Shown: piece after piece, positions 1-64,000 of the stretch
Layout of the letters: each line of letters starts with the position of its first letter
How positions within the stretch are numbered: position 1 is the first letter of the stretch
From: a phage
Direction: 5' to 3' (one strand)
DNA: 64,000 nucleotides
Assembly: GCA_024673055.1 (NCBI GenBank)
Contig: GCA_024673055.1_4537.1
The notes under the pieces: model-generated
Databases searched by the model: none
What the model saw: the letters and a program-made list of their open reading frames with translations, nothing else
What the model was told of the DNA's origin: nothing
Position numbers and translations under genes: made by a program

Positions 1-1
1 T

Positions 2-310
2 GCTATTGCTATAGCTCCTTTGGTAGATAATGATTTTAATAATTGTAAAAGTAATCTCAAAATCCTAGAAGCTGGAGCAAAGGGTATTCCGATTGTTTGT
101 TCTAAGGTATTACCTTATTTTAACCCTGTAGATGCTCGTGCTGTTGCTTACGCAGAGAACAAAGCAGAATGGCATTACGAAATTGTTAAGCTTCTTCGCA
201 ATCCAAACTATCGGGAAGATCGTGGCTTGTTCTTGGCTGAACATGTTCGAACACATTATAATCTGGCAGATGCAAATGAGTTGCGACGCCAGGTTATTGA
301 AAGTTTGTAG
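2..310 (+). CDS. Glycosyltransferase-like protein, C-terminal fragment (5' end lies outside window)
   Basis: Frame is open from the window edge (no stop upstream of 20). The ~100 aa C-terminus is clearly homologous to the C-terminus of the 318..1262 product (NNxKSNLKILEAGAKG ... VRTHY). Confidence 0.5.
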   Translation, partial: AIAIAPLVDNDFNNCKSNLKILEAGAKGIPIVCSKVLPYFNPVDARAVAYAENKAEWHYEIVKLLRNPNYREDRGLFLAEHVRTHYNLADANELRRQVIESL

Positions 311-317
311 GTGAAGT

Positions 318-1262
318 ATGGGACAAATAATTCTTGACAATCGTAACGGAATCAATTATAGTGTCTGCGATTTCCATAGGGTAGTGCTGCCTTACTCAAG
401 GCAGTTCTCTTCACAACCTAAATACAACGTTTTCGTTTTTAACGGAGTGCCAACAAAAGGTAAAGAGGGCTTTTTAGCCCTTAAAAACCTAGGCTTTAAA
501 ATGGTTATGGATTTGGATGACTCTTTAGTTATTCCAAAAGGACACATGTTAGAAGGTATTTTTGAATCAGGTATTCGTGAACATTTAAAATGGTTTTTAG
601 AGCACAGCGATCTTGTTACAACTACGACACCTGCTTTGCAAGTTGAACTTTCACAATACAATGATAATGTGCACATAATCCCTAATGGACTTCCTTACGA
701 TGAAGGTCAATTTGTGTTGACCCGTGATCGCTACTCCAAAACTCCATTAGTCTGGGCTGGAAGTGAAACACATAAACAAGATTTGGCTATCTTACCTGAT
801 TTTGGTAAAGATCTTACAATATGTGGTTTTCGTAGGGATTCTGAAGTTTTAAGTAGTCGTGAATGGTCTGTAATCAGAGAAAATGTAGCACCAACTTGTG
901 TTTATGAAGGTGTAAGACCATATGCCAACTACATGGAATCTTACGATGGTCATCAAATCAGTCTTGCGCCATTGATTGATAACGTGTTTAATAATGCAAA
1001 AAGCAATCTTAAAATTCTTGAGGCAGGTGCTAAGGGTTTACCTTTGATCTGTTCTCCTCGTGAGAATTATCATACGCAAGAGTTTAAAGATTTGTTATTC
1101 TTTGCTGAAACACCTTCCGAGTGGAAAGATATTACGGAATACTTATTAAGTGCTCCCGATGTTTGCATGGAGAAAGGATTAGCATTAGCTAAGTATGTCA
1201 GGACTCATTATCACATTGATGTGTTGAATGAGCGTCGTAGACTTTTATTTGAGGAGCTATAA
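318..1262 (+). CDS. Putative glycosyltransferase (GT-B / group-1-like), paralog of upstream partial gene
   Basis: 314 aa ORF with a GT-like C-terminal segment (KSNLKILEAGAKGLPLI) and tight operon packing. Family assignment is inferred. Confidence 0.45.
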   Translation: MGQIILDNRNGINYSVCDFHRVVLPYSRQFSSQPKYNVFVFNGVPTKGKEGFLALKNLGFKMVMDLDDSLVIPKGHMLEGIFESGIREHLKWFLEHSDLVTTTTPALQVELSQYNDNVHIIPNGLPYDEGQFVLTRDRYSKTPLVWAGSETHKQDLAILPDFGKDLTICGFRRDSEVLSSREWSVIRENVAPTCVYEGVRPYANYMESYDGHQISLAPLIDNVFNNAKSNLKILEAGAKGLPLICSPRENYHTQEFKDLLFFAETPSEWKDITEYLLSAPDVCMEKGLALAKYVRTHYHIDVLNERRRLLFEEL

Positions 1263-1540
1263 TGATTAACACTTTTGATTTTGAATACACCACTCGTAAC
1301 GGGAAAGCTTTAGTCGTGGAGGTGGATTACTATTATGAAGAGCCTAACCCGCTTTCTCGTGAAAGTGATTGGGATTACCACGGAGGGCTTTTAATTGACG
1401 GTATTCGTTTTTACGAAGGCTCTACAGAAGTTTTTGAAAAAGATTTAAATGTAACTGTAGCAGAAATTGCTTTCCAATTTAGAAAGCACATGGAAGAACT
1501 AGAAGCAGAATATATGATGGAGACTAACGAACCATTTTAA
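1262..1540 (+). CDS. Hypothetical protein
   Basis: 92 aa ORF whose start overlaps the upstream stop (ATAATGA); same-strand operon context. Confidence 0.5.
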   Translation: MINTFDFEYTTRNGKALVVEVDYYYEEPNPLSRESDWDYHGGLLIDGIRFYEGSTEVFEKDLNVTVAEIAFQFRKHMEELEAEYMMETNEPF

Positions 1541-1552
1541 CAGGAGAACAAA

Positions 1553-3331
1553 GTGTCGCACATTATAACTAAATATGGATTTGATGTTGATCTTAGCAAG
1601 GAAGGGCATACAGGTTGTCCGCGCTGCATGAAAAATGGCAAGGATCGCTCTCGTAATAACCTGATGGTTTATGGATTAGATTCTAATGGAGAGCATAAAG
1701 GTGCTAAGTGCTTTGCGTGTGAATACACTATTCCTAGCGTAGAATGGTTACGAGAAAATGGTGAAGTTTTAGAAGAAGAGGAGGAGATTGTGGGTTCGGA
1801 ATTTAATAAACAGATTCATCGTAAAATTGTTCAAGAAACATCAACCAACCCACGTGGTTATCGAGGCATTAAAGAAAAAGTTTCATCTTTCTATGGTGTT
1901 CGTTATGAATACCGTCAGGAAGGGGATCAGATGGTAGTAGAAAGTTGTTTATATCCAACTACTATCGGTAAAGAATTGGTTGGTTTTAAGCGTCGTATTC
2001 ATCCTAAAGATTTCAGTAAACCTATTGGTCAAGTAGGTAAAGATGTAGATCTTTTTGGACAAATTCGTTTTGCAGACCGTTCTCATACTGTGGTAATTAC
2101 AGGTGGTGAACACGATGCTCTGGCAGCTTATCAAATGCTGTCTGAAAACTTGGACAACAAATATGAACTTCCAGCAGTAGTTAGTGGCACAACTGGTGAA
2201 ACCAGTATGTATAAACAAGTTCAGGCACAATATCCTTTTTTTGAAAAATTTAAGAAGATTATTGTTTGCATGGATAATGACAAAGCAGGTAATGAGGCAT
2301 TTGAAAATATTGTTAAGGTGCTGCCTCGTAACAAAGTCTACCGTATGCAGATGGATCTTAAGGATGCCAATCAGTATCTGGAAGAAGGTCGTGCAAAGGA
2401 TTTCGTAAAAGCTTTTTGGAGTGCTCGTCTATACACCCCAGCAGGTGTTTATGCTTCTAATGTCTTGTATGAAGCTGCATTAGAATGCTTGGAATCCAAG
2501 ATGATTACCTTGCCTCCTTTTATGCGTGTTGCTGCAAATATGCTGGGTGGTGGTTTAGTAGAGGAAGAGATTACAGTCATCCTGGCAAAGACCAGTATCG
2601 GTAAAACTTTGATGGTGAACGAGATCACCAAACATATTATTGTTGCGCACCCAGAACATACCCTAGGTATTCTGTCCTTGGAAGCAACTTATAAGAAATA
2701 TTCTCGTAACCTGTTGTCCTCGTTCCTGCATATTCCTCTACACAGGAAAACACCGGAAGAGAAATTTCAAATCTTGGAAGAGAATAAAGAAAAAATCCTA
2801 GATTTTTACGAAAGAGAAGATGGATCACCACGTTTTTATGTATGTGATGATCGTGGAGCAGATGTGGAGTCTATCAAAGAAAAAGTTTTGGAGATGATCA
2901 TCTATTTTGGAGTAACAATTCTTGTTATCGACCCTTATTCTGATTTGCTTTCTGGTATGGATGTTCAAGCCCAGGAAGAGTTAGCAACATGGTTGAAGCG
3001 CATCATGAAAGAGTATGCTATAACTATTATCGTCATCTCACACGTTAAGAAATCGGCTAATGGTGGCAATGAACACTTAACAGAGGACGATGCAATGGGT
3101 AGTAGTTTCTTGGCTAAAGGTGCTGGTATTACCTTGGCTTTGGAACGAGATAAAGCCGCTGAAGACCCTGTAGAACGCAATACGACTCATTGCTTTATCC
3201 TAAAAAACCGTGAGTTTTCGGAAACTGGTCCGGCAGGGCAGTTTTACTATGACATTAGAACTGCAACTCTGCATGACAAAGAGCAGTATTTCAACAATCC
3301 TGCTAATTTGCCTACGGATAGCAACTATTAA
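1553..3331 (+). CDS. DNA primase/helicase (T7 gp4-like)
   Basis: N-terminal Cys4 zinc ribbon (CPRC...CFAC), TOPRIM-like segment (VVITGGEHDALAAY), DnaB-type Walker A (ILAKTSIGKT) and Walker B (LVIDPYSDL). GTG start preceded by CAGGAGA. Confidence 0.85.
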   Translation: MSHIITKYGFDVDLSKEGHTGCPRCMKNGKDRSRNNLMVYGLDSNGEHKGAKCFACEYTIPSVEWLRENGEVLEEEEEIVGSEFNKQIHRKIVQETSTNPRGYRGIKEKVSSFYGVRYEYRQEGDQMVVESCLYPTTIGKELVGFKRRIHPKDFSKPIGQVGKDVDLFGQIRFADRSHTVVITGGEHDALAAYQMLSENLDNKYELPAVVSGTTGETSMYKQVQAQYPFFEKFKKIIVCMDNDKAGNEAFENIVKVLPRNKVYRMQMDLKDANQYLEEGRAKDFVKAFWSARLYTPAGVYASNVLYEAALECLESKMITLPPFMRVAANMLGGGLVEEEITVILAKTSIGKTLMVNEITKHIIVAHPEHTLGILSLEATYKKYSRNLLSSFLHIPLHRKTPEEKFQILEENKEKILDFYEREDGSPRFYVCDDRGADVESIKEKVLEMIIYFGVTILVIDPYSDLLSGMDVQAQEELATWLKRIMKEYAITIIVISHVKKSANGGNEHLTEDDAMGSSFLAKGAGITLALERDKAAEDPVERNTTHCFILKNREFSETGPAGQFYYDIRTATLHDKEQYFNNPANLPTDSNY

Positions 3332-3350
3332 GGGCTTCGGCCCTTTTATT
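3331..3350 (+). terminator. Rho-independent terminator after primase-helicase
   Basis: Hairpin GGGC-TTCG-GCCC followed by TTTTATT immediately after the stop codon. Confidence 0.55.
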
Positions 3351-3361
3351 AAAAATACCTG

Positions 3362-3390
3362 TTGACAACTTTACGGAAGGGACTTATACT
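3362..3390 (+). promoter_or_regulatory. Sigma70-like promoter
   Basis: TTGACA, 17-bp spacer, TATACT; followed by an RBS (AGAGGAG) and ATG at 3423. Confidence 0.55.
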
Positions 3391-3422
3391 TGTCTCATCA
3401 ACCAAACAAGAGGAGAAGTAAA

Positions 3423-3854
3423 ATGCGTATGACAATCGATCTGAATGCAAAAGTTAAAGCTGCTGGTGCTCTGGGTGCTGGTGTTATTAAACACAAACAA
3501 GCGTTGGCATTTGCCATCCCACATATGATTGTTGAGGATCATCCTGAAGAGTTTGCTGTAAAAGTTGTTGAGAATAATGTCTCTGTTATTGAACATCTTC
3601 CAACTGGACGTTCTTACCGTGTTGTTTCTTCTAAAGGTTTCCGTTTCGATGTAAGCCCTTCTTTCACAAAAGGTGCTGGTCGTAGTAAAGTGGGTATTCT
3701 TTCTTACAAATATTATATCGATAAAGTTGCAGATGGTGTTGCCTTCTGTCGTGTAAGTGAAGGTAAAGTAGATATCATCTTTAAAAATACCAAAAACATG
3801 GTTATTTCTGACGATGGTAAAGTTGACCTCACTATTGAGTTCGCTAACAACTAA
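3423..3854 (+). CDS. Hypothetical protein
   Basis: ORF track frame 3390..3854; the ATG at 3423 with an upstream AGAGGAG RBS is preferred because the track start overlaps the -10 box. Confidence 0.5.
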   Translation: MRMTIDLNAKVKAAGALGAGVIKHKQALAFAIPHMIVEDHPEEFAVKVVENNVSVIEHLPTGRSYRVVSSKGFRFDVSPSFTKGAGRSKVGILSYKYYIDKVADGVAFCRVSEGKVDIIFKNTKNMVISDDGKVDLTIEFANN

Positions 3855-3863
3855 GGAGGACTA

Positions 3864-4658
3864 TTGAGCAAGTTGAACACACTTGATCAATATTACACTA
3901 ACCCCGCTTATGCGGGGTTCTTATGTGATAAGATCAAAGAAATTTTTGGAGAGGAAGCTAACTACGTAGAACCATCTGCGGGAGAAGGAGCTTTCTCTTC
4001 TTGTTTTAAAAACATAACTTCTTTTGATATTGACCCTAAGTTTGAAGATTGTATTGAGGCAGATTTTTTAGCTCAATCTGTTGAGTCTGTTGGTAGTGTA
4101 ACTGCTTTTGTCGGTAATCCCCCGTTTGGAAAAAATGCTAGTCTTGCCATTAAGTTCTTTAACCATTGTGCTGAAATGTTGGATAACGAAGGTGGTATTT
4201 GTTTTATCTTGCCTCGCACATTTCAAAAAATCTTTTTTGCACACAAACTAAATCCCCACATGCATCTTCTTTACGAAGAAGAATGTCCAAAAGGATCTTT
4301 TATTCTTCATGGAGAACCTTGGGATGTTCCTTGCGTATTCCAGATATGGATTAAACGCAATGAGAAGCGTTCTCCCGTTGTTTTAGGAGAGAATCGACTG
4401 TTCGTATTAGGTAACAGTAAAGACTACGATATAGCCGTTAGGAGAGCGGGAGCAAGTGCAGGTAAAGTGTTATCAGAAGAAGATTCTTTATCTGAAGCAT
4501 CCACCTATTTTTTAAAAGCCTTGACTTCTGATCTTAAAACGCGTATCATTGAGGCTTACCCGTTACTTAAAGCTGAAGCTAGTAAAACTGCGGGAGTAAG
4601 AAGTTTAAGTTTAAAAGAACTTCAGTGGGTTCTGGAGAACATTAGAAAGGAGGAATAG
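3864..4658 (+). CDS. DNA N6-adenine (or N4-cytosine) methyltransferase
   Basis: SAM-binding motif I (VEPSAGEGAF) followed closely by catalytic motif IV (GNPPFGKN); motif order I then IV suggests gamma-class. TTG start after AGGAGG. Confidence 0.8.
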   Translation: MSKLNTLDQYYTNPAYAGFLCDKIKEIFGEEANYVEPSAGEGAFSSCFKNITSFDIDPKFEDCIEADFLAQSVESVGSVTAFVGNPPFGKNASLAIKFFNHCAEMLDNEGGICFILPRTFQKIFFAHKLNPHMHLLYEEECPKGSFILHGEPWDVPCVFQIWIKRNEKRSPVVLGENRLFVLGNSKDYDIAVRRAGASAGKVLSEEDSLSEASTYFLKALTSDLKTRIIEAYPLLKAEASKTAGVRSLSLKELQWVLENIRKEE

Positions 4659-7600
4659 TGAGTAAGTTTACATGGGATATTGAAGCAAACGGATTGTTGA
4701 ATAATGACACTATTGATTATTTAGCTAGTCCTTATCGTCTCAAAGACACATTTCAAATGCACTGTATTGTCTTAGAGAACCATGAAACAGGAGAAATAGT
4801 AGCTTTCCACGATGGCCCTAAATACATCTTTGATGGGCGTCCTTATGAAGAGTCAGATGGTAAATACACATATGTTCTTAAAGAGTATGTGGCGCAAGAT
4901 TACACACATTTTCAACTAAAAGATTTCCCAGACTTTATTAATCATGAAGGTTATTTTAAAGATAAGCCTGAATATCTGGTTGAAATGGCTGTGGCTCACA
5001 ACGGTATCAACTACGACTGGTTGGCTACAAAACTGTTTTATGGCTTAGATTACAGTGTTAAATATAACACGTGGGGCAAAAATAAGGTAAAACTTATTGA
5101 CTCCTTGATTTTGAGTAAAGTGTTAAACCCAGATCGAAAGATTGAGGGCAAATCAGGACATAGTTTGGCAGCACTTTCTCGAAAGGCAGGTGGTGATGTA
5201 AAAATAGATTTCCGTAAAGAGATTCCAGAAGAAGATCGATTTAAGACTTTTGCTGCGGATATGCTTTATTACTGTATTTATGACAACAAAGCCAATACGA
5301 GCGTATATAATTACCTTATGGAAGAATGGGGCGATTATGATAAATGGGAAGGTCCATTTGAACTTGAACAACGTGTAGCAGACATTATTACACGCCAGGA
5401 ACACCGTGGGTTTGCTTTTAACATGAAGCAAGCAGAAGAGAACCTTGCTTTTTTGGATGCAGAAATGGAGCGTCTTCGTTTACTCGTTGAGCCTATTTTG
5501 CCACCTAAACCAGCAACAAAAGGTTATCTTAAGGCTTTTATTCCACCTAAGTTGCAAATTAAAAAGAACTTAGAGCCAACTAACCATATGATCAATTTTG
5601 CTAAGAAACATGATGGTCATTTGGAAGAGAGGGATGGCGATTGGTGGTTAGTTATGTTGGGGAAAGAGTGGAAACTGCCAGTTGCAGCAGATGAGCCTCT
5701 ATGTGATCCTAACATTCCTGCAACATTGAACGATACAACCCATATTAAAAACTGGCTCGTAGGATTAGGTTGGGTACCGTCTGAATATAAAGATAAAGAC
5801 TTGACGCTTAAATCTGGCACCAAAATTAAAAAGAGCGAGGAAGAACTTCAGAAAGGTATTAGAGCTTACGTTGAGCAAACTCTATCTTCTAATTTTTGTC
5901 AGGATCGTTGTGATCATCTGGAGTGCACACCGGAAACTTTGGAAAGGAAGATTCAAGAGCGTATAGCAAAAGGTAAAGGTCGCGGTCTTAAAGTATTGAC
6001 TAACCCATGTTTTACCAAAGGTCAGGAAAAAGAAATTTGTCCTAACCTGCAAGCTTTGGGTGAGAAATTTCCTTATGCTACACAGATTGTAGAATACTTA
6101 ACGTATAAGCATCGTAGGAACTCTATTTTAGGTGGCGGTGCTGATTGGGAAGAAGATGAAGAAGATCAAGAATACGATAAAGGTTTCTTAGCCGCAGTAA
6201 GGGCGGATGGGCGTATTCCTACACCAGCCGCTACATGTGATGCTGCAACCTCTCGTATGAAACATAGATCTGTAGCTAATATTCCTCGTGTCACATCTTT
6301 GTTTGGATGGGAGATGCGTAACTTGTTTGGTGTAGAGGTTCCTAAATACTTCCAGATTGGCTACGACTTCGACTCTTTGGAAGCAAAAATTGAATCGCAT
6401 TACTGTGTGCCGATGGATGCTCAAGCTTTGACTCGTAAAGGTTGGGTAGGATATCACGACCTGAAGGAAGGGGATGAGATTTTAGGGTACAATGCTGAAA
6501 CAGGTCTGAAAGAATGGACTAAAGTAAAAGGTAAGGTCTTCTATAAAAATAGTAAGACGTTTGAGATTAAAGGGAAATCACACACTTACCGTGCAACAGC
6601 AGATCACCGTTGGTATGTTAATACCCGTAGTAAAGGGAATACTTATGTGCCTAAAGTCAGAACAACTGCCGAGCTTTGCACAGGAGATAACATTATTTGT
6701 AATGCTCCATTTAACATGGAACAAGATCAGGTAAATAGTTTAACTTCTGTTCAACAGGGTAAATGGGATGTTCCGTGGGTAGAACGTGTAGTTAATATGT
6801 CTCATGCCGAGCGTGTAGCTTTCTTGGAAGGTTTCTTGATTGCAGATGGTTACTGGCACGAACATAAACAAAAACCTGTTTGGCGTTGGGCGCAGAACCC
6901 AGGTGAACTTTTTGAAGCAGCTTTAACTGCCTCGTACCTGGTGCATGGAGGCAATATCTCTGTAGCTTTCAATACAAAAGAGCAGAAAGTAAAAGTGGCA
7001 ACATTGACTAACCGCTCTCACATTCCTGTTCAAAGTTTGACTATTGAAGAGTGGGGTGTAGAAGATGTTTGGTGTCCACAAACAGAACTTGGTACGTGGG
7101 TCATGCGTCAGAAAGACTGCATTACCATCACAGGAAACTGTTGGCGGTACGAGCCGGAGCCACACGAATATTGTAACGCTCTGTTGTTAGAGAAACCTAA
7201 TGATGTTCACACAATGATGGCAAAACGTATCACTGAAACTATTGGACGTAAATTTGAACGTAGTCCTGCTAAATCTGTTAAGTATGGTATTACCTATGGT
7301 GCACAAGCCGACAAGGTTGCTAAAACAATTGGTAGCGACAAGTTTACAGGTCAATTGGTGTTCGATGCTTTCTGGGAAGCTGCATTCCCATTGGCGCGTC
7401 TTAAAGAACGTTTAAACGATTTCTGGGTTAAGACTGGTAAACAATATGTTTTGGGTATTGACGGTCGTAAGGTTCCTACTCGTTCTGCTCACGCGATTCT
7501 TAACTCTCTGTTCCAAAGCGGTGGGGTTATCTGTGCTAAACGTGCAATGGTTATTTATGATGACATGATCGAAGAAGAAGGGCTAAGTGTTGACTTCTTT

Positions 7601-7990
7601 AAAGATGACTGGAAGAATAAAGACTTCGTGCAACAAATGATTGCATATCACGATGAAGCCCAGCTTGAAGTTTCTCGTAACCTTGTAGAATTCAAATGGT
7701 TTTCACCGGAATCATTAGGTTGGAAGAAAGTAGACGATCCTGAAGAACAAAAGAAAATTGATAAAGAATGCCTTGCTAAAGTTGAAGAATGGAAGCATAA
7801 TAAGGAAAAAGAGACAGGGCAAATTTGGGCTAACATTCATGAATCTCCCAAAGGTGGATGGTTTACAGCTTATAGTCGGGCAGGTGAACTTGCTGCTTTA
7901 GCTGTTACTAAGGCTGGAGAATTTTACAATCTTAATGTTCAGCTTACTGCTGGATATGACGTGGGGAATTCCTGGGCCAGTTGTCACTGA
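4658..7990 (+). CDS. DNA polymerase, family A with 3'-5' exonuclease domain, interrupted by an intein
   Basis: Exo I (DIEANGL), Exo II (HNGINYDW) and Exo III (YYCIYD) motifs. Pol motif A (DFDSLEAKIESHY) is separated from motif B (KSVKYGITYGA) by a 245 aa insert with intein and LAGLIDADG signatures. Confidence 0.9.
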   Translation: MSKFTWDIEANGLLNNDTIDYLASPYRLKDTFQMHCIVLENHETGEIVAFHDGPKYIFDGRPYEESDGKYTYVLKEYVAQDYTHFQLKDFPDFINHEGYFKDKPEYLVEMAVAHNGINYDWLATKLFYGLDYSVKYNTWGKNKVKLIDSLILSKVLNPDRKIEGKSGHSLAALSRKAGGDVKIDFRKEIPEEDRFKTFAADMLYYCIYDNKANTSVYNYLMEEWGDYDKWEGPFELEQRVADIITRQEHRGFAFNMKQAEENLAFLDAEMERLRLLVEPILPPKPATKGYLKAFIPPKLQIKKNLEPTNHMINFAKKHDGHLEERDGDWWLVMLGKEWKLPVAADEPLCDPNIPATLNDTTHIKNWLVGLGWVPSEYKDKDLTLKSGTKIKKSEEELQKGIRAYVEQTLSSNFCQDRCDHLECTPETLERKIQERIAKGKGRGLKVLTNPCFTKGQEKEICPNLQALGEKFPYATQIVEYLTYKHRRNSILGGGADWEEDEEDQEYDKGFLAAVRADGRIPTPAATCDAATSRMKHRSVANIPRVTSLFGWEMRNLFGVEVPKYFQIGYDFDSLEAKIESHYCVPMDAQALTRKGWVGYHDLKEGDEILGYNAETGLKEWTKVKGKVFYKNSKTFEIKGKSHTYRATADHRWYVNTRSKGNTYVPKVRTTAELCTGDNIICNAPFNMEQDQVNSLTSVQQGKWDVPWVERVVNMSHAERVAFLEGFLIADGYWHEHKQKPVWRWAQNPGELFEAALTASYLVHGGNISVAFNTKEQKVKVATLTNRSHIPVQSLTIEEWGVEDVWCPQTELGTWVMRQKDCITITGNCWRYEPEPHEYCNALLLEKPNDVHTMMAKRITETIGRKFERSPAKSVKYGITYGAQADKVAKTIGSDKFTGQLVFDAFWEAAFPLARLKERLNDFWVKTGKQYVLGIDGRKVPTRSAHAILNSLFQSGGVICAKRAMVIYDDMIEEEGLSVDFFKDDWKNKDFVQQMIAYHDEAQLEVSRNLVEFKWFSPESLGWKKVDDPEEQKKIDKECLAKVEEWKHNKEKETGQIWANIHESPKGGWFTAYSRAGELAALAVTKAGEFYNLNVQLTAGYDVGNSWASCH
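6404..7138 (+). mobile_element. Intein with LAGLIDADG homing-endonuclease-like domain, inserted after Pol motif A
   Basis: Insert begins with Cys (CVPMDAQALTRKGW...GDEILGYN, block A-like), has a TxxH block B (TADHRWYV) and a LAGLIDADG-like motif (FLEGFLIADGYW), and ends ...ITGN with Cys at +1. The flanks rejoin into a contiguous Pol A motif region. Confidence 0.7.
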
Positions 7991-8009
7991 TCTAACGTAT
8001 TGTTTTATA

Positions 8010-8030
8010 AGGGGCTTCTGCCCCTTTATA
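8010..8030 (+). terminator. Terminator-like hairpin after DNA polymerase
   Basis: GGGGC-TTCT-GCCCC followed by TTTATA; the T-tract is short. Confidence 0.45.
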
Positions 8031-8039
8031 GGAGAAGAT

Positions 8040-8231
8040 ATGAGTTACGATTTAGATTGTTTTGGTATGCCTTATCTACCAGATGAATTTGAAGGTGAAG
8101 AAGAACGTGAATGGGACGATGGGGATATCCGTTGTTGGTCTTGTGGCAAAGATATGTCTTATGAACAACATATGCACAATGATGGTTTCTGCATACATTG
8201 TTATAATGAAATTGATCTGGAGGAAGATTAA
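8040..8231 (+). CDS. Small acidic Cys-rich (zinc-ribbon-like) protein
   Basis: ATG at 8040 after AGGAG. CxxC...CxxC pattern (CWSCGK...CIHCYNE) in an Asp/Glu-rich protein. Confidence 0.5.
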   Translation: MSYDLDCFGMPYLPDEFEGEEEREWDDGDIRCWSCGKDMSYEQHMHNDGFCIHCYNEIDLEED

Positions 8232-8398
8232 TGGGAAATGGTATCATGATTTGCTATAAAATTGTGCGTATTGTCGGAGACGAAATTACCACTCGGTATT
8301 TTATGATAGAGTCTCAAGCCGATGAGGTTTACAATGACTGGCTTGAAAAAGGTGGGTACGATTTTGTATCTAAAGAAACTTTCCGTTTAGAAGTATAA
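8231..8398 (+). CDS. Hypothetical small protein (56 aa)
   Basis: ORF not in the track (below 60 aa). Start overlaps the upstream stop (TAATG) and it fills an operon gap. Confidence 0.35.
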   Translation: MGNGIMICYKIVRIVGDEITTRYFMIESQADEVYNDWLEKGGYDFVSKETFRLEV

Positions 8399-8408
8399 GG
8401 AGAAAACA

Positions 8409-8627
8409 ATGCGTAAATTAGTGAGCTTTAATGTTTCAATTTTTGTTGATGAACAAAATGAAGATGTTATTAAGGGTCTTGCAAATAAGATTGCAGGTGG
8501 AATGACGGAAGCTGAAGTGTGGGAAGAATGTGCTCGACTTTATGAGGAAGGTGTTATTGAGGTCTTGGGGGATGAGATTAATATGGACGATGTTGTAAAA
8601 GTAACTGTGGAGCGTATCAATGACTAA
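8409..8627 (+). CDS. Hypothetical protein
   Basis: 72 aa ORF preceded by a GGAGAAAA RBS. Confidence 0.5.
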   Translation: MRKLVSFNVSIFVDEQNEDVIKGLANKIAGGMTEAEVWEECARLYEEGVIEVLGDEINMDDVVKVTVERIND

Positions 8628-9213
8628 ATCAAAACAAATCAATATTGCCAAAGAAATTCTTACCGTATTAAAGATCGCTGATCCTAATTCTGTCTTGGCT
8701 GGCGGTGCTGTTCGTGATTGGCGTATTCTTGATATTGCTGGACGTGATCTGGATTTCTATACATCCCTTCCTGCACATCGGACTGAAGAACAAATACAAG
8801 GATTAATTGCATCTGCTTTAATGGGAACCAATATTCGTAAACTAGGAAACAAAGAGGCTTCTGACAATTATGAAGGTGTTACTGGTCTTAAACACGTTTT
8901 TGAGTTTGAACGTGATGGTCAGCTTTGCAACCTTATGATTATGGAACCAAGCGTAATGACAACCTTTCTAAATGAGTTCGATCTGTCCATCTGCCAAGCT
9001 GCATTTGATGGGAAGGATTGTTATTATTCTAAAGATTTTGAAACAACCTTGGAAACAGGGATCTGCTTCTTGCACAAAGACGTTAGAGAAGATGCCAAAC
9101 ACGTTATTAAAATTGCTACACGTTTCCCATATCTTCGTTTTGTGAAAGAGGTTAAGGTTCCACGTCCACCTCAAGTAGATACCAGATTGGAAGAAGATGA
9201 TATTCCTTGGTAA
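8620..9213 (+). CDS. Pol-beta superfamily nucleotidyltransferase (CCA-adding / poly(A) polymerase head-domain-like)
   Basis: GGAVRD motif followed by DxD (LAGGAVRDWRILDIAGRDLDFY). The C-terminus ends EEDDIPW, resembling the SSB tip DDDIPF. Confidence 0.6.
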   Translation: MTKSKQINIAKEILTVLKIADPNSVLAGGAVRDWRILDIAGRDLDFYTSLPAHRTEEQIQGLIASALMGTNIRKLGNKEASDNYEGVTGLKHVFEFERDGQLCNLMIMEPSVMTTFLNEFDLSICQAAFDGKDCYYSKDFETTLETGICFLHKDVREDAKHVIKIATRFPYLRFVKEVKVPRPPQVDTRLEEDDIPW

Positions 9214-9220
9214 TTAAAGC

Positions 9221-9250
9221 TTGACAATATTAAACATTTTATGATAGGAT
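9221..9250 (+). promoter_or_regulatory. Candidate sigma70-like promoter
   Basis: TTGACA, ~18-bp spacer, TAGGAT, upstream of the ATG at 9259. Confidence 0.35.
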
Positions 9251-9258
9251 AGCATTCA

Positions 9259-9651
9259 ATGACTGAACGTTCTAAGATAGCTGTTGAAACTGTTTATGGA
9301 AACTATACCAGTTTGACACTAGTTGAGAAAAATGTTGTAGGTCTTGACAACTCTTTTTATTTTCAAATTTTGGTTATTCAAGGTGGAAACAAGAAGCTAA
9401 CTGCTCGTGTTGAAACATCTGAAATAATTGAAACCACTGTTACAAACAAAGAATTCATTTCACTGCAAGATACAATCCGAAACGTTATAGACGAAGAAGG
9501 CAAAGCTGCCACAATTAAACTCGGAGGTTTTCCAGTGCAAATAGTTCATTTCCCTAATGGTGAAATTGGAGTTGGAATAGGTAAAGGTAAATACCTGTTA
9601 GAGCAAGATGATATGGAAAGACTCCGCTCTTTCTGTGCAAAATTAATGTAA
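9259..9651 (+). CDS. Hypothetical protein
   Basis: 130 aa ORF in operon context. Confidence 0.5.
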   Translation: MTERSKIAVETVYGNYTSLTLVEKNVVGLDNSFYFQILVIQGGNKKLTARVETSEIIETTVTNKEFISLQDTIRNVIDEEGKAATIKLGGFPVQIVHFPNGEIGVGIGKGKYLLEQDDMERLRSFCAKLM

Positions 9652-9667
9652 TGTAGAGGAGATAATA

Positions 9668-10600
9668 ATGTCCGTAATTAATACTGAAACTGATCGTAAA
9701 GGCAAAACCGTAACTTATGCAACTGGTATCGTAGACTACGTTAAACTGGATAAATTCGCTGAACCTAAAACTTTTCATTGGGAAGGAAAAACGATTGTTT
9801 CAACTCACCGAGCTTCTCTTGTTCTGAAAGAGAAAGGTGCTAAACCAGATGAGAAAGGTGTTTGGATTTCTCTTGGTGACATTGAACTGAAAGAAGGTTA
9901 TGAAAACCTGCAAGTCAAAGAAGGTGATAATTGGATCACTATTGAAAAAGGTGTAGAAGTAAGTATTGATATTGATCGCGTTGATAATAAAGGCGGTAAA
10001 ACTTACTACAATACTAAAAAATCTCGTATTACAGTATTGTCTACCGATGGTGTTCAGAAGTCTAACAAATCTTCTGGCAATAAAGGTTCCAACGATGCTG
10101 CTCCTAAGCAATCCTATAAAAAACGTGATACTGTAGGTCTGGAAACTGGTCACGCAGTAAATGGTGCACTGGAACTGATTCGTAATGGTGTTAAAGGCGA
10201 TGCTTTCGATATCGCTGGGGTTGTTCAATCTGCAACTGTCACGCTGAAATCGGAAATTGCTGAATCTCGTGGCGTTGATATTAATGATTATGATCTTGGG
10301 GCATCTGTTGGTCACGCTATTCTTAATGCTTGTAAAGACCATACCATTAAGACTGTATCTGTAGAAGATCTGATTGACTCTGCTCGTAAAGTTCTAGCTC
10401 TGTCTGATAAAGTTGCTGCTGCCATTCGTGGTTCCGCAGAACAACCTAAGAAAGAAGAGAAGAAAGAAGTTAAAAAGCCTGAACCACAACCAGAACCAAC
10501 TCCAAGTAATCAAGAAGAACCTCCAATGGACTTCGACGATGATATTCCATTTGCTCCTATTGGACTGCAATATGGTCGAAACTTCCTGCATTGCTTCTAA
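9668..10600 (+). CDS. Putative single-stranded DNA-binding protein
   Basis: Acidic C-terminal region containing the E. coli SSB-type motif DFDDDIPF, Lys-rich linker, position in the replication module. Assignment is inferred. Confidence 0.45.
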   Translation: MSVINTETDRKGKTVTYATGIVDYVKLDKFAEPKTFHWEGKTIVSTHRASLVLKEKGAKPDEKGVWISLGDIELKEGYENLQVKEGDNWITIEKGVEVSIDIDRVDNKGGKTYYNTKKSRITVLSTDGVQKSNKSSGNKGSNDAAPKQSYKKRDTVGLETGHAVNGALELIRNGVKGDAFDIAGVVQSATVTLKSEIAESRGVDINDYDLGASVGHAILNACKDHTIKTVSVEDLIDSARKVLALSDKVAAAIRGSAEQPKKEEKKEVKKPEPQPEPTPSNQEEPPMDFDDDIPFAPIGLQYGRNFLHCF

Positions 10601-10640
10601 GGTTTGTTTCAAGTGTGTGAGGTTGAACGCTGAATAAAAG

Positions 10641-10670
10641 AAAGGAGCCATTTGGCTCCTTTTCTTATTT
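10641..10670. terminator. Bidirectional rho-independent terminator at the convergence of plus and minus gene blocks
   Basis: Perfect 9-bp inverted repeat AAAGGAGCC / GGCTCCTTT with a 4-nt loop, flanked by A-run and T-run; lies between the stops of convergent genes. Confidence 0.6.
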
Positions 10671-13337
10671 ATAATTGGAAGGAATGTTGTTATAATCAGA
10701 AAGTTTTGTGCAATACCTGAATAGGTAACTATTAGCTACTCCGCCTAATGTATTTGTTAATGTTGTTCCTGTTCCTGTAAGATTTGTGCATCCACTAAAG
10801 AAAGAAGATAATGCTCCACGTTTACCACAAACAGTTAACCCTGGGTTGTCATTAAAGATTTTATTAAAATCTGTAAGTGCTAAACAACCTTGGAATGTGG
10901 CTGTTAAAGAGGTCACTTTCGTTGGAATATTATCAAACATTCCTGCTGGAACTTCTGCAAGAGAGGTGCAATCTTTAAAGGTGTAAGAATATCTTGTAAC
11001 TTTTGATAGATTCTTAAATAAATCTGAAGGAATAGATGTTAAAGATGTACAACCTTCAAACGTGCTTGACATTGTTGTCATTGAAGGAAATAAAGCATCA
11101 CTGAATAATCCTTCAGGGATAGCTGTCAAACTTGTGCAGCCAGAGAAGATACCGCTTATAGATGTTCCGGTGTAAGATGTGTTACTAAAACAATCAGAAG
11201 TTATTCGTCTTAAGTTAGCACAACCTTTTAAGAATTGTGAGGCTGGGCTTGTAGAATAACCAATTCTGTTGCCGCCCCATAATTCTAAAAGATCTGGATT
11301 TGCTTCCATAGACACATCAACACTATTCACTACTGAAGCACTTGCAAATTCAATAGCCAGTCTATATTCTCCTGCTGGATAACTATCCACTGTAGAGAAA
11401 GCTTTATTTCTAAATATTACTTTATTTGAAGGTATTACAACGTCATCCACCTTAACTACAAAGTTAGCTGGTGTGACAGTACCCGATAAAATTGGGAACG
11501 TAATTGCCCCATCTGCCGAGTGGTTGAAATATCCGTTTAGAACCGTTAAACTACTACTCGGAGATGGAGCTAACTCCTTTCCCGCAACAGCGTTCACCGT
11601 TAAATAAGAACTATCAGAAGCGGTAACAACACCTTGATATGTAGCTGTGCAACCAATCCTACAACCACCATCACCAACACCAGTTATTACACCAGTTGTA
11701 GGATCTACTGTAGCAACACTAGGATCTGTAGTTGTATACTCAACAACCATACCAGGTAAGCTTGCTGCTCCTGTTGGTGTTATTTCTGCTACCATTGTTT
11801 GTGTTGTTCCTACATCCATCGCAGATAAGCTAGGGGTGTAAACACTCAATGTTGAAGCATACCCTCCAGAGGTATCTGATAAAGTTGTTCCTTCAGCGTT
11901 TAAGGCTGTCATACCTGCATCAAAACCACCTTCTGCATGGAAAGTCATTAAACCAGTAGATGATATTGTCATGTTTGCAGGGGCAGAAGAAGTGTATTTA
12001 ATATTGAAAAGTTTACCTCCTTCTGGGCTAACAGAATGTGTCAACTGTTTAGTTCCACCTACAATACAAATTCCTAAAGAATCTGTAGTTAAGCTAGTTG
12101 CCAGCACATCTCCCGTAATCACAGAGCTTGCTATCGGTGTGAATTTATTATAATTTAGACCACTGTTGAACAGATACGAGGCTTTCCCATCTTTCCAAAT
12201 ACCGGAATAATACATATCCCCGTTATAAACGAAAAAGGTTCCTTGATAACCTAATTGGTTAGTAATATCCATATTCAGCGTATGAACGCTTGTGAGCTTG
12301 TTTATATCCCAGGAACCCACTCCTTCAGGTTTAACTGGTTTTCCCACTTGGAGTGGATCTCCGCTCGCAGAATCATACCCCAAACCTAAGTTTGCAGTGT
12401 AGTTCTTACCAATAGCCCACAAGGAATTATTGATCCCAACGAAAAAAGAGTGGCGGCTTGGTGGAAATTTCCATGTTGAGAAACCTGCTGCAAAGGTGTC
12501 CAGTTTAGTGTAGGTTGTTTCTGTATTAGACCTAACATATAAGTAGTTTACTGTACCCGTGCCGCCGGAGGTATCTCCTACAACTATTGTCTGGGAAACT
12601 GTATTGATGTAATCTTTGACATACACTGTTTCAGTAGTGGATATCGTGGCATTGACAAAAGCGGTTGTTGTGTTATTATTACCTGCTAAACCTTTACTAG
12701 CTCCACAAACACGCAAGGTTCCCACATTGTTGACATAAGAGCATTGGTTGTAACCTGCATCAAAAGCAACTGCTGAACTTGTTATCTGACGAGGAGTAGA
12801 AACTTCGTTAGTAGTGCTTGCACCTAAACTACCTACTGTGTTTTGACCCGATCCATAAAGAACACCACTATTCATTAACCAGAGAGTATTGTTATACCCT
12901 CCTTTAACCTCTTTAAGATTGGCTAAAGAAATAGTCCCTGTTATTACAGATGGAAAGCTGGTCCAAGTAGTTACACATGCATCCGTACCACCTGCTGCTA
13001 TAGATCCTACCAACCCTGCTGTCAATCCTGAATATTGCCATCCCCCACTATTAGTTTTAATAACAAAACAACGATCTGCGGTAAACACATCCGCTACTAC
13101 AGTAGAAGCTAAGTGGAAATTATTGAATCGTGCACTACGAGTTCCATCTGCAATCTCACCAAAGAGGTTTGCGCCTTGAGTAAACAATCTACCATCATTA
13201 AGCAAAATTGCTAAACTACTGTTAGAATTACCAGCGTTATCTGGGTAATCTAAAGTAATTACTTTTTTAACAATACCTGCTGGCAGAGGAACGACACCAG
13301 TACTGGTCATAATAGTAAATATTGGAATTGGAAACAT
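10665..13337 (-). CDS. Receptor-binding tail protein with Ig-like (Big_2-like) and BspA-type leucine-rich-repeat C-terminal domains
   Basis: C-terminal tandem repeats F-x-GC-TSLT-x-IP-x-x-LF (five or more copies), a Big_2-like segment (VAEITPTGAASLPGMVVEYTTTDPSVATVD) and N-terminal RCC1-like G-x-N-x-x-G-x-LG motifs. Confidence 0.6.
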   Translation of the reverse strand: MFPIPIFTIMTSTGVVPLPAGIVKKVITLDYPDNAGNSNSSLAILLNDGRLFTQGANLFGEIADGTRSARFNNFHLASTVVADVFTADRCFVIKTNSGGWQYSGLTAGLVGSIAAGGTDACVTTWTSFPSVITGTISLANLKEVKGGYNNTLWLMNSGVLYGSGQNTVGSLGASTTNEVSTPRQITSSAVAFDAGYNQCSYVNNVGTLRVCGASKGLAGNNNTTTAFVNATISTTETVYVKDYINTVSQTIVVGDTSGGTGTVNYLYVRSNTETTYTKLDTFAAGFSTWKFPPSRHSFFVGINNSLWAIGKNYTANLGLGYDSASGDPLQVGKPVKPEGVGSWDINKLTSVHTLNMDITNQLGYQGTFFVYNGDMYYSGIWKDGKASYLFNSGLNYNKFTPIASSVITGDVLATSLTTDSLGICIVGGTKQLTHSVSPEGGKLFNIKYTSSAPANMTISSTGLMTFHAEGGFDAGMTALNAEGTTLSDTSGGYASTLSVYTPSLSAMDVGTTQTMVAEITPTGAASLPGMVVEYTTTDPSVATVDPTTGVITGVGDGGCRIGCTATYQGVVTASDSSYLTVNAVAGKELAPSPSSSLTVLNGYFNHSADGAITFPILSGTVTPANFVVKVDDVVIPSNKVIFRNKAFSTVDSYPAGEYRLAIEFASASVVNSVDVSMEANPDLLELWGGNRIGYSTSPASQFLKGCANLRRITSDCFSNTSYTGTSISGIFSGCTSLTAIPEGLFSDALFPSMTTMSSTFEGCTSLTSIPSDLFKNLSKVTRYSYTFKDCTSLAEVPAGMFDNIPTKVTSLTATFQGCLALTDFNKIFNDNPGLTVCGKRGALSSFFSGCTNLTGTGTTLTNTLGGVANSYLFRYCTKLSDYNNIPSNYK

Positions 13338-13344
13338 TTAAACC

Positions 13345-13376
13345 CTCCATAAAAAGAAAGCCCCTTTCGGGGCTTC
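13345..13376 (-). terminator. Rho-independent terminator (minus strand)
   Basis: AAGCCCC-TTTC-GGGGCTT hairpin with a T-run on the minus strand, downstream of the collagen-like fibre gene. Confidence 0.45.
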
Positions 13377-13378
13377 TG

Positions 13379-15403
13379 TTATCGTGTTACAACAACCATG
13401 TCCACGACATTACCCACACCAGGATACGTTAATTGCAAAATTGTTACTGCGTTAGCAGTAGTTGCTATTTCTGTATCATTCAGTGCTCCATAAGACGCAT
13501 CTAGTGTAACCGTGTGTCCCGTTGTATCTTGAATCAAATAAATCATTGCTGAAAACGCTTTAGGCTTTGTAGAGCCAGTGACACCAGGCCATGCTCCAAC
13601 TGTTAAAGCATCGGTTACTGTAACAACATACATATTGGAAGTTCCAGAAGGAGTCCAAGATGCTCCAGAGTTGGCAGTAGTTGTTTCAAGTTCCATGAAA
13701 CCTGCTGTAACTCTAGTTGGTGTTATAGCTTCCGTAGGATCTGATCCTGATATTTCAATCCAGTTCCCATCAGAACGACCATACGTCAAGCCGTCTTGAG
13801 GTGCTTCTGGTATACTAGGAAGAGTTCCTATAAGTGTCCAAGTAGAAGAATCTGTTTTCTTGAACACTGCTCCAGTGGTAGTATTGAAGGCGTAATCATT
13901 GATAACACCGTCTCCTGCGACTGGATTAGTTGTTGCTACAAACCACTGTGCGCCGTCCTTACCGTTGGTCCCATCAGTACCGTTGGTTCCGTTTGTTCCA
14001 GGATCACCCTTATCTCCTTTATCCCCTTTTTCACCTTTGTCGCCTTTAATACTTCCCATGTCAATAAAAGATGCGGAATTGGTGTCTTGATCGTAGGTAT
14101 AGATGTAAAGATTACTAGTGTCTTCAGTTAAATAGGCATCGCCATAGTTATTATAAACAGGGAGAGCTTCACTGTTCGGAACATGACCTTTAGCTGTAAT
14201 TGATGTTCCTCCAAGACTGCCAACATTCATCCATTCCGTAGCATCTTGAACCCAAACATATAAATCATTATTAATTTTATATGCATCACCCACTTCTCCG
14301 GTAGGAGGAAGTTCAGCTTCACTGTTCAGAACCCCGATAATATCTAAGCCTGATCCTGTTGCACCCACTGGTCCTTGTGGACCTAGTTCACCTTGTGGAC
14401 CTCGCTCTCCTTGATCACCCTTGTCTCCTTTTGGACCTTTAAGTGAGGCAATAAAATCTACTTCTGTCCCTTCATTACCAGCATCCAGCCAACTTTGATA
14501 TGCAGATTTCCCTTCATCTCCATCTGTTCCATCAAGACCGTCTTTACCTGCCTCACCTTGTGGACCTTGAGGACCAACAATATTACCCATGTTGACCCAA
14601 GCTGTCCCATTAGAAACATAAAGATTACCATTGATAGAATAAGCTTGACTTACGTTTTCAGAGTTTGGTTGTGGTAAGTTACTTGTAGAAGGCAAATCCC
14701 CACGATAATCAAAACCGTTGGCGTTAACACCAGGTGCTCCCTGTGGCCCTGTAGGACCAACATCACCTTTATCACCTTTTATAGAGGTAAGAAAATCATA
14801 AACAGATCCTGTATTACCATCTGCCAACCATACCTCGTAAGCTGATTTACCTTCTGGCCCAAGAGAAGAAATAAGTTTCCAAACAGAACCATCCCAAGCG
14901 TAGATTACATCACCTACGATATAACCATCCCCTGCAACGTTACCTGTGGATGGTAGTTCACTAGTGCTTGCTAATGATCCTTTAATATTAAGTTGAGCAC
15001 CAGTATCCCCTTTCAAAGAAGCAAGCCATTGTGCTTCTGTTCCAACAAAACCATTATCAAGCGCGATCTGATAAGCCGATTTACCAGCTTCAGGTATTGT
15101 TTCCGACAGATCATCAATCTGTTGCTGCATTGCCGTAAACTTGGCATTGATAATTGCTATATCATCAGCGGTCCCAACACTTTGCCATGCAAGGGAAGAA
15201 ATACCACCTGTGGTGGCTGGCGTAGAGTTTGCTGGAACAACTTTAGGAAAAGTTCCTTTCCATTGGTAATAATTCCCTTCTGCTGCTAACAGCAAAACTT
15301 CACGGGAATTACGTAATGTAAAACCTGCCTCAAAGCTGCGACGTTTTCGATAAGTAGCTTCTACCAGATCGGCTATCGCACTATTAGGTCTTGTTAAATT
15401 CAT
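13379..15403 (-). CDS. Tail fibre protein with collagen-like Gly-X-Y repeats
   Basis: Several G-X-Y runs (GPQGPQGEAGKDGLDGTDG; KGDKGEKGDKGDKGDPGTNGTNGTDG), a thrice-repeated module KSAY..WL..G..G...DF..SLKG, and a conserved fibre N-terminal motif (YQWKGTFPKVVPANSTPATTGG). Confidence 0.7.
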   Translation of the reverse strand: MNLTRPNSAIADLVEATYRKRRSFEAGFTLRNSREVLLLAAEGNYYQWKGTFPKVVPANSTPATTGGISSLAWQSVGTADDIAIINAKFTAMQQQIDDLSETIPEAGKSAYQIALDNGFVGTEAQWLASLKGDTGAQLNIKGSLASTSELPSTGNVAGDGYIVGDVIYAWDGSVWKLISSLGPEGKSAYEVWLADGNTGSVYDFLTSIKGDKGDVGPTGPQGAPGVNANGFDYRGDLPSTSNLPQPNSENVSQAYSINGNLYVSNGTAWVNMGNIVGPQGPQGEAGKDGLDGTDGDEGKSAYQSWLDAGNEGTEVDFIASLKGPKGDKGDQGERGPQGELGPQGPVGATGSGLDIIGVLNSEAELPPTGEVGDAYKINNDLYVWVQDATEWMNVGSLGGTSITAKGHVPNSEALPVYNNYGDAYLTEDTSNLYIYTYDQDTNSASFIDMGSIKGDKGEKGDKGDKGDPGTNGTNGTDGTNGKDGAQWFVATTNPVAGDGVINDYAFNTTTGAVFKKTDSSTWTLIGTLPSIPEAPQDGLTYGRSDGNWIEISGSDPTEAITPTRVTAGFMELETTTANSGASWTPSGTSNMYVVTVTDALTVGAWPGVTGSTKPKAFSAMIYLIQDTTGHTVTLDASYGALNDTEIATTANAVTILQLTYPGVGNVVDMVVVTR

Positions 15404-15437
15404 TTATCTCTCCTATCATTAGACCATTCTATTGGAA

Positions 15438-15460
15438 GAAGAGGGGGAATCCCCCCTCTA
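15438..15460 (-). terminator. Terminator-like hairpin (minus strand)
   Basis: AGAGGGGG / CCCCCTCT inverted repeat between the tailspike and fibre genes. Confidence 0.35.
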
Positions 15461-15465
15461 TTCCA

Positions 15466-18400
15466 TTAGGTTGTTGGCACATCTACTACTGGCGTTGGGC
15501 GAATAACCGCAGTATTACCTACAGAAACATTACTGGAATCATTAGGTATGGTTTTAATTCTAACTCCAGCACTTGTAGGCGTTACAATTGGATCTGCAAT
15601 GTCTATTTTAACTGGGTTAGTCCACGTATCATTATCTTGATAAGGTGCACGAGTAATAACTGTGTCCAAATCTGCTCCACCTACACCAGCGCCAGGAATA
15701 CGGATACGTGTCCCTGCTGACAGAGGGTAATGATACAACCAAGAAGCATTTGTTGCTGTCCCGTTAGGAGTCAAGTTCTGTGTCAGGAAGGTATCTCCTG
15801 CCTGTGTAGCTCGAATACCGAAAGCTGGAATATCTGGAATATATGCCCCACTTGTTGTTACAAGGAAGAACGTATTATCCGCCTTGACTATCATATCACC
15901 TTTGTCAAACTCTTTCCCTGTTGGGAAATGCATTCCATCAATGTTTCGACTAGGATTAGGCTCTAAGTAATAAACTTTGCCCGTTGTCCCTACAATAGCT
16001 CCAATACCACCTGCGATATTGGTATACATATTAGCTTCAACATTACAGTTGACACGATGAATATCCGAGTAACGGCAACGGCTCCACTGTGGACGACCAG
16101 TAACCATCGTCTTGCCATCTGGGTAACAGTTTACGTTAACCATTTCAAGAACAGATTTTTCTCTACGGAAGAATCCATCATAAAATGTCCCTGGACCAGA
16201 TTCAGGTTGACCAACACAATCGAAGATATTACAGGTGATATTAGACATTGAAAGCCAAGAAGCTATACCGAACAACTGCAATGCAGCGCAACGAATATTT
16301 TCAAAGCTAACTCTGTTTTCATAACCTGGCCCAGCGGAAACTCCCGCAAAAACACGCCCAGTTTTGGTGTGAATGTTACGAACAGAATAGTTAAAACATG
16401 GATTTGAAGGTCTGCCCTGTGCCGGAACTACCGGATTACCCTCTTCGTCCAGAACTGCGTTAGTTCCCCACTCCAAATAAATCATACGGATATTACTTGC
16501 AAGTGTGCTACCGTCTGTTTTAGGCTCTCCATAAACACCGTCAATCGTAAAATCTTTACTTCCGTACATTACAACTGCGCCAGTTGCCAAACCTGTCCCA
16601 ACAGATACAGTCTGATCTGGATCGCCATGAATGTTTTCGATAGAGATATTACGACCAACTTCTACGTGGACAATCTGACGACAACGTTTTGCAAAAACGT
16701 TACGAATTGTAATATTCTTGCAATATTGATCATCAGGGATTCCGTAACCATATGGTCCTTTACCAGCTACACCGATACCGATACCCCAGTTGGACAGAGG
16801 AATAGGAGCGTTAGTCCCATCGATATTAGACAGGTAAATATTCTCAATCACACAACCATCGTCATAATGTTTATTGATGACGTTCAGTTCTATTGCATCA
16901 CCTTGCATGTCCATGAAGGTAAGGTTACGGAAGACACCACGTGTTACTGGTTCCCCTGTTCCTTGTTGAAGGATGCCATACAACCCGTTTTTAAAAGTAC
17001 AGTTATCAATTTCAAAAGTACCTGATATTGGGTTGCCTTGGAATACCAAGCTACCAACTTGACCTGCGCGAGGAGCACCGTCCCACAAACAATCGAACAT
17101 GCGCACAGCACCACCCCAATACATAACACGAGAGTTACGGAAAGTTGTGCCTTCTACTGTAGCATTTTGCACACGATAGTCGCGTTGACCACGGAACACA
17201 CCCCCACGCAAAGTGATACCTTGAATATCAAAAGAGCTTGTCGTGAAAGTCATATCGCAACCGTAAGCATCGAGAATCTTGCTTTTCGAAGCTTTTGCTG
17301 CTAACAGTGCCGCTTGGAAAGCTGCTTCTGGTGTGGTATAGGTAGTTGTATTGTTAGCAAATTCGGACAAGTAGACAACATCGAATAAATCGTTGTATGT
17401 TCCACCACGAGGGGTTAACAGTCCTTCTGTATTAGTCAGAACCCATGCATTTGGACCTAATCCTCCGCTCGTCTCCAAGGTATCGGAAGCCAAAATACTT
17501 TTTGGTAAACTTCCAGCCCAACGATAACGACCAGCGCCACGTCCAATCGTCTGATTTTTAGCTGTCAGAGTTACATTATTACCAAAGCTTGTAGGCAAAT
17601 GAACAAACTGTCCACGCTCAACAGCCAGTGCAGAAAGGTCTACAGATCCTCCAGAATAAGTCATTACTCCAGAAATAGACAAGGATGTTAAAGTGCCTGT
17701 AATGTTAGGAGGTAATGTGTAGGAAGACTGCGCTACCGGATCATACAGAGCTTTAATCCCTGTTAACGATTGACCTGCTGTTGCGTAAGCCACCTCATCA
17801 TCTAACAAACCATACTTACGAGCAATAGTTTGCAGAGGGACTTTATCCATGCTTTCTGTTAGTTCTTCCGTTTTTGTTTCTAAACTAACAAGACGGTTCT
17901 CTAGATTAGGATCTGTATCTGCTGAAGCTACGATTTTGCCAATATAAGCAAAAAGTTTGTTTGGCAGTCCTGTTGCAGGATCGTGTCCCAAAGGTTCAGA
18001 TAAGATGATCTTACTATCTTCTATACGGAAAGCTTCCCCCAGAACCTGAATAACACCATTGATCGTAACAATAGCACTATCAAAGATGTAAGGAGGACTA
18101 ATTACTGTTTCATAACCAGTTGCACCAGAATATACCCAAGGGGTGACTTCTGTTGCCAATTGTTCTGTCTTCAGTCCCCACAATACCCAGTTGTTATCTC
18201 CTACTGGAGTCCCTTGCATAGGGATTGGGTTAACCAATGTAGCGTTAGGGGCATAGTAATAACCGCTCAATACTCCATTCTGGAAATAACGAAGTTGGTT
18301 AAAAACTGTTTCGTTTGTGCCTTGCGCCCAATCCAATGGGCTTTTAAAGAAAAAGTTGTCAACAAGGGCTTTTCTCAGGGTTGGTATCAACCCTGATTCT

Positions 18401-18519
18401 GTTTCAATACTCTCTGTAGCACTTCCATTAATAACATCATGGAGTTGGTTAGATGAGAAAATAACCAGGTCTACGCCCTGTTCGAGAGACGTTGCTGGAT
18501 ATGTTGGGAATGTTGCCAT
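15466..18519 (-). CDS. Tailspike / depolymerase-like protein (right-handed beta-helix-like)
   Basis: 1017 aa with repetitive N/G/T-rich beta-helix-like segments (NITIRNVFAKRCRQIVHVEVGRNISIENIHGD). Fold is inferred. Confidence 0.6.
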   Translation of the reverse strand: MATFPTYPATSLEQGVDLVIFSSNQLHDVINGSATESIETESGLIPTLRKALVDNFFFKSPLDWAQGTNETVFNQLRYFQNGVLSGYYYAPNATLVNPIPMQGTPVGDNNWVLWGLKTEQLATEVTPWVYSGATGYETVISPPYIFDSAIVTINGVIQVLGEAFRIEDSKIILSEPLGHDPATGLPNKLFAYIGKIVASADTDPNLENRLVSLETKTEELTESMDKVPLQTIARKYGLLDDEVAYATAGQSLTGIKALYDPVAQSSYTLPPNITGTLTSLSISGVMTYSGGSVDLSALAVERGQFVHLPTSFGNNVTLTAKNQTIGRGAGRYRWAGSLPKSILASDTLETSGGLGPNAWVLTNTEGLLTPRGGTYNDLFDVVYLSEFANNTTTYTTPEAAFQAALLAAKASKSKILDAYGCDMTFTTSSFDIQGITLRGGVFRGQRDYRVQNATVEGTTFRNSRVMYWGGAVRMFDCLWDGAPRAGQVGSLVFQGNPISGTFEIDNCTFKNGLYGILQQGTGEPVTRGVFRNLTFMDMQGDAIELNVINKHYDDGCVIENIYLSNIDGTNAPIPLSNWGIGIGVAGKGPYGYGIPDDQYCKNITIRNVFAKRCRQIVHVEVGRNISIENIHGDPDQTVSVGTGLATGAVVMYGSKDFTIDGVYGEPKTDGSTLASNIRMIYLEWGTNAVLDEEGNPVVPAQGRPSNPCFNYSVRNIHTKTGRVFAGVSAGPGYENRVSFENIRCAALQLFGIASWLSMSNITCNIFDCVGQPESGPGTFYDGFFRREKSVLEMVNVNCYPDGKTMVTGRPQWSRCRYSDIHRVNCNVEANMYTNIAGGIGAIVGTTGKVYYLEPNPSRNIDGMHFPTGKEFDKGDMIVKADNTFFLVTTSGAYIPDIPAFGIRATQAGDTFLTQNLTPNGTATNASWLYHYPLSAGTRIRIPGAGVGGADLDTVITRAPYQDNDTWTNPVKIDIADPIVTPTSAGVRIKTIPNDSSNVSVGNTAVIRPTPVVDVPTT

Positions 18520-18522
18520 TAA

Positions 18523-18858
18523 TTACCCCTTATTCTGTGTACGTTTAACTATGTCATCTAGCATCATTTGGATAGTCGCATTCTTGAGGTCCATAATCTT
18601 TTCAATTTTTTGCTCAAGGGTGTTATTATTTGCCATTAATGTAGAGTTAATTTGATTTAGCATCTGGGTAAGTTCGGCTTTAGTTGCATAAGTTGATTCA
18701 ACAAAGACCAACTTCTTCTCTAGCTCTCGACTTTTCTCCTCCATTTCCTCAAGATCAGAGCCGAATTTATCCATTTTTTGTTTGAAAAAGAACCAGATGA
18801 CTCCGATTAAAGGGATTATTGCATCCTTTGCAAGTCCCCATGCTTCTTGAAATTCCAT
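18523..18858 (-). CDS. Hypothetical membrane-anchored coiled-coil protein
   Basis: N-terminal hydrophobic helix (IIPLIGVIWFFF) followed by a charged coiled-coil-like region. Confidence 0.45.
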   Translation of the reverse strand: MEFQEAWGLAKDAIIPLIGVIWFFFKQKMDKFGSDLEEMEEKSRELEKKLVFVESTYATKAELTQMLNQINSTLMANNNTLEQKIEKIMDLKNATIQMMLDDIVKRTQNKG

Positions 18859-18867
18859 AGTGATCCC

Positions 18868-19413
18868 TTATTTTGTCGGTAATGTAGGCCAATCTATAGC
18901 GTAAGGATAGTCTTTTTGAAGCGGAACACGATTTAGTTTAACTACATAAACTTGAAGATTTTTAAGATAAGCTAATTCGTCTTCAGTAGCCATTTCTAAA
19001 TCTTTAGCATACTGTAAAGGTGTTATAAGTGCTACCGCTGTTTCTTGTAAAGAGCGAATTTTTGCACTAGCTTGTGTCATCAACTCTTCACGGGAATACT
19101 CTTTATCCTTAAGAGTTAAGGTTTCTAAATCCAGAACCTTGTTCCTAATATCCTCAAAAGTATCTATATTAAAGTCTACTTGTGCTATAGAAAGATCTTC
19201 AGGGCAAAGTAGTGTAGGATCAGTATTCCAAAACACAATACGATTTTGATCATCAAAAACGACTTTCATTTTATCGTTATTGAATTCTGTGCTACGTAAA
19301 TCATACCAATCGTAACCTTGATCGCAACGAAGAAAAAGAATGTTCTCTGCTTCTACCAATTCTTTTAGTTCAGGGTCTTCAGGAATATATTTTTTAAAGT
19401 TTGTAAATATCAT
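18868..19413 (-). CDS. Putative tail fibre assembly protein (chaperone)
   Basis: Lies immediately downstream of a tail fibre gene; Tfa-like C-terminus (YVVKLNRVPLQKDYPYAIDWPTLP). Confidence 0.45.
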   Translation of the reverse strand: MIFTNFKKYIPEDPELKELVEAENILFLRCDQGYDWYDLRSTEFNNDKMKVVFDDQNRIVFWNTDPTLLCPEDLSIAQVDFNIDTFEDIRNKVLDLETLTLKDKEYSREELMTQASAKIRSLQETAVALITPLQYAKDLEMATEDELAYLKNLQVYVVKLNRVPLQKDYPYAIDWPTLPTK

Positions 19414-20475
19414 TTAGCCTCCAATATCGTACCAGTTTCCGTTAACGTTGCGCTGGAGGCGTTTGAAGTAAACCCCACCGATGTTATCCGCAGAGCTACG
19501 TCCTGTTTCCTGTACGATAATACCAGAAAGAACATAACCAGAAGAACAGATATAAGTCCAAGAAACTTCGTTCCCTGGTGGATAATACACACCTTGGCTA
19601 GTATAACGAATATCTCTTACAAAGGTTCCGTTAGCATAATTGTAGTTATTTGTAATCTGATTTTGATGATTACTTTCTACATTGTTTATACGGGAAGAGA
19701 GGTTGCTGTTAACACTATTCAGGTTGTTTTGAACAGTGTTAATATTCGTCTGCAATGTGTTCTGAAGAGAAGTCAAACGAGAATTCAGATAATCTAAGCG
19801 AACTAAAGCGTTTCCGTTAGAAGTATCTTGTCCACTGTTTGATCTTGGACTGTCTATTAGAACATAACCTGCATCATATAAACGAACACCTGCCGATACA
19901 TTACCTGTGCTAGGATTTCTACGATAGATGTAAAGCTGACCTCCGCTTTGATACTCGGCAGAAATCTCACCATTTGTTTGTCCTGCGAAGTTTTTGAAGA
20001 ACAGTGTTGCAGGATCTGTTGTGGAAGTACCGTTAACATAAACATCGCCACCATAAATAGCACCACCCGCATCACGTTTTACCAGCACGTTTGGTGTTAC
20101 TGTTGAACTAGTGGCATCTGTAATGTTTGCCGACAAGTGATTATGACTGTTATCTTGAACCTGGATAGATAAAGTAACTTCTTTGTTACCGTTCCAAGTA
20201 GCCTCACCAGTAGCATCACCTGCCATTGTAATCTTAGTTCCCACTAAAGGCAAGTAAGTATCAGGTAAAGTTGGAAGAAAGTCATCCACCAAATAGCGAA
20301 TCCATAAACCGATATTATTAAGAATCCAGTTCATTTCTTCGCAAGTCATGATTTGACCATAATCCATACCAACTGTGCGGATGGTTTCTTTAGGTCTAAT
20401 TTTGTTTGTGTTTAAAGTTCCTGGGAGCGTTACAGTTTGTGTAGCCCAGTCAGGATAATATATTGGCTTCGCCAT
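19414..20475 (-). CDS. Tail fibre protein
   Basis: 353 aa with an N/Q/S-rich coiled-coil-like segment (LQNTLQTNINTVQNNLNSVNSNLSSRINNVESN); sits between baseplate genes and the assembly chaperone. Confidence 0.5.
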   Translation of the reverse strand: MAKPIYYPDWATQTVTLPGTLNTNKIRPKETIRTVGMDYGQIMTCEEMNWILNNIGLWIRYLVDDFLPTLPDTYLPLVGTKITMAGDATGEATWNGNKEVTLSIQVQDNSHNHLSANITDATSSTVTPNVLVKRDAGGAIYGGDVYVNGTSTTDPATLFFKNFAGQTNGEISAEYQSGGQLYIYRRNPSTGNVSAGVRLYDAGYVLIDSPRSNSGQDTSNGNALVRLDYLNSRLTSLQNTLQTNINTVQNNLNSVNSNLSSRINNVESNHQNQITNNYNYANGTFVRDIRYTSQGVYYPPGNEVSWTYICSSGYVLSGIIVQETGRSSADNIGGVYFKRLQRNVNGNWYDIGG

Positions 20476-20484
20476 TTAAACTCC

Positions 20485-21114
20485 TTAATCTATTTGCTTG
20501 AGAAGCGTACACATGCGTCCTGTTTCATCCCCAGTAGATTCCATGTACAGGGAACCTAAACCACCAATACCATGAGGCGGTTTGGTAGCATAATAAGAAC
20601 TAAAACCAAAAGCTGATCCTGCTTTTGCTCCAAGACGGTAGCTACTAATAATAGGGAAAACACTTAGCAACTGCTCTAAAGCTTGATCAGATTGAAGACA
20701 CAGGTTGTAGAAAAACACATCAAAGGTTTTATTCAAACCTACGTAAGTATTAAGCGTTTCACGTTCTGTTCCTGTGAAACGGGCGAAGATATCAATTATG
20801 TCACCACGAGTCCCCGATGAGGCTACGCGGTAAGCCCTGATTTTTAATATTGTTCTATACTCTTCATCATCAGAGCCATTACGTTCGATCCCCATTTCTT
20901 CCCCTAGAATATCTAGGTATTTGCCTGTGGCTGTAGAGATCAAGCGGTGTTTAGCAAGATAGATCATTGCCTGATCTATCTTTTGCTTTTCACTGGATAC
21001 GATGTAGAGGAGCTTGACAATGTTAGGAGAAGATTTAAAATCTTCAATCAGAAGGTTTTTAACGTCTTCATTGATACTGGCCCAAGTTGTTACATGGTCA
21101 ACACTCACTGCCAT
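20485..21114 (-). CDS. Putative baseplate / tail protein
   Basis: Position between the baseplate J-like gene and the tail fibre gene (P2 gpI-like slot). Confidence 0.35.
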   Translation of the reverse strand: MAVSVDHVTTWASINEDVKNLLIEDFKSSPNIVKLLYIVSSEKQKIDQAMIYLAKHRLISTATGKYLDILGEEMGIERNGSDDEEYRTILKIRAYRVASSGTRGDIIDIFARFTGTERETLNTYVGLNKTFDVFFYNLCLQSDQALEQLLSVFPIISSYRLGAKAGSAFGFSSYYATKPPHGIGGLGSLYMESTGDETGRMCTLLKQID

Positions 21115-21116
21115 TT

Positions 21117-22604
21117 TTACACTCCATACTCGTAAGAAATGTTATCAAGGTCAAAAGAAGGGACAACATTATAAGCAGGAACTATATTATTCTCTGTATA
21201 TTTACTGTCATCCTCAGTATTAAGTTTAACATAAACACGAAGAGAAGTCAAGCGTCCAAAAGCAAGTGCTGCATAAATAACACCTTTGATTTGATCGTTC
21301 GTTACTGAAGAACCTAATTCAAAGTAAGCTTGCAGGTTTTGTAAAGCTTCTACGATGTTTTGTTTTTCTGTTCCACTTAAAGTTGTTCCGTTGACAGTTT
21401 GATAAACAAGTTTTACAGAATACATAGCAGAAGCACCAGGAGAGAAGCGAATAATTTCTTGTCCTCCATCTTCTGTTGTAACTGTTATGTTAGTTGTTCC
21501 GTGTGTCAAAGTGTTGATTGGTTTGGTTTTATAGATAACATTTGCAATTTCTTCTGCACTGCCACCATAAACTATGGTCTGGAAAGTCATAGCTGGAGCA
21601 TGTTCTTGATCGTGTAATGTGGGGTTATCGTAGATTTTCACTTTGGTAACACCATCTGTAAGCAGTAGTGCTTTCACAATAGCTGCTCGTGTCCCCGCAT
21701 TAGCTTCATCAACGTTGTCATTGAAACGAGAGCGGAATTCTGCGTCTGTCTCAACATCCCGACCAGGAGAAAATGAATAAAAGTTACCACTGTCAAGATA
21801 ACCTGTAAAGGTAGAAGATATCCCTGTAATAGACTCCACACCAACAGGATTGTATCCTTTCTCTGCTGCAACTACTGGAATTTCACTCCATTTGGTTCCA
21901 ACTGGAACACTGGCATAAAATTTGATAGGAGTTACTAGTCCCACTGGAGTATCGCTGGTTAAAGAAGTAAAACCAATTGATAAGTTACCTGAATCAGAAA
22001 ATACAAGACTACGATCAGCTTCTGTTAAATTCGCCTTGATAAAAGTTTCAAGATCGGCTATAAATGTAGAAGAACCAGGTGCAAGTGTTTTACTGTTTAA
22101 TCCTCCGTCTACCGCACTTTGTGCATAAAAAGTAATATTTGGAACACCTGTAGCAGTTGCATTAGCACGAGAGATTTGATAAGCTGCAATCTTAGCATTC
22201 AACATAGTTGGTGTGCTAACATAGTAGTTCATATCACTGTCAGAGTTGAAGTAAATATCCGTGCCTAGTTCATAAGTCCAAGCTGCTTTGTTATTACTCT
22301 TAACATATGCATAACCTGTACTTGCTGCTGCACCTGCTCGATAGAAACCGCGTTTAGAAAAGATTTCATCAAGATAAATACCTTCTGCACCATCCAGTGT
22401 TTGAGTATTATAAACACCTTGCATACCTTCCCACAATGTGTAATCTGTGTATGCAATTATTCTAAACAGTTGTCCGATCACAGTATCTTCCGAAGTGGCT
22501 GCATCTGCACCAAATGTGTTTTTTACTGCTGTCATGTAGTTGTTTAAAACATCGTCAAAAGTCGGGATTACAAATCCCGCATCTGTCAAACCATATTCGT
22601 CCAT
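21117..22604 (-). CDS. Putative baseplate J-like protein
   Basis: 495 aa; size and position are typical of baseplate wedge (gpJ / gp6 family). Inferred. Confidence 0.4.
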   Translation of the reverse strand: MDEYGLTDAGFVIPTFDDVLNNYMTAVKNTFGADAATSEDTVIGQLFRIIAYTDYTLWEGMQGVYNTQTLDGAEGIYLDEIFSKRGFYRAGAAASTGYAYVKSNNKAAWTYELGTDIYFNSDSDMNYYVSTPTMLNAKIAAYQISRANATATGVPNITFYAQSAVDGGLNSKTLAPGSSTFIADLETFIKANLTEADRSLVFSDSGNLSIGFTSLTSDTPVGLVTPIKFYASVPVGTKWSEIPVVAAEKGYNPVGVESITGISSTFTGYLDSGNFYSFSPGRDVETDAEFRSRFNDNVDEANAGTRAAIVKALLLTDGVTKVKIYDNPTLHDQEHAPAMTFQTIVYGGSAEEIANVIYKTKPINTLTHGTTNITVTTEDGGQEIIRFSPGASAMYSVKLVYQTVNGTTLSGTEKQNIVEALQNLQAYFELGSSVTNDQIKGVIYAALAFGRLTSLRVYVKLNTEDDSKYTENNIVPAYNVVPSFDLDNISYEYGV

Positions 22605-22846
22605 TAGTCATCCTCTTTGGTAGATTGTGATCTGCCCCAGCGTAAATCAATAAGATTTTTCATGAGGCGAGAAGGAGTTATCATGAAAACAAAAGCCCAA
22701 CCCATCCATTCAGGAATTTCTTTTTCTATTCCTAAAAAGATAAACATGCCTGTCATAACCGACATGCCTACAGCGTTCCAGACTTTCGTAGAACTGACTT
22801 TATTATCAGGATATGTACAGAACATACCTATTAAAAATTTTCTCAT
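22604..22846 (-). CDS. Small membrane protein (two predicted TM helices)
   Basis: Hydrophobic segments (VMTGMFIFLGI; WMGWAFVFMITP); start overlaps the adjacent gene. Confidence 0.4.
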   Translation of the reverse strand: MRKFLIGMFCTYPDNKVSSTKVWNAVGMSVMTGMFIFLGIEKEIPEWMGWAFVFMITPSRLMKNLIDLRWGRSQSTKEDD

Positions 22847-23151
22847 AGTGCGTTCCCATTACTTTTTAAATCACGAGATACAGCTAATTCCCCAAGGTCT
22901 ACAGAACCCGCTGAATGCACAAGTACAGCAGCACTAAGACTAATGGCAGTAATACCTGAGGCAATATCAGCAGGTAGGGAATACGCCCTTTGCGTCTCCT
23001 TATCATAGATAACCTTATACCCACCCAAATCCACACCAACTGAGAAGTAAACAACCTCAGATTGTTTGACTCCAAAGTAACGGGCTACTGCTTGTTTATT
23101 GGTTAAGATTCCGGTTGAACCTTTACCACCTTGGGAGAACATTTCGTTCAC
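22843..23151 (-). CDS. Hypothetical structural protein
   Basis: 102 aa ORF in the late operon. Confidence 0.4.
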   Translation of the reverse strand: MNEMFSQGGKGSTGILTNKQAVARYFGVKQSEVVYFSVGVDLGGYKVIYDKETQRAYSLPADIASGITAISLSAAVLVHSAGSVDLGELAVSRDLKSNGNAL

Positions 23152-23390
23152 AACAACCTCTTTGTTTTTCTAAGTAAGCCCCTCTTTGGAGGGGCTTGCA
23201 GTGGTAGTGACAACACTTTGAGTTAGTACGATAGTAACTAAAGACAAGATTAACCCTGCTACGATATGTTTTCATCATTTTATCACATGGCGATGAGATT
23301 CGCTTGCAGGACATAGTTTGTGTGAGTCGTAATGAAGTCCATGATGTCACATTTATAATTTCCCCGCCGAAGCGGGGTTATTGTTTGCTC

Positions 23391-25490
23391 TTACATACTG
23401 CTTATGAACTCAAGCTCGTAAAGCTGAACACGGTCTGTTGTGATATTTGCCTCAAAGTACGTTCCATCGTAGCTAGCAAGTTTCACATCATTTATATGCC
23501 CAGCATAGGCATCATCATACATAAAAATAACCTGACCTGTTCCTTTACCTACATACTTACACGTCCAGGTTCCTAGGGTTGTAGTGTTATTCGCCAGAGC
23601 GATTGTTGTCTCTACACCGCCTGTAGCGATAACTCCATATGCAGTGTTAGCTACATATTTAATACCAAAGTAGTTACCTGACGCGACAGAGCCACAAACC
23701 AGATAACCCGCTAAGGCTGTGACACCTGATGGTATGGCAAATGCCACTGCAAATCCAAGGTAGTTAGAGTTCTCAAACTGCCTTACCAAACGACGCTCTC
23801 GCTTATATCTCTGGATTGCAGTACCCCCAGCAGTACCAGCTCGAACAACTAAGCCACCTTCTACATAGTATTCGATACCAGATCCAGTACCGGTTACAGT
23901 ATTGGTGAACTTGTCATAATCCTGAAATTGCGTATGGTGGCGGGTGGTATCTAGTCTGAAAGAGGATGTCACACCGTTGATGGATTTGGTGGCTGTTTCT
24001 ATAATGACTCCAGCCTGTACACCATCAACCCGTGATTGTGCCACTTTACCTATTGCCATACCAAGGTCATTAGCGATTATTGTCCCGCCGATAGCCACTG
24101 CTACCCACGATTTGAGCACACCAGACATAGGAGCTAAAGCACTACCAATGCGAGTGGAGTTTGACATGATGGTCCCACCATGTTTAACCACCATACCCTT
24201 GTCATTTATATCTGTCCCAAAATCACAACCTTCAACACTGATAGTAGAGTTATATGCCTCTATACACTTGTCGACTCCAACACCATTGAAAGAGCATTTA
24301 TTAACGGCCCCGCTAGTGCAACCGTAAAATTCAACTGAACAATTCTCGTCGCTGTGGGTTCGATTGGTAAAGTTCAGGTTTTCTAAGTTAGGTGAGTAAG
24401 GCGTACCACCGCAAGAAAATACTTGTGCAGATCTGTAACTTACTTTTGTGCGGTCTTTGGATTTACTGGTAATAACCAAAATAGCCTGTTGACCGGACTC
24501 AGGCGGGAAGTTTGGAGTACACCCTCGTTTATTACGAATCACAAGGTCTTCATCGTAGGTTCCATCGGAAACCTGAATAGTAATAAATTGCCAGTAGTTG
24601 TCCGGCACCGCGTCAATGGCGGCCTGCATAGTAGGGTAGTCCTCTGGCACGTTTACCGTAACGTTGTAGGTGTAGACGCCAGGGACGGTAGAGGAATCAA
24701 CCCCGTATTGTTTGATATAGTTACGATACGGATCACCCCCGCCAATTGAGTTGATAAAACCCTCAATGCGAACTTTATTTGTTGTTGAGTATATATATCC
24801 GTTTTCACCTACATCTACGCGGAAAAGACGCGGGATTGTCAAATCCTCTTTAATCTCAACAGGGACATTAATGTAAACGCGACCACGACCACTTGCTATA
24901 GCTCGCTTTAATGCCTGAGTATAGTCTGGAGCGATGGGATCGCCGTCTCTAACGTAAGCACGAATGTCATCGTTAACTTCATCTCGCCCACCTATAAGGG
25001 TGAATCCTTTGCTGCTAGTTAATTCGTTTCGCAATGAAGCATTACCAACACTAACCCATGCACCTGTTCCAACACCACCTGTTGATGTAGGGGTTGAGTC
25101 AGCGGGAACAGCTTTAGGGAAAGCACCATCCCATGTATAGCACTGTCCACCAGCAATGTGCCAAACAGCATCGGTTGAACTATTGGCTGTCGCCCCTTCT
25201 TCAAAGCTACCATCAACAAGAGTTAACCCAGCCTCGGCAAGACTACGACACCACTGTTCACGATCATTAAGAAGATTGTTATTCAACTCTTCCTGAACAG
25301 TATTACCATTTGAGGATTGTATTAAATCTGCTCCATCTGTATCTTTCAACTGGGTGGCTAAAACCACCCCAGTGTCAGTAAGAAATTTGGAAACTGTGCT
25401 TTTAACAGTCTTATCAGGTTGGTCTAAAACCAGGTAATCAGAATCATTAACTTTTGATGTTTCGGGTAAATTAGTAATTGTAGTTGACAT
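23391..25490 (-). CDS. Tailspike / tail fibre protein
   Basis: Shares the motif Y-x-W-x-G-x-FPK-x-VPA-x-STP-x-x-TGG...AW-x-SVG with the 13379..15403 fibre; 699 aa with beta-rich repeats. Confidence 0.6.
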   Translation of the reverse strand: MSTTITNLPETSKVNDSDYLVLDQPDKTVKSTVSKFLTDTGVVLATQLKDTDGADLIQSSNGNTVQEELNNNLLNDREQWCRSLAEAGLTLVDGSFEEGATANSSTDAVWHIAGGQCYTWDGAFPKAVPADSTPTSTGGVGTGAWVSVGNASLRNELTSSKGFTLIGGRDEVNDDIRAYVRDGDPIAPDYTQALKRAIASGRGRVYINVPVEIKEDLTIPRLFRVDVGENGYIYSTTNKVRIEGFINSIGGGDPYRNYIKQYGVDSSTVPGVYTYNVTVNVPEDYPTMQAAIDAVPDNYWQFITIQVSDGTYDEDLVIRNKRGCTPNFPPESGQQAILVITSKSKDRTKVSYRSAQVFSCGGTPYSPNLENLNFTNRTHSDENCSVEFYGCTSGAVNKCSFNGVGVDKCIEAYNSTISVEGCDFGTDINDKGMVVKHGGTIMSNSTRIGSALAPMSGVLKSWVAVAIGGTIIANDLGMAIGKVAQSRVDGVQAGVIIETATKSINGVTSSFRLDTTRHHTQFQDYDKFTNTVTGTGSGIEYYVEGGLVVRAGTAGGTAIQRYKRERRLVRQFENSNYLGFAVAFAIPSGVTALAGYLVCGSVASGNYFGIKYVANTAYGVIATGGVETTIALANNTTTLGTWTCKYVGKGTGQVIFMYDDAYAGHINDVKLASYDGTYFEANITTDRVQLYELEFISSM

Positions 25491-25498
25491 TTTTACTC

Positions 25499-27652
25499 CT
25501 ATATATAAAATTTTTGTGTTGTTACTAAATCTTCTCCAGATTTAGTAGCTAATGTAATTCCACTTATGGTAGCAATCTCAACATTTGCTTGTTTAAGAGT
25601 GATATCTTGCAAATAACAATTCAAAGGCACATTACCCATATAGAAAACTTGGGATTGAGAATTAACTACCGTGATAGAATCGTGCATTATTTGAGGATAG
25701 GCCCATATATATTGTGTAAGTCCATTGAACTTATTGGCGTTCAACACTATGTTACCTATAATCATTTTCCAAAGATACGTGCGGTAGTTTGATTCAGGAT
25801 CAAAGCCATACAAAGGTGCAAGAGTAGCATCTGGAACAAAACCTGCAAGATAGTGAATATCAGAATATTCAAAACCTAATTTTTCATGTGGTATGGTAAT
25901 TGCATCAAATGCTTTCATCATTTTACCTTCCAGAAGCCAGTCGTAACACTCCGAACAGTAAAAATCAAAAGCTTCAGGAATGTAGTAATCAGACGGAAAG
26001 TTAACTTTCTCCATCAATCCGTTGCCAATAATTGATGGTAAGAATGGAAGCAATGTTACTTTAGCTCCTGGATAAGTTGCTCTGGTGTCTGTTGCAAACT
26101 TTGTAACTCTTAACCCTAGTTTACGAGACAAAAATGCATAGTATTCGTCAAATGGTGTTCCTGTTTTATAATTATCTATTGTTCCTGCATCTTGTGCAAA
26201 TAAGCCTGTTTCTGTATTGAATGCCAGTTTGGTAGTGTAATCATATATACAAGGCATTTTACTTGCTGTATTATACCACCACCAAGGTTCACCAATTTGA
26301 ATTACGACTGGAATATTGTTAGCTTGAGAAATAGATGCTATTTTGTTAATAACATTTTGCAAATATTCCATGCCTTCGTCAATAGTTGGAGACAACACGT
26401 AACTAGGAGGCTTATACCCTGTTGCTGCAAGAGCATCGTTCCAATCATGCTGGACCCATTCAACAGGACAAACTGTGCTCATCAACTCAAAACTTAAAGA
26501 GTTCATTATTGTGTAACCCTTCTCGTTCGCTATAGAATGGAAACTATTTAGCCAAGCTTCTGTAGCTGGATTCAGGAAGACAGATCTATTTAAAGCCCAA
26601 GATGTTCCGTTCCATGAGAACTCATAATAGTGAGACATTCCGTTGTAATGGTTAATCATTCCACGATAACCTAGTGCATATGTATTATAAATAACTCTCT
26701 CTGGAGTCAGGTTATACATATCATCATAAGATGTGCACATGCGAATATCATGTTCAGGCTGGACAAGGTTGCTGACTTTCATCATACTGTAACCAGAAGT
26801 AGGTTCAAGAAGAGTGAAAGTAAACCAAGCCTCTTGACTGGCAATAGGTACAATCTCTTCTATTTCTTCATACCTTGCTGTAATCAAAGAGAAGAAAATA
26901 TTATCTACAGCACTCATATCCAAAGGAATATCATTATTAGGGCCAGAAAAGATATTACCAAAATCTAACTTTATTGTGGCTGTTTTACCATCTTCTGAAA
27001 TATCTGAAGCGTAGAATCCTAAACTGACATAATGAACACTTTTATCCAGGAGAGTTACAGTCAAAGTCGGCACCAAAGGTTCTTCTTTAAAACCTGGCAT
27101 GTTTTGACTAATTTCCATTTTAAACCAAAGTTTCTCTGAACTTAAATCTGTGTGAGGCAAATACCCAACACCTTTATGGTCATATTTGTCAACTGTACTC
27201 CAGATAACCCCTGCCAAACCTGCTGTTGTTCTGTTTACAAATCTTGCAGTAAAAGAGTCTCCATGAGATACAATAGAACAACTTTCCGTTGCTTGAGAAT
27301 CTATTGTCCAATACATAGGAGAGAACATTTTAACGTCTTTTGTAGTCCAAGTTATTGGAGTAGTATTTTCTTGGATAGTAGTTATAATACAATTGATGGT
27401 TGTTTCAACCATCATGTTATTTTGACTAATCCCTGAAACTTGGAGGGAGAAGTTAAGATCTATTGAGTTCTTTGGTCGTTCAAATACTTCAACCACAATA
27501 GTAGCAGAATCAGCATCATCAGGGAACACAAGTGTTCCCGATTTTGCAATATAATCTCTACCAGCGACTGCTGTTCCGTCAACAGTCGTGTAGTTAAATG
27601 AACTCGCATTTACTCTCTTGTCTCGCGTGACAGTAAATATAGCTTGTTTCAT
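25499..27652 (-). CDS. Large structural protein, possible polysaccharide-degrading tail protein
   Basis: 717 aa in the baseplate/fibre region; aromatic-rich segments (GEPWWWYN). Function inferred. Confidence 0.4.
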   Translation of the reverse strand: MKQAIFTVTRDKRVNASSFNYTTVDGTAVAGRDYIAKSGTLVFPDDADSATIVVEVFERPKNSIDLNFSLQVSGISQNNMMVETTINCIITTIQENTTPITWTTKDVKMFSPMYWTIDSQATESCSIVSHGDSFTARFVNRTTAGLAGVIWSTVDKYDHKGVGYLPHTDLSSEKLWFKMEISQNMPGFKEEPLVPTLTVTLLDKSVHYVSLGFYASDISEDGKTATIKLDFGNIFSGPNNDIPLDMSAVDNIFFSLITARYEEIEEIVPIASQEAWFTFTLLEPTSGYSMMKVSNLVQPEHDIRMCTSYDDMYNLTPERVIYNTYALGYRGMINHYNGMSHYYEFSWNGTSWALNRSVFLNPATEAWLNSFHSIANEKGYTIMNSLSFELMSTVCPVEWVQHDWNDALAATGYKPPSYVLSPTIDEGMEYLQNVINKIASISQANNIPVVIQIGEPWWWYNTASKMPCIYDYTTKLAFNTETGLFAQDAGTIDNYKTGTPFDEYYAFLSRKLGLRVTKFATDTRATYPGAKVTLLPFLPSIIGNGLMEKVNFPSDYYIPEAFDFYCSECYDWLLEGKMMKAFDAITIPHEKLGFEYSDIHYLAGFVPDATLAPLYGFDPESNYRTYLWKMIIGNIVLNANKFNGLTQYIWAYPQIMHDSITVVNSQSQVFYMGNVPLNCYLQDITLKQANVEIATISGITLATKSGEDLVTTQKFYI

Positions 27653-27660
27653 TTTACCCC

Positions 27661-30537
27661 TTACTCGGTAACGTCCACACTAATGTTTGCCATTGTCAAA
27701 ACAGTAAGTGCAGGAATATTGCTCGAATCCAAAACAGGTGATGCATTTTGGGGATTAAGTTTTTTGTATAAAGCATACAACCCAAAACCACGTAACAACT
27801 CTCCAGCGTGGAAGCCAAAGAAGACTCCGTTATCACTGTCTGGTCTAGGAGCAGCACTCCAACAACCATTCATAACGTGATTAGGACCAAGAACAATATA
27901 GTTTTCCTGAATAAGTTCAAAACAGCGGTCTGCTACTATTTTAATGTTAGGAATTTCTGAATCATATCCAGCCATCCCCATTATAGCACATCCCGCCATA
28001 AAGAGCGCAGACATGTGACTTGTAAAGTCATCTACAGGCGCAGCCACTTCTCCGTTGGGATAAAATATTGTTGGTGTTCTTCCTTCGTTGTTATCTTGGA
28101 ACCACTTCAGGTAGTTGATCCAGTTTTTACAAACTGTTAAAAGTTTTTCAGGAACTTCGGCTCCTCGTCGCTTTAGTTCGTATACCGTATGACACGCACA
28201 GAAGAATGCTCGTGCTTCATAACCATCCCAAGCTTTATCGTTCCAATGATACATTGTGAACTCATTTTTGTTTCCATATTTATGAGCATCCCAACGATCC
28301 CAAACATAAGCTTGTGCCATTGGCCCAGGCATTACAGGGGCAAACTTATTATAAAACCACATTTGTGAATCATATAAAAAGTCTATACTGTTGTTCATAC
28401 GAACCCAGTCAATATCTCTCCCTTTAAAACAATATAAGGATGGGTATTGATAACCTGGGTAAGGAATACCACGCCAACCGTCATATAATGCTGTGTTAGG
28501 ATCACTAATATTGGAAAATGGAATGATTCCTGGAGTATAATTCAAACTGTCAAGTTTGTAGTCCAGTATTGTACAATCTCCAAGTTTTGCTGTATAAGGA
28601 TTTTCAGATGAAACTGTAACCCTGAAATACATTGTGTAATCATCACCAGCGGCTGAAGAATACAAAGATGGGATATCGTTAACACAATAAAAATCGATTG
28701 CCCCTGTCAAGCCATTTGCAGGTTCAGAATCCAATGCAATGTTGATCTGATCAACAGCAGTCAGGTTTATTGACGAAGGTTTTGTCTCTGTGTCGTTATG
28801 ATCGGGTTGCCAAGTGCTTAATTTGAAATCAGCAGGACTTAAAGCTTTAGTAACCCATGTAGAATTTGTTTTTTCTAACATGGCCCACCATCTCCAACCT
28901 GCGGAATCCGTAATAGTGATGTTAAAATCATCTGCGTATGAACGATATGTAATAGATTTTAAATTGGCTGTTTTAGTTGGTGTTAACCAAAACCCAACAG
29001 TAAAACCACCATCTGAATCCATATTAGCAGAAACTATCTGATCACTATTTGTCCCAGCAATACCAGTTGCATATTTATATTGTATCACAGTATTGCTTCC
29101 CCAGTCAACAATAATTCTGGGTTCAGCAATAATATATACACCACCTCCAGGAGGTTCTGTGCGCATAAAACTAGATAAAGGTATATCCATCTTAGTCATA
29201 TTAGCTGCACCAAGAGGTAAGCCACAACGATATGTCACTGTGTCTGTTTCACTCTTAGTTTTGCTTAATTCTAGCTCTGGACGGAAAAGAACACCTTCCC
29301 CTGCATCATCTACACCTTGAAACTCAATACGCAGTTTTGAATTCTGATCTACTCTGAACCAAACTGCCTGTTGTTCTAGAGTTGTTTGTGCTGAAACATC
29401 TTGGCGAATTACTGTGTATCCTAATTCGTCACGAGAATATTTAGGTATTGCTGTAGATGGGTATGAGTAATCATACGAGATACCATCTGTAAAAGGAATT
29501 ATTGCTGTCGTAGATCTACGGAAGAATTTATCAAACATATCGATGTTTGAGTAGTCTTGACACAACAATAAAGAAGATTGCCAGCAAAGCCAGTATTTTC
29601 TCTCTCCTGTGATCTGATACATCAAGTAGTTTGCATCACACCACCACGTTTCAGCATCGGAAGCATTATCTTGATAACCTAACCCTACCGGAACGTTTAC
29701 AGGACGGTTATGCCACATCTCATTACGCTTAAGCAGATATCCACCGTGTTCTACAGGGTTGCATGTAGCGTAGTTGAATTTATAATCACCGTTCACAGAA
29801 GCATTTTTAAGTTGCACTGTTCCATATTCTGCGAAGCTGTGACCTGTAGATAAAATGTTACCATCCCAATCAACTTTACGTCCTAGACGATCTATAATCC
29901 ATTCAACGTCCCACTGATCTCCGTATTCTTTCCAGTTGGTTGAACCATCTGGATTAGTTGCATAAACTGTTGCGTTAACGGAGTTCCAACCAAGATTGCC
30001 ATTGAAAGCAAACCAAGCTTTATCTAAGTATTCCCCCCAATGCGGTGCACCTTTAGGAATAACAGTCCTTCCGTTAATCCAAGTCATCATGCTACCTTTG
30101 AACCCACCGTGCGTAGGATACCCATCATCTGTGAGAGGGTAATGTGCTAAACGTGGTTCTTTACCATTGATGATCCAGTTGGGACGATACTTAGCCGGAG
30201 GATCAGGAATAGGTTGGCCCCCGAAGAAGTGATCTATATAGGCTTGCCAATACTTCTCGGCAGATTCAAGATATTTTTTATCCCCTGTAGCCAAATATGC
30301 ATAAGCAAAACCAGTGATAAGCACAGATTGACCTTCGGTAGTAGCGTCACCGTTTGGTTGCCCTTCCTGCGCTGTCCAGTTAATAAAGTGTCTGTTGTTC
30401 GCCAATACGTTTTGTGGGTTGATAATGTAATGCTGAACCGTAGGATCTATGGTAAGCCCAGTATTTCTTTCCAAAAACTGAACCAACCCTTCAATCAACT
30501 GAAACGTGTTGTCAATATTGTGCTTAACTCTTGACAT
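27661..30537 (-). CDS. Large structural protein with (alpha/alpha)6-like glycoside hydrolase signature
   Basis: 958 aa; segment ITGFAYAYLATGDKKYLESAEKYWQAY resembles six-hairpin glycosidase cores. Inferred. Confidence 0.4.
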   Translation of the reverse strand: MSRVKHNIDNTFQLIEGLVQFLERNTGLTIDPTVQHYIINPQNVLANNRHFINWTAQEGQPNGDATTEGQSVLITGFAYAYLATGDKKYLESAEKYWQAYIDHFFGGQPIPDPPAKYRPNWIINGKEPRLAHYPLTDDGYPTHGGFKGSMMTWINGRTVIPKGAPHWGEYLDKAWFAFNGNLGWNSVNATVYATNPDGSTNWKEYGDQWDVEWIIDRLGRKVDWDGNILSTGHSFAEYGTVQLKNASVNGDYKFNYATCNPVEHGGYLLKRNEMWHNRPVNVPVGLGYQDNASDAETWWCDANYLMYQITGERKYWLCWQSSLLLCQDYSNIDMFDKFFRRSTTAIIPFTDGISYDYSYPSTAIPKYSRDELGYTVIRQDVSAQTTLEQQAVWFRVDQNSKLRIEFQGVDDAGEGVLFRPELELSKTKSETDTVTYRCGLPLGAANMTKMDIPLSSFMRTEPPGGGVYIIAEPRIIVDWGSNTVIQYKYATGIAGTNSDQIVSANMDSDGGFTVGFWLTPTKTANLKSITYRSYADDFNITITDSAGWRWWAMLEKTNSTWVTKALSPADFKLSTWQPDHNDTETKPSSINLTAVDQINIALDSEPANGLTGAIDFYCVNDIPSLYSSAAGDDYTMYFRVTVSSENPYTAKLGDCTILDYKLDSLNYTPGIIPFSNISDPNTALYDGWRGIPYPGYQYPSLYCFKGRDIDWVRMNNSIDFLYDSQMWFYNKFAPVMPGPMAQAYVWDRWDAHKYGNKNEFTMYHWNDKAWDGYEARAFFCACHTVYELKRRGAEVPEKLLTVCKNWINYLKWFQDNNEGRTPTIFYPNGEVAAPVDDFTSHMSALFMAGCAIMGMAGYDSEIPNIKIVADRCFELIQENYIVLGPNHVMNGCWSAAPRPDSDNGVFFGFHAGELLRGFGLYALYKKLNPQNASPVLDSSNIPALTVLTMANISVDVTE

Positions 30538-31010
30538 TAAATAACTCCTGCTAAAACTAAGCTACCTGTCCAAGTTGCACCATTATCATAACTGATAAAC
30601 TCAAAAGTGTCTGTTGCACCTTGACGATAACTCAAAACTGGGGAACGACCAAAACTCCATTTTACAGAAGAAGGCCATACGACTTTATTTGCGCCACTTC
30701 CTTGACGCAAAGCTAAAGTAAAGTTTAAAACTGCATTCGTTGCTACTGGAATATTAGTAAAACTAATTGTGCATGTTGCAGAAGATAAAGTTGCCGAAAA
30801 ATATTCTGCTGAACTAATATCTAATGCCAAGGTGCTAGTTACTGTTCCACGTGCATTTAAACGGTTTCTAGTTACCCCTGCACCACTCAACAGCACTTTC
30901 AAAGAAGTCTTCTTTGTTATTCCAGCCTGATCTGTTACAAAGAAATCTGTATCAGATACAGAGGTTGTTTGTGTAAGATCAGAAACTTTGATCGTAGTTA
31001 AATCTGCCAT
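30537..31010 (-). CDS. Hypothetical tail/baseplate protein
   Basis: 157 aa ORF with overlapping stop/start in the late operon. Confidence 0.45.
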   Translation of the reverse strand: MADLTTIKVSDLTQTTSVSDTDFFVTDQAGITKKTSLKVLLSGAGVTRNRLNARGTVTSTLALDISSAEYFSATLSSATCTISFTNIPVATNAVLNFTLALRQGSGANKVVWPSSVKWSFGRSPVLSYRQGATDTFEFISYDNGATWTGSLVLAGVI

Positions 31011-31636
31011 TATTCTTCTACTCCTGTCATAGCTGTTATACCGAAATTATTGTTTGTAGCTAATGCATCACCTTTTTCGTTAACCATGATTCTTTCCCCT
31101 GCTGACTCTGTAGACCATTCATTCCACCAAGTAGAGTAGGTATCACGTGGCAAACCAACAAAGTTGATAAAGCGATAAAGTCTATTCGAATTCTCAACAA
31201 TACTGTAAGCTTCACAAATGATCGCTGCATTGTCTTCACCAGCTTCAGGGTAAATAAACTCTTCAGAAGGTTGAGTATTGAATATGGATGTTACTGTATC
31301 TGCTCCAACTGTCACCATAACTGTCATTGAGTAATAACGTTGGTCCATGTCATAAGCAGATTTATAACTGTTTATTGTATCTATGTAAACGTTTTTGGCA
31401 ATCTCCGCTAAAAATATTCTGTCTACAATATCTTTCTTTCTAGCAACACCAATAATCTCTTGTAAGTAAGGAACACCGAAGTTAGTATTTAAAAACCACT
31501 CTCCACGATACGTGTTCAGAGTTATCCCAAGAGTTTGTGCTGCAATTTCTGTTCTGGTTGTGGTGAGGACCAAATCCCCATCATCCATGATGAGGTCGTT
31601 GTTTGGTCCAAGTTTTAAGTCAAAAGGGATTCCCAT
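31010..31636 (-). CDS. Putative baseplate protein
   Basis: 208 aa; adjacent to the spike gene. Confidence 0.4.
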   Translation of the reverse strand: MGIPFDLKLGPNNDLIMDDGDLVLTTTRTEIAAQTLGITLNTYRGEWFLNTNFGVPYLQEIIGVARKKDIVDRIFLAEIAKNVYIDTINSYKSAYDMDQRYYSMTVMVTVGADTVTSIFNTQPSEEFIYPEAGEDNAAIICEAYSIVENSNRLYRFINFVGLPRDTYSTWWNEWSTESAGERIMVNEKGDALATNNNFGITAMTGVEE

Positions 31637-31637
31637 G

Positions 31638-32372
31638 TTAGGCTCCTGTTGGTTTTAAGGACTCGGCACTTGAGCTACCGCTCTGAATGTTACGAACCGT
31701 GTGCGTGTGAGTATGGAATCCGATGCCATTACCATCTGTCATCAAACCGTTCTGATCTATTTTAAGACCATTGATATCTGCTACGCCGCCTTTGAAAGTT
31801 AAATTACCACCTTTTAGATCCAAAGTCCCTGTGCCATCTGTAATAGTAATACCAGAGGTAGTAATATCTATTTTCATCCCTTGACTATTCCATATTGAAA
31901 TATTACCTGTAGGGTCGAAAGAAGCGTACGTGTTTTTGTTATTAGAAATAACTACCTTTTCAGAATCTACAGCTTCTGTTGAATCTGTTCCTGTAGCTAT
32001 TTTGGGAATAAAACAAATAGGGTATAATCCACAAGGCTGCATAAAAGTGGATGATGAAGAGGTTTCCCCACTAGTTTGCAGTGCATTAGAAGGATCTCTT
32101 TCAGAAAATATAACAGTTCCTAAATCACCAGCTTTAATAGGGAATGAGATTCTTCCTGTCCCCCCGCCATTAACCATAAAAGGAACATCTTCAAAAGTAG
32201 GGTAATCTATTTCATCTTCACTAGATCGTGTGTTTTTAACAATAGATTCTAAAGTGACAGTTTTAGCACCATAATTAACGCCAGTCACACGGACTGGCAA
32301 GGCTGTATGGACTTCTGCTAATTGTTCTGTCATTAAGCCACGCATTGCTGTGACAAAATTCAATGCATCCAT
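31638..32372 (-). CDS. Putative baseplate central spike protein (gpV / gp5-like)
   Basis: C-terminal Gly-rich beta-helix-like repeats ending in an HTHTHT (HxH) motif, typical of metal-binding spike apex. Confidence 0.5.
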   Translation of the reverse strand: MDALNFVTAMRGLMTEQLAEVHTALPVRVTGVNYGAKTVTLESIVKNTRSSEDEIDYPTFEDVPFMVNGGGTGRISFPIKAGDLGTVIFSERDPSNALQTSGETSSSSTFMQPCGLYPICFIPKIATGTDSTEAVDSEKVVISNNKNTYASFDPTGNISIWNSQGMKIDITTSGITITDGTGTLDLKGGNLTFKGGVADINGLKIDQNGLMTDGNGIGFHTHTHTVRNIQSGSSSAESLKPTGA

Positions 32373-33382
32373 TATTTCTCCTTAGTCATTATTTCAGACA
32401 CGGATACACACTCCACTTCAGTAACCCACTCTTTACCCTCTTTATCACCATTGTGAGAAACAGAGACAACTTTAAATGGACCATCATAATCTCGGCTTTT
32501 TAACCAGATTGTTTTTTCTGGTAAAATTGCACCGTTCATTTGGCATTTAAATTTAACACCATCTGTAGGTTTCTTTGCCTTCTTAGAGGACTTGGTAACT
32601 TTTTTAGTAGGTTTTATATCGTTGTGGAATGGTTCTGGACTTCCTATCAGACCAGTTTCAGGGCTAATATAGGCGCTACGTGCACTAGACATTTGTGAAC
32701 GAGGAGTGACATAAACAGATCCATCTTGTATTGACACATTGTGATCAATACTTTTACAAATATGTTCTAGGTAATGTGAAGTGTTTCCACACATAGCTGT
32801 TGCTGAGGATAAGGTTTGATCATTATCTACGTGTATATTACCTTCTGTAGTTCCTAAATCCTTTACCAAATCTGTCACAACACGTTTGATTTTAGTTCCT
32901 TTTGGATAACTGCGGCTTGTTCTTGCTTCTGCAATGTTAATACCGCCATCCAAACAGTGTAAAGTGGTTTTCCTGTCTACCGAGTCAAAAGTATCACTAA
33001 CCCACTGGATAGTTCCTTTGAAGACCATAACCAACTCTTCACCTTCGTATCCTACCGCTAAAGCAACAGCCAAGTTATTTCGGATACCACGGTTTATATA
33101 GTTAACAGTATCATCCGAAAGGTTATAAACTACAATCTCTGCTTGGTTAGGATCTTTGTTATTATCTTTCTTAATACTGAAGGTTATTTGATGGTCTTGC
33201 AACAAATACAAATTAGAAGAGGATTTTTCTGTTGTTCCTAACTTGGTATCCAAATCTACTGTAGATTTAAATGCCGAGTTCTTAGTTCTCTTCTGTATTG
33301 TGTTTGTGGCAGAACCAATTAATAATTTGTATGCCCTGTTTAAATTAGGGGCAGGAGCTTTTGTATACTCTCTTTCTGCCAT
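32372..33382 (-). CDS. Hypothetical tail protein
   Basis: 336 aa ORF in the late operon. Confidence 0.4.
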   Translation of the reverse strand: MAEREYTKAPAPNLNRAYKLLIGSATNTIQKRTKNSAFKSTVDLDTKLGTTEKSSSNLYLLQDHQITFSIKKDNNKDPNQAEIVVYNLSDDTVNYINRGIRNNLAVALAVGYEGEELVMVFKGTIQWVSDTFDSVDRKTTLHCLDGGINIAEARTSRSYPKGTKIKRVVTDLVKDLGTTEGNIHVDNDQTLSSATAMCGNTSHYLEHICKSIDHNVSIQDGSVYVTPRSQMSSARSAYISPETGLIGSPEPFHNDIKPTKKVTKSSKKAKKPTDGVKFKCQMNGAILPEKTIWLKSRDYDGPFKVVSVSHNGDKEGKEWVTEVECVSVSEIMTKEK

Positions 33383-33391
33383 ATTATCTCC

Positions 33392-33805
33392 TTACGCCTG
33401 ATTAGGTTTGTTATCAATATAAACCAATACAAAACGTTTATCTCGACCTGTAGTTGTATACCCAGGACGACCATTAATCTTAACTGTATCTACTATATAC
33501 AATTGACCATCTGGCACACTTTCAAGATATTTATAAGGTTTAAGAAGATCTAAACCATTTGTAACTTTGAAACTTATACTTGGATCATCTCCAGATAATC
33601 CCATCTGACATTGCCAAGATTCGTCCCTAGTGTTCCACCTTAAACGAATGTCATAATCAACTCCATCCAATGTAACTGTATATGTTTGATCAGGATACTC
33701 TTCAGTTTTCAGATACCATGCAAAATAAGTAGAATGGTCCTCCAGATAAACTGCACTGTAGCCTGTATTACTTGTAGACCTTGTTGTTTTAGAATAAGTT
33801 GTCAC
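33392..33805 (-). CDS. Hypothetical tail protein
   Basis: 137 aa ORF in the late operon. Confidence 0.45.
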   Translation of the reverse strand: MTTYSKTTRSTSNTGYSAVYLEDHSTYFAWYLKTEEYPDQTYTVTLDGVDYDIRLRWNTRDESWQCQMGLSGDDPSISFKVTNGLDLLKPYKYLESVPDGQLYIVDTVKINGRPGYTTTGRDKRFVLVYIDNKPNQA

Positions 33806-33807
33806 TA

Positions 33808-34509
33808 TTAACCTCCGTTGTTTGTTGGGGTATTAGTAGCTTCAGCAGTTCTTACTGTAATATCTGACTTAGGACCATTCGAAGCAACTTGACCTTTCAC
33901 ATCACCACCAGTTGACTTATTTGGTGCTGTTTTTACAGCAATAGCGTTAGTAGTGGCCTTAGAAACGAGACGGATTTGTTCAAACTCTAAATCAAATTGC
34001 ATAGCAAATTCAGATTTATAATCATACGAATAACCTTTGAGAATAACATTTTCAAAAGTTCTGTGTTCTGTCAAAAGAACTATTGGTTGTCTTGACTCAA
34101 ATATTTGATCTAGATACTCTATTGCTTGAGAAATCCTAGCACCATTTACACCTGCACTGTATAATTGATCTCGCATAAGCCGAATTGGTGTTTCGGTAAT
34201 TATACCTGAAAGTTTAAATCTGTTGTTTTTTATTTGAACGTGGTCACTTACATCCGATCCTGATTCTACTGGAAAACTTGTGACATCTGCCTCACGAGTT
34301 ACACCTATTTCAGGGACTGAATCGAAAGTAATTGCTTTAAAGTTTTGAATGTATTGATCACTTGAACTATTATAAACACTTGCTAAAATGCAGAAACCAT
34401 TATCACCCTTTACAGTAGATGCCGAGGTATTTTTATTCTCGGTAGAGTTGATTTCCTGTTCTGCCTTATAGACGGCTCTCACCGACTGTTGTGGAGTCAT
34501 TGCTGCCAT
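33808..34509 (-). CDS. Hypothetical tail protein
   Basis: 233 aa ORF; first gene after an internal promoter. Confidence 0.45.
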   Translation of the reverse strand: MAAMTPQQSVRAVYKAEQEINSTENKNTSASTVKGDNGFCILASVYNSSSDQYIQNFKAITFDSVPEIGVTREADVTSFPVESGSDVSDHVQIKNNRFKLSGIITETPIRLMRDQLYSAGVNGARISQAIEYLDQIFESRQPIVLLTEHRTFENVILKGYSYDYKSEFAMQFDLEFEQIRLVSKATTNAIAVKTAPNKSTGGDVKGQVASNGPKSDITVRTAEATNTPTNNGG

Positions 34510-34539
34510 GATAACCTCGTAGTAATGATAATGCCAAAA

Positions 34540-34558
34540 GGAAGATGCAAGATCTTCC
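34540..34558 (-). promoter_or_regulatory. 5'-proximal stem-loop in leader (stabiliser or attenuator candidate)
   Basis: GGAAGAT-CTTGC-ATCTTCC hairpin then UUUUGG, between the predicted transcription start and the RBS of 33808..34509. Confidence 0.35.
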
Positions 34559-34568
34559 CATATTGATT

Positions 34569-34598
34569 ATTGTAACACATATAGAAACTTCGTGTCAA
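34569..34598 (-). promoter_or_regulatory. Sigma70-like promoter (minus strand)
   Basis: On the minus strand TTGACA, 17 bp, TACAAT, immediately downstream of the tape-measure terminator. Confidence 0.55.
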
Positions 34599-34600
34599 GG

Positions 34601-34628
34601 GAAACGAAAAAACCCCGCCGAAGCGAGG
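34601..34628 (-). terminator. Rho-independent terminator (minus strand) after tape-measure gene
   Basis: On the minus strand CCUCGC-UUCG-GCGGGG followed by UUUUUUCGUUUC. Confidence 0.6.
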
Positions 34629-34635
34629 TATTTTA

Positions 34636-36624
34636 TTAACCACCAGTGTTAGATTGTCCACTTAGAGTTGAAAGAGACAAACGTTGGAAAATGCTATTTC
34701 CGCTATTTTGAATTCTTGCATCAAGAATATTTCCAAACTCGGAAGAAGGACTGATCGTAACTTTGATAAGATCACTTGGTATTGCTACCGTATTCTCAAC
34801 AACAGGTTGATTACGAGCCAAACTTACGTTAGGTGTATAGGCTGATTCACGTAAATCTTCAAGAGGATTACCAAATCCAAAAGCACGTGTCCTTGTTTGT
34901 TCTCCTCTCCACATACGACCAATATCTTGTGTATCAATGCCTGTTAAATTGTACAACCAATCTGCTACAGGATTGCTGTCTCCACTTTGCGTTGCCTCGT
35001 ATGCTTTTTGTGCCATAGATTTATTAGGATCTGTGTTGTCTCCGAATGTATCTGGGAATGTTTCTTTAAGCCAATTGGTAAAAGATCCGAAACCATCTCC
35101 CAATTCTTTAGCAAAACCTCCTAATTGAACTGTTGTCTTACCGAGTTCTTCACCTAAATCTTTGGCAAACTGATCTAACACTTTAACGTTATCCAACCAA
35201 GAATCATCTTTAGGTAACGCTTTCACAAAACCCTCTAAGAAGTGGTTCTGCATACCTTGACCTACAAGCTGAACTGTTGCAGCAAAACGAGTAAACTCCT
35301 TAGAAGCATCTATTTGTTCTTGAGTTAATGTTGCACCTGTTCTTTGAAGCATTTTCAATACTTCATTGTATCCTTCGCCGTTTTTACTAAACATACGTTG
35401 GTAGTGCATAAGGTCATCACCAAGGTTTTCAAGAAGTCGCCCGATTTGAGCAGAGTTCATACCTCGACGCTCACCTTCATTAACAGTAGCCTGAATAAAA
35501 GCTAAAGGATCGTTCTGTAAAGGTTTAAGCTGTTCTGGATTCCATCCAAACAAGTTCATAATGTCAGTTATGCCATTATCACCGCCTTTCCACTTCCCTT
35601 CTTTCTCATTCCACTTTGCAGCTAAAACGGTATTACCAAGACGTTCACGAACGTCTTTAATATTATCTATTGATTTAATAATATTTGCAGAGTCTACACC
35701 GTTCTGTTCACCCCAAGCTGTCATTGCCAAAATAGCGTTGGCGTTTGTCTGAACGTTTTCAGCGCCACGACTTACAAGCTTAATTCTTTCGTTAGTATTC
35801 ATCAACGTGTTACCAACTACAGAACCACCTGCAAACAACCCAGCACCTATTAAAGAGGATGCAATCATGCGTGGATTAAGACCTGCTGCACCTTCTTTTA
35901 ATTGTCCGTATCTACGATCACGATCACGTTTTTGTTGCGCTAATTCACGCTTACGGTTGCGTTCTATATCTCTAAGTTCACGATTTCGCATACGTATACG
36001 CATTTTAGCTTCTGCTTCTAGCTCTCTACGAATACGGCGACGACCGCGAACCTCGTCTTCTATTTCAGCATTCTTTTCACGATGAGATCTGCGTAAGGCA
36101 TCTAACTGGTGAGCAAGAGCTTGGTTCATACGTTGAAGAGTTATTTCACCCTTTTTGTATTGCTCTACAGCTTTACCCATAACGTCTCTAGCTTCTTGCA
36201 TAGCGCCAGGACTAGCTTTACTAAATGCTCTTGCTCGATAGTTAAAGTTCTGCAAACGAAGATTACCTAAATCTTCCCTACGTGCTGCTGCTTTAGCTTC
36301 GCGTTCAGCAGCTTTACGAGCTTTTTCTTCTTCTCTTCCTTGCGGGGTTTTAGGAGTTCTAGGTCTACCAGATCCACCTACAGGAGCACCCGCTCCAGCG
36401 GGAGTAGGTGCTCGCATAGGTTTTTGACTTTGAGTTTGAGCTTTCTTAAGTTCACGCTCAATCTCTTTCATTTGTTGTCTAAACTTGGTCATGTTCATAG
36501 TGGGTTGCATTTTATTTGCAAACTTCTGAACACTCAACACGGCATCTTTTGCTTCCTTGAGACTGTTCTTGTCCACCTTAAACGTAACCACGTTACTAAT
36601 TTTGGAGGCGTTAATTTCTAACAA
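34636..36624 (-). CDS. Tail tape measure protein
   Basis: 662 aa, extended Arg/Lys/Glu-rich coiled-coil regions, Gly-rich hydrophobic segment (LIGAGLFAGGSVVGN); follows the chaperone genes. Confidence 0.6.
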   Translation of the reverse strand: MLEINASKISNVVTFKVDKNSLKEAKDAVLSVQKFANKMQPTMNMTKFRQQMKEIERELKKAQTQSQKPMRAPTPAGAGAPVGGSGRPRTPKTPQGREEEKARKAAEREAKAAARREDLGNLRLQNFNYRARAFSKASPGAMQEARDVMGKAVEQYKKGEITLQRMNQALAHQLDALRRSHREKNAEIEDEVRGRRRIRRELEAEAKMRIRMRNRELRDIERNRKRELAQQKRDRDRRYGQLKEGAAGLNPRMIASSLIGAGLFAGGSVVGNTLMNTNERIKLVSRGAENVQTNANAILAMTAWGEQNGVDSANIIKSIDNIKDVRERLGNTVLAAKWNEKEGKWKGGDNGITDIMNLFGWNPEQLKPLQNDPLAFIQATVNEGERRGMNSAQIGRLLENLGDDLMHYQRMFSKNGEGYNEVLKMLQRTGATLTQEQIDASKEFTRFAATVQLVGQGMQNHFLEGFVKALPKDDSWLDNVKVLDQFAKDLGEELGKTTVQLGGFAKELGDGFGSFTNWLKETFPDTFGDNTDPNKSMAQKAYEATQSGDSNPVADWLYNLTGIDTQDIGRMWRGEQTRTRAFGFGNPLEDLRESAYTPNVSLARNQPVVENTVAIPSDLIKVTISPSSEFGNILDARIQNSGNSIFQRLSLSTLSGQSNTGG

Positions 36625-36644
36625 AGTATGTTCCTCGTGTTGGA

Positions 36645-36863
36645 TTAAACAAGTTTCTTAAACAAATCTGACATTTTATTTGTCTGGTTTTGATGTTTTC
36701 TCTTTATTGAAGTGTCTTTAACATACATGGCTTCAACATACTCTTCGTATGTTAAATACTCATATAGTTTTAAAAGATAATCTACACCGTAGTTATCCAA
36801 TGTTTTCAGTGTTTCCGAGGTATCTTTAACGACTTTGCAAAGAATAACCTCATACCACTTCAA
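36645..36863 (-). CDS. Tail assembly chaperone, frameshift-extension ORF
   Basis: The -1 frame after a slippery site in 36911..37393 reads through without a stop into this ORF. Confidence 0.5.
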   Translation of the reverse strand: MKWYEVILCKVVKDTSETLKTLDNYGVDYLLKLYEYLTYEEYVEAMYVKDTSIKRKHQNQTNKMSDLFKKLV

Positions 36864-36910
36864 AGTAAGGGTTTTCGTTGCTGTGTCGATAGCATGTTCA
36901 ATCGCAGGTG

Positions 36911-37393
36911 TTAATTTGCTGCTAAACTCGTCATCGCCTGAAGCTGTGTGAACAGTTTTCCGAAACCTCGTTTGAAAAAAGGGCCGTAGTTTACCTCCAG
37001 AACTTTAGCAGTAAGATCTAACACTAGTTCTGGGTGAGCCATAAATAATTCATCAAAATTTTCTGCAACGTTATAACCGTCTTGAGTATAAACCTCATCT
37101 AAAATTTTACGCAAAAAGACAGTTAAATTCTTTTCTTCCAAACCTGCAAAAAGTTGGATCAGTGCCATAGCAATACGCGACTCAAGGTCTTCGTCTGCGG
37201 ACATTGTTGCTGTGCTATACATAGTCATAGGAACAACCAGAACACTACCTAATTCTGGAATCCTGTCAAACACTTTAGATGGACTCCACTTCATAATACG
37301 GAAAGTAACAGATCTGTTTCCATCTAACGGAATCTCAACTACTTCTTCTGGTCGAGCATATTTTTGAATTGTGTTATCTTGTTCTTGTGACAT
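36911..37393 (-). CDS. Tail assembly chaperone
   Basis: 160 aa acidic protein between the tube gene and the tape-measure gene, with a frameshift signature. Confidence 0.5.
   Translation of the reverse strand: MSQEQDNTIQKYARPEEVVEIPLDGNRSVTFRIMKWSPSKVFDRIPELGSVLVVPMTMYSTATMSADEDLESRIAMALIQLFAGLEEKNLTVFLRKILDEVYTQDGYNVAENFDELFMAHPELVLDLTAKVLEVNYGPFFKRGFGKLFTQLQAMTSLAAN
36974..36980 (-). other. Candidate programmed -1 ribosomal frameshift site (slippery heptamer U UUU UUC)
   Basis: In-frame codons CCU UUU UUC about 25 codons before the chaperone stop; the -1 frame is open into the downstream 72 aa ORF. Confidence 0.45.
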
Positions 37394-37411
37394 ATTTTCC
37401 TCTCTAATGAT

Positions 37412-37435
37412 AAAAAGGGCATTTCTGCCCTTTAT
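37412..37435 (-). terminator. Rho-independent terminator (minus strand) after tail tube gene
   Basis: AGGGCA-TTTC-TGCCCT hairpin with a T-rich tract on the minus strand. Confidence 0.5.
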
Positions 37436-37438
37436 TTA

Positions 37439-37918
37439 TTATTGAATTGTCAGAGCAGAGATTGAGTTAAGGGTGCTCAAACCTACACCAACTTCATTAC
37501 GCAGAAGGCTTGCATCTTTAAGACCAATAACCCATTGGTTCTCTGTAATCATTTCGCCAATAGTATCTTCAGGCTGACTTTGAATCCATCCAATCGTGCT
37601 AATGTAATAGCCACGTGGGTCTTCTAAATAAACACTGAACGCTACTTGACGAGTAGAATACATTGTTTGTGCATATGTTGCAAGTACTTCGTTAGCTGGA
37701 GATGTGCGTTGCAAAGACATTGTGAGTGTTCCCAAACGGTTACGACTCAAAGCTAGTGAAACGTCGCCATCAGTCCCTGCATAAGGGTTGATAATATCGT
37801 TAGATTTAGCAATAACGATTTTAGTATCAGCCGCAAAACCCCACGGTTCCCAACCACCTAATGAAAGGATAACTTGAGATGGGTCGTAGGCCATTACGCC
37901 AGTAAGCATTTTATCCAT
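37439..37918 (-). CDS. Putative tail tube protein
   Basis: 159 aa ORF directly after the sheath-size gene and followed by a terminator. Inferred from synteny. Confidence 0.4.
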   Translation of the reverse strand: MDKMLTGVMAYDPSQVILSLGGWEPWGFAADTKIVIAKSNDIINPYAGTDGDVSLALSRNRLGTLTMSLQRTSPANEVLATYAQTMYSTRQVAFSVYLEDPRGYYISTIGWIQSQPEDTIGEMITENQWVIGLKDASLLRNEVGVGLSTLNSISALTIQ

Positions 37919-37964
37919 TATAGATCCTCTTTATTTTGATAACGGGGGCTTAACCCCCGCCGTA

Positions 37965-39338
37965 TTAGTTTGCAGTACGGTTAGTCAGGACGTTGACCTG
38001 AACTTTAACGTAATGGAAGAAGCCAGCGTAAACATATTCAATCTTCATCCCATCTACCAGACGAGCATTGATTTGCGCATCAGTCATATCGGCACGAGAA
38101 GGAATATAAACAATAGGTTTCAGATCGACACGCAAACCAGTCTCTTCAGAAGTAACAACTTCATTAGCGATGGAACCGTTGAGGATACCTACTTGGATCG
38201 GGTTAGCCAGAACAGCTTGTCGAATCAAAGCCAGACCGTTTGAAGTAGCACGAACACCACCACCCAGCATAGACTGTTGTTTAAACAGTGTAAACAGTGA
38301 TTCTTCTGTGCGAGCTTTAAACCACAAAGCATGAACAACATAGTCAACAAAGAAACCGCTAACCATCAATCCATCACGATAGAACAGAGTTCCATGCTCT
38401 TTACGATAGATGTTACCGTTCTGTTGAACAATATTGTTTTCCGAAGTCTGATCCAGTTTCTCGATCTCTACACCTACCAGTGTTTTACCGTGAAGAGTAG
38501 TTAAACCAGGTTGACGAGAACAGATTGCACCAACAACTGCTGCTTCTGGGAATACAGAATCTGCATCGGTCATCCACAAAGCAAAGCAAGTGTTATTATA
38601 ACCGAGGTCATTCAGTCGTTCCAGAACGTTATCTTCTGCTTTCGTTTTAATTCCAGGTTCAGAGCTAGAGAAGAAGTAAACTTTATCATTCTCTTCTACC
38701 CATGCAGCCAAAGCTAGAACATCTTCTGTTTCATGGGAATCTGAAAGGGTCCAGAACCAGCTACTATCAATATCATGCAGAGCAGCGATATCTTCCGTAA
38801 TAGCATTAGCATAGACAGTTTCTTGAGTGAAACCTGTGCTGTCAATAGAACCAAACTTACCTTCTACTGGAGTGAAAGTCATTGCAGCGCCGTTGTTAGC
38901 TACTGTAAACAGTGGGCCATAAACAAGATCTGCATTGATCATTTCAGTCAGACCAACTACAATCTCTTGTGCAGTTGCAGTGTCATCAGCAATGAATTTA
39001 AATTCTTTTTTCTTGGTACCATTTTTGATGGTAATTGTGTAAGTTGCACTATCTTCTACGATTGGAGTTAGAGTAAAGTTTGTAACTTCACGCTTACCAA
39101 CCATAACTTGATCTGGTGGGAACAAACCGTTAAACAGTTTGACTGCCATAATATACGCTGGATCATTTAATCCATAACCTGCTTCCAAAAGTGCATCGGA
39201 AGAAGAGTAATATTGAATCGCTTCGCCAGTTACGTTCTGACCTGTAAGGATCAGGGGAATATCGAACTGGGTTTCACGAATTGATGTAGCACCATACAGT
39301 AAAGTTACGGTTGCTACCTTTTCACGAAAAGTTGCCAT
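37965..39338 (-). CDS. Putative tail sheath protein
   Basis: 457 aa ORF upstream of tube/chaperone/tape-measure genes. Inferred from synteny. Confidence 0.4.
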   Translation of the reverse strand: MATFREKVATVTLLYGATSIRETQFDIPLILTGQNVTGEAIQYYSSSDALLEAGYGLNDPAYIMAVKLFNGLFPPDQVMVGKREVTNFTLTPIVEDSATYTITIKNGTKKKEFKFIADDTATAQEIVVGLTEMINADLVYGPLFTVANNGAAMTFTPVEGKFGSIDSTGFTQETVYANAITEDIAALHDIDSSWFWTLSDSHETEDVLALAAWVEENDKVYFFSSSEPGIKTKAEDNVLERLNDLGYNNTCFALWMTDADSVFPEAAVVGAICSRQPGLTTLHGKTLVGVEIEKLDQTSENNIVQQNGNIYRKEHGTLFYRDGLMVSGFFVDYVVHALWFKARTEESLFTLFKQQSMLGGGVRATSNGLALIRQAVLANPIQVGILNGSIANEVVTSEETGLRVDLKPIVYIPSRADMTDAQINARLVDGMKIEYVYAGFFHYVKVQVNVLTNRTAN

Positions 39339-39372
39339 TTATGCTCCTGTTAGAAACTTAATTCCAATGAGT

Positions 39373-40032
39373 TTATTCGGTAGGGTTGTTAAATAATGAT
39401 CCATTTTGATTGACTGACGAGTATTCGCCTGGAACCAAAGTAATTGCATAAACCCTGTTTAGAATTAAATCTAAAGGGATAGGATCATTGTAACTATCTC
39501 TGAATGAACGGATGTGCATGTTGATTGCTTCTATTGGTGTAGTAGCAATATCTTCAATACTCATACGAGTGTTGAACGTCATAACCATACGCGCTCTTAA
39601 TTCAGTCTTATCTCCGTCTACAATTGTATTGGCTTGAGCTATATTGGAGGCTCCTAAAAAACCAAGACCTTTAGAATAGAGATGTTTGTATTTTAATTCC
39701 TCTGCACCACGGAGAGCAGCCAGAACATAGCTCATCAAAGTGGTAGGTCTTCCACGATAGGCTACAAGTTCAATCTCGTAGGTATTATCCATCTCGTAGG
39801 AATACATGTCATTTTGAATAGAGCTTCGGTAAGACCAACCTCCAGAATCGCTGGAAGTGATAATACGTAGTGCTAGGTAAGGAGTATCCGGTTTAATGAA
39901 TGGCTTATCCATAACATAGACTGGCAACCCCACTAATTCTTGAAGGAAGCCACCTATATTTAAGTAGATGGCATTTTCGTATGCTTCTATTTGTTGGTAA
40001 ATATTAGCCAAAGTTCCCTCCTTCTGTTCCAT
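39373..40032 (-). CDS. Hypothetical head-tail joining / tail completion protein
   Basis: 219 aa ORF between capsid and sheath genes. Confidence 0.45.
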   Translation of the reverse strand: MEQKEGTLANIYQQIEAYENAIYLNIGGFLQELVGLPVYVMDKPFIKPDTPYLALRIITSSDSGGWSYRSSIQNDMYSYEMDNTYEIELVAYRGRPTTLMSYVLAALRGAEELKYKHLYSKGLGFLGASNIAQANTIVDGDKTELRARMVMTFNTRMSIEDIATTPIEAINMHIRSFRDSYNDPIPLDLILNRVYAITLVPGEYSSVNQNGSLFNNPTE

Positions 40033-40453
40033 AAGACCAGGAGTTGTTTTGATCGTCTAATATTGCAACACAGTGATGATGGACTAAGAAAGATGTTCTG
40101 GTCCAATCTTTAAGGGAATAAACAGAATACCATTTACCATCTATCAATATTTGATCTGATAACTGTTCTGTTCCTTGTTGTAACCCCTTCATTTCTGTTT
40201 TAGTCCAGAAACTATATTGAGCCTTAGATCTGTAACCTTCGGGTAGTGCATTCAGTGTTTTACCAGATATCGGTTGTAAGCTTGCCGCTTCAATAGTAAA
40301 TGGTTCATATTCTACACTACTTTCTAAGTTAGCAATAACTGAACCAACAGCCTCTTTGTAGACTCGTCTACGACCTTGGTATTCAGTTAGATCAAGGAGA
40401 GTAAATTGATCTAGTAACACTTGTATCTCCTTTTTAGTATACATCAAAAACAA
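40004..40453 (-). CDS. Hypothetical head-tail joining protein
   Basis: 149 aa ORF; small overlap with the downstream gene. Confidence 0.45.
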   Translation of the reverse strand: MFLMYTKKEIQVLLDQFTLLDLTEYQGRRRVYKEAVGSVIANLESSVEYEPFTIEAASLQPISGKTLNALPEGYRSKAQYSFWTKTEMKGLQQGTEQLSDQILIDGKWYSVYSLKDWTRTSFLVHHHCVAILDDQNNSWSYGTEGGNFG

Positions 40454-40465
40454 AGTTTATGCAAG

Positions 40466-40954
40466 TTATTTTTTAGACTTGCTTTTTGTGATTTTTGTTT
40501 CGATTGCATTTATCATGTGTGCCGTATCTATTAAGATATGATTAGAATAGTTGCCTTTATCTTGTCGTATCTTAATTGTCACAGGAGATAAAGGACGATA
40601 ACGTTGCATTGCAATCGCTTGAGCTATTCCTTCTCTAGAGGCTCTCGCTATAGGCTCAAAAACAGCTAACCCGACATTATTCATTAAGTAATTTGCAAAC
40701 ACCTGCTTCATCTTTTTAGCGATATTGTTCTGTGAGATAACAGCACCATCTGTTATAAAAGGGCGAGCAGGTATGTTATTTGTTTCATTACCATATTGTT
40801 GAATAGCTGCTATTGCAGGAATAGTGAGATCTGATTCAGGATGCCTTTTGTTTGTTAAAAAACCAGCTTCGATTTGAACTTGTTCAAGGTCCATCATCTT
40901 TTTGATAATGGTTTCCCAATCTGTATCGTCACCTGGTAAGATCTCACTTTCCAT
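40466..40954 (-). CDS. Hypothetical head-tail joining protein
   Basis: 162 aa ORF. Confidence 0.45.
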   Translation of the reverse strand: MESEILPGDDTDWETIIKKMMDLEQVQIEAGFLTNKRHPESDLTIPAIAAIQQYGNETNNIPARPFITDGAVISQNNIAKKMKQVFANYLMNNVGLAVFEPIARASREGIAQAIAMQRYRPLSPVTIKIRQDKGNYSNHILIDTAHMINAIETKITKSKSKK

Positions 40955-41502
40955 TATTTGTCCCTACGATAAAAAGAAACAGGTCCGTAATTTCGCAAAT
41001 AATTAACGTTGCGTGTATTACGATCAACACTTGCAACATTACCAAGACCATTTACAGAGTTAGGATCACTGTTTACTCGATCAATCTCACGAGCATCAAC
41101 ACCACCAATAAGAACTTTACTGGTTGCTCCTCGTCCTGCCGTGCACCCAGGGATCACCATAAGACCATTTAAATAGTTATGATAGATATCTTCCCACGGA
41201 GATTTATAAGTGACTTGACCGTTGTTAAATTTAACTTCAACTTCGACTTCACCCATCTTTTCTCTGCGGGACATAGCTCCTCCTGTTTGAGTATTGTTGT
41301 TAAGAACATCGTTGTTCCATAAATACTCTAAAACAGAAATCAAGCTGTTCCACAATACTGCACACTTATCCTTATCTTCATTCCCTATAATATCAATCCA
41401 AGTTTGGATGATCTGAATCAGCATTGCATCTGGCAATACTTCTTGAGAAGGGTTATAAACAAGAATTCGGATCAGTGGTGCCAACTCTACCGCATTCAGC
41501 AT
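40954..41502 (-). CDS. Hypothetical head-tail joining protein
   Basis: 182 aa ORF with overlapping start/stop. Confidence 0.45.
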   Translation of the reverse strand: MLNAVELAPLIRILVYNPSQEVLPDAMLIQIIQTWIDIIGNEDKDKCAVLWNSLISVLEYLWNNDVLNNNTQTGGAMSRREKMGEVEVEVKFNNGQVTYKSPWEDIYHNYLNGLMVIPGCTAGRGATSKVLIGGVDAREIDRVNSDPNSVNGLGNVASVDRNTRNVNYLRNYGPVSFYRRDK

Positions 41503-41511
41503 AAGCCCACC

Positions 41512-41910
41512 TTATTTTTTACGAAGGGAACGTTTTTTAGCTGGAGTGTCTACCGCTTCTACTTTTAAAACTTCTTCTTTGATTTTTACAGGTGCATAGT
41601 CTTCGTAACTTACAAGATAGTAACCCATGTGTTCTTCACTTGCAAAAGGATGCACAAGAATACCTGTTTCTTCTCTCAAACGCGTGAGGAAGTGAATGAA
41701 GTTTCCACCTAATGCAATACGACCATCTTTCAGATAGAAAGACATTGGTGGCGCAGATACTAATGTTTTATCAGCATCAATCAGTGGTGAAAGCGATTCG
41801 AAATCACGAATCATTTCGTGATAACTAAAGTAACGTTTCAATTCTGGGTTTGACATATCAATCTCCTCATTGTAAACTCTTATTGTAAACAGAAAAGGCT
41901 CGCCCATCAC
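41512..41910 (-). CDS. Hypothetical protein
   Basis: 132 aa ORF downstream of the capsid gene. Confidence 0.45.
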   Translation of the reverse strand: MMGEPFLFTIRVYNEEIDMSNPELKRYFSYHEMIRDFESLSPLIDADKTLVSAPPMSFYLKDGRIALGGNFIHFLTRLREETGILVHPFASEEHMGYYLVSYEDYAPVKIKEEVLKVEAVDTPAKKRSLRKK

Positions 41911-41920
41911 GGACGAGCCT
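41896..41920 (-). terminator. Terminator-like hairpin after major capsid gene (minus strand)
   Basis: AGGCTCG...CGAGCCT inverted repeat followed on the minus strand by UUUUCUGUUU. Confidence 0.45.
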
Positions 41921-41940
41921 CTAATATTAACAGAGTTCTA

Positions 41941-42942
41941 TTAAGCCGTAGTCAGTTTAACTACCAGTTCTGGACGGGTGTTAACTGCGAGCAGCGAGAA
42001 TTCAGACTGAAGCTGAATAGTGCGGTGCTGGCTGATCATGAAGGTATACAGTTCACGAGCCTGGGTGTTAGCCAGTTCTGGAGTATCCGCAGGAGCGTAG
42101 TGCGCCTGGAACATACCTTCGATACCCATAGGCAGAACATATGCTTCACCAGCAGGGATGTTACCGTGGATATCTTCAATGTAAGTTACACCGTTCCATT
42201 CGAACACCTGAACATCCATGTTACCGCTAAGGCGGTCACGCAGAAGGTTAGGAGTTCCCTGGAAATACTGATATGCCTGGCGAACAAATGGAGAGTTAAC
42301 CAGAGATGCGAAAAATTCACGAGAACACAGAGCTACGATACGGGTAGCGGTAGAGCCATCTTGTTTAGTATCGATGATGTAAGCACGAGCTTCTTGTTCG
42401 ATAGTGGCTGCTGGAGAAACAGTGGTAGAAGCAAAGTCTACAGCAACAGATTTCTGGGTAGCACCCCATTCGGTATACCAGTTGTATGCAGAGTTAGCTG
42501 CACCACCTACGCCGTTATAGGCACGACCCATAACTGCTTCTGCAAAGATTTTCTCTTTGGTTTTTGCTACGTCACGCAGAATCTGGGACATATAGCGGTT
42601 AACAACTTCAGCGTCTGTGCGCAGAGAGTCATTGATTCCTGCCATTGCAAAGCTACGGAAAGATTGAATATCTTGAGCTTTGATGTTTTTATCCAGAGGG
42701 AAGAACGGAATGCGGAACGCTTTCAGTTCTGGATTTTTCATGGTCAGGAAGTTACGCTCACCACCACGCTCACGAGCGGAGATCAGAGCATCTTCAGCTT
42801 TTTCTTTACCGATTTCAATAGCGGTAGTTGAATGATAGTCAACACTGAACAGATTCAGGCTGGCAATCAGTGTATCAGGGGAATCCTGAAGTTCGATCAT
42901 AGGGCTGAAATCTACAACCTGATCTAAAATTACTGCTGGCAT
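41941..42942 (-). CDS. Major capsid protein (lambda gpE-like family)
   Basis: 333 aa, C-terminal NTQAR motif region resembling lambda gpE, follows a decoration-like gene, high GC and codon bias. Confidence 0.7.
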   Translation of the reverse strand: MPAVILDQVVDFSPMIELQDSPDTLIASLNLFSVDYHSTTAIEIGKEKAEDALISARERGGERNFLTMKNPELKAFRIPFFPLDKNIKAQDIQSFRSFAMAGINDSLRTDAEVVNRYMSQILRDVAKTKEKIFAEAVMGRAYNGVGGAANSAYNWYTEWGATQKSVAVDFASTTVSPAATIEQEARAYIIDTKQDGSTATRIVALCSREFFASLVNSPFVRQAYQYFQGTPNLLRDRLSGNMDVQVFEWNGVTYIEDIHGNIPAGEAYVLPMGIEGMFQAHYAPADTPELANTQARELYTFMISQHRTIQLQSEFSLLAVNTRPELVVKLTTA

Positions 42943-42963
42943 TATATTAATCTCCTATTAAAA

Positions 42964-43362
42964 TTAAGAAGTGAAAACGACTTTTTCGGTCAGTTTCAGA
43001 TCATGTGTTTCCAGTGCTGCTACGCCAGCGTCATCTACCAGGGAGCCATCTTTGTAGTATACTGCAAAGCGGTTCAGAGTAAGATCACGTACGCCAACAA
43101 CTGCGGTGAAAGTGTCACCTACTGCTACATCGTCAATACCGAACAGAGCATCAGTCCAAATCAGAACTTTAGCAGCATCGGCAGCTTCAGCTTTAGCAGC
43201 TTCAGTGTTGTCAGCTTTCAGGATAGAACCAATTTTCATGGTTGCTGTTTTAACCAGGTTAACTTCACGTACACAGTGTCCAAGGTCAGAGCTAAACACT
43301 CCACCCAGAACCAGGTGTCCGAATTCCTGGCGAGAGTTAGATAAAGTAATTCCTTTAGCCAT
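42964..43362 (-). CDS. Putative head decoration protein (gpD-like)
   Basis: 132 aa ORF immediately upstream of the capsid gene in the lambda D-E order. Confidence 0.4.
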   Translation of the reverse strand: MAKGITLSNSRQEFGHLVLGGVFSSDLGHCVREVNLVKTATMKIGSILKADNTEAAKAEAADAAKVLIWTDALFGIDDVAVGDTFTAVVGVRDLTLNRFAVYYKDGSLVDDAGVAALETHDLKLTEKVVFTS

Positions 43363-43381
43363 TTAATTTAATCTCCTAAGA

Positions 43382-44497
43382 TTATTGTTTCTGGGCTTTT
43401 TTAAGTTCAGCAGCTTTCTGACTAATCAGTTCAGAAGAAGATTTAGCTACAGGTTGAGTATTGATCACGTCAACACCACGTTCTGTTCCAAATTCTTTCT
43501 TAACTGCGTCCACTTCTGCACGTGCTTTTTCGAATGCTTTGACGATAGTTTCAGCAATATCTTTATTGTCTACCAGATATTTAACGAGAGCTTCAACTTT
43601 GTCTTCTTCTACGAAAGAATAGGATTTAACAACAGTTGTATATTCTTCTTCGATACGAGCTTGTTCAGCTTTACGAAGTTCTTCTGCTTCCTGTTCTGCC
43701 TTAGCGATTTTTTCCTGTGCTTCAAGTTCTGCGGCTGCACGTGCATCTGCTGCTGCTTTTTCTACAGCTTCAGCGATCTGTGCTTTCATCAGTTCTTGGA
43801 ATTCAGCAGATTTCAGGAATTCTTCTTTGTTGATATTTTCCAAAGGGGTTTCTCCTTTATTGATTCCAGTTGTGTTTGCAGATTTATCACCTGCGGGGTT
43901 AGCCTCTGCATCCACAGAGTTTGTATTAGCTTTAGCGTGAGCTTTCACTAAATAATCTTTAACTTGACTTTGTTTCAAGGAACTCTTAACGAGATTACTC
44001 AAAGCATCGTCTAAAACGTCCTCAAAGAAATCAATGGAGATCATTACATCACCATCAACAACTTGATAATCAGTAACACGAACAACAGGTTTAGCAACCT
44101 CTTCAACTTCAACATTCAGTCCGTCAACTTTAAAGCCAACAGAGAACATACCGTTATCTGAACAGAAAATTGCAACGTTCGCATCGAAGTCAGCATCAAT
44201 AACGTAAACCCAATCCCAACCAGCTTCAAATTTTTCACGCACTTTTTCAGAAATGCGATCCATCACTTGTTGAATATAGCTTTTACGTAACTCTGTAACA
44301 TCTTCTCCCATTTTAGTGAGAGCTTCTAACTTTTCAAAAGTTATGTCTGGAGATCCGTCTGACTTAAATAAAAGGGGGGTATTATAACCAGATGCCGCTC
44401 CACCTTGAAAATCAAAAGTGTAAGCAATATGAGCACCTAGTGACTCTTCCGTAGCTTTTCCAGAAAAGTCTACGTTAGTTAAATATGTATTTGCCAC
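43382..44497 (-). CDS. Putative head scaffolding protein
   Basis: 371 aa with a long Ala/Glu/Lys-rich coiled-coil C-terminal half (AAADARAAAELEAQEKIAKAEQEAEELRKAEQ). Confidence 0.45.
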   Translation of the reverse strand: MANTYLTNVDFSGKATEESLGAHIAYTFDFQGGAASGYNTPLLFKSDGSPDITFEKLEALTKMGEDVTELRKSYIQQVMDRISEKVREKFEAGWDWVYVIDADFDANVAIFCSDNGMFSVGFKVDGLNVEVEEVAKPVVRVTDYQVVDGDVMISIDFFEDVLDDALSNLVKSSLKQSQVKDYLVKAHAKANTNSVDAEANPAGDKSANTTGINKGETPLENINKEEFLKSAEFQELMKAQIAEAVEKAAADARAAAELEAQEKIAKAEQEAEELRKAEQARIEEEYTTVVKSYSFVEEDKVEALVKYLVDNKDIAETIVKAFEKARAEVDAVKKEFGTERGVDVINTQPVAKSSSELISQKAAELKKAQKQ

Positions 44498-44499
44498 GA

Positions 44500-44979
44500 T
44501 TAGTCCTTCTTGACTTTAACGCCCATTGCGCCTATACTCAAACCTTTAAGAACGCCGTCTTTACGAGCTTGATATAATTCAGGGTCGTTGAATTGGATTT
44601 TAACGAGGGGAGTTCCTTCCACAACGAGTTCGTCACCAATGTAACAATCGACTTCATTTACCCAAGCTTTAATTGGAGAAAACTTATCGGTGTTCTTCAT
44701 GTGACCAAGATTACCACTAATGTTGGTAATATTCTCATTGAAGTTGTCAACCATCTTCCTGATTTCCAAATCAGACATGCGCTCTCCGTGGAGATCGTCT
44801 TCTTCAGGTGGACAATACAAGACCTCAATAACCTGCATCTTTTCTTCATCAAATTTATTTTGTTTGACTAGAGTTTCAGGTTTTTGAGATGGTATAGAAT
44901 CTTGTTGGGATTCAGAATTCTCTTTAAAACCAGCGAAGGTTTTGAAGAGTTCCCACAGTGTATCTTTATTGAGTTCCAT
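44500..44979 (-). CDS. Hypothetical head morphogenesis protein
   Basis: 159 aa ORF between the portal and scaffold genes. Confidence 0.45.
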   Translation of the reverse strand: MELNKDTLWELFKTFAGFKENSESQQDSIPSQKPETLVKQNKFDEEKMQVIEVLYCPPEEDDLHGERMSDLEIRKMVDNFNENITNISGNLGHMKNTDKFSPIKAWVNEVDCYIGDELVVEGTPLVKIQFNDPELYQARKDGVLKGLSIGAMGVKVKKD

Positions 44980-45015
44980 TTGAAACCTCTTAAAAACAGA
45001 TATCCCATAAATCTT

Positions 45016-45044
45016 AGTCTACAGGATATTTGTTGTTTTGTCAA
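45016..45044 (-). promoter_or_regulatory. Sigma70-like promoter (minus strand) upstream of head genes
   Basis: On the minus strand CTATTGACAA (-35), 17 bp, TAGACT; shares the AACTATTGACAA-type -35 with the tRNA promoters. Confidence 0.45.
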
Positions 45045-45072
45045 TAGAAAAATTAAAAAATATTAAATATTT

Positions 45073-46638
45073 TTAATTCGACAGATTTTGTGCTGAAGGA
45101 TCTAAAGCAGAAACAGTATCAGACGTTCCAGTTCCCGCTGTAGCTAAACCATCTCCTGATCGTGAAGTTTTGTCAGGCATATAGTTATCCATGAATTCAA
45201 AGAATTTCTCTTTATTGGCAACAATATCGTCAGGGATACGATATTCAAAACCAATTTTTTCAAGGAACTCGTTAATAACTTCTGGGGTTAAAGGTATTGC
45301 ACCAGAGGCTACCAACTGCTGAATAGCTTTAGCATTTACTTCAATATCAGGATCACCCATTTCACCACTGACAAACTTAGGCATATCTTCATCAGAAAGG
45401 AAGATATTGTTTAGTCGTAGTGTTTGAGGGATCAGTTGAGAGTTTATAGCTTCTACAACAATATCTACATCTCGCTCAATAAAATGAGACAATAGTGTTT
45501 GTTTGTTGTCAGAAAGCGCAAAACTTCCTGCATCACCATCACCCATAATCAACACACCCGCACCAAAGCGGTTATAAATATCTAGCTTGCGTTGTTTGAT
45601 TAGTGCTTGAGTGTCAAACTGTTTACCTGTGCCATCAACACCTTGGAATACAAGATCGTATTGACGCATCACTGTGCCTTCATAAACGTCTGAAGGCAAC
45701 ACCATGTAGGCTTGCTCACCAGAGTGCAGGTTAGCGATGTTGGCTTGGAGAACTCGAAGAGATTGTGCTTCATCCCCCGCAGGATCTAAAGATGCCCTGT
45801 TTAGAATGTCACTTGGAACCTTAAGAACTGGCATACCGCCTAAATCTTTAGATACCCCAATAACCTCAAATTCCTGAATAAGAGATTTTTCACGCCAGCT
45901 ACGATATACAGCTAAAAGCGGACTAACTCCTAATGGGTTATTCTCTGTAATGTTGCTACCAACAAATAAAACTTTACTGAAAGGAATTTCTTTAATACCC
46001 GTTTCTAAAGTTGTATTACCTGGAGCTAACATCGTATTGGTGATATTCTGGTTAACAGATAGAATAGAACGTCCGTCTGCCGAATATGTAAAAGGTTGAG
46101 CCATGTGAAGAGTGTCTTGTGGTCTAAAAGCCAGTTTGGTTAATCGCCAATACCCAAAGTAAGGACTTTTAGGATCTTCATCCAACTCATAAACTTTCTC
46201 TGCGAATGCAAAACCATATTGCTTATATGTCAAAAGTGATCTAACATATTGACGTAGAGGGGCTTGCATATTGCGCAACATGTAATCAATAAACTTAGCA
46301 GCTTTTCTTGACTTTGCCGAGTTTACATTGTATTTTATCTTGAAATCAAAGAATGCTCTATCTACAAAGATATATGTAGCGTCAAGAGCAGTAGCTACAT
46401 CAGGGTCTTCACCCATCTCTTTAAAAGTGCGAATACATTCTGGGAAACGAGTCTCATAAGGTTGCATGAAATTCGTAAATGCTTTGATTGAGTTTAATCC
46501 GATCGTTCCTATTTCAGGTGACAGGAGTAACGTTTTCTCTTTCTCTGCTTCTTTTGTTGGAGAGAGAGCAGCTTTATTTGCAGCACCTTTGTCCCAGTAT
46601 TCTGACTTTTTAGTGTACGTTCTTTTTCCTGTTGACAC
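45073..46638 (-). CDS. Putative portal protein
   Basis: 521 aa ORF immediately downstream of the large terminase gene. Confidence 0.55.
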   Translation of the reverse strand: MSTGKRTYTKKSEYWDKGAANKAALSPTKEAEKEKTLLLSPEIGTIGLNSIKAFTNFMQPYETRFPECIRTFKEMGEDPDVATALDATYIFVDRAFFDFKIKYNVNSAKSRKAAKFIDYMLRNMQAPLRQYVRSLLTYKQYGFAFAEKVYELDEDPKSPYFGYWRLTKLAFRPQDTLHMAQPFTYSADGRSILSVNQNITNTMLAPGNTTLETGIKEIPFSKVLFVGSNITENNPLGVSPLLAVYRSWREKSLIQEFEVIGVSKDLGGMPVLKVPSDILNRASLDPAGDEAQSLRVLQANIANLHSGEQAYMVLPSDVYEGTVMRQYDLVFQGVDGTGKQFDTQALIKQRKLDIYNRFGAGVLIMGDGDAGSFALSDNKQTLLSHFIERDVDIVVEAINSQLIPQTLRLNNIFLSDEDMPKFVSGEMGDPDIEVNAKAIQQLVASGAIPLTPEVINEFLEKIGFEYRIPDDIVANKEKFFEFMDNYMPDKTSRSGDGLATAGTGTSDTVSALDPSAQNLSN

Positions 46639-46707
46639 TTGTTCCTCCAGTCAGGTATAAAATCGTTAAGGCAAGGCTGTATTATATACAACCTCACCTA
46701 TCTAGTT

Positions 46708-46736
46708 ATAATACACTTTAAAGTGACTTTTGTCAA
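46708..46736 (-). promoter_or_regulatory. Sigma70-like promoter (minus strand) upstream of portal gene
   Basis: On the minus strand TTGACA, 17 bp, TATTAT, in the terminase-portal intergenic region. Confidence 0.5.
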
Positions 46737-46739
46737 CAA

Positions 46740-48815
46740 TTATCTTTTACGGACACTATACGGTTGGTGAAATCCGCTGTTCATTCTACTGTATCCTGTA
46801 GGAGCATTTGTTGTTGTAGGGATAGCTACTGCTTTGAAAGTATTCTCTTTTGACAGAGTATTAAAACAAGAGGCAGCAGCATCGGGAATGTCATCTTTAA
46901 TAGTGGCTGTAGATCTTTCACCATTGAAAGATTCCAATTCTTTATAAAAGTGGGTTAAAGTTTCCACATTAGGGAAAGAATCTTCAACAATATAAACAAA
47001 ACCGTTTTGACACGCACTACTAAAAGGCATAAAACGCTGAAGCTTTTTCTTGTTACCTGGCATAGCATCTGGTTTAACAACAAAACCTTCTAGAATAAGT
47101 TTCTTTGCAGACTCTGTGTATTCTATTGTCCCAGCACCAGATGGGTCTTTAGGAAGCACTACTGTAACTTCTGGTCCATCAATCTTACATTGATTTAGAA
47201 TCAGGTTATCCCTTTCCCCAGGTAGTCTTCGAAACCTTCCGAAAATTTTACTTTTCTCATCCACAGCATCATAATCATAGTCGCCAAAGATGTAGATATT
47301 ACCATCTTGATCTTTACCCATTTTGACAGATGTTGTATAGTCTGGATAACGGTAAGTTTCTGTAGGAACTGAAACAGCTTTATCCCATGCTCGCATTAGT
47401 TTAAGATTGTTAGGAACATCTTTATAAGATATTTTATGTAACCATTCACGTTGAAAGAAAGATTCTTTCTGGATACGTGCAAACCAACAACCGTCCAGAA
47501 GCTGTGCTCTTTTGATAGCTGTTTGTGATTTAAGCTGTGCTAAGTAATTAGGGTTAAGCCTAATGAGTTCTGGGTTATCAAATATTGTCCCACCAATAAA
47601 TACGAAAGTTTGTGGTTCAATAACAACTGTCTCCCCTGTATTAGGGTTTTCCATGAAACAGTTTTCTGGATATTTTTCTTTCAGTTCTTCAGGTGTGTCA
47701 GCAAAAACAGGTTCATCGTTAACAATGATGAAATATTTTTGTTTACCACACATATCTTCTCTAGGATAACCACCCTCATCAAGATAAGGTAACACCCAAT
47801 TCAAAACCCAACTATCTGCGTCAGGGTTACATGTGCACAACATGAAACTTGTTTCTGACTCTGAACGCATACGTCCCAGAAGATAGAGCATTTCATATTG
47901 TGTGAAGTGGGTTAACTCGTCAAAACCTACCATTGAATACTGTGTACCCTGATGGTTTGTTTCTGCTGTTACGTTATCATTTTCCAAATGGTCAAATTTG
48001 AGGGTTCCACCACCAGTGGCTTCAAAAATGATATCCATTGTACTTTCTTTTACGTGTGGTTGTAAAGGAAGATACAAACGTTTTGCTTCTGTAAACAGAC
48101 CACCTGGTTTACGGTGAGCAGTGGTGTTCTTACGGAAAAGTATTCCACCAAACAAAGGGTCTTTGTAGGCGTATTTTAAAGCTTTCAGCAATAGCAGACG
48201 AGACTTGCCGCTATTCCCAGTAACGAAGCAGTGATCGCCACGTCTAAAGACAATATAGCTGCTTGGAGTCTCAAAACAATATTTCTTATCATCTGTTGAA
48301 ATAACCTCGTGTATTTTTAAGTAAGTGCTCTTTTTACCAGGTATGTTAAAAGGAACACGTTTACCGAATGGATTTTCTACATAACCTTGCAGGGGTTTTC
48401 CTATTTGCTGTAATGCAATAAGATCTCCTACAAGAATCTCGAAATGTTTCTTTGATTTCTTTTTCTTATAGAATACAAAACGGTGTTCCATACTAAGTTC
48501 TTGGAATAATCCTACACCATTTGTTATTCTGTATAGGTTATCTCCATTTAAATCGTATTCTACAAAATAAGGTGTTACCAATTCTAAACGCTTATTCTTA
48601 GGATTGTATTGGTAAATATCCTCTCCCGAATATTCACTAATCTGCCTCCAACCATCTTTTGTAAGATATTCCGTTTCAGCAGAAACACATCCAGCGGCAC
48701 CACCATAAATCATAACTTCTGGCATTAAATCCATTGCAAGAGTCTGTTTACCTGGTTGAGCCTTTACCTCAATATCTACTCCAGCTAAACTACCTGCTGC
48801 CTTTTTCTTTGCCAC
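46740..48815 (-). CDS. Terminase large subunit, interrupted by a mini-intein in the Walker A P-loop
   Basis: P-loop split as ...IYGGAAG [159 aa insert] SGKSRLL...; Walker B-like MVGFDELTHF; GTG start. Confidence 0.85.
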   Translation of the reverse strand: MAKKKAAGSLAGVDIEVKAQPGKQTLAMDLMPEVMIYGGAAGCVSAETEYLTKDGWRQISEYSGEDIYQYNPKNKRLELVTPYFVEYDLNGDNLYRITNGVGLFQELSMEHRFVFYKKKKSKKHFEILVGDLIALQQIGKPLQGYVENPFGKRVPFNIPGKKSTYLKIHEVISTDDKKYCFETPSSYIVFRRGDHCFVTGNSGKSRLLLLKALKYAYKDPLFGGILFRKNTTAHRKPGGLFTEAKRLYLPLQPHVKESTMDIIFEATGGGTLKFDHLENDNVTAETNHQGTQYSMVGFDELTHFTQYEMLYLLGRMRSESETSFMLCTCNPDADSWVLNWVLPYLDEGGYPREDMCGKQKYFIIVNDEPVFADTPEELKEKYPENCFMENPNTGETVVIEPQTFVFIGGTIFDNPELIRLNPNYLAQLKSQTAIKRAQLLDGCWFARIQKESFFQREWLHKISYKDVPNNLKLMRAWDKAVSVPTETYRYPDYTTSVKMGKDQDGNIYIFGDYDYDAVDEKSKIFGRFRRLPGERDNLILNQCKIDGPEVTVVLPKDPSGAGTIEYTESAKKLILEGFVVKPDAMPGNKKKLQRFMPFSSACQNGFVYIVEDSFPNVETLTHFYKELESFNGERSTATIKDDIPDAAASCFNTLSKENTFKAVAIPTTTNAPTGYSRMNSGFHQPYSVRKR
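48213..48689 (-). mobile_element. Mini-intein (159 aa) inserted in terminase P-loop
   Basis: Insert starts with Cys (CVSAETEYLTKDGWRQISEYSGEDIYQYN, block A-like), has an (S/T)xxH block B (SMEHRF), ends ...FVTGN with Ser at +1; excision would restore GGAAGSGKS. Confidence 0.75.
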
Positions 48816-48824
48816 ATTCCCTCC

Positions 48825-49169
48825 TTATTCAGCAATAATACCTTTTTCTTGCAGTGTTTTAATATATGTTTGTAAACCTAAAACCTTTCGTCTATCTTGC
48901 TCCCAAAGAGCATTGTTTTGAGTTTGGTTGTTAACAACTTCAGATCTACTAACCCCTTTTGCAATTTGATTTTTAGTGTATGGCACAGGTGTCGATACTT
49001 TATCCATCAAGTCCGAATCTGGACCTTTAACCTTTTCTATGGCTACAGCCTTACACTCATCAATAAGAACTGGGGAAACTTTTGTTGATGATGAACAACC
49101 CGTCATCATTAGGGGCAAAGCAAGACATACTGCCAGAATTAGTTTTTGCATAATTCGTTGTATCCTCAT
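48825..49169 (-). CDS. Putative o-spanin (outer-membrane lipoprotein, Rz1-like)
   Basis: Signal peptide with lipobox (LPLMMTGC); overlaps the 3' part of the upstream coiled-coil membrane protein gene. Confidence 0.55.
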   Translation of the reverse strand: MRIQRIMQKLILAVCLALPLMMTGCSSSTKVSPVLIDECKAVAIEKVKGPDSDLMDKVSTPVPYTKNQIAKGVSRSEVVNNQTQNNALWEQDRRKVLGLQTYIKTLQEKGIIAE

Positions 49170-49452
49170 TGATCGTTTGTTTCTTCTTCTCTAAATCTGC
49201 TTTTAATTGTGCATTGTTTTTAGACAAGTTGTTTATTTGAGTATTTAATAATGCTCTTTCTTCATCTGCTCTTTTTTGAAGAACATCAAAATCTTGTTTT
49301 GCTTTTGCTTGGGCTGCTTGATATACTTGCGTTTGATAGGCAACACCATCTTTGTAGCCAGACTCACGTATCTTGTTATAAGCAAACATTCCGGCAAGAA
49401 TAAGAACAACAATTAAAACAAAACTTAATACAGTTTTAGTCTTTAGATTCAT
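49060..49452 (-). CDS. Putative i-spanin (Rz-like)
   Basis: N-terminal TM helix (VLSFVLIVVLILAGMFAY) and coiled-coil periplasmic domain; 110-nt out-of-frame overlap with the lipoprotein gene. Confidence 0.55.
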   Translation of the reverse strand: MNLKTKTVLSFVLIVVLILAGMFAYNKIRESGYKDGVAYQTQVYQAAQAKAKQDFDVLQKRADEERALLNTQINNLSKNNAQLKADLEKKKQTINEDTTNYAKTNSGSMSCFAPNDDGLFIINKSFPSSY

Positions 49453-49651
49453 TATCTTCTACTTCCTCATAAAATTTTATTTTAGGAAGAGAAGGGGCGT
49501 TGTTAACTATCTTCTTCACTTCCATCGGTTGAGCCTCCGCTAGGATCTCTTCCCACGTCTTCTCTGTCATCATAAAGTTCTTCCTCCAAGTTCCAAGCCC
49601 GTGTGTAATCATTCTTTTTATCTTTATGATAAGAAGAACGGTTAAAATCAT
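49436..49651 (-). CDS. Hypothetical protein (uncertain frame)
   Basis: Track ORF of 71 aa; an alternative 56 aa ORF in another frame (49503..49673) has a stronger RBS (GAGGAGG). Confidence 0.3.
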   Translation of the reverse strand: MILTVLLIIKIKRMITHGLGTWRKNFMMTEKTWEEILAEAQPMEVKKIVNNAPSLPKIKFYEEVEDNESKD

Positions 49652-49694
49652 TTTTAACTACAAAATTGCGCATATTTTATCCTCCTCATATCTG

Positions 49695-49724
49695 ATCTTA
49701 TCACAAAATGATATACAATTGCAA
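49695..49724 (-). promoter_or_regulatory. Candidate sigma70-like promoter (minus strand) for the lysis/packaging operon
   Basis: On the minus strand TTGCAA, 18 bp, TAAGAT, followed by a GAGGAGG RBS. Confidence 0.4.
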
Positions 49725-49730
49725 GCATTA

Positions 49731-49764
49731 AAAATAAAAAAGCCCCTAACCTTTCGGAGAGGGG
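49731..49764 (-). terminator. Rho-independent terminator (minus strand)
   Basis: On the minus strand CCCCUCUCC-GAAA-GGUUAGGGG hairpin followed by CUUUUUUAUUUUU; a second GGGGC-AAA-GCCCC hairpin is adjacent. Confidence 0.5.
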
Positions 49765-49813
49765 TGTTAAAAATAACAAGGAGGAGGGGCAAAGCCCCAA
49801 GAGAGGAGAGGGA

Positions 49814-50110
49814 TTAGATTACGATCTTTTTAGGAACGTCATCTGTATTCTGCACGGCAGGGGTTTCTTCTTCCATAGCTTCATAATGTTCTTCTAACCA
49901 TTCTTCTACTTGCTCTTTAATAGCTTTAGCTGCTTGGAAGCGGAGAGGTTTTGCTGCATCCTTATCATTAACAAGTTCAACAATATACCGCATAGCTTCT
50001 AAATAATGCTCTGCAAATAATTCTTTTACACTTGCTTGCGCCGCATCCATTGCGTAAATCTGTTGCATTTCGGCTGTTGGTCTTCCACGACCACGTTTTA
50101 GTTTAGGCAT
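49814..50110 (-). CDS. Putative DNA-binding protein, possible terminase small subunit
   Basis: N-terminal KRGRGRPT motif (AT-hook-like, common in TerS N-termini), acidic helical remainder, own promoter and terminator. Confidence 0.3.
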   Translation of the reverse strand: MPKLKRGRGRPTAEMQQIYAMDAAQASVKELFAEHYLEAMRYIVELVNDKDAAKPLRFQAAKAIKEQVEEWLEEHYEAMEEETPAVQNTDDVPKKIVI

Positions 50111-50131
50111 AATAAAATCCTCCTAAACTTT

Positions 50132-50160
50132 ATCTTAACATATAAAAAATAATAAGTCAA
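50132..50160 (-). promoter_or_regulatory. Sigma70-like promoter (minus strand)
   Basis: On the minus strand TTGACT, 17 bp, TAAGAT, then a TAGGAGGA RBS. Confidence 0.5.
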
Positions 50161-50176
50161 GTTTTATTCAATAGAT

Positions 50177-50202
50177 AGCAAAAAGCCTCCAATAAGGAGG
50201 CT
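50177..50202 (-). terminator. Rho-independent terminator (minus strand) ending the tRNA operon
   Basis: On the minus strand AGCCUCC-UUAUU-GGAGGCU followed by UUUUUGCU. Confidence 0.55.
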
Positions 50203-50315
50203 AATAAATACTGTTAATTTGAAATGCTTTATTATAATTGTGCGTTAAGGAGTCGCACCCCTCCCTCTTAGAAGGAACCAGGCAAGGTCTTCAAAGATAC
50301 CGCTGGCGCGATATT

Positions 50316-50394
50316 TGGAGGCGGGAATCGGATTCGAACCGATGATCTCCAGCATATGAAACTGGCGAGGACGACCAGACTCCTCTATCCCGCT
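50316..50394 (-). tRNA. tRNA-Met (anticodon CAT), CCA encoded
   Basis: Hand-folded cloverleaf: T-arm ATCGG-TTCGAAT-CCGAT, anticodon stem CCAGT/GCTGG with loop TTCATAT, D-stem GAGG/CCTC; the 1-72 pair is A-C (unpaired). Confidence 0.6.
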
Positions 50395-50400
50395 ATTATG

Positions 50401-50470
50401 TATCCCGTGCTGGATTCGAACCAGCATCACAATAAGTTGTGGAACTCTTATCCTGTAAGTCTAACGGGAA
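50401..50470 (-). tRNA. tRNA-like element with aberrant anticodon arm (possible pseudo-tRNA)
   Basis: Good T-arm (GCTGG-TTCGAAT-CCAGC) and near-complementary acceptor, but the anticodon region folds only as CACAA-CTTA-TTGTG (4-nt loop). Confidence 0.3.
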
Positions 50471-50472
50471 AC

Positions 50473-50546
50473 TGGTTGTTTCGACAAGAATCGAACTTGT
50501 GTCTCACGATTATCAGTCGTGGGTTCTACCATTGAACTACGAAACA
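50473..50546 (-). tRNA. tRNA-Ile (anticodon GAT), CCA encoded
   Basis: Acceptor TGTTTCG/CGAAACA, D-arm GTTC-AATGGTA-GAAC, anticodon stem CACGA/TCGTG with loop CTGATAA, T-arm ACAAG-TTCGATT-CTTGT. Confidence 0.7.
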
Positions 50547-50552
50547 TTTGAT

Positions 50553-50629
50553 TGGTCGGAATTGCAGGATTCGAACCTGCGACCCTACGCTCCCAAAGCG
50601 TATGCTCTACCAAACTGAGCTAAATTCCG
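50553..50629 (-). tRNA. tRNA-Pro (anticodon TGG), CCA encoded
   Basis: Acceptor CGGAATT/AATTCCG, D-arm GCTC...GAGC, anticodon stem TACGC/GCGTA with loop TTTGGGA, T-arm GCAGG-TTCGAAT-CCTGC. Confidence 0.7.
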
Positions 50630-50634
50630 TTATA

Positions 50635-50710
50635 TGGCTGGTCTGTCTGGATTTGAACCAAACCTACGACAGTCAAAGTGTCGTGTGCTACCGGACTACA
50701 CTACAAACCA
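50635..50710 (-). tRNA. tRNA-Gln (anticodon TTG), CCA encoded
   Basis: Acceptor TGGTTTG/CAGACCA (one GU pair), anticodon stem CGACA/TGTCG with loop CTTTGAC, T-arm TTTGG-TTCAAAT-CCAGA. Confidence 0.65.
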
Positions 50711-50808
50711 ATAAATCATTTAATGAAGGGCAACCAGAAGAGGTGTGAGAGAAGGAGAAAACCATGAGTAAAAGAGAAAGTTTTCTGGCAACCCTTTATT
50801 AAATAATT

Positions 50809-50882
50809 TGGAGCGTTCTACGAGGATCGAACTCGTGCCGCCGACTTGGAAGGACGGAATGCTACCGCTACACCAAGAACGC
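50809..50882 (-). tRNA. tRNA-Gly (anticodon TCC), CCA encoded
   Basis: Acceptor GCGTTCT/AGAACGC, anticodon loop CTTCCAA (stem has one U-U mismatch), T-arm ACGAG-TTCGATC-CTCGT. Confidence 0.6.
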
Positions 50883-50893
50883 CCTACATCTTT

Positions 50894-50923
50894 ACTATAC
50901 TACATTTTACTATTGGTTGTCAA
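50894..50923 (-). promoter_or_regulatory. Sigma70-like promoter (minus strand) for downstream tRNAs
   Basis: On the minus strand AACTATTGACAA, 18 bp, TATAGT, just upstream of tRNA-Gly. Confidence 0.5.
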
Positions 50924-51383
50924 TAGTTTTATTGAGTGGGACAGTGACGAGTATCCCGTTGGGTGACTAGCCCTACGTTCGGTAAGCTAACTTAAAATAA
51001 TACAAAACCAAAGTCAAATATTATTCTTCGTTGCTGTCGATGGGAGAGCCGCTTCTTCTTTTGCCCCATCCAACCCTACTCCGGTCAAGTTTCAGGTAAC
51101 TCTTTTTGTGATCAACACAATACTAAGAACACTGTCTTTCGAGCAGACCTTGTGCACAGGATACGACGATCAATCACAGTGCTCTTAATGTTGTGTTGTG
51201 AATACTAACCTCGGAACTCATTACCGCGTTTTGGCTCGACCTTACTACAGGTTAGTGAATGTCTTTCGTCCGCTTACATTCAATAAGTTTGCTTTCTTCA
51301 CAACGATAAGAACACTTAACAGAAGATAGGTCTGATTGCCTCGGATGATTTCTCAGTAGCCTAAATGTTCTTACCTGTTATGT

Positions 51384-51458
51384 TGGTGCTCCCACTCTGA
51401 ATCGAACAGAGATCCACGGATTACAAAACCGTTGTAATAGCCATTATACTATAGGAGC
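51384..51458 (-). tRNA. tRNA-Thr (anticodon TGT), CCA encoded
   Basis: Acceptor GCTCCTA/TGGGAGC, anticodon loop TTTGTAA (stem with one U-U mismatch), T-arm CTCTG-TTCGATT-CAGAG. Confidence 0.55.
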
Positions 51459-51464
51459 AAAGCT

Positions 51465-51541
51465 GGGACTCGGCAGGATTCGATACCTGCAATTTCAGAA
51501 GCCTCTTGGCGACTGGGGGTTTACCTTAACTCTACAAGTCC
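51465..51541 (-). tRNA. tRNA-like element, non-canonical (8-nt T-loop, no foldable anticodon arm)
   Basis: Acceptor GGACTTG/CGAGTCC and T-arm-like GCAGG-TATCGAAT-CCTGC, but no 5/7/5 anticodon arm could be found by hand. Confidence 0.3.
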
Positions 51542-51548
51542 ATAATTC

Positions 51549-51634
51549 TGGCGATGAGTATAGGATTTGAACCTATATCGTTCTTTCGAACACGGATTAA
51601 CAGTCCGCCGCTTAAACCATTCAGCCAACTCATC
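51549..51634 (-). tRNA. tRNA with anticodon GTT (Asn codons) on a long-variable-arm, Tyr-like body; CCA encoded
   Basis: Perfect acceptor GATGAGT/ACTCATC, anticodon arm GCGGA-CTGTTAA-TCCGT, 15-nt variable arm (GTTC-GAAA-GAAC), T-arm ATAGG-TTCAAAT-CCTAT; lies adjacent to tRNA-Tyr. Confidence 0.5.
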
Positions 51635-51640
51635 TTAATT

Positions 51641-51728
51641 TGGTGGTGAGTGATGGAGTCGAACCACCCGAATCGCAATGATAACAGATTTACAGTCTGC
51701 CCCGCTACCCCTACGGAATTAACTCACC
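51641..51728 (-). tRNA. tRNA-Tyr (anticodon GTA), type II, CCA encoded
   Basis: Acceptor GGTGAGT/ACTCACC, anticodon arm GCAGA-CTGTAAA-TCTGT, long variable arm, T-arm GGTGG-TTCGACT-CCATC. Confidence 0.65.
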
Positions 51729-51858
51729 TAAATACTAATATTTAAATTCTTTTTAAAATAGCCAGTGTTCACACCACTAACTATGAGTTATCGGTAAGAT
51801 GGTGGGGGCCATCTGCCGAAAGTTTACTCTATTAAAGTAAGCTATATTAAAAAGAACT

Positions 51859-51944
51859 TGGCGGTAGATGTAGGACTCGAACCTACATGCCGTTTCCGAC
51901 TACAGTTTAGCAAACTGTCGTGGCTACCATTTCACCAATCTACC
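51859..51944 (-). tRNA. tRNA-Ser (anticodon GCT), type II, CCA encoded
   Basis: Acceptor GGTAGAT/ATCTACC, anticodon arm ACAGT-TTGCTAA-ACTGT, long variable arm, T-arm GTAGG-TTCGAGT-CCTAC. Confidence 0.65.
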
Positions 51945-51948
51945 AATC

Positions 51949-52039
51949 TGGCGGAAGGAGGGAGAGTCGAACTCCCAAGGCTCTTTCAAGCTCGGCGGTT
52001 TTCAAGACCGTTTTCGTCGCCACGTCGATTTGCCCTTCC
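51949..52039 (-). tRNA. tRNA-Ser (anticodon TGA), type II, CCA encoded
   Basis: Acceptor GGAAGGG/TCCTTCC, anticodon loop CTTGAAA, long variable arm, T-arm GGGAG-TTCGACT-CTCCC. Confidence 0.55.
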
Positions 52040-52047
52040 ATACTTAT

Positions 52048-52077
52048 AATCTAACATAAAATAATGTTAGTTGTCAA
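52048..52077 (-). promoter_or_regulatory. Sigma70-like promoter (minus strand) inside the tRNA cluster
   Basis: On the minus strand AACTATTGACAA, 18 bp, TAGATT, upstream of tRNA-Ser(TGA). Confidence 0.45.
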
Positions 52078-52273
52078 TAGTTTTTTAAAACATTTTACCA
52101 TGAATGGTGACTCCACCAACCCCCGTTCTCAACGAACGGTGCTCTTCGAGCATTTATGTCTTCTAATATAACCGTGGCCTTTGTTTATAATGTCTGACAT
52201 ACTTGCCTCATTCTCTGCCACCATGATCAGTAGTGGGTTCAAATCACTTGAGCTAATTCATGTTAAAATGTTC

Positions 52274-52348
52274 TGGTGTCTTTACAAGGAATCGAACCTT
52301 GACTAAGAGTTTAGAAGACTCCTGTGCTATCCATTACACCATAAAGAC
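52274..52348 (-). tRNA. tRNA-Arg (anticodon TCT), CCA encoded
   Basis: Acceptor GTCTTTA/TAAAGAC, anticodon arm GGAGT-CTTCTAA-ACTCT, T-arm CAAGG-TTCGATT-CCTTG. Confidence 0.7.
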
Positions 52349-52350
52349 GT

Positions 52351-52425
52351 TGGTGGCCCTGGCTGGTTTCGATCCAGCTACCTATCGGTTATGAGCCGAC
52401 AGCTCTCCCATTGAGCTACAGGGCC
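52351..52425 (-). tRNA. tRNA with anticodon CAT (Met, or Ile if lysidine-modified), CCA encoded
   Basis: Acceptor GGCCCTG/CAGGGCC, D-arm GCTC-AATGGGA-GAGC, anticodon arm GTCGG-CTCATAA-CCGAT, T-arm GCTGG-ATCGAAA-CCAGC. Confidence 0.65.
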
Positions 52426-52630
52426 ATAAATGTGGTAACAGAGACGCTGACGATTGTAGAGAACCGCTACATTCTCTAAGACCAAGCCCAACTTTCAGCG
52501 TAAAAGTTCTTGAGCCGAGACTATTCCTTTTCCTCTTTGGTAGCTAACCTCTGAAGAAGTAGTCTCTAACACTACCGCAGTGCAAGCCCCTCTTAACAAA
52601 AGTCAACGACCCTGTTACCACACTTGATGA

Positions 52631-52664
52631 ACGTATCCTAACATATGAAGGATACGTTTGTCAA
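52631..52664 (-). promoter_or_regulatory. Sigma70-like promoter (minus strand) for the tRNA cluster, overlapped by a 9-bp perfect inverted repeat
   Basis: On the minus strand AACTATTGACAA, 18 bp, TAGGAT; palindrome ACGTATCCT-N9-AGGATACGT (52631-52657) covers the -10 and spacer. Confidence 0.5.
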
Positions 52665-52671
52665 TAGTTAT

Positions 52672-52986
52672 TTAAGCATATTCTGCTACTTCTTCACTAT
52701 CTTTCTTTTCCAGAAGAGCAACAACCAAAGCTTCTGCGTTAAAAGTATTAATTTCAAGATCCATCTCTCGCATCAGAGCCAAGAAATCAATAACTTTAAC
52801 ATCTTTAGTGATTACAATAGAAGTTGTACCATTGTTTTCAGATGTGTATTTTTCTGGATGGAAAAGAAAAACTGCATTGCCGTTACCATCTTCAAACACG
52901 TGTTTTTCTAATAGAGACATTGTTCCTCCTAATCTGTTAGTTGTTCGTCCTCTACCAAGTTTGACACGAGAACGTCTGTTATACAT
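52672..52986 (-). CDS. Hypothetical protein
   Basis: 104 aa ORF upstream of the tRNA promoter in the minus-strand block. Confidence 0.45.
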   Translation of the reverse strand: MYNRRSRVKLGRGRTTNRLGGTMSLLEKHVFEDGNGNAVFLFHPEKYTSENNGTTSIVITKDVKVIDFLALMREMDLEINTFNAEALVVALLEKKDSEEVAEYA

Positions 52987-53180
52987 TGATGCTGATAAAC
53001 CCTTTCGGGACTATCATCAAAAGCCAAACCTGTGCAAATAGAACAGAGGTCTGATTCCTTGATGACTCCATTTTTATCACGTCTGGAGTGGTTTGTCAAA
53101 TGCCTATTACAAGCACGGCACCTAAAATAAAAGCTATTTTGCATATATCCTTCGAACCCCAAATGGGGAGTGATCGGCAT
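52929..53180 (-). CDS. Hypothetical Cys-rich (zinc-ribbon-like) protein
   Basis: 83 aa with CRAC...CSIC pattern. Confidence 0.4.
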   Translation of the reverse strand: MPITPHLGFEGYMQNSFYFRCRACNRHLTNHSRRDKNGVIKESDLCSICTGLAFDDSPERVYQHQCITDVLVSNLVEDEQLTD

Positions 53181-53217
53181 CTCCTCACTTCTAGTTTAGC
53201 ACGAAGGATATCTTAAG

Positions 53218-53403
53218 TCAACTAGGAATAATTTTATCCTTTTTGGTTTCATAACCAGTCCAATCTAAATCCTCCCAGCCTTCATCATCGTCTAACACAT
53301 TGTCATCATCGTAAGATGCAATGTTATAAATAGAACGTGGATTACAAGACATACAATCTTTAATAGGCACATGATGCCATTTGCACGGATTCTCGCTAAT
53401 CAT
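53218..53403 (-). CDS. Hypothetical small protein
   Basis: 61 aa ORF; first gene of the minus-strand block, preceded by a GGAGGTG RBS. Confidence 0.4.
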   Translation of the reverse strand: MISENPCKWHHVPIKDCMSCNPRSIYNIASYDDDNVLDDDEGWEDLDWTGYETKKDKIIPS

Positions 53404-53430
53404 TGCACACCTCCATTCTTGTTAAGATGT

Positions 53431-53632
53431 TCCGTACTGTACTTCATACTGATCTATAGATCAAGTATTATTTATAATAATTTATTATTTTATTTTTAAT
53501 TGATAGAAGTTGATCTGTACGTACCAGTTCTGATACACTGTACCTGTTTGTTAGATCTAATAATTATTTATTATTAATATTTAATAATTATTAATCTAGT
53601 ACAGAGTACAGTACTTGAGTACAGAGTACTAC
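53431..53632. repeat. AT-rich divergent control region with clustered GATC/GTAC palindromes and direct repeats (origin or operator candidate)
   Basis: 14-bp palindrome TGATCTATAGATCA, GTACGTAC, inverted pair GTACTGTAC / GTACAGTAC about 170 bp apart, direct repeat AGTACAGAGTAC x2, long A/T runs; no ORF. Confidence 0.5.
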
Positions 53633-53884
53633 ATCAACAACCTAAAACCTTAACTCGCTGCGCTCGTTAATAGATTTCTAGGGTAGCATACTTCGAACAC
53701 AAAAGTCAAGAGTTTTATTAAAAATTATTTTCTGTGTGCAAAAACCTTGCTTAAACAGGTAGCAATAGTATAGCCTATAACATAAGCTTCATAAGAGGCT
53801 CGTAGAGCAAGTTCACTTACTAGGTAAGGTGATTTATCATCTTATATATAAAAAGTGCGTCAGAGACGCGTTTAGGAGGCTAGA

Positions 53885-54208
53885 ATGAGATTTACAAGAC
53901 AAGAGGTAGTTGTGCTGGACGAAGCAATGACAATGATCGTCTTTTACTATGAGGATATCTTCTGTGCAGCATATCATTTAAATGACATTCAGATTGAATG
54001 GCAGCAGATAGCATTCCTGTTGGACAAGAGTAATCATTTGGATGGTTTTGAGTATTTGGAGTGGGATGGTGCAAAGGAAGTTAAAATTGTAGGGTTAAAT
54101 CACGATCAGATTGTTGACATGCAATGTAAGTTGTGTCATTATCAGTTCTCAAACAAAGTCAAACTCGAAAGGCAATTGGAGGTGGTTAAAGATGATAGCA
54201 CTAATTAG
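53885..54208 (+). CDS. Hypothetical early protein
   Basis: 107 aa ORF after a TAGGAGG RBS; first plus-strand gene after the divergent region. Confidence 0.5.
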   Translation: MRFTRQEVVVLDEAMTMIVFYYEDIFCAAYHLNDIQIEWQQIAFLLDKSNHLDGFEYLEWDGAKEVKIVGLNHDQIVDMQCKLCHYQFSNKVKLERQLEVVKDDSTN

Positions 54209-54308
54209 TGAGAATCCAGTCCTGACAACAATTGTTCTGATTTTTGCCATGTGTGTGGTTCACGATATTCTGGTAAGTTATTTTGACAACAAAGGAGGTA
54301 AGAAATGA
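54192..54308 (+). CDS. Hypothetical small membrane protein (39 aa)
   Basis: Internal ATG with GGAGGTGG RBS in the track frame 54111..54308; single hydrophobic helix. Confidence 0.3.
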   Translation: MIALISENPVLTTIVLIFAMCVVHDILVSYFDNKGGKK

Positions 54309-54499
54309 AAGACGTTATTCAAATGGTATTCCGTGTAACTCTAGATGGTATACACGTTGTTAAAGGCACACAGAACTACACAGAAGCGAAAGAACACTTC
54401 TTAGAGTGGATTGATACACTGAAGACACAAGATGTGTCCTACAGCCGTGTTACGCTTACTGGCGACCATACCCCAATCATGGAGTACGTAAAGAAATGA
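54305..54499 (+). CDS. Hypothetical early protein
   Basis: 64 aa ORF, RBS AAGGAGG, overlapping stop/start. Confidence 0.5.
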   Translation: MKDVIQMVFRVTLDGIHVVKGTQNYTEAKEHFLEWIDTLKTQDVSYSRVTLTGDHTPIMEYVKK

Positions 54500-54735
54500 G
54501 CAACTATCCAATTACAGGCGTAACCTATTCTTGTGTAGCAAAAGGTGGTTTATATACAGTAGTGGAATTTCCAAAACCTGCCGGAATATCTAAAGTGTTT
54601 GATCCTGTGGTTATCTATGAAGATCTTAGAACAGGTCAACGTTACTGGAGATTTGTGAATGACTTTTTAGATCGTATGGAGGTAGTAAGTGGCGAAAACA
54701 CCGAAGAAGTTATCAAAGCCAAAGAACGTTACTAA
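54496..54735 (+). CDS. Hypothetical early protein
   Basis: 79 aa ORF in the operon. Confidence 0.5.
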   Translation: MSNYPITGVTYSCVAKGGLYTVVEFPKPAGISKVFDPVVIYEDLRTGQRYWRFVNDFLDRMEVVSGENTEEVIKAKERY

Positions 54736-55042
54736 GAAACCGAAAAACGAGGTTCTCAAAGTAGCTAAATCAGTTCCTAAGAAAGATAAATTTGATACGG
54801 AGGCATTCGTCTTTGACACACCAATCGAGAAGATTGAAGAAGCGTTGCAACGTCTTGAGGAGCAGGAGGCAGATCCAATGGCTGAACCACTCACGGCAGA
54901 CCAAATTTATTGGTTCGGATGGTGGACACTCAATCTTCCAGAAGCAAAAAGAAGAGGAATGACTTCAGTTCCTACTTGTGCAAAAGAAGCGGCTGTGTTA
55001 GGTTTGTATGAGAAATCTAAAAAGAGGAGCAAAAAGAAATGA
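54689..55042 (+). CDS. Hypothetical Lys-rich protein (possible nucleic-acid binding)
   Basis: GTG start after GGAGGT; N-terminus highly basic (KTPKKLSKPKNVTKKPK). Confidence 0.45.
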   Translation: MAKTPKKLSKPKNVTKKPKNEVLKVAKSVPKKDKFDTEAFVFDTPIEKIEEALQRLEEQEADPMAEPLTADQIYWFGWWTLNLPEAKRRGMTSVPTCAKEAAVLGLYEKSKKRSKKK

Positions 55043-55320
55043 TCAAGACTTTTCTGAAGTGTGTAAAAGCAACAGATAATGAGTGGTACTCTGGATTATT
55101 CACTGCTGGCAAGAAATACGAGATCCTCAACGGGACAGGCAAGAAGTTTTCTCTCGTTGTAAACGATGAAGGCACGAAGCAAATGGTATTTGCTGAAAGT
55201 TCTGTTTATGGTATCTTTGAAGTAGTGCAAGAAGGCTCTCCAATGATTCTGGAGTATCATGGCACTAATAAACCATATACTGCTATGGATGTTATCAACA
55301 ACAAGAGGAATGCAAAATGA
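55039..55320 (+). CDS. Hypothetical early protein
   Basis: 93 aa ORF. Confidence 0.5.
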   Translation: MIKTFLKCVKATDNEWYSGLFTAGKKYEILNGTGKKFSLVVNDEGTKQMVFAESSVYGIFEVVQEGSPMILEYHGTNKPYTAMDVINNKRNAK

Positions 55321-55499
55321 TTTTACTCTATTCCGGTAAGGCAAAATACATGCAAGGTGTTAAACGTGTAGAGGTTACTAAGACAGTAACAATCGGGAAA
55401 TCTTTTATCGTTTATTATTTCCTTGTTAATGGGAAGGAGTATGCTGTAGCAAAGACCTTGGTTGATAAGGGTAAAACGTGGAAAGTGGAGGCACTATGA
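55317..55499 (+). CDS. Hypothetical early protein
   Basis: 60 aa ORF with overlapping stop/start. Confidence 0.45.
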   Translation: MILLYSGKAKYMQGVKRVEVTKTVTIGKSFIVYYFLVNGKEYAVAKTLVDKGKTWKVEAL

Positions 55500-55702
55500 T
55501 CCCTGTAGCTGGGTGGGTGGTATTGGCAACACTTAATGGGAATGTTACTGTGGAGACTAAAACCATCTTCAAAGCACCAGAAGATTGCTATAACTCCTTG
55601 GTAACTTGGCCTCGTGATGAGGATGATAAGGCAGAGTATCAGTGTTTTTACATTGAGGGTAAGCCTGTAGAATTTGAGGTTAAAGTGAAGGAGGAAAAAT
55701 GA
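55496..55702 (+). CDS. Hypothetical early protein
   Basis: ATG at 55496 (ATGA overlap with upstream stop) after GTGGAGG; in-frame part of track ORF 55478..55702. Confidence 0.45.
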   Translation: MIPVAGWVVLATLNGNVTVETKTIFKAPEDCYNSLVTWPRDEDDKAEYQCFYIEGKPVEFEVKVKEEK

Positions 55703-56169
55703 GAATTAAAGTAACTAAAGCTTACGATGATAACCCGAAGTTTATCTCTTTGAATAAGAGTTATGGTGTCGAAAACGGCGATGAGTTCGAGGTTATCGAT
55801 CTTTTTGAGGATCACGGGTATATTGTCAAAGCCCCAATCACAGAGCAGGCTATTATCATCTTACGCACAGAGGCTGTTGAGGTAGGTTCTGATGAACCTC
55901 AATATGACAGCCCATACATGACAGAGTGGATTGTGGCTGTAGATGTTGGAGGCAGGGTTTCTGTATTGAAAGCTCCTAATCTCCATCCTAGTTTTACAGA
56001 GAACGGTTTGACAGCTTTGGATTATGGGTTGCCAGAAGATGTTGAGAATACACCGCCAGGTATGTACCGTTGGATTTGCTCTTTCCATGAAGAGAAGGAT
56101 TGGGAATCAGGACTTGTTGATGATTGGCATTTTGAAGTGGAAAGTTCTTTTTTGATCATGCCAGCTTAA
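55699..56169 (+). CDS. Hypothetical early protein
   Basis: 156 aa ORF. Confidence 0.5.
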   Translation: MRIKVTKAYDDNPKFISLNKSYGVENGDEFEVIDLFEDHGYIVKAPITEQAIIILRTEAVEVGSDEPQYDSPYMTEWIVAVDVGGRVSVLKAPNLHPSFTENGLTALDYGLPEDVENTPPGMYRWICSFHEEKDWESGLVDDWHFEVESSFLIMPA

Positions 56170-56179
56170 AGGAGGCTAT

Positions 56180-56524
56180 ATGAAAGTTTGGATAGATGAT
56201 ATGCGGAACCCAGCCGACTATGGACAGGAAGATGCAATTTGGTTTAAAACGTCACAAGAAGCTATGGCCTTTCTCAATGATCCTGCTAAACTGTATCGAA
56301 GAGTAACCGAGTGGTCTTTTGACAATGATTTAGGTATGGAGTCAGACCAAGATGGGTATGATGTTTTCCTGCACCTGGAAGAACTTCTGGCGTTTGGTAA
56401 ACCTTGCTTTGGTTCACCTACCATTTTCGTGCATACTTCTAATCCCGCCGCTGGGGATAAATTCATGCTTGCAAAAGAATCCATGCTGCGTTATGGTATT
56501 AAAATGATTCGTGTGCACTACTAA
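56180..56524 (+). CDS. Hypothetical early protein
   Basis: 114 aa ORF after an AAAGGAGG RBS. Confidence 0.5.
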   Translation: MKVWIDDMRNPADYGQEDAIWFKTSQEAMAFLNDPAKLYRRVTEWSFDNDLGMESDQDGYDVFLHLEELLAFGKPCFGSPTIFVHTSNPAAGDKFMLAKESMLRYGIKMIRVHY

Positions 56525-56533
56525 GGAGAAAAC

Positions 56534-56677
56534 ATGCATCATTCGGTTTGGTCGGAACAAGAAGAGGACGAAGGTTACTTTATCTACCGAGAAGAAGAGG
56601 ATTGGCCCGACACAAGTAATGATCTTTTACTTCCAGACACTAGTTTTTTCGAGGATAACTTAAGAGAGGAGGATTAG
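56534..56677 (+). CDS. Hypothetical small highly acidic protein (47 aa)
   Basis: Not in the track (below 60 aa); RBS AAGGAGAAAAC; about 40% Asp/Glu. Confidence 0.35.
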   Translation: MHHSVWSEQEEDEGYFIYREEEDWPDTSNDLLLPDTSFFEDNLREED

Positions 56678-56683
56678 GAAACA

Positions 56684-57040
56684 ATGAGTGGTATTGAAAA
56701 CAACATTTGTTACCAACCTCTTACCTGGATTGGTGAGGGTCATTATGCGCAACGTGTTATCGTCTGTGCTGCGAATAAGTATATTTTGAATAATGGTGAA
56801 GAGTTAATTATTCCTTGTGTTCGACATGCAAATCCTGTACTATATGCACAGTTAAGCGTGTTGAAAGAAGCAGGTGTAATCAACAAAACTTTGTGCACAC
56901 CAGATAATCAAGGCTTTATCGATCAGTATTACAATTGGTGGAGTCGTGCGGATGCTTACATCATCGCGGAAAATGCTGACCAGATCGACCATGAGCGTAA
57001 TGGTCACGACCATGAATTATTTAGCGAGGGATTATACTAA
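56684..57040 (+). CDS. Hypothetical protein
   Basis: 118 aa ORF immediately upstream of the RNA repair cassette. Confidence 0.5.
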   Translation: MSGIENNICYQPLTWIGEGHYAQRVIVCAANKYILNNGEELIIPCVRHANPVLYAQLSVLKEAGVINKTLCTPDNQGFIDQYYNWWSRADAYIIAENADQIDHERNGHDHELFSEGLY

Positions 57041-57591
57041 TGTTTATTACAAGCGATTTGCATTTTATGCATAAACGTATTCGAGAGTTTGCTCCTGAAT
57101 ATCGTCCGTGGGAAGATATGGACCACATGACAGAAGCCTTGATCGAAGCATGGAACAAATGTGCTACTACTCCTGGTGTTAAGATGTGGCATTTGGGCGA
57201 CTTCTGTTTCGGAACTGAAGAAGATACCCGTAAAATTGCTTCCCGTCTCCAAGGAGATATCACCTACTGTGTTGGGAACCATGACTACAGCAAACACCGA
57301 GAAGTGCTTGCAGAGTATGGAGAAGTGGTGTATTATGACGAAGTGAAATATCAGAAGCTGTTCTTCGTCTTAAGCCATTACCCTATGGCCTCCTGGAATA
57401 AACAAGGTCGTGGATCAATCATGCTACACGGGCATTCCCACGGATCTTTCCCTGATGAAGCTTATGGTAAAATGTTAGATGTGGGTTGGGATGCACACGG
57501 AAAAATCTTGCATTTTGATGAGATAATTTCTATGATGAGTAAACGAGATATCGTGACTGTAGACCATCACAAAATAATCAAAGGAGAATAA
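57040..57591 (+). CDS. Calcineurin-like metallophosphoesterase (candidate RNA 3'-end healing phosphatase)
   Basis: Motifs DxH (TSDLHF), GD (HLGDFCFG), GNHD (CVGNHDYS) and GHxH (LHGHSHG) in canonical order. Confidence 0.7.
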   Translation: MFITSDLHFMHKRIREFAPEYRPWEDMDHMTEALIEAWNKCATTPGVKMWHLGDFCFGTEEDTRKIASRLQGDITYCVGNHDYSKHREVLAEYGEVVYYDEVKYQKLFFVLSHYPMASWNKQGRGSIMLHGHSHGSFPDEAYGKMLDVGWDAHGKILHFDEIISMMSKRDIVTVDHHKIIKGE

Positions 57592-57592
57592 T

Positions 57593-58525
57593 GTGGCTAA
57601 ATTTAATTGCGACGATTTGGTTGAAAAAGGTTTAGTTCATAAGAAAACATATAAAGAAGGAGAGTATTCTGGTCTATCTGTTCTTAAGTATAAGAACAAA
57701 GTTTTCTGGGATAACTTATGGAGCATTGATTCTCGTCTTCTAGAATGTCGCGGAATCGTTGTTGATGCTGATGACAATGTTGTTATTTGGCCTTTCACTA
57801 AGATTTTTAATCGTTTTGAGAATGGCACAGATCTACCAGCGGATGAACTTGTAGATGTGGTTCGTAAAGTAAATGGTTTTATGGCCTCTGTAGGTGTATA
57901 TAAAGGTCAACTTATTGTATCGACAACAGGAAGCCTTGAATCAGATTTTGCAAGTATTGCAAAGAATCATATTGTTTCAGAGTGTGATGACATAGAACAT
58001 TTCATCAAATGGACAGAGAGTGCAAAAGCAACTTTCCTTTTTGAAATCTGTGATCCTTCTGATCCGCATATTGTCGAAGAAGAACCAGGTGCATACTTAA
58101 TTGGTGCCAGAATTCAAAATCCTGATGGGACAAGTTTTATGTTACCTGAAGGTGCTCTTGATGGAATTGCTTCTGTCACCAAATTTAAGCGTCCTGAAGT
58201 TCATCCAATGGTTAAGTTTTCAGATGTTGTTGAAATGTCTAAACATTGTAAACACGAAGGGTTTGTAGTTCGTGAAACAAACTATCCGTTCAACTTACTT
58301 TTAAAAATTAAATCACCACACTATCTTACTAAGAAGTTTCTTATGCGCGGTGGAGATAAAAAGTGGGATCTGATTTGGGATAATCCAAAAAATGCCAAAC
58401 AAATGGTTGACGAAGAATATTACGCTTTGTTAGAATGGATTCGAAATAATTTTACGAAGATTCAATGGGCTGCTTTAAATCAGCAAGAGCGACGTGAAAA
58501 AATCGAAAACTTTTTTGGAGGATAA
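57593..58525 (+). CDS. Putative RNA ligase (covalent nucleotidyltransferase superfamily)
   Basis: Motif I-like KVNG (VRKVNGFMASV), motif IV EGFVVR, motif V LLKIKSPHY; flanked by phosphoesterase and polynucleotide kinase genes. Confidence 0.6.
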   Translation: MAKFNCDDLVEKGLVHKKTYKEGEYSGLSVLKYKNKVFWDNLWSIDSRLLECRGIVVDADDNVVIWPFTKIFNRFENGTDLPADELVDVVRKVNGFMASVGVYKGQLIVSTTGSLESDFASIAKNHIVSECDDIEHFIKWTESAKATFLFEICDPSDPHIVEEEPGAYLIGARIQNPDGTSFMLPEGALDGIASVTKFKRPEVHPMVKFSDVVEMSKHCKHEGFVVRETNYPFNLLLKIKSPHYLTKKFLMRGGDKKWDLIWDNPKNAKQMVDEEYYALLEWIRNNFTKIQWAALNQQERREKIENFFGG

Positions 58526-58930
58526 ATGAAACAACTTATCATTTTACGTGGTGTTTCAGGTGCTGGTAAATCTACAGTAGCAGAAATTATTTCTGAAGGT
58601 TATTGGCCTATCTGTGAGGCAGATCAATATCATTACACAGAGAGTGGTGTTTACGATTGGAAGCCAGAAAATGTAGGTAAAGCACACGCATGGTGTCAGG
58701 GTATTGTTCGTGATGCTATGGCATCTAATCTTAACAAGATTATTGTTTCTAATACTTCAACCACAGAGAAAGAACTTAAACCTTATCTAGCTCTTGCTGA
58801 AGAGTTTGGTTATCAAGTTATCTCTTTAGTTGTTGAAAATAGGCACGGTAATGATTCAATTCACGAGGTTCCACAATATATCCGTGATCAGCAAGAGAAA
58901 CGTCTTCGTGGTTCACTTAAACTTCAATAA
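58526..58930 (+). CDS. Polynucleotide 5'-kinase (T4 Pnk kinase-domain-like)
   Basis: P-loop LIILRGVSGAGKST; overall pattern parallels the T4 Pnk kinase domain (IIVSNTST; LAEEFGYQV). Confidence 0.7.
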   Translation: MKQLIILRGVSGAGKSTVAEIISEGYWPICEADQYHYTESGVYDWKPENVGKAHAWCQGIVRDAMASNLNKIIVSNTSTTEKELKPYLALAEEFGYQVISLVVENRHGNDSIHEVPQYIRDQQEKRLRGSLKLQ

Positions 58931-58939
58931 GGAGAAATA

Positions 58940-59266
58940 ATGCAGATTTATACAGATGATCGTAAATATGAGACAATTTTAGATGAAGATACTGGACGAA
59001 TTACCGTTCTCCGTCACGGTGAAGAGTGGCGTGATGAAACGGGAGACAATTATATCTTGTCTCTGATTCATCTTATTGAACAAATGCGTGATGATTACGC
59101 TGAACTGCATTATGAAAATGAGGCTAATAAAGTAAAATTTGAAAATGAATTAGAAGAGAAAGAATCCGAAATGGTATATCTAAAAGAAGAGATCTCCCGT
59201 TTGGAGGAAGAGATTGATGCTCTTCAAGAAGAGATTTACGAACTCAACAACGAACTTAACGCTTAA
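58940..59266 (+). CDS. Hypothetical coiled-coil protein
   Basis: 108 aa; C-terminal heptad-like region (YLKEEISRLEEEIDALQEEIYELNNEL). Confidence 0.5.
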   Translation: MQIYTDDRKYETILDEDTGRITVLRHGEEWRDETGDNYILSLIHLIEQMRDDYAELHYENEANKVKFENELEEKESEMVYLKEEISRLEEEIDALQEEIYELNNELNA

Positions 59267-59275
59267 GGAGGGATT

Positions 59276-59467
59276 ATGAAAAAAGATATCGTTGTTGTTG
59301 GTTGGCTGACTTGCCCTTGTGGTAGTAATGACATAACTGTAAACACAGAGGGTGATAAAAATTATTTATTCTACGGGGATAAAATCACTTGCAATACCTG
59401 CGGACGTGTTGGTATTATAGAAACCGATGATTGTTGTGCTTTTGAATCTTGGGATGAAGAAGAATGA
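59276..59467 (+). CDS. Hypothetical zinc-ribbon protein
   Basis: 63 aa with CPCG...CNTCG Cys pairs. Confidence 0.45.
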   Translation: MKKDIVVVGWLTCPCGSNDITVNTEGDKNYLFYGDKITCNTCGRVGIIETDDCCAFESWDEEE

Positions 59468-59685
59468 GTACTGCATTTTATGTTCGTAGCGGAGACGAGG
59501 ATTTTTTAGCTACTTTTGATGACGGTGATCTTGAAGATATGTATGAAGATATGCTTGACTATGCCAAAGGGCAAGGTTTCACAAGCATTGATTACATGTT
59601 GGCAACATCTACAACGTTACTCGACGCAGATTTGGATGAAGTGTGTAACAGATTGAAAATTTCAGTTTTTAAATGGGAGGACTAA
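59464..59685 (+). CDS. Hypothetical acidic protein
   Basis: 73 aa, Asp/Glu-rich. Confidence 0.45.
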   Translation: MSTAFYVRSGDEDFLATFDDGDLEDMYEDMLDYAKGQGFTSIDYMLATSTTLLDADLDEVCNRLKISVFKWED

Positions 59686-60800
59686 TGCAACAAACAAATC
59701 AAACGCTGTATGGTAAAGATTCAAAAGGAAAACTTAAACAGTGGACAGTGTATACAGATGGTGCAGTTGTTACTGTAGCTCATGGAAGAGTAGGTGGAAA
59801 AATCACAGAAAAATCTTATACAGCAGAAGCAAAAAACATTGGTCGCTCCAATGAAACAACACCGGAAGAACAAGCTGAACTTGAAGCTTTTGCCAAATGG
59901 ACAAAACAGTTAAAGAATGGTTATTATAAAACAAAAGAAGAAGCTGAAAACCATGTTCCTTCCACACCAATGAAATGCCAGGATTATAAAGATTATCCTG
60001 AAAGGGTTGTGTTCCCTGGTTATGCACAATACAAACTGAACGGGTTACGTTCTATGATTAACATGAAAGGAGAGTGTTTATCAAAAGCTGGGGAAGTGTA
60101 TAACCTGCCACCTCATTGGAAAGGTATTCCAAACTTTATTAGTGAAGTTGTTGGTCATCCTCTTGATGGTGAAGTGTTTGCTGGGTTAGGTGTCCTTAGT
60201 CTGCAACAAATTAACAGCGCCTGGAAGAAGCATAATGCAAATACACCTTTGCTGAATTATTACGTATACGATATTCCAGTTCCAGATCTACCGTTTGAAA
60301 AACGTGTTGATGTTCTTGCTGCTCTTAAGGCAGTAGTTGAAGATTATGGTCTTAATGAGCTTATTTGTGTAGTTCATACAGAGTATATTGAAAACCAAGA
60401 ACAGTTTGATGCTTTCTATGAAAAAGCTTTACTTGAGAAAGCTGAAGGTGTAGTATATCGTAATGCTCACGGAGTTTACGAATTTGATAAACGTTCTTAT
60501 GACGTTATTAAACGTAAGCCTCGCCATACCCTTGAAGTTAAAGTAACAAATTCAAAAAGTGATAAAAATGGCGATGGAGTGTTGACAGGTGAGATGGAAA
60601 ATGGTAAAGTAGTCGAATTCTTAATGCGTAAAGATGCTCATGAGACTATCAATTATCGTAAAGCAGAGAATGCTTCTACCTTGATTAATCAGTTTGTTGA
60701 AATAGAGTATGAAGAATTTTCAGATGAAGGTATTCCAACAAAACCTGTTGGTGTTCGTATTCGAGAAATGATCCCAGGCACTTGGGAACCAGCAGAATAA
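59685..60800 (+). CDS. ATP-dependent DNA ligase
   Basis: Motif I KLNGLR, motif III PLDGEVFAG, motif IIIa YVYDI, motif IV EGVVYR, motif V VIKRKP; ATG at 59685 after GGGAGGA. Confidence 0.75.
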   Translation: MQQTNQTLYGKDSKGKLKQWTVYTDGAVVTVAHGRVGGKITEKSYTAEAKNIGRSNETTPEEQAELEAFAKWTKQLKNGYYKTKEEAENHVPSTPMKCQDYKDYPERVVFPGYAQYKLNGLRSMINMKGECLSKAGEVYNLPPHWKGIPNFISEVVGHPLDGEVFAGLGVLSLQQINSAWKKHNANTPLLNYYVYDIPVPDLPFEKRVDVLAALKAVVEDYGLNELICVVHTEYIENQEQFDAFYEKALLEKAEGVVYRNAHGVYEFDKRSYDVIKRKPRHTLEVKVTNSKSDKNGDGVLTGEMENGKVVEFLMRKDAHETINYRKAENASTLINQFVEIEYEEFSDEGIPTKPVGVRIREMIPGTWEPAE

Positions 60801-60809
60801 GGAGGAAAA

Positions 60810-61004
60810 ATGTTCTTAGCCATTTTAATCGTTTTCAGTGTGCTTTCTTTTTATTGTATGAATGCTTCGGAAAGCTTTCCTAAGAATTCAAAGAAAAGAA
60901 CCGTATGTATTGCGATTGATTCATGTATGTCTGGAGTTGGGTATGCGGTAGTTTCTTGTTTCTTAGCTTATCATTGTGCAAAATACCTGGAGGCATTTTT
61001 ATGA
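60810..61004 (+). CDS. Hypothetical small membrane protein
   Basis: 64 aa; N-terminal hydrophobic helix (FLAILIVFSVLSFY). Confidence 0.4.
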   Translation: MFLAILIVFSVLSFYCMNASESFPKNSKKRTVCIAIDSCMSGVGYAVVSCFLAYHCAKYLEAFL

Positions 61005-61183
61005 TAATTTTAGCAACAATTCTTATGATGTTGATAGCCATTGCTATTGTAATTCTGGCATCTTTTCCGGCGGATAAATGGTATTTCAATATTCCACGTA
61101 TGCTTGTTTTCGGTTTCGCAGGAATTTACATGGGTGAGACTGTAGTAAATATTAGCAACTTTCTAGAAAGCTATTTTAAATAA
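61001..61183 (+). CDS. Hypothetical small membrane protein (two TM helices)
   Basis: ATG at 61001 after CCTGGAGG; hydrophobic segments IILATILMMLIAIAIVILA and LVFGFAGIYMG. Confidence 0.4.
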   Translation: MIILATILMMLIAIAIVILASFPADKWYFNIPRMLVFGFAGIYMGETVVNISNFLESYFK

Positions 61184-61192
61184 GGAGTTATA

Positions 61193-61918
61193 ATGATCGA
61201 GAATTTTTTTAAAGATATTAAATTCGATACTGAATTTTTCAAAAATGCAGCAAAGCACGTAATTGATTGGAATGCCAAAGCACGAGGTGGTGAACAACCT
61301 GAATTCACTCAAGAGTTATTTATGTCCCAAATCGGGTTCGTTCGTGAAGAGCTTAAAGAGTATGAAACAGCCGCGAAAGTAAACGATCATGTAGAACTCT
61401 TGGATGCAGCAGCGGATATTTTTGTAGTATCTAGTTATCTTACTTACATGTTCTTTGGTGAAGAACATACGCTGAATTTCTTGGACTATGCTGTAGGCGA
61501 TGTTTTTACTCCAACTGTGTATACCGATTTCGATGCTTTGGAACAAACATTTACAGAGCCAGTTCAAATGGCGCTAATGGCTGCTGGTATTATGCGTATG
61601 TCTCGTGACACTCTGATCCGTTCAAAATATCCAGAAAAGAAAGTTATTAAAGAGGTATTGAAAAGTAATGATTCCAAGTATCCAACTAAACAACAGTTGC
61701 TGAAAACTTGGAAAACTTCAGATATCGATTCAGCCATTGCACAAGAATGCGCTGCAATTGAAGAACGAAATGCCAATCGTCCAGAAGGGGCATACACTGG
61801 TGTTCATGCCGTTTATAATGAAAAACAGAAAGTGTATGTGTTCTTTGATGATAAAGGTAAGATCATGAAGTGGTCAGGTTTCATTAAACCTAATATCGCA
61901 GGTATTATTAACAAGTAA
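61193..61918 (+). CDS. Hypothetical protein, possibly MazG-like NTP pyrophosphohydrolase
   Basis: Glu-rich helical motif (VREELKEYETAAKVNDHVELLDAAADIF) resembling the MazG EExxE...D core. Weak inference. Confidence 0.35.
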   Translation: MIENFFKDIKFDTEFFKNAAKHVIDWNAKARGGEQPEFTQELFMSQIGFVREELKEYETAAKVNDHVELLDAAADIFVVSSYLTYMFFGEEHTLNFLDYAVGDVFTPTVYTDFDALEQTFTEPVQMALMAAGIMRMSRDTLIRSKYPEKKVIKEVLKSNDSKYPTKQQLLKTWKTSDIDSAIAQECAAIEERNANRPEGAYTGVHAVYNEKQKVYVFFDDKGKIMKWSGFIKPNIAGIINK

Positions 61919-61974
61919 TGTTGTAAGCAGCCCTTTACGGGCGGTAATGTGAGATGTATTAAATAGGAGGAAAC

Positions 61975-62853
61975 ATGTTTGTAAAATCTTTTAAATCTGC
62001 TCTGCCTATGGTTGTTGGTGACGATGCTTCTGTAGCATCCCTTAACAGCATTACAGATATTCCTCTGGAATTTGTAACAGCAGAAGGCTCCCAGTCACAC
62101 ACTATCGGTCTTGTTCGTTTCGAAGATGACTCTAAATTTGTAAAAGAGTTTTCAGATCTTGAACTGCTTAATGTAGGTCAATCTGTGAAGAAGGTAGATA
62201 AAAAGAAAGTTAAACGTATTCTGAATGAACGTCTAGAAGAAATGCGTCAGGACATGGAGAGCGAAGGTAAAGAGTTTTATGTCGATAAAGAAGTAGTCAA
62301 AGCAATGAAGGAAGATATTGAATTTGCACTATTGCCTGAAACAGAACCTGAAGATTTCTTTAACTATGTTGTCTTGGATAAAACTACGAATCTTCTTTAT
62401 GTTCTTAATGGAAGTAAAAAGGTCGCAGAAGAGATTACTTCTTTCCTCCGTTCCGTTCTGGGGACTTTCCCTTCGGTAGGTTTTAGTGTGCACGAAGAAG
62501 CTATTGTAAAAGGTTTTGGTGAATTGCTGGAGAATCATGAAGCAGATCGTATTACTCTCGGAAATTATATCAAAATGGAGGATAGCGAGGGCGTTGTTGT
62601 TTGGAGTAAAGAATCCCTATACGAGTCTAAAGCTGTCGAACTAAAAGAGGATGGTAAAGATGTGGTTGCAATCGGTCTTGAATATGACGGTGTTGTAGAT
62701 TTTGTAGTGGATAAAGAGTTTAAACTTTCTAAACTACGTTTTCCGAAATATTTTGCAGACGAAGAAGGTAGTATTGAAGCTTCAGTCCTTCTGTGCTTCA
62801 ATGAGATTCGAGGTCTGATGGAAGATTTAACCAAAGCAACAATCCTTAAATAA
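61975..62853 (+). CDS. Hypothetical protein
   Basis: 292 aa ORF after an AGGAGGAAAC RBS. Confidence 0.5.
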   Translation: MFVKSFKSALPMVVGDDASVASLNSITDIPLEFVTAEGSQSHTIGLVRFEDDSKFVKEFSDLELLNVGQSVKKVDKKKVKRILNERLEEMRQDMESEGKEFYVDKEVVKAMKEDIEFALLPETEPEDFFNYVVLDKTTNLLYVLNGSKKVAEEITSFLRSVLGTFPSVGFSVHEEAIVKGFGELLENHEADRITLGNYIKMEDSEGVVVWSKESLYESKAVELKEDGKDVVAIGLEYDGVVDFVVDKEFKLSKLRFPKYFADEEGSIEASVLLCFNEIRGLMEDLTKATILK

Positions 62854-62857
62854 GTTC

Positions 62858-62886
62858 TTGACTTGCGGGATTAGTTATGATATTAT
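62858..62886 (+). promoter_or_regulatory. Sigma70-like promoter
   Basis: TTGACT, 17 bp, TATTAT. Confidence 0.55.
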
Positions 62887-62915
62887 GCCTACCTACTTAA
62901 TGAGGTAGGCTTTTT
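62887..62915 (+). promoter_or_regulatory. 5'-terminal stem-loop in leader (stabiliser or attenuator candidate)
   Basis: GCCTACCTAC-TTAATGA-GGTAGGC followed by TTTTT, lying between the -10 box and the AGGAGG RBS. Confidence 0.4.
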
Positions 62916-62925
62916 AGGAGGCGTT

Positions 62926-63135
62926 ATGAAAAAGATTCTGACAGTCGTTCTTTTAGCTTTTAGTTTCACAGTAGCAGCAGGTCAAATTACTTTAATCTTG
63001 TCTGATTCTGAAGTTAATGGCAACACAAAATATTGCTACTATTCTAACGCTAACCAAGATGAAGTTATAGCAATCCCGAAAAGTCGTCAATGTCCGTATA
63101 CTAAAACATTCTCAACAGAGGATGACGATGAATAA
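62926..63135 (+). CDS. Hypothetical secreted small protein
   Basis: 69 aa with N-terminal signal-peptide-like segment (MKKILTVVLLAFSFTVAAGQ). Confidence 0.5.
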   Translation: MKKILTVVLLAFSFTVAAGQITLILSDSEVNGNTKYCYYSNANQDEVIAIPKSRQCPYTKTFSTEDDDE

Positions 63136-63147
63136 TTAGGGGGAAAT

Positions 63148-64000
63148 ATTAGCGGTTATATTTTAATTAAACCTGAAGATCTTCATTTATATGTCAACGA
63201 AGAAACAATAGCTGCAATTGATTATGATCAGATCGCTTTCCAAGCAGCGTCTGCATTAGAGAAAAGAACAATCATTGCGAAGCACATCCCTTCAGGTGCT
63301 CAAAAGGAATTTAAAAATAAGACAGAGTTTTGGGGTAAAAGTAAGACTAAAATTGGAGGTTGGCTAGGAGATACAAATGCAGAAAGAGCCTCCAAAAACA
63401 AACGTCCCTTCACAAAGGAAGAGTTCGAAATTATTGATAAGCAATACCCGCCAGAAGATATCGGACACACCTTCCAAGCAGCTAAAACAAAAGTCTTAGG
63501 TATTCTAAAACATCTACGTTTAGAAAAATATTGCGGAGTTATTGGCGTAGGAAAAACTTTCAGACACGCCTTCAAAATGCCTGTAGAATATAAGTCTGAA
63601 CGATTAGATATCAAACCACTTCAGCTTTCAGAAACCAAAGATTATCTTGTGGAGTTCCACAATGGTGATGTTGTTACTGTAATAGAGGCTGACGATGAGT
63701 TAGAGAAGTATGGTTTCCAAGGTTATAAAGATTATAAAAGGACGGGTAAATTTTCTTATATCGTAGTGTCTATAGATAAAGATAGTTTACATACTCCTAG
63801 TATCCTTTTTAATTTCTACAAAGAGGATGGAGTATTTAAAAATCCAGATATAATTCTTATTGACGAGTCTATTGGCGACATATGGATCGTAGATAAAGGT
63901 AAAAAGAAAGAAGTTAAAGGTTGGGGAAGTTATTGGTTAGCCTATCAGATGCTAATGGGAGATAAAACAGATAGTATCCGACCTTATCAAGATTTTGATA
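63148..64000 (+). CDS. 5'-3' exonuclease / flap endonuclease (T4 RNase H-like), 3' end outside window; apparent non-ATG start
   Basis: Open frame from the upstream in-frame stop (63133-63135) to the window end, not in the track because it has no stop. Motifs parallel T4 RNase H (IAAIDYDQIAF; IEADDE; SIDKD; MGDKTDSI). Nearest plausible start is ATT at 63148 after GGGGGA. Confidence 0.55.
   Translation, partial: MSGYILIKPEDLHLYVNEETIAAIDYDQIAFQAASALEKRTIIAKHIPSGAQKEFKNKTEFWGKSKTKIGGWLGDTNAERASKNKRPFTKEEFEIIDKQYPPEDIGHTFQAAKTKVLGILKHLRLEKYCGVIGVGKTFRHAFKMPVEYKSERLDIKPLQLSETKDYLVEFHNGDVVTVIEADDELEKYGFQGYKDYKRTGKFSYIVVSIDKDSLHTPSILFNFYKEDGVFKNPDIILIDESIGDIWIVDKGKKKEVKGWGSYWLAYQMLMGDKTDSIRPYQDFD

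Follow-up and report, generated by a model that had tools for sequence, protein, structure and literature searches.

The phage DNA analysed here (a stretch of 64,000 nucleotides, hereafter the window) contains a junction in the tail genes at which transcription probably stops behind the tape-measure gene and restarts almost at once from a new promoter, whose mRNA would begin with a small, lineage-specific stem-loop. Pairings of a promoter with an immediately adjacent stem-loop recur elsewhere in the window and in related phages, and they appear to follow two geometries. In the first (geometry A), the hairpin would lie wholly within the new transcript, beginning 2-6 nt past its predicted 5' end and lacking a U-tract; in the second (geometry B), a terminator would overlap the -10 element or the start of the next promoter. 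We regard the combination of a stop-and-restart junction, a lineage-specific leader stem-loop and a recurrence in two geometries as the best explanation, with a probability of about 55%. The site that was originally flagged (34540-34598, minus strand) is, by itself, an ordinary terminator-then-promoter junction in tail genes, to which a small leader hairpin has been added. Features are listed in Table 1.

Table 1. Coordinates of genes, predicted signals and stem-loops at the tape-measure, portal and rdgC-like junctions
Feature	Position	Strand	Description
Tail length tape-measure protein gene	36624..34636	minus	From the ORF list; phrog_16051, E = 0; tape measure in the annotation of relatives
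Predicted intrinsic terminator of the tape-measure gene	34629-34606	minus	ACCTCGC-TTCG-GCGGGGT + TTTTTC; from the terminator scan
Predicted sigma-70-type promoter, extended -10	34598-34569	minus	TTGACA-18-TGtTACAAT; 11/12 match + TG; -35 at 34598-34593, TG at 34577-34576, -10 TACAAT at 34574-34569
Conserved block: 5' leader, GAGG, ATG, first ~10 codons	34570-34481	minus	86/90 identical to L010
Predicted transcription start	34561-34563	minus	6-8 nt past -10; A at 34563 or 34561; standard sigma-70 geometry
Leader stem-loop	34559-34539	minus	GGGAAGAT-CTTGC-ATCTTCCT; 7 Watson-Crick pairs + 1 G.U; contains GATC
Ribosome binding site (RBS) and start codon	GAGG 34518-34515, ATG 34509	minus	Downstream of the leader hairpin
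Downstream gene, 233 aa	34509..33808	minus	phrog_817; 'tail fiber protein' or 'tail tube initiator' in relatives; opens the baseplate/tail-fibre unit
Predicted promoter of the portal gene	46736-46708	minus	TTGACA-17-TATTAT; between terminase large subunit and portal genes
Portal leader hairpin	46699-46669	minus	14 bp, no U-run; starts 9 nt past -10; -17.7 to -18.2 kcal/mol, z = -6.0
Predicted promoter downstream of the portal gene	45044-45016	minus	TTGACA-17-TAGACT
Inverted repeat followed by T5	45029-44992	minus	Arms 45029-45018 / 45011-45000; encloses the -10 and the start site
Predicted promoter	62858-62886	plus	TTGACT-17-TGaTATTAT; hexamers kept in six lineages, spacer diverging
Predicted terminator hairpin of the rdgC-like exonuclease gene	62887-62915	plus	GCCTACCT-ACTTAATG-AGGTAGGC + T5; -12.7 to -14.3 kcal/mol

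Phapecoctavirus genomes, from phAPEC8-like myoviruses in the subfamily Stephanstirmvirinae, match the window at 98-100% identity, and Escherichia phage BI-EHEC matches it best. The tape-measure terminator of the window folds at -12.4 kcal/mol (z = -2.9), coincides with an ARNOLD terminator in the annotation of phage Schickermooser, and is kept in Justusliebigvirus, Tr1 and L013. A preliminary description had placed a consensus promoter directly behind this terminator, and the gap to the TTGACA is indeed only 7 nt. The promoter itself, then written TTGACA-17-TACAAT, stands as the top promoter match within 14 kb and is conserved in relatives, but its spacer measures 18 nt, not 17. For rV5, Kropinski et al. 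(2013, PMC3606486) reported 33 sigma-70-like promoters (11 of them extended -10) and 20 terminators among both early and late genes, promoters of the consensus sigma-70 and extended -10 types being predicted throughout the late genes. The operon boundaries predicted in rV5 run terminator then promoter, exactly as in the upstream half of the tape-measure junction; however, that paper lists promoters and terminators apart and does not describe the order promoter then hairpin.

We compared the junction in Pseudomonas phage PsgM04F, phiWec181, Justusliebigvirus (KKE7M, alia, KKP_3264), Citrobacter phage Tr1 and 35 IMG/VR loci. Wherever the junction exists (seven sequences from several genera: Phapecoctavirus, Justusliebigvirus, Tr1, L013, L021), TTGACA, TG and TAnnAT are invariant. 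In L010, L011 and L013 the -35 is identical at 6/6 positions, and the spacer is only 44-67% identical (as low as 8/18). Fixed hexamers and TG around a diverging spacer are the pattern expected of a working promoter, and on this conservation the prediction of a real promoter behind the tape-measure terminator is well supported. The more distant relatives L016-L020 and L022-L044 have no promoter at the junction, only a GC hairpin across the stop codon, which suggests that the stop-and-restart junction is a feature of the Stephanstirmvirinae. In phiWec181, an HNH endonuclease gene is inserted exactly between the tape-measure gene and the junction promoter.

Nine nucleotides (AATCAATAT) separate the -10 from the leader hairpin, which thus begins 10 nt past the -10 and about 2-4 nt past the predicted start. 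The preliminary description spoke of a stable hairpin plus U-run ahead of the RBS: a hairpin does stand at that position, but it is of moderate strength and its U-run is short. The stem is AU-rich, with 8 bp of which three are G-C; it folds at -8.2 to -9.6 kcal/mol (z = -2.2), and 16 of 500 shuffled sequences did equally well. The U-run amounts to 4 U (34536-34539), the tail after the paired U being UUUGGCAU, i.e. UUU-GG. The hairpin falls short of the pattern of an intrinsic terminator (a G+C-rich stem directly followed by at least 5 U in 8) and was not called in the minus-strand terminator scan. A larger leader structure at the junction was rejected: leaders of 68 and 89 nt fold no better than shuffles (z = -0.03 and +0.18).

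The hairpin is identical in the window, PsgM04F, phiWec181 and L010, with a tail that reads UCUUUG in these three relatives. It is absent or very weak in Justusliebigvirus, L013, Tr1 and L021, although the promoter is kept in all of them. In L013 the 5' arm ATATGGGAAGATCC persists and the 3' arm is gone; the leaders of Justusliebigvirus and Tr1 form weak alternative folds only (-3.7 and -6.2 kcal/mol, not significant); in L021 the -10 runs straight to the ribosome binding site with no hairpin at all. RNAalifold across six lineages returned no conserved structure for the junction leader (-1.3 kcal/mol, with a penalising covariation term of +1.08) and no compensatory changes for the hairpin. On this distribution the leader hairpin is lineage-specific, confined to Phapecoctavirus-type genomes, and weakly supported as a conserved structure.

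Conservation around the hairpin extends well beyond it. The block shared with L010 is sharply bounded, running from just past the -10 to about 29 nt inside the gene, and its flanks are 70-75% identical (about 22/30 per 30-nt window). Such sharp edges suggest that the whole leader is constrained, and they also support a start at the predicted position. The constraint cannot be assigned specifically to the hairpin: the block could reflect translation-initiation constraints or a recent recombination tract instead.

The hairpin may have no function of its own, being a chance inverted repeat in a leader conserved for other reasons or in a tract recently exchanged between Phapecoctavirus sublineages. 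The extension of the block into coding sequence fits such an origin, as do the retention of the 5' arm ATATGGGAAGATC in L013 and Tr1 with loss of the 3' arm, the fold that is only marginally better than shuffles and the absence of covariation. However, lineages with 68-75% identity in their coding flanks agree at all 21 positions of the hairpin, and a GGG conserved in every lineage pairs with a downstream C/U run at the same position (-3.4 to -6.2 kcal/mol). In addition, selection clearly acts on the placement of a hairpin just past the start in two further promoter classes of this genome. We consider a chance repeat doubtful, though it deserves to be taken seriously.

One of these promoter classes, which had not been flagged earlier, is found between the terminase and portal genes. 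The portal leader hairpin is present in eight of eight lineages with unrelated stem sequences (z = -3.5 to -6.0); they include L051, three Justusliebigvirus contigs, L049, L050, L052, rV5 and Klebsiella phage KP13-16, and portal-protein searches in IMG/VR added a single further lineage. Because stems that are non-homologous in sequence cannot be aligned by MAFFT, each was tested by an independent fold with shuffles. In the rV5 GenBank record this hairpin is labelled a rho-independent terminator. U-rich tails do occur in rV5 and L049, yet no U-run is conserved behind the hairpin among the eight lineages. Judged from these folds, no other site in the window argues as strongly as the portal leader for selection on a stem-loop at a transcript start, and a 5' stabilising role appears much better supported here than at the tape-measure junction.

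The two remaining sites have another architecture. The preliminary description reported the layout of the tape-measure junction again at 62858-62915. All the elements are present there (promoter, 8-bp stem at 62887-62910, T5, then AGGAGG and ATG), but the stem begins at the first base past the -10, and the likeness breaks down on the position of the start. Transcription from sigma-70 promoters usually begins about 7 nt past the -10, which would put the start at about 62892-62895, inside or at the end of the 5' arm. RNA from the embedded promoter would then be unable to form the hairpin, and only RNA reading through from the rdgC-like gene could do so. The Schickermooser annotation also gives this hairpin as an ARNOLD terminator. 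The abutting TAnnAT and GCC are seen in six lineages, among them Phapecoctavirus, phiWec188, Klebsiella phage KP2025 and Tr1, as well as Justusliebigvirus, where one pair is G.U; in KP2025 and Tr1 the U-run has decayed. The promoter precedes a conserved 69-aa ORF. We read 62858-62915, from its predicted start, as a promoter embedded in a terminator and not as a 5' leader hairpin.

A comparable overlap is predicted downstream of the portal gene. Read-through RNA can form a 12-bp terminator hairpin at 45029-45000 (-10.5 kcal/mol), and RNA started at the promoter would hold the 3' arm only. The region 45044-44992 is nearly invariant across all lineages examined. This inverted repeat probably acts as the portal-gene terminator, overlapping the next promoter.

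The four window sites (34598, 62858, 46736 and 45044) share no sequence beyond the promoter hexamers. In a promoter census of the window and 44 kb of its close relative Schickermooser, a stem of at least 8 bp starting at most 16 nt past the -10 was found at 7 of 25 intergenic promoter-like sites versus 1 of 73 within genes (Fisher p = 2e-4), a comparison that overstates the case since intergenic DNA is rich in terminator hairpins anyway.

Recurrence extends outside the window, to the early region of Schickermooser (29.5-40.7 kb of our locus L057, ~137.8-149 kb of the record), where small genes of unknown function are separated by gaps of 80-90 nt. Almost every gap holds one cassette, made up of TTGACA-16/17-TAAGAT, TAAACT or TATAGT followed by GTATCACGTA. 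The hairpin, for example GGGCGGCA-ATGG-TGCCGCTC, stands 10-12 nt past the -10, folds at -11 to -17 kcal/mol, lacks a U-run and is followed by a purine-rich ribosome binding site. From 22 copies we built a covariance model (R1, ATCACGTAGGGCGGC..GCCGCYC past the -10), which gave 26 matches in L057 and none in L008; over the whole window, cmsearch with filters off returned only one match, at 5062, with E = 8.1. Covariation in the stems is 0.222 versus 0.108 in shuffles, none of 500 shuffles reaching as high a value, while G.U pairs are common and stem and loop lengths vary. These properties favour a structure in the sense-strand RNA over an operator in double-stranded DNA.

The early cassette was also found, by exact pattern matches and with new stem variants, in L062, a diverged Phapecoctavirus-like IMG/VR contig, and by blastn in Justusliebigvirus and Vequintavirus genomes such as FV3. 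In the GenBank record of ASO2A, the cassettes are annotated as a 'promoter' and, 4-10 nt later, a 'terminator'; these labels are a mislabelling. Rfam recognized only tRNAs in the window, and nothing above threshold in the early cassette. Our literature searches found neither a paper discussing these promoter and 5'-hairpin cassettes nor a transcriptome or start-site map for Phapecoctavirus, Justusliebigvirus or Vequintavirus. Promoter-plus-hairpin junctions are thus a real recurring design in this phage group, mixing two geometries, and they recur more widely than the preliminary description proposed, with the portal junctions and about 25 early copies in relatives.

The nearest described elements are the promoter-early stem-loops (PeSLs) of T4-type phages (Arbiol et al. 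2010, PMC2839356; Comeau et al. 2014, PMC4122927). Like the four window sites, PeSLs combine a near-consensus sigma-70 promoter with an adjacent stem-loop in one of five defined positions: the stem-loop may precede the -35, separate the two hexamers, cover the -35 or the -10, or directly follow the -10 (PMC2839356). The 62858 and 45044 sites match the last two of these classes. Geometries A and B both correspond to described positional subclasses (PMC2839356, PMC4122927). The early family of the relatives comes closer still, being multi-copy, GC-rich (a G-run ... C-run stem) and located ahead of small genes of unknown function. However, the phage group is an unrelated one (Stephanstirmvirinae, Vequintavirinae), and PeSLs are multi-copy motifs conserved over about 100 bp, whereas the window sites are single-copy and unrelated in sequence, only the early family outside the window being multi-copy. 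PeSLs occupy hyperplastic regions ahead of orphan genes; the window sites lie between core structural or recombination genes. Furthermore, the geometry A hairpin, past the start and devoid of a U-run, would be transcribed as the beginning of the mRNA instead of acting as a terminator.

This likeness raises the possibility that the junctions are PeSL-like mobile regulatory cassettes serving mainly as recombination sites for gene shuffling, as proposed for T4-type phages. Their anatomy fits two of five PeSL subclasses (one with the stem-loop past the -10, the other with it overlapping the -10; PMC2839356), some 25 repeated copies are found in the early region of relatives, and the HNH gene of phiWec181 sits exactly between tape-measure gene and promoter. 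PeSLs are marked by insertions, deletions or mini-circles that they mediate through recombination; at the tape-measure junction the HNH gene is the one insertion seen, and a single homing-endonuclease insertion does not demonstrate cassette-mediated shuffling. None of the four window sites, which have only promoter hexamers in common, matches the early-cassette model, and the 34598, 46736 and 45044 sites lie between core structural genes of invariant order. A principal role in recombination is therefore improbable.

The preliminary description also proposed that such leaders might be attenuators subject to antitermination. Hairpin and U-run at 34559-34536 would then form a regulated attenuator that halts most transcripts from the promoter pending the action of a phage antiterminator, so that a late gene with a constitutive sigma-70 promoter is expressed with a delay. 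The order of elements would allow it, with a hairpin and UUUU between start site and ribosome binding site; near-consensus sigma-70 promoters on late structural genes do raise the question of timing, and rV5 and L049 carry U-rich tails behind their portal leader hairpins. However, with 4 U and three G-C pairs the hairpin was not called by the terminator scan, and its U-run is interrupted (UCUUU) in the closest outgroup that keeps the hairpin. Justusliebigvirus, L013 and L021 keep the promoter and have lost the hairpin, and the best-conserved leader hairpins, those of the portal gene and of the early cassettes, have no U-run. Lambda-type antitermination (PR'/Q with tR'; put RNA in HK022, PMC9378689) likewise involves an element acting on RNA polymerase before the first gene, but the likeness is one of layout only: we found no Q-binding element, pause-inducing -10-like repeat, two-stem put-like RNA or efficient terminator here. 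Nor was an antiterminator protein, a put/nut-like RNA element or an Rfam match identified. These observations make attenuation very unlikely.

Least probable of all is that the palindrome GGAAGATC-TTGC-ATCTTCC, at +4 to +24, serves as a double-stranded DNA operator for a dimeric phage regulator or as a methylation-sensitive Dam (GATC) site: it is centred just past the start, a classic repressor position, its GATC is kept in the window, L013 and Tr1, and the phage encodes DNA methyltransferases, but only one half-site is conserved outside Phapecoctavirus, ATAWGGGRRRAT does not recur in the window (5 matches versus 4.6 expected) and no candidate regulator was found. The conserved sequence past the -10 (ATATGGGAAGA) also resembles the T7/T3-like promoter motif TATAGGGAGA; such a promoter was rejected on the same motif count and on the annotation, which contains no phage RNA polymerase.

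For the reading that we favour, stop and restart with hairpins in two geometries, we infer where transcripts start and stop, whether the promoters are active and how mRNA stability might be affected from the observed anatomy, conservation and folding statistics. The tape-measure transcript would end at its strong intrinsic terminator, and 7 nt on, host sigma-70 RNA polymerase would restart at the extended -10 promoter to transcribe the baseplate and tail-fibre genes. The new mRNA would begin at about 34561-34563, with the short AU-rich stem-loop placed 2-4 nt in, and continue into a leader free of structure and the GAGG. If functional, this stem-loop would most likely shield the 5' end against RppH and RNase E, acting neither as terminator nor as attenuator. 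Geometry A would thus comprise the tape-measure leader hairpin, the portal leader hairpin and the ~25 early-region copies in close relatives, 5'-end protection being the most economical function for all of them. In geometry B (62887-62910 and 45029-45000), read-through RNA would form the stem and stop, and RNA from the embedded promoter, devoid of the 5' arm, would pass.

A precedent for geometry A may be found in the stabilising 5' stem-loops of ompA and papA, which, as cited in a review (Emory, Bouvet and Belasco 1992, via PMC3997798), lie within a few nt of the 5' triphosphate, ahead of a single-stranded leader and RBS, with no U-tract. A stem-loop placed in this way should impede RppH as well as RNase E entry that depends on the 5' end. 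The two E. coli enzymes need at least 2 unpaired 5' nucleotides and prefer at least 3 (PMC8833179; reviewed in PMC3997798), so a stabilising stem-loop should leave no more than about 1-2, at most about 4, nucleotides unpaired. The predicted unpaired tails here are 2-4 nt for the tape-measure leader hairpin, 2-3 nt for the portal hairpin and 4-6 nt for the early family, lengths that reach or exceed the limit for protection (PMC8833179). A 5' stabilising role at the tape-measure junction is possible given the predicted start, and its 2-4 nt tail may be too long to protect the 5' end.

On a broader scale, rV5-like and phAPEC8-like phages might share an undescribed family-wide system, in which a stem-loop is set at a fixed few nucleotides past the sigma-70 start in nearly every early transcript and some late ones. 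The early hairpin (ATCACGTAGGGCGGC-loop-GCCGCYC) is conserved in sequence across two subfamilies, which suggests that some factor of phage or host recognises it specifically; in that case, 34559-34539 and 46699-46669 would be late-gene versions of this hairpin that have diverged. We offer this as conjecture, and think it rather unlikely as a whole. If true, the factor could set the lifetime or translation of early mRNAs, or the cassettes could drive gene shuffling in the manner of PeSLs.

The two geometries also illustrate how a difference of 10 nt in register settles to which transcript, the old or the new, a hairpin belongs. Promoters embedded in terminators would insulate adjacent transcription units within about 70 bp, an arrangement of interest for phage engineering and synthetic biology. 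The flagged site alone is of low interest; the hairpins placed right past promoters throughout the group deserve attention, as a PeSL-like promoter and 5'-hairpin family, not discussed in the searchable literature, in a group of coliphages that is widely used in therapy. Should mRNA lifetime be set by the 5' hairpins, this would help to explain how expression from uniformly sigma-70-like promoters is tuned in a phage with neither its own RNA polymerase nor a known late sigma factor.

The promoters at the portal-gene junctions also carry inverted repeats, in two different arrangements (see the table). The leader hairpin at the start of the portal-gene transcript, which the preliminary description did not include, keeps its structure and not its sequence in all eight lineages checked. 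The inverted repeat of the post-portal promoter would act as a terminator overlapping the promoter, and the junction is near-invariant between lineages. The same arrangement occurs in phage rV5, where the -10 of promoter P051 (supplement, PMC3606486) is likewise flanked by GCACCATA ... TATGGTGC.

Coordinates of the features discussed
Feature	Sequence	Position	Strand
Promoter before portal gene, 14-bp hairpin at transcript start	window	46669-46736	minus
Inverted repeat around -10 and start site of post-portal promoter, then T5	window	44992-45044	minus
GC-rich intergenic hairpins without U-run	window	23351-23390, 37919-37964, 15404-15465	minus
GTG ORF, 54 aa	window	34497-34661	minus
GATC (Dam) site	window	34550-34553	
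AT-rich non-coding region, 481 nt	window	53404-53884	
Eleventh tRNA (Rfam call)	window	51644-51728	minus
Endonuclease gene, 337 aa	phiWec181 (LC739534), L009	4903-5916	
Promoter TTGACT-16-TATAAT, then hairpin	Schickermooser, L008	~39960-40036	minus
Early cassettes	Schickermooser (NC_048196), L057	29500-40700 (record ~137800-149000)	

At site 1, where a promoter and leader hairpin follow the tape-measure terminator, phage phiWec181 carries an HNH/homing-type endonuclease gene (phrog_681) on the opposite strand, inserted precisely in the interval from tape-measure gene to promoter, where it takes the place of the terminator. In the site 1 hairpin, an AGATCT palindrome in the 5' arm and loop contains a GATC, which is retained in Citrobacter phage Tr1 and at a further relative's locus (L013) despite the loss of the hairpin there. 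A mechanically called ORF covering the entire terminator-promoter-leader region is almost certainly spurious.

Three GC-rich intergenic hairpins of the window, exemplified by CCCCGCTTCGGCGGGG, may mark 3' ends or processing sites of late-operon RNA; the stem and tetraloop CGCTTCGGCG recurs in the terminator of the tape-measure gene. Elsewhere in the window, a non-coding region in which GTACAG/AGTAC motifs recur and long stretches of A/T occur separates divergent gene blocks and is a possible origin or divergent control region, and Rfam detects a tRNA (39 bits) missing from the ten reported by ARAGORN.

Further promoter-hairpin pairs occur in relatives. In Schickermooser, the hairpin TGGGAGGA-GGTGAG-TCCTCCCA lies 12 nt downstream of its promoter (L008) and contains Shine-Dalgarno-like GGAGG sequences; it may therefore mask a ribosome binding site. 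The same phage bears about 25 copies of a single cassette type upstream of small early genes with no known function, in the order sigma-70 promoter, ATCACGTA and a GC hairpin GGGCGGC..GCCGCYC without U-run, labeled in GenBank as promoter plus terminator. This early cassette is absent from the window; it is also present in L062, a diverged Phapecoctavirus-like contig, and at two other loci (L063 and L064), and its conservation reaches Justusliebigvirus and Vequintavirus.

What the first reader, a model, noticed from the sequence alone, without database searches (positions are those of the whole stretch)
36645..37393. Programmed -1 frameshift joining the two tail assembly chaperone ORFs
About 25 codons before the stop of the 160 aa chaperone gene the mRNA has the slippery heptamer U UUU UUC. 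The -1 frame from that point is open with no stop and runs into the downstream 72 aa ORF, giving the classic G/GT-type fusion directly upstream of the tape-measure gene.
Basis: partly seen in the sequence, partly recalled or inferred. Interest (0 to 1): 0.45.

Follow-up and report, generated by a model that had tools for sequence, protein, structure and literature searches.

The report
Tail chaperone -1 frameshift, confirmed
This phAPEC8-like E. coli phage makes a longer version of its tail assembly chaperone when some ribosomes slip back one base at U UUU UUC, an ordinary and widely conserved phage trick that the public records of this phage group do not annotate.

Summary
On the minus strand, the 160-aa tail assembly chaperone gene (36911-37393; Pfam PF21822, E=4e-23) carries T TTT TTC at 36980-36974. 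It is in the exact X XXY YYZ register, at codons F139-F140, which is 20 codons before the stop rather than about 25. From there the -1 frame is open for 109 codons, absorbs the annotated 72-aa ORF and stops 20 nt before the tape-measure gene. The predicted GT fusion is 249 aa.

The window is a Phapecoctavirus, 99.8% identical to phAPEC8. In all 52 related loci examined (G identity down to about 25-30%) and in Aeromonas phage 4L372XY, the heptamer is invariant and in register and the -1 ORF is kept. No start codon is conserved for the downstream ORF. The "intergenic" 47 nt evolve as -1-frame coding sequence. Rheinheimera Barba phages have lost the T-run but carry G GGA AAG, lambda's heptamer, three codons downstream in the same frame relation. 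This argues for ribosomal slippage.

No conserved downstream RNA structure was found. A GGAGG 13 nt upstream may act as a stimulator. None of the 21 records inspected annotates the fusion, and the exact fusion protein is absent from a 15-billion-sequence collection.

Verdict: a real, previously unannotated member of the well-known G/GT frameshift class. Interest is low.

The parts
36911..37393 (-). Gene G (TAC-N): 160-aa tail assembly chaperone, ATG start, TAA stop at 36911-36913
   Evidence: ORF list. Pfam PF21822 Phage_TAC_15, E=4.2e-23. phrog_3840 'tail assembly chaperone', E=3e-50. All 43 database homologues carry PF21822. AF2 model has pLDDT 78 and its best BFVD matches are proteins labelled as tail or tape-measure chaperones.
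36974..36980 (-). Slippery heptamer U UUU UUC (P site UUU = F139, A site UUC = F140)
   Evidence: Register checked. Invariant in 52 of 52 related loci and in Aeromonas phage 4L372XY. U_UU.U_UU.C is listed among shift-prone heptamers in E. coli (PMC4066793).
36977..36983 (-). Second, overlapping in-register heptamer C CCU UUU. Slippage here gives the same protein.
   Evidence: Present in the Stephanstirmvirinae-type loci and absent from the Vequintavirinae-type loci, which read GGC UGU UUU UUC. C_CC.U_UU.U is also on the shift-prone list of PMC4066793.
36645..36974 (-). -1-frame extension ('T' part): 109 codons plus TAA. The GT product is join(37393..36974, 36974..36645), 249 aa.
   Evidence: The C-terminal 72 aa match phrog_16039. 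It is conserved as protein in the -1 frame across all relatives.
36864..36910 (-). Stretch annotated as intergenic in phAPEC8 records. It codes in the -1 frame (T codons 22-37, ...LTPAIEHAIDTATKTLT).
   Evidence: Substitutions against 10 relatives fall on -1-frame codon positions 1/2/3 as 52/40/103. The annotated ORF shows the same pattern, 258/151/405.
36645..36863 (-). The '72-aa ORF' as annotated (TTG start). Interpreted as the C-terminal part of GT, not an independent gene.
   Evidence: There is no SD sequence in the 20 nt before the TTG, and start candidates are not conserved among relatives. It is named 'hypothetical protein' in NCBI and was called on only 15 contigs, against 419 for G.
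36994..36998 (-). SD-like GGAGG, 13 nt upstream of the heptamer. Possible dnaX/IS911-type stimulator (tentative).
   Evidence: GGAG or GAGG sits at this spot in 23 of 32 distinct contexts. The Glu codon here is GAG 21: GAA 4, although the window's structural genes use GAA:GAG at 142:42. SD stimulators act 6-17 nt upstream (PMC4066793). Absent in several lineages.
37399..37402 (-). Shine-Dalgarno GAGG of gene G, 5 nt before the ATG
   Evidence: Read from the sequence.
37414..37433 (-). Terminator-like hairpin between the tube gene and G
   Evidence: Annotated as a terminator in phAPEC8.
34636..36624 (-). Tape-measure protein gene (662 aa, TTG start, GAGGA RBS). Starts 20 nt after the GT stop.
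   Evidence: phrog_16051, E=0. RefSeq annotation of phAPEC8.
37439..37918 (-). Tail tube gene (159 aa)
   Evidence: PF11681 and phrog_280. Annotated as a tail tube in several records.
37965..39338 (-). Tail sheath gene (457 aa)
   Evidence: PF11863 DUF3383. phrog_205 'tail sheath', E=3e-100.

Best explanation
This is a programmed -1 ribosomal frameshift in the tail assembly chaperone gene of a phAPEC8-like myovirus.

Most ribosomes read gene G to its stop and make the 160-aa chaperone. A minority slip while tRNA-Phe occupies UUU in the P site and UUC in the A site. Both tRNAs re-pair one base back (UUU/UUU), and translation continues in the -1 frame for 109 more codons. The result is a 249-aa GT protein: the whole folded G domain (residues 1-140), then a variable linker, then a conserved C-terminal 'T' domain.

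By analogy with lambda gpG/gpGT, G and the G part of GT would coat the tape-measure protein encoded immediately downstream. The rare T domain would recruit the tube protein to start polymerisation. Neither product would stay in the virion.

What is shown here: the gene identities, the heptamer and its register, the open -1 frame, the lack of an independent start, and the conservation of all of these. What is inferred: that slippage happens in vivo, how often, and the roles of G and GT.
For: (1) Anatomy.

(2) G is a TAC: PF21822 at 82.7 bits and phrog_3840. All 43 homologues carry PF21822 and are 100-175 aa long, so there are no natural in-frame fusions among them.

(3) The AF2 model (pLDDT 78) has its last confident helix ending at residue 141. 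The zero-frame tail 141-160 is low-confidence, so the shift site sits exactly at the end of the folded domain.

(4) The heptamer is invariant and in register in 52 of 52 loci. The -1 ORF is 101-127 codons long in every one. In the 13 GenBank-type loci it ends 8-57 nt before the tape-measure start, except DU_PP_IV, where it ends 957 nt before.

(5) There is selection at the nucleotide level. The codon before the heptamer encodes C, P or S but always ends in T. F-F is always TTT TTC. The neighbouring invariant Asn and Tyr show synonymous variation.

(6) The T domain is conserved as protein, and its start candidates are not conserved.

(7) The 'intergenic' linker evolves with third-position bias in the -1 frame. 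In the overlap, substitutions concentrate on zero-frame third positions instead, so G's own tail is also under selection.

(8) Rheinheimera Barba phages replaced the F-F/T-run by ...LTSGKSF and carry G GGA AAG in register three codons downstream, with a 93-codon -1 ORF that keeps the T motif. Aeromonas phage 4L372XY keeps T TTT TTC.

(9) U_UU.U_UU.C is shift-prone in E. coli. U_UU.C ranks second among A-site tetramers (PMC4066793).

(10) A homologous conserved -1 PRF with a GTTTTT motif has been argued for the TAC loci of the related Vandenendeviridae and Andersonviridae (PMC12846349).
Against: There is no experimental evidence for the fusion protein in this phage group. No paper in the library mentions it for phAPEC8, phi92 or rV5.

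No conserved downstream stem-loop was found. The window's 100 nt downstream fold no better than shuffles (z = 0.13), and RNAalifold finds 0 pairs. Heptamers alone gave at most about 0.5% shifting in reporter constructs (PMC4066793), so the efficiency may be low or may depend on an unproven stimulator.

The loci compared are phylogenetically related, so '52 of 52' is not 52 independent events.
Confidence: 0.9

Rival explanations
1. Transcriptional slippage. RNA polymerase stutters on the T6 run and adds one U to a fraction of mRNAs. Normal translation of those mRNAs then gives the same GT protein. The amino-acid sequence would be identical: P-F-F-Q-T.
For: The site is a homopolymer run, and the product would be indistinguishable at the protein level. 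The review PMC5009743 documents transcriptional slippage as an alternative route to -1-frame products.
Against: The run is only 6 T and never longer in 52 loci. The seventh base is always C, whereas a longer run would favour slippage. The strict X XXY YYZ register is kept. Barba phages use G GGA AAG, which has no long homopolymer, at the equivalent place. From memory, efficient slippage by bacterial RNA polymerase needs runs of about 8-9 or more.
Confidence: 0.04
2. Two independent genes. The 72-aa ORF is translated on its own from its TTG, or by reinitiation after the G stop, and the heptamer is a by-product of a conserved Phe-Phe.
For: GenBank and RefSeq records annotate it that way or leave it out. 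The exact 72-aa sequence is deposited as a 'hypothetical protein'.
Against: There is no SD sequence before the TTG, which lies 47 nt after the G stop. The start candidates differ in every lineage and lie downstream of conserved residues in Ro1 and Hena1. The region upstream of the TTG evolves as coding in the -1 frame. The three synonymous positions of the heptamer are invariant, which Phe-Phe conservation alone does not explain. Gene callers found the ORF on only 15 contigs, against 419 for G.
Confidence: 0.03
3. Artefact or decay. A sequencing indel in the homopolymer, or a real frameshift mutation, split a single 250-aa gene.
For: Homopolymer runs are prone to indel errors.
Against: The same T6 run and the same frame relation occur in more than 50 independently sequenced genomes and metagenomic contigs. 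G's zero-frame tail after the site is itself conserved: K141, G143 and F144 are invariant or nearly so. In the overlap, substitutions favour zero-frame third positions. Both products therefore appear to be selected.
Confidence: 0.01

Closest known systems
Phage lambda gpG/gpGT (G GGA AAG) and the conserved tail-chaperone frameshift of long-tailed dsDNA phages (Xu, Hendrix & Duda 2004; Levin et al. 1993; summarised in PMC5009743)
   Same: Two overlapping ORFs lie between the major tail/tube gene and the tape-measure gene. The downstream ORF is in the -1 frame and has no start of its own. [quoted passage not shown] No strong RNA stimulator is evident.
   Different: The heptamer here is U UUU UUC instead of G GGA AAG, although the Barbavirus relatives of this family do use G GGA AAG. 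The host phage is a 150-kb contractile-tailed virus with a DUF3383-type sheath. G belongs to a different Pfam TAC family (PF21822). No detectable similarity to any solved structure: no sequence match to PDB chains and no significant Foldseek match.
TAC locus of Vandenendeviridae (Pakpunavirus, phage Adele) and Andersonviridae (Moogle-like), with a proposed conserved -1 PRF and a GTTTTT motif (PMC12846349, 2025)
   Same: The virion modules are related, with KPP10-type tube and DUF3383 sheath matches. There is a poly-T slippery motif at the 3' end of TAC-N. The downstream 'hypothetical protein' is really the C-terminal part of TAC-NC. The argument is also comparative. The Moogle 'tape measure chaperone' appears among the fold matches of the G model.
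   Different: That paper analysed Vandenendeviridae and Andersonviridae, not Stephanstirmvirinae or Vequintavirinae. Here the full heptamer T TTT TTC and its register are defined. In the phAPEC8 group the base before the run is C rather than G, which creates a second overlapping heptamer, C CCU UUU.
Phage P2 gpE/gpE+E' and Mu tail chaperone frameshifts (myoviruses). Recalled from memory, not checked here.
   Same: These are contractile-tailed phages with a -1 frameshift in the chaperone gene just upstream of the tape-measure gene. P2 is recalled to use a T-rich heptamer (TTTTTTG).
   Different: No sequence relationship was tested. The genome type and tail-module lineage differ.
E. coli dnaX and IS911/IS3 -1 frameshift signals
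   Same: Tandem slippage on an X XXY YYZ heptamer in an E. coli host. There may be an upstream SD-like stimulator (GGAGG 13 nt upstream, within the 6-17 nt range used in PMC4066793).
   Different: No downstream hairpin or pseudoknot was detected. The SD-like element is not conserved in all lineages (23 of 32 contexts), and its effect is untested.

Membership tests
G/GT-type tail assembly chaperone with programmed -1 frameshift | Gene pair located between the major tail (tube) gene and the tape-measure gene | tested here: met
   The order on the minus strand is sheath, tube, G, T, tape measure.
G/GT-type tail assembly chaperone with programmed -1 frameshift | Downstream ORF in the -1 frame that overlaps the 3' end of G and is open from the shift site onward | tested here: met
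   The -1 frame is open from gene offset 389 to the stop at 36645. There are 109 codons after the shift. The +1 frame is closed.
G/GT-type tail assembly chaperone with programmed -1 frameshift | Canonical slippery heptamer X XXY YYZ, in register, inside the overlap | tested here: met
   U UUU UUC at 36980-36974, plus the overlapping C CCU UUU.
G/GT-type tail assembly chaperone with programmed -1 frameshift | Shift site and frame relation conserved in divergent relatives | tested here: met
   Kept in 52 of 52 loci. The heptamer is swapped for G GGA AAG in Barbavirus, with the frame relation retained.
G/GT-type tail assembly chaperone with programmed -1 frameshift | Downstream ORF lacks its own functional start or RBS | tested here: met
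   There is no SD sequence before the TTG. Start candidates are not conserved and lie downstream of conserved residues in some relatives. The linker evolves as -1-frame coding sequence.
G/GT-type tail assembly chaperone with programmed -1 frameshift | Upstream protein is a tail assembly chaperone by sequence family | tested here: met
   PF21822 at 82.7 bits (cut-off 22) and phrog_3840 at E=3e-50.
G/GT-type tail assembly chaperone with programmed -1 frameshift | Fold like solved tail assembly chaperones | tested here: inconclusive
   No PDB match by sequence or by Foldseek (best E = 0.94). In BFVD the model matches predicted structures labelled as tail or tape-measure chaperones: Barba at 2.9e-7, POR1 at 2.5e-4, Moogle at 1.5e-2.
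G/GT-type tail assembly chaperone with programmed -1 frameshift | Fusion protein made in vivo at a low, fixed ratio to G, with both products required for tail assembly | not testable with these tools
   Needs proteomics, reporter assays or phage genetics.
Transcriptional (RNA polymerase) slippage site | Long homopolymeric A or T run, with length rather than codon register being what matters | tested here: not met
   The run is T6 only, never longer, and always followed by C. The register is strictly kept. A relative uses GGGAAAG instead. The length threshold is recalled from memory.
SD-stimulated -1 frameshift (dnaX/IS911 type) | SD-like sequence 6-17 nt upstream of the heptamer, conserved | tested here: inconclusive
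   GGAGG lies 13 nt upstream in the window. GGAG or GAGG is present in 23 of 32 distinct contexts and absent from the Certrevirus-like, Ro1 and ChuuTotoro contexts there; none within 30 nt upstream in Barba or 4L372XY. It is confounded with a conserved Leu-Glu.
RNA-structure-stimulated -1 frameshift | Stable, conserved hairpin or pseudoknot 5-9 nt downstream of the heptamer | tested here: not met
   MFE z-score is 0.13. RNAalifold finds 0 conserved pairs in 13 sequences. No Rfam hit reaches threshold. Pseudoknots were not searched explicitly.

The most novel reading that the evidence does not exclude
The most novel reading not excluded has two parts.

First, the U UUU UUC site could be one ancient frameshift site inherited across a very wide clade of large myoviruses. 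The clade would include Stephanstirmvirinae, Vequintavirinae and Plateaulakevirus and, through the GTTTTT motif, Vandenendeviridae and Andersonviridae. Barbavirus would be a lineage where the heptamer was replaced by G GGA AAG.

Second, in the phAPEC8/rV5 groups, efficiency could be set by an upstream anti-SD interaction (GGAGG 13 nt upstream) and a doubled heptamer (C CCU UUU UUC), not by any downstream RNA structure.
Probability: 0.3. Interest if true: 0.3.

Novelty: new member of a known kind. Interest (0 to 1): 0.2.

Why it matters
The main value is for annotation. In the 21 GenBank/RefSeq records of phAPEC8-, phi92- and rV5-like phages and their more distant relatives inspected here, the downstream ORF is a 'hypothetical protein' or is missing, with no joined CDS. 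Several of these phages are candidates for therapy or biocontrol. The 249-aa product is absent from a 15-billion-sequence protein collection.

Correct annotation adds a real and probably essential tail-assembly protein and removes a spurious gene. The case also gives a clean natural example of heptamer replacement (TTTTTTC to GGGAAAG) with the frame relation preserved. It does not change the understanding of frameshifting or of tail assembly.

Tried and rejected
- Downstream stimulatory RNA. The single-sequence fold (z = 0.13), RNAalifold on 13 homologous sites (0 pairs) and Rfam at E<=1 (only sub-threshold sRNA noise) found nothing.
- Solved-structure relatives of GT. phmmer against PDB gave 0 hits and Foldseek against PDB gave none significant.
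- NCBIfam: no meaningful hit.
Only G was modelled, so the T domain was not.
- Literature searches for phAPEC8, Phapecoctavirus, phi92, rV5 or Vequintavirinae with 'frameshift' found no description of this site. Vladimirov et al. 2022 could not be read.
- A window-wide scan for -1 ORFs crossing gene stops was uninformative, because ordinary overlapping downstream genes dominate it.
- Another 'heptamer plus long -1 ORF' candidate at 22617-22937(+) was rejected. That ORF is antisense to the real minus-strand genes.
- Scripting errors, all corrected. One regex error was fixed. One script timeout was fixed. One malformed paper search was repeated.

Full report
**What the window is**

BLASTN of 36400-37600 gives 99.8-99.9% identity over the full length to 65 phage genomes of the genus Phapecoctavirus (phAPEC8, ESCO5, ESCO13 and others; subfamily Stephanstirmvirinae). 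It gives 60-80% identity to Justusliebigvirus (phi92-like) genomes.

The finding lies in the tail module, which is read on the minus strand:

| Feature | Coordinates | Evidence |
|---|---|---|
| Sheath | 37965-39338 | DUF3383, phrog_205 |
| Tube | 37439-37918 | PF11681, phrog_280 |
| Terminator-like hairpin | 37433-37414 | |
| 160-aa ORF (G) | 36911-37393 | PF21822, phrog_3840 |
| 72-aa ORF | 36645-36863 | phrog_16039 |
| Tape-measure gene | 34636-36624 | phrog_16051, E=0 |
| Second terminator-like hairpin | 34629-34612 | |

**Checking the observation**

Read on the minus strand, the end of the 160-aa ORF is ...GTA AAC TAC GGC CCT TTT TTC AAA CGA GGT TTC.... TTTTTTC starts at gene offset 413, and 413 mod 3 = 2. 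The zero-frame parsing is therefore CC[T TTT TTC], a correctly phased X XXY YYZ heptamer at window 36980-36974, codons F139-F140. It ends 20 codons before the stop.

The -1 frame opens 8 codons upstream of the heptamer. After a -1 slip it reads Q-T-R-F-R-K... for 109 codons, through the G stop and the 47-nt gap, into the 72-aa ORF. It ends at the TAA at 36645-36647, 20 nt before the TTG start of the tape-measure gene. The fusion is 249 aa. The +1 frame closes after a few codons.

Three bases upstream there is a second in-register heptamer, C CCT TTT. Slipping there gives the same amino-acid sequence.

**Is it more than chance?**

In 56 ORFs of the window, in-register heptamers occur at 0.41% of codons. 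About 0.12 are therefore expected in the 30-codon overlap. A single genome is only suggestive. The comparative data decide the matter.

**Identity of the upstream protein**

- The fusion's N-terminal part matches Pfam PF21822 (Phage_TAC_15) at 82.7 bits against a cut-off of 22. It matches PHROG 3840 "tail assembly chaperone" at E=3e-50.
- All 43 homologues found in the 5.8-billion-cluster database carry PF21822. They are 100-175 aa long, so none is a natural in-frame G-T fusion.
- An AlphaFold2 model built on 26 sequences has pLDDT 78 and pTM 0.72. Its last confident helix spans 121-141, and the zero-frame tail 141-160 is low-confidence. The shift site thus sits at the very end of the folded domain, as expected if GT is "all of G plus an extra domain".
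- The model has no significant match in the PDB.
- In BFVD it matches predicted structures labelled as tail or tape-measure chaperones: Rheinheimera Barba at 2.9e-7, Pseudomonas POR1 at 2.5e-4, and Citrobacter Moogle at 1.5e-2.

**Comparative evidence**

I fetched 12 GenBank loci spanning Stephanstirmvirinae (phiWec188, phi92-like PATM, Klebsiella 05F01) and Vequintavirinae (rV5, Hena1, Ro1, Av-05, SSE121, DU_PP_IV, A73, ChuuTotoro, pEa_SNUABM_55). Their G proteins are only 23-35% identical to the window's in the second group. I added 39 IMG/VR loci.

- In all 52 loci (30 distinct local contexts), TTTTTTC is present in the same register and at the homologous place (...N-Y-G-x-F-F). The -1 frame is open from a few codons upstream of it for 101-127 codons.
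- In the 13 GenBank-type loci the -1 ORF ends 8-57 nt before the tape-measure start, except DU_PP_IV, where extra ORFs are inserted in between.
- The conservation is at the nucleotide level. The codon before the Phe pair encodes Cys (TGT, 17), Pro (CCT, 12) or Ser (AGT, 1), and it always ends in T. Phe-Phe is always TTT TTC. The adjacent invariant Asn and Tyr do vary synonymously (AAT 1 of 30, TAT 7 of 30).
- One caveat applies. One of the two peptide patterns used to find the IMG/VR loci required F-F at the amino-acid level, though it placed no constraint on codon choice. The loci are also phylogenetically related.

**The downstream ORF is not an independent gene**

- In the window, the first possible start codon in the -1 frame is the TTG at 36863, and no purine-rich SD precedes it (cagcaacgaaaacccttact-TTG).
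- Among relatives the first candidate start lies anywhere from 28 to 83 codons after the shift site. In Ro1 and Hena1 it is at +83 and +79, downstream of the conserved SSLxW(F/Y)DYLxxR motif. Those conserved residues can only be translated by ribosomes arriving from upstream.
- Across 10 Stephanstirmvirinae-type relatives, differences from the window in the "intergenic" linker (T codons 22-37) fall on -1-frame codon positions 1/2/3 as 52/40/103. The annotated ORF shows the same third-position bias, 258/151/405.
- In the 21-codon overlap the counts are 109/66/54. The excess is on the position that is the third base of the zero frame. G's own C-terminal tail is therefore under selection as well: K141, G143 and F144 are invariant or nearly so. 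The overlapping part of GT acts as a variable linker.
- Both products therefore look selected. This also rules out a sequencing indel or a pseudogene.

**Ribosomal or transcriptional slippage?**

The protein would be the same either way. Three observations favour the ribosome.

1. The T-run is never longer than six, and the seventh base is always C.
2. The X XXY YYZ register is always kept.
3. In the more distant Rheinheimera Barba phages the Phe-Phe/T-run is gone (...QHYGCLTSGKSF). A different canonical heptamer, G GGA AAG, which is lambda's, lies in register three codons downstream. It is followed by a 93-codon -1 ORF carrying the T motif TSSLDFIDYMFF.

Aeromonas phage 4L372XY (Plateaulakevirus) keeps T TTT TTC, with a 127-codon -1 ORF.

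Sharma et al. measured all heptamers in E. coli (PMC4066793):
- U_UU.C is the second most shift-prone A-site tetramer.
- Homogeneous all-pyrimidine motifs are favoured.
- U_UU.U_UU.C and C_CC.U_UU.U are both on their list of motifs that shift above 0.1% without stimulators and are under-represented in E. coli genes.

**Stimulators**

The 100 nt downstream fold no better than shuffled sequence (z = 0.13). RNAalifold finds no conserved pair among 13 homologous sites. Rfam finds nothing above threshold.

Upstream, GGAGG lies at 36998-36994, 13 nt before the heptamer. That is inside the 6-17 nt range in which SD-like stimulators were searched by Sharma et al.. GGAG or GAGG is at this spot in 23 of 32 distinct contexts. 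The Glu codon involved is GAG 21: GAA 4, although the window's structural genes prefer GAA 142:42.

The element overlaps a conserved Leu-Glu. It is missing in the Certrevirus-like, Ro1 and ChuuTotoro contexts, and none lies within 30 nt upstream of the heptamer in Barba or 4L372XY. I regard it as a plausible but unproven dnaX/IS911-type stimulator.

**Comparison with what is known**

The arrangement is the classic G/GT tail-chaperone frameshift described for lambda and generalised to long-tailed dsDNA phages (Xu, Hendrix & Duda 2004; Levin et al. 1993; reviewed in PMC5009743).

The nearest published case is a 2025 analysis arguing for a conserved -1 PRF with a GTTTTT motif in the TAC loci of Vandenendeviridae and Andersonviridae. 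These are clades related to Vequintavirinae (PMC12846349).

For phAPEC8-, phi92- and rV5-like phages I found no description. None of the 21 GenBank/RefSeq records inspected carries a joined CDS. The exact 249-aa fusion is not in a collection of about 15 billion proteins. G is there on 419 contigs, and the 72-aa ORF on 15, as a "hypothetical protein".

**Verdict**

Both the observation and the interpretation are supported. This is a real, conserved programmed -1 frameshift site of a well-known kind, so far missing from the annotation of this phage group. Mechanistic novelty is low. The heptamer swap in Barbavirus and the possible SD-like stimulator are modest points of interest. Experimental proof is still lacking: the junction peptide, a reporter assay, and mRNA sequencing.

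Noticed in passing
L057 (Rheinheimera phage Barba17S, MK719728.1) 1396-2090: The homologous chaperone has lost the TTTTTTC/Phe-Phe. It carries G GGA AAG, the lambda G/GT heptamer, in register three codons downstream. The -1 ORF behind it is 93 codons long and keeps the T-domain motif. This is a natural swap of the slippery site.
   Followed up: partly
window 37414-37433 (-) and 34612-34629 (-): Terminator-like hairpins bracket the G-GT-tape-measure unit. One lies between the tube stop and the G start, and one right after the tape-measure stop. The first may lower chaperone and tape-measure expression relative to tube and sheath.
   Followed up: no
window 50316-52425 (-): A cluster of 10 tRNA genes: Met x2, Ile, Pro, Gln, Gly, Thr, Asn, Ser, Arg. 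None is tRNA-Phe, so the slipping tRNA would be the host's.
   Followed up: no
L012 (DU_PP_IV) 2599-3477; L058 (Aeromonas 4L372XY) 2667-3824; L057 (Barba17S) 2105-2743: In three distant relatives, extra ORFs are inserted between the end of the -1 (T) ORF and the tape-measure gene. One is on the opposite strand and is annotated as a putative DNA-binding protein. The junction looks like a hot spot for inserted, possibly mobile, genes.
   Followed up: no
search results: Several GenBank records named after unrelated hosts are 99.8% identical here to E. coli phapecoctaviruses or are rV5- or phi92-like. Examples are 'Campylobacter phage' C3, C9, A135 and others, 'Acinetobacter phage vB_AbaM_ABPW7', 'Enterococcus phage IME_EF3' and 'Klebsiella phage ZCKP1'. 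The host labels in these records may be unreliable.
   Followed up: no
L009 (Raoultella phage Ro1, MG250486.1) 935-1407: The tail tube gene is annotated as two short CDS (935-1129 and 1168-1407), where relatives have one gene of about 474 nt. This is probably a sequencing or annotation frameshift in that record.
   Followed up: no
window 36952-36957 (-) and the homologous sites in all loci: GGTTT(C) is nearly invariant 9-12 nt downstream of the heptamer. It codes Gly-Phe in the zero frame and Arg-Phe in the -1 frame. Dual-coding constraint probably explains it, but a role in frameshifting was not excluded.
   Followed up: partly
window 34636-36624 (-): The tape-measure gene starts with TTG, preceded by GAGGA. 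The 72-aa ORF's nominal start is also TTG, but it has no SD sequence.
   Followed up: partly

Follow-up and report, generated by a model that had tools for sequence, protein, structure and literature searches.

The tRNA cluster in the 64,000-nt stretch of phage DNA analysed here (the window) is, to judge from its sequence, a tRNA operon belonging to a phAPEC8-like E. coli myovirus (Phapecoctavirus), and the DNA between its tRNAs encodes several conserved folded RNAs that have gone unannotated. The cluster of 12 tRNAs is in itself ordinary and already known, because deposited Phapecoctavirus genomes match the window at 98.8% identity and the annotation of relatives has the same 12 tRNAs; our sequence search gave 98.8% identity over 2.9 kb to phage DE16, and 316 related records. 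Annotation of the spacers is absent from every relative's record inspected. The preliminary description had read the locus as tRNAs plus promoters, both of which are present, but had passed over the conserved structured non-tRNA RNA that makes up ~1.5 kb of the 2.5-kb operon, or about 60% of its transcribed length. This inter-tRNA material is not filler but consists of conserved structured and tRNA-like RNAs, and the spacers contain no credible ORF on the tRNA strand (longest ≤61 aa, TTG- or GTG-started and overlapping tRNAs). Taken as a whole, the locus is very probably a host-transcribed phage tRNA operon with structured co-products, a reading based on what was observed directly: the genes present, the promoter and terminator motifs with their conservation, covarying RNA structures, codon bias and the exchange of cassettes among relatives.

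All 12 minus-strand tRNAs previously proposed for 50316-52425 were recovered with the listed anticodons: ARAGORN at default settings found 10 in this interval, all on the minus strand; Rfam RF00005 found 11 (E-values 1e-7 to 1e-13), adding Tyr(GTA); and the twelfth, Ser(TGA), was detected only at a relaxed ARAGORN threshold (-ps90). The tRNAscan-SE annotation of the near-identical phage ASO2A agrees on all 12 anticodons and on their order, and the 3' ends, when read, encode CCA in 12 of 12 genes, rather than in most as first described. Both ARAGORN and Rfam detect a first tRNA with anticodon CAT (52351-52425, Rfam 64.5 bits), tRNA-Arg(TCT) (52274-52348, 66.3 bits), tRNA-Ser(GCT) (51859-51944; 86 nt, class II), a tRNA with anticodon GTT (Asn; 51549-51634), tRNA-Thr(TGT) (51384-51458, with a U31.U39 mismatch), tRNA-Gly(TCC) (50809-50882), tRNA-Gln(TTG) (50635-50710; U1-A72, G73), tRNA-Pro(TGG) (50553-50629), tRNA-Ile(GAT) (50473-50546) and a second CAT tRNA (50316-50394; 79 nt). 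Class II tRNA-Ser(TGA) (51949-52039; 91 nt, degenerate D arm) and tRNA-Tyr(GTA) (51641-51728; 88 nt, class II, A73, also found by ARAGORN with -ps) complete the set. The aminoacylation identities used here are ones that we infer.

The characterization of all 12 as canonical fits less well, as four are atypical (GTT, Tyr(GTA), Ser(TGA) and the 79-nt CAT tRNA), with Tyr and Ser(TGA) falling below default detection thresholds. Both genes taken for Met do have a CAT anticodon, but one is called Ile-CAT in a relative and the other is like the T5 initiator. The gene at 52351-52425 is probably tRNA-Ile2 (a lysidine-containing AUA decoder): the identical gene in ASO2A is called Ile-CAT by tRNAscan-SE, its acceptor (GGCCC.../...GGGCCACCA) resembles that of E. 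coli Ile2, and it shares 95-96% identity with a gene of T4-like phages. The 79-nt CAT tRNA, labelled "Pseudo-CAT" in RefSeq and GenBank relatives, has an A1.C72 mismatch, U73 and a 5-6-bp D stem, and in its 1:72 mismatch and long D stem it resembles T5's annotated initiator. The tRNA-Tyr scores 39 bits in Rfam RF00005 (51644-51728; gathering score 29) and, together with one CAT tRNA, is flagged "pseudo" in a RefSeq relative. Its allele is common to rV5-like, T2 and T5 phages but not phAPEC8, with 84% identity to T5 tRNA-Tyr and 57% to the phAPEC8 allele, where neighboring genes are 100% identical. Ser(TGA) has a full 7-bp acceptor frame at 51949-52039, its best Rfam score comes from the tRNA-Sec model (37.4 bits, under the gathering score of 47), tRNAscan-SE calls it Ser-TGA in ASO2A, and its anticodon stem shows one compensatory change relative to lineage L004. 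The 86-nt GTT tRNA has G73 and a Ser-like class II variable arm, a 4-bp stem with a GAAA loop; this long-arm architecture is also found in phi92 (85 nt) and T5-like FFH1 (83 nt), and the family spans 561 phage records. Because four tRNAs are atypical and two carry pseudogene labels from the NCBI pipeline in a relative, not all 12 need be functional decoders.

The three promoters said to share an extended -35 element were borne out by a motif search of the full 64 kb, in which AACTATTGACAA occurs exactly three times, always on the minus strand and within the cluster (50917, 52071, 52658). Allowing up to one mismatch gives four matches against 0.73 expected, a number reached in 0 of 100 shuffles. 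Each copy supplies TTGACA and is followed after an 18-nt spacer by TAGGAT, TAGATT or TATAGT, with an extended -10 TGn in two of three. P1 (52635-52669) has the -10 TGtTAGGAT; P2 (52048-52082), with TGtTAGATT, has a predicted start ~2 nt upstream of tRNA-Ser(TGA); and P3 (50894-50928), with TATAGT, has one ~5 nt upstream of tRNA-Gly. These are predicted by consensus to be active, near-consensus sigma-70-type promoters. In the divergent lineage L003/L004 the hexamers are kept though promoter spacers fall to 68-78% identity; there P1 retains TTGACA and the TGt-TA..AT -10 in a region just 78% identical overall, and P3 is 95% conserved. The supposed recurrence of the motif at 45039 is partial: CTATTGACAA is common to both, but the site reads tTCTATTGACAA, matching 10 of 12 bases. 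Downstream, the minus-strand intrinsic terminator reported at 50177-50202 has a G+C-rich 7-bp stem (50184-50202; AGCCTCC-TTATT-GGAGGCT) followed by the T-run TTTTT, and is annotated in ASO2A as well.

Leader A, the four-way junction C, hairpin F and E1, all on the minus strand like the other elements described here, are conserved structured RNAs whose helices are supported by compensatory base changes; Rfam gave no match for any structured spacer RNA, A included, or for the RNA3-like element D. RNA A (52427-52625), ~200 nt with 10 helices and a 26-bp terminal closing helix, begins ~3 nt past the predicted P1 start and ends 2 nt ahead of the first tRNA. Its fold z-score is -5.8, and of its 73 pairs, nine show compensatory double changes, with 98.6% of cells paired (slid controls, 0-2); among the matches listed in a sequence search it is confined to Phapecoctavirus. 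Spacer RNA B (52083-52273; z-score -4.1) is closed by a helix of 17 bp, inside which conserved hairpins surround a variable middle; the peptides translated from this middle are unrelated between two lineages, and the 50 pairs of B include one compensatory and four one-sided changes; covariation for A and B is drawn from two sequence lineages only. RNA C (51729-51858; z-score -4.2), a closing stem with three hairpins, is common to Phapecoctavirus, phi92 and rV5-like phages (92.5% identity in Vequintavirus), and six of its 38 pairs are compensatory, including one closing-stem pair that occurs as CG, GC and AU. RNA F (50711-50808; z-score -5.7) is a ~25-bp stem around a conserved ~40-nt CU-rich loop whose core is conserved in Justusliebigvirus; in phi92 the stem sequence is rewritten with pairing kept and with G.U wobbles valid on the minus strand only, and the loop sequence is retained.

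E1 (51296-51383), a ~85-nt tRNA-trailer hairpin with a nearly invariant core, begins directly after the CCA of tRNA-Thr and makes up the leading half of a 185-nt module (51199-51383) that is optional. It occurs in 28 phage records from at least six lineages, adjoining tRNA-Tyr in jumbo phages, and was not found in 185,579 bacterial and archaeal genomes; seven of its 24 pairs covary (score 0.273, against ≤0.076 for slid controls). The adjacent spacer E3 (50929-51198) opens with a ~31-bp hairpin (51113-51198) that is invariant and is partly variable thereafter, and the four compensatory changes among its 63 pairs all lie outside that hairpin. Element D (51459-51548), a tRNA-like RNA without CCA reported by ARAGORN at -ps80, is a homolog of T5 RNA3, itself annotated as a "putative tRNA-like RNA": it follows tRNA-Asn, the same position as T5 rna3, and shares conserved blocks with it as well as acceptor-like and T-arm-like helices that covary, with double changes in 8 of 17 pairs. 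Element G (50395-50472; ARAGORN -ps80), also tRNA-like and without CCA, has a perfect T arm (GCTGGTTCGAATCCAGC) and an oversized "anticodon" loop, with a fold z-score of -3.3 and 95-97% conservation. Spacer H (50232-50315), the conserved 3'-terminal element of the array, is 92-99% conserved (88% identity in phi92, 92.7% in Citrobacter phage Tr1), with a z-score of -1.6 and one compensatory pair lending weak support for structure. The near-invariance of F, G, H and the E3 hairpin within the genus could reflect recent shared ancestry rather than selection.

The spacers could instead be mere processing scaffolds, in which RNase III/RNase E helices part the tRNAs and the excised pieces are degraded without function, a possibility that we consider doubtful. 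RNase III takes part in T4 tRNA precursor processing, the 5' and 3' ends of A, B, C and F pair with each other in ~14-26-bp helices adjoining tRNA ends, and the E3 hairpin is a near-perfect duplex of ~31 bp, all as a scaffold would have it. A cleavage site alone, however, needs neither the 10 covarying helices of A nor the three-genus four-way junction of C, and a scaffold has no need for the sequence-invariant 40-nt loop of F or the 26-nt invariant core of E1 across six lineages; moreover, E1 is also found away from tRNAs in Taipeivirus, and T5 counterparts are on record as stable RNAs. It is far less probable still that the F loop is conserved for a plus-strand micro-protein (AAGGAG, six bases, ATG and 12 codons; MSKRESFLATLY). 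Although GAAGGAGAAAACCATGAG, at 50751-50768 on the plus strand, is a textbook ribosome-binding site and start codon, two offsetting indels in the phi92 loop shift the frame to MSEKRNFL with a stop after 8 codons, so the loop is conserved at the nucleotide level; in a plus-strand RNA, the G.U pairs of the stem would turn into C.A mismatches, and no promoter was found on that strand.

Among the tRNAs and tRNA-like elements, the low or sub-threshold scores of the 79-nt CAT tRNA, Tyr-GTA, Ser-TGA, D and G, the pseudo labels on two of them in a RefSeq relative, the missing CCA and abnormal anticodon loops of D and G, and the gain and loss of cassettes between relatives would all suit decaying pseudogenes in a cluster that is partly linkage-kept junk. 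We regard this as unlikely, given that the three low-scoring tRNAs keep their 7-bp acceptor stems complete, along with T arms and an encoded CCA, and that the oddities of the 79-nt CAT tRNA are conserved rather than decaying, because T5's annotated initiator has them; D helices are kept by compensatory changes from T5 to the window phage, and G and D are 92-99% conserved where adjacent tRNAs have been replaced by 57-80% alleles. The GTT tRNA might also be charged with serine, placing Ser at AAC/AAU as a deliberate mistranslator or acting as a toxic or decoy tRNA, which we think quite improbable. What marks a tRNA for serine is mainly the variable arm and G73, the anticodon being ignored (PMC9976931). 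The long variable arm, G73 and G1-C72 of the GTT tRNA speak for serine, and GCU and GUU anticodons are one base apart, with a Ser(GCT) gene of the same length nearby. Against this, its anticodon stem-loop CGGACUGUUAAUCCG is the same as in E. coli tRNA-Asn. Asn identity is complete in this tRNA (anticodon GUU plus G73) and is transplantable between tRNA bodies (PMC9976931). In addition, where bacterial tRNA-Ser conserves a G2-C71 pair this tRNA has A2-U71, its extra arm of 3-4 bp is shorter than that of E. coli tRNA-Ser, and occurrence of the long-arm architecture in 561 phage records would be unlikely for a proteome-wide Asn-to-Ser mistranslator.

In the favored reading of a host-transcribed operon with structured co-products, host sigma-70 RNA polymerase would initiate at the predicted starts of P1, P2 and P3, the P1 transcript opening with the 200-nt structured leader and P2 and P3 firing ~2-5 nt ahead of a tRNA 5' end; with read-through predicted between the three units, all transcripts would end at the single intrinsic terminator (50177-50202). 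The polycistronic transcript would then be cut by host enzymes, namely RNase P, 3' exonucleases and endonucleases (RNase E, with RNase III probably acting on the long spacer helices), into 12 tRNAs, for which CCA addition would not be needed because CCA is encoded, and spacer and tRNA-like RNAs would be released as by-products or co-products of this processing, as in T5 and T4. Arg-UCU, Thr-UGU, Pro-UGG, Gly-UCC, Gln-UUG and the CAU gene read as Ile2 would serve A-ending codons. A comparison of phage and host codon usage, suggested in the preliminary description, found such codons enriched in the phage for these six tRNAs: the 39%-GC phage uses them 2-4.5 times more than E. coli, with fractions in 15,752 phage codons of 0.18 for AGA, 0.43 for ACA, 0.38 for CCA, 0.27 for GGA, 0.68 for CAA and 0.18 for AUA, compared with 0.04, 0.13, 0.19, 0.11, 0.35 and 0.07, respectively, in E. 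coli (Kazusa). Across the same phage codons, bias offers no explanation for Ile-GAU, Tyr, Asn, Ser-GCU or the second CAU tRNA.

By analogy, Thr-UGU, Asn-GUU and Tyr-GUA probably also act as replacement tRNAs in anti-defense, because they are among the species known to be depleted by host defense nucleases. PARIS AriB cuts host tRNA-Lys(UUU), Thr(UGU) and Asn(GUU), with the versions from phage T5 able to rescue infection (PMC12409363); phage tRNAs have been described as a general counter-defense (PMC10264068, PMC11555353). Compared with tRNAs implicated in defense escape (T5 against PARIS AriB, phage tRNA-Tyr against retron effectors), the window supplies Thr(UGU), Asn(GUU) and Tyr(GUA) but, unlike T5, no Lys(UUU). 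Its Asn anticodon arm keeps the host-like U36-A-A-U-C-C41, in which AriB is reported to cut between positions 40 and 41, with no escape mutation evident. For the PARIS work, the tRNA-Asn tested was that of T5, a class I molecule of 78 nt, whereas the window's GTT tRNA is of the long-arm type, a feature left undiscussed in the defense-escape papers (0 occurrences of "variable" in PMC12409363).

Stable RNAs encoded in the tRNA regions of T5 and T4 offer the nearest precedents. The T5 record (NC_005859) lists 25 tRNA features plus eight stable or tRNA-like RNAs (RNAI, III, IV, 1, 2, 2H, 3 and X), functions unknown, and like the window, T5 mixes tRNA genes with stable or tRNA-like RNAs and several sigma-70 promoters; its tRNAfM shares the architecture of the 79-nt CAT tRNA. 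T5's other stable RNAs have no sequence similarity to spacers A, B, C, E, F and H, and its tRNA region has HNH endonuclease genes, which the window cluster lacks and some relatives carry. T4 has 8 tRNAs in two sub-clusters. Its polycistronic tRNA operon, like that of the window, also yields small stable RNAs; these include RNAC and RNAD (species 1 and 2 RNAs), whose roles are unknown (PMC3014915). In whole-cluster searches, T-even/T4-like records match only the tRNA genes and not the spacers, and no T-even record is among the matches listed for spacers A and F. GOLLD and ROOL, structured phage or prophage RNAs with no known function, are "often near tRNA islands" (PMC12286853), but they are 580 to over 800 nt long, have Rfam models and form multimeric cages, whereas the window RNAs are 85-200 nt and the GOLLD and ROOL models had no match in the window even at E≤10.

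Among relatives, cassettes are gained and lost by mosaic exchange. In phAPEC8 and other Phapecoctavirus genomes, such as ASO2A, Mt1B1_P17 and DE16, the cluster matches that of the window in gene content and gene order, at 96-99% identity; the window differs in having the optional 185-nt E1/E2 module, in missing a 93-nt module that lies between Pro and Gln, and in its Tyr allele, which is of the rV5/T2/T5 type where phAPEC8 has another.

The cluster at 50316-52425 is an ordinary phage tRNA operon, one already annotated in GenBank for close relatives. Escherichia phage vB_EcoM_DE16 shares 98.8% identity with the 2.9 kb around it. In all, 316 phage records match this region partly or in full, mostly at 80-99% identity, with the full-length matches coming from ~150-kb E. 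coli myoviruses of the genus Phapecoctavirus (the phAPEC8 group). The tRNA genes lie on the minus strand, with a block of small genes upstream and a 98-aa gene, spanin-like genes and the large terminase gene downstream. Described in this way the cluster holds nothing new, and its likely roles, codon supply and the replacement of tRNAs destroyed by host defences, are textbook or review material.

The preliminary description placed about 12 tRNAs here, and its limits match exactly the outer ends of the 10 tRNAs that ARAGORN detects in the region at default settings. The same 12 genes, with the same anticodons and in the same order, are annotated by tRNAscan-SE in the Phapecoctavirus relative ASO2A. 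The two genes beyond the default ARAGORN set are Ser(TGA), which ARAGORN reports at a relaxed threshold, and Tyr(GTA), which is added by the Rfam tRNA model (39 bits). Against that model (RF00005), 11 of the 12 reach the gathering score, with 39-72 bits vs 29. Ser(TGA), whose proper frame with a complete 7-bp acceptor stem is 51949-52039, scores best with the Rfam tRNA-Sec model, yet at 37.4 bits it falls below the gathering score of 47 and its anticodon is UGA rather than UCA, so we do not consider it a selenocysteine tRNA. Reading the genes base by base shows the 7-bp acceptor stem, the discriminator and the CCA, with an A1.C72 mismatch in the gene at 50316-50394; CCA follows the discriminator base in all 12, which goes beyond the "most" originally claimed. 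The original observation is confirmed; its label "canonical" needs correction.

The count of two Met tRNAs likewise holds only in part, as there are indeed two CAT genes but one of them, 52351-52425, is called Ile-CAT by tRNAscan-SE in ASO2A, where the gene is identical, and Met in other records. Its acceptor stem, GGCCCUG/CAGGGCC, resembles that of E. coli tRNA-Ile2, for which C4-G69 and C5-G68 are the determinants in the acceptor. An Ile2 reading agrees with the high use of AUA by the phage. The second CAT gene, 50316-50394 (79 nt), combines its A1.C72 mismatch with U73 and a 5-6-bp D stem, and the annotated initiator tRNA of phage T5 (L115, 7429-7506) likewise has a 1:72 mismatch (U1.U72), U73 and a 5-6-bp D stem. 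Initiator tRNAs are marked by three consecutive G-C pairs in the anticodon stem, 29-31 with 39-41; these are absent from 50316-50394, whose anticodon stem is CCAGU/GCUGG, and equally from the T5 initiator tRNA.

Sixty percent of the operon is not tRNA, and this neglected portion could matter, with compact covariation-supported examples in elements A, C, F, D (with its T5 counterpart RNA3) and E1. The spacers match the tRNAs in conservation, contain no credible ORF on the tRNA strand, and in several cases fold much more stably than shuffled controls (z-scores of -5.8 for A, -5.7 for F, -4.2 for C, -4.1 for B at 52083-52273 and -3.3 for G). Searching elements A-H against Rfam, including the GOLLD and ROOL models, at E<=10 returned only chance matches far below threshold, and other matches in the region were tRNA-derived or at the terminator end. 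Element A (52427-52625, minus strand), found in Phapecoctavirus only, is a structured leader of ~200 nt between the first promoter and the first tRNA. Its model comprises 73 pairs in 10 helices, with 9 compensatory pairs spread over six helices vs 0-2 in slid controls. The covariation of A and B comes from two lineages, so that every double change counts as one event in a single comparison. Substitutions in A and B preserve the RNA helices; the 34-41-aa ORFs placed in them in automatically annotated relatives use TTG starts or lack frame conservation, and we rejected them as small proteins.

Support from wider comparisons is available for two further spacers. Element C (51729-51858, minus strand) forms a four-way junction with 6 compensatory pairs across three genera, being conserved in Phapecoctavirus, in the Justusliebigvirus phi92 and in rV5-like Vequintavirus. 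Element F (50711-50808, minus strand) is a long hairpin with a ~25-bp stem and a 40-nt CU-rich loop; in phi92 nearly all of the stem has been rewritten with pairing retained and the loop sequence has been kept, and the G.U wobbles fit the tRNA strand only. The loop of F is antisense to GAAGGAGAAAACCAUGAG, a ribosome-binding site with AUG. The only other such site in the window, at 8396, is a generic ribosome-binding site lacking extended complementarity, and was dismissed as a trans target. A 16-17-mer scan of IMG/VR for wider homologues of A and F gave 90 loci, 89 of which were chance by a BLAST filter, leaving L035 as the sole true relative. The terminal element of the array, H (50232-50315, minus strand), shows 88% identity to its phi92 counterpart and 92.7% to that in Citrobacter phage Tr1, with a weakly supported predicted structure. 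Because F, G, H and the hairpin in E3 (50929-51198) are near-invariant within the genus, their structures are thermodynamic predictions, joined for F by the one phi92 comparison.

Two further elements resemble tRNAs. D (51459-51548, minus strand) lacks CCA and is a homologue of T5 RNA3 (L115, 8878-8950), with common sequence blocks and helices and double changes in 8 of 17 pairs; both lie directly 3' of tRNA-Asn, and the T5 record describes a "putative tRNA-like RNA". D is retained even in relatives where a small gene has replaced tRNA-Asn. G (50395-50472, minus strand) has a perfect T arm, an acceptor-like stem of 8/9 bp, a 10-nt "anticodon" loop and ACA instead of CCA, and is 95-97% conserved. 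The tRNA-Trp(CCA) predicted in phi92 at a relaxed threshold was considered as its homologue and rejected, as the two cannot be aligned and the gene order differs.

E1 (51296-51383, minus strand) is a hairpin of ~85 nt directly 3' of the tRNA-Thr CCA. It has a near-invariant core, CAUCCGAGGCAAUCAGACCyAUCUUCUG, with an invariant segment of 26 nt, a covarying enclosing stem, and a small GNRA hairpin backed by one compensatory change. It turned up in 28 phage records, which represent six or more unrelated lineages, among them Phapecoctavirus, N4-like Gamaleyavirus, BASEL phage Bas81, Taipeivirus, Kuttervirus, Jedunavirus and the Xanthomonas jumbo phages, in the last of which it begins 3 nt past tRNA-Tyr. 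None of 185,579 bacterial and archaeal genomes contains it, and in the phage records it is never annotated. A known ribozyme or small RNA seems an unlikely identity for E1, given the lack of any Rfam match at E<=10 and, by eye against consensus sequences, of a hammerhead, twister, pistol or hatchet core.

These elements lead us to suggest, as a tentative proposal that we consider possible but rather doubtful, that the tRNA array also serves to express a set of undescribed phage non-coding RNAs, with E1 as the clearest case. Under this proposal, A, C, F, D and G would be functional RNAs freed by the tRNA-processing enzymes, and candidate roles for the array RNAs would be to regulate translation, or to inhibit or act as decoys for the defence nucleases that target tRNAs. 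We infer the processing enzymes, the stability of the spacer RNAs and the aminoacylation identities of the tRNAs. To our knowledge, no function has been assigned in about fifty years to the stable RNAs from the tRNA regions of T4 and T5. The closest precedent for the full anatomy of the cluster is the T5 tRNA region, whose record has, amid the tRNAs, eight RNAs described as stable or tRNA-like "with unknown functions", together with many promoters and HNH endonuclease genes, and a second is provided by RNAC and RNAD of T4 (PMC3014915). GOLLD and ROOL are also phage RNAs found "near tRNA islands" (PMC12286853) and have this context in common with the cluster, but they are far larger and neither model matches here. 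Some of the array RNAs are common to unrelated phages, and the E. coli phage host system allows easy deletions and defence challenges. The unannotated covariation-supported RNAs, the tRNA-trailer motif found across phage families and the widespread long-arm tRNA-Asn deserve to be followed up as by-products of this analysis.

Expression of the array would start from three predicted promoters, P1 (52635-52669), P2 (52048-52082) and P3 (50894-50928). Consistent with the shared element first proposed, the 64-kb window has precisely three copies of AACTATTGACAA, all in the cluster and on the tRNA strand; the further copy claimed at 45039 did not hold up, having only CTATTGACAA in common with the motif. 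In each copy a perfect -35 TTGACA is followed by an 18-nt spacer and then TAGGAT, TAGATT or TATAGT, of which the first two carry TGn, so that 10-11 of 12 positions match the sigma-70 hexamers (TTGACA and a TATAAT-like element, which in such promoters are separated by 16-18 nt). Promoter-like sites in the region are in no excess overall (5 observed vs 5.8 in shuffles), and support for the three promoters therefore lies in the 12-mer repeat, in their placement just ahead of tRNAs and in the conservation of the hexamers. In the divergent lineage (PsgM04F, phiWec186), P1 and P2 are 68-78% identical overall and keep TTGACA and a TGt-TA..AT -10, a retention of hexamers amid divergence that would be expected of functional promoters. 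P1 precedes the 200-nt leader A, while transcription is predicted to start ~2 nt before tRNA-Ser(TGA) from P2 and ~5 nt before tRNA-Gly from P3. No terminator was found between the three transcription units, so read-through between them is predicted to be likely. The terminator proposed to close the cluster (50177-50202) has a 7-bp stem with 5 G-C pairs, a 5-nt loop and TTTTT, in agreement with the ASO2A annotation. Directly past it lies another promoter-like site (50109-50160, minus strand; TTGACT, 17-nt spacer, TGtTAAGAT), which serves the 98-aa gene at 49814-50110.

As to why the phage carries these tRNAs, AGA, ACA, CCA, GGA, CAA and AUA, all served by the cluster, are used 2-4.5 times as often as in E. 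coli (counted over 15,752 codons in the long ORFs of the window), and this excess of A-ending codons fits codon supply in a genome of 39% GC. Codon bias offers no explanation for the Tyr, Asn, Ile-GAU, Ser-GCU and initiator-like tRNAs. Recent work shows that certain tRNAs are depleted by nucleases of host defence systems, with infection rescued by the copies that phages encode: the PARIS effector AriB cuts Lys(UUU), Thr(UGU) and Asn(GUU) tRNAs (PMC12409363), retron effectors are evaded through phage tRNAs (PMC11555353), and a general hypothesis sets phage tRNAs against tRNA-depleting host defence (PMC10264068). The Tyr, Asn and Thr genes adjoin one another in the cluster, and by analogy with these systems they may have an anti-defence role.

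The GTT tRNA (51549-51634, 86 nt) bears a Ser/Tyr-like 4-bp extra arm with a GAAA loop together with G73, G1-C72 and A2-U71. GTT tRNAs of the same long-arm design occur in phi92 (85 nt) and T5-like FFH1 (83 nt), at L006 3357-3441 and L097 426-508, and the family extends to 561 phage records covering T5-like phages, T4-like Klebsiella and Enterobacter phages, phi92 and Phapecoctavirus. In T2 and in T5 itself, by contrast, the tRNA-Asn genes are ordinary and short; the T5 tRNA-Asn is a normal 78-nt tRNA, for which reason we discounted the T5 PARIS-rescue experiments as support for the long-arm form. Asn identity lies in the anticodon G34 U35 U36 and the discriminator G73, whereas Ser identity depends on a long variable arm and G73, with G1-C72 and G2-C71 conserved in bacterial tRNA-Ser (PMC9976931). 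Both Asn elements are present in the GTT tRNA, which makes an Asn acceptor carrying an added arm the most likely reading; charging with Ser, to which the long arm and G73 would lend themselves but for which A2-U71 stands in place of G2-C71, is a minority possibility. As an Asn acceptor, the tRNA could owe its long arm to an adaptation that retains Asn charging and evades a host tRNA nuclease. A BLAST search of 5,426 E. coli genomes for the nearest host tRNA gave only a chance 35-nt match in yobD. In the searchable literature we found no description of a long-arm tRNA-Asn, nor a paper on the simple biochemical question that it poses in hundreds of phage genomes, that of its charging synthetase and of the nuclease it escapes.

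The array is also a mosaic of cassettes. Between relatives whose neighbouring genes match at 100%, the Tyr, Thr, Pro and Ser(TGA) genes have been exchanged for alleles only 48-80% identical, and in two relatives of the divergent lineage tRNA-Asn has been swapped for a 42-aa gene (beginning MLFDYWFDLEKVC) with a good ribosome-binding site (L003 2219-2347, L004 1813-1941). An optional 185-nt module (51199-51383), flanked by CAACA(T/C)AAC direct repeats, is absent from phAPEC8 and missing from L001, L004 and L005, and relatives carry between Pro and Gln a 93-nt module that the window lacks. Within the cluster, other relatives have a gene for an HNH endonuclease or for an HTH-antitoxin. The phi92 array also contains a 42-aa gene, equal in length (129 nt) to the one in L003 and L004, whose annotated product is an rIII-like lysis-inhibition accessory protein.
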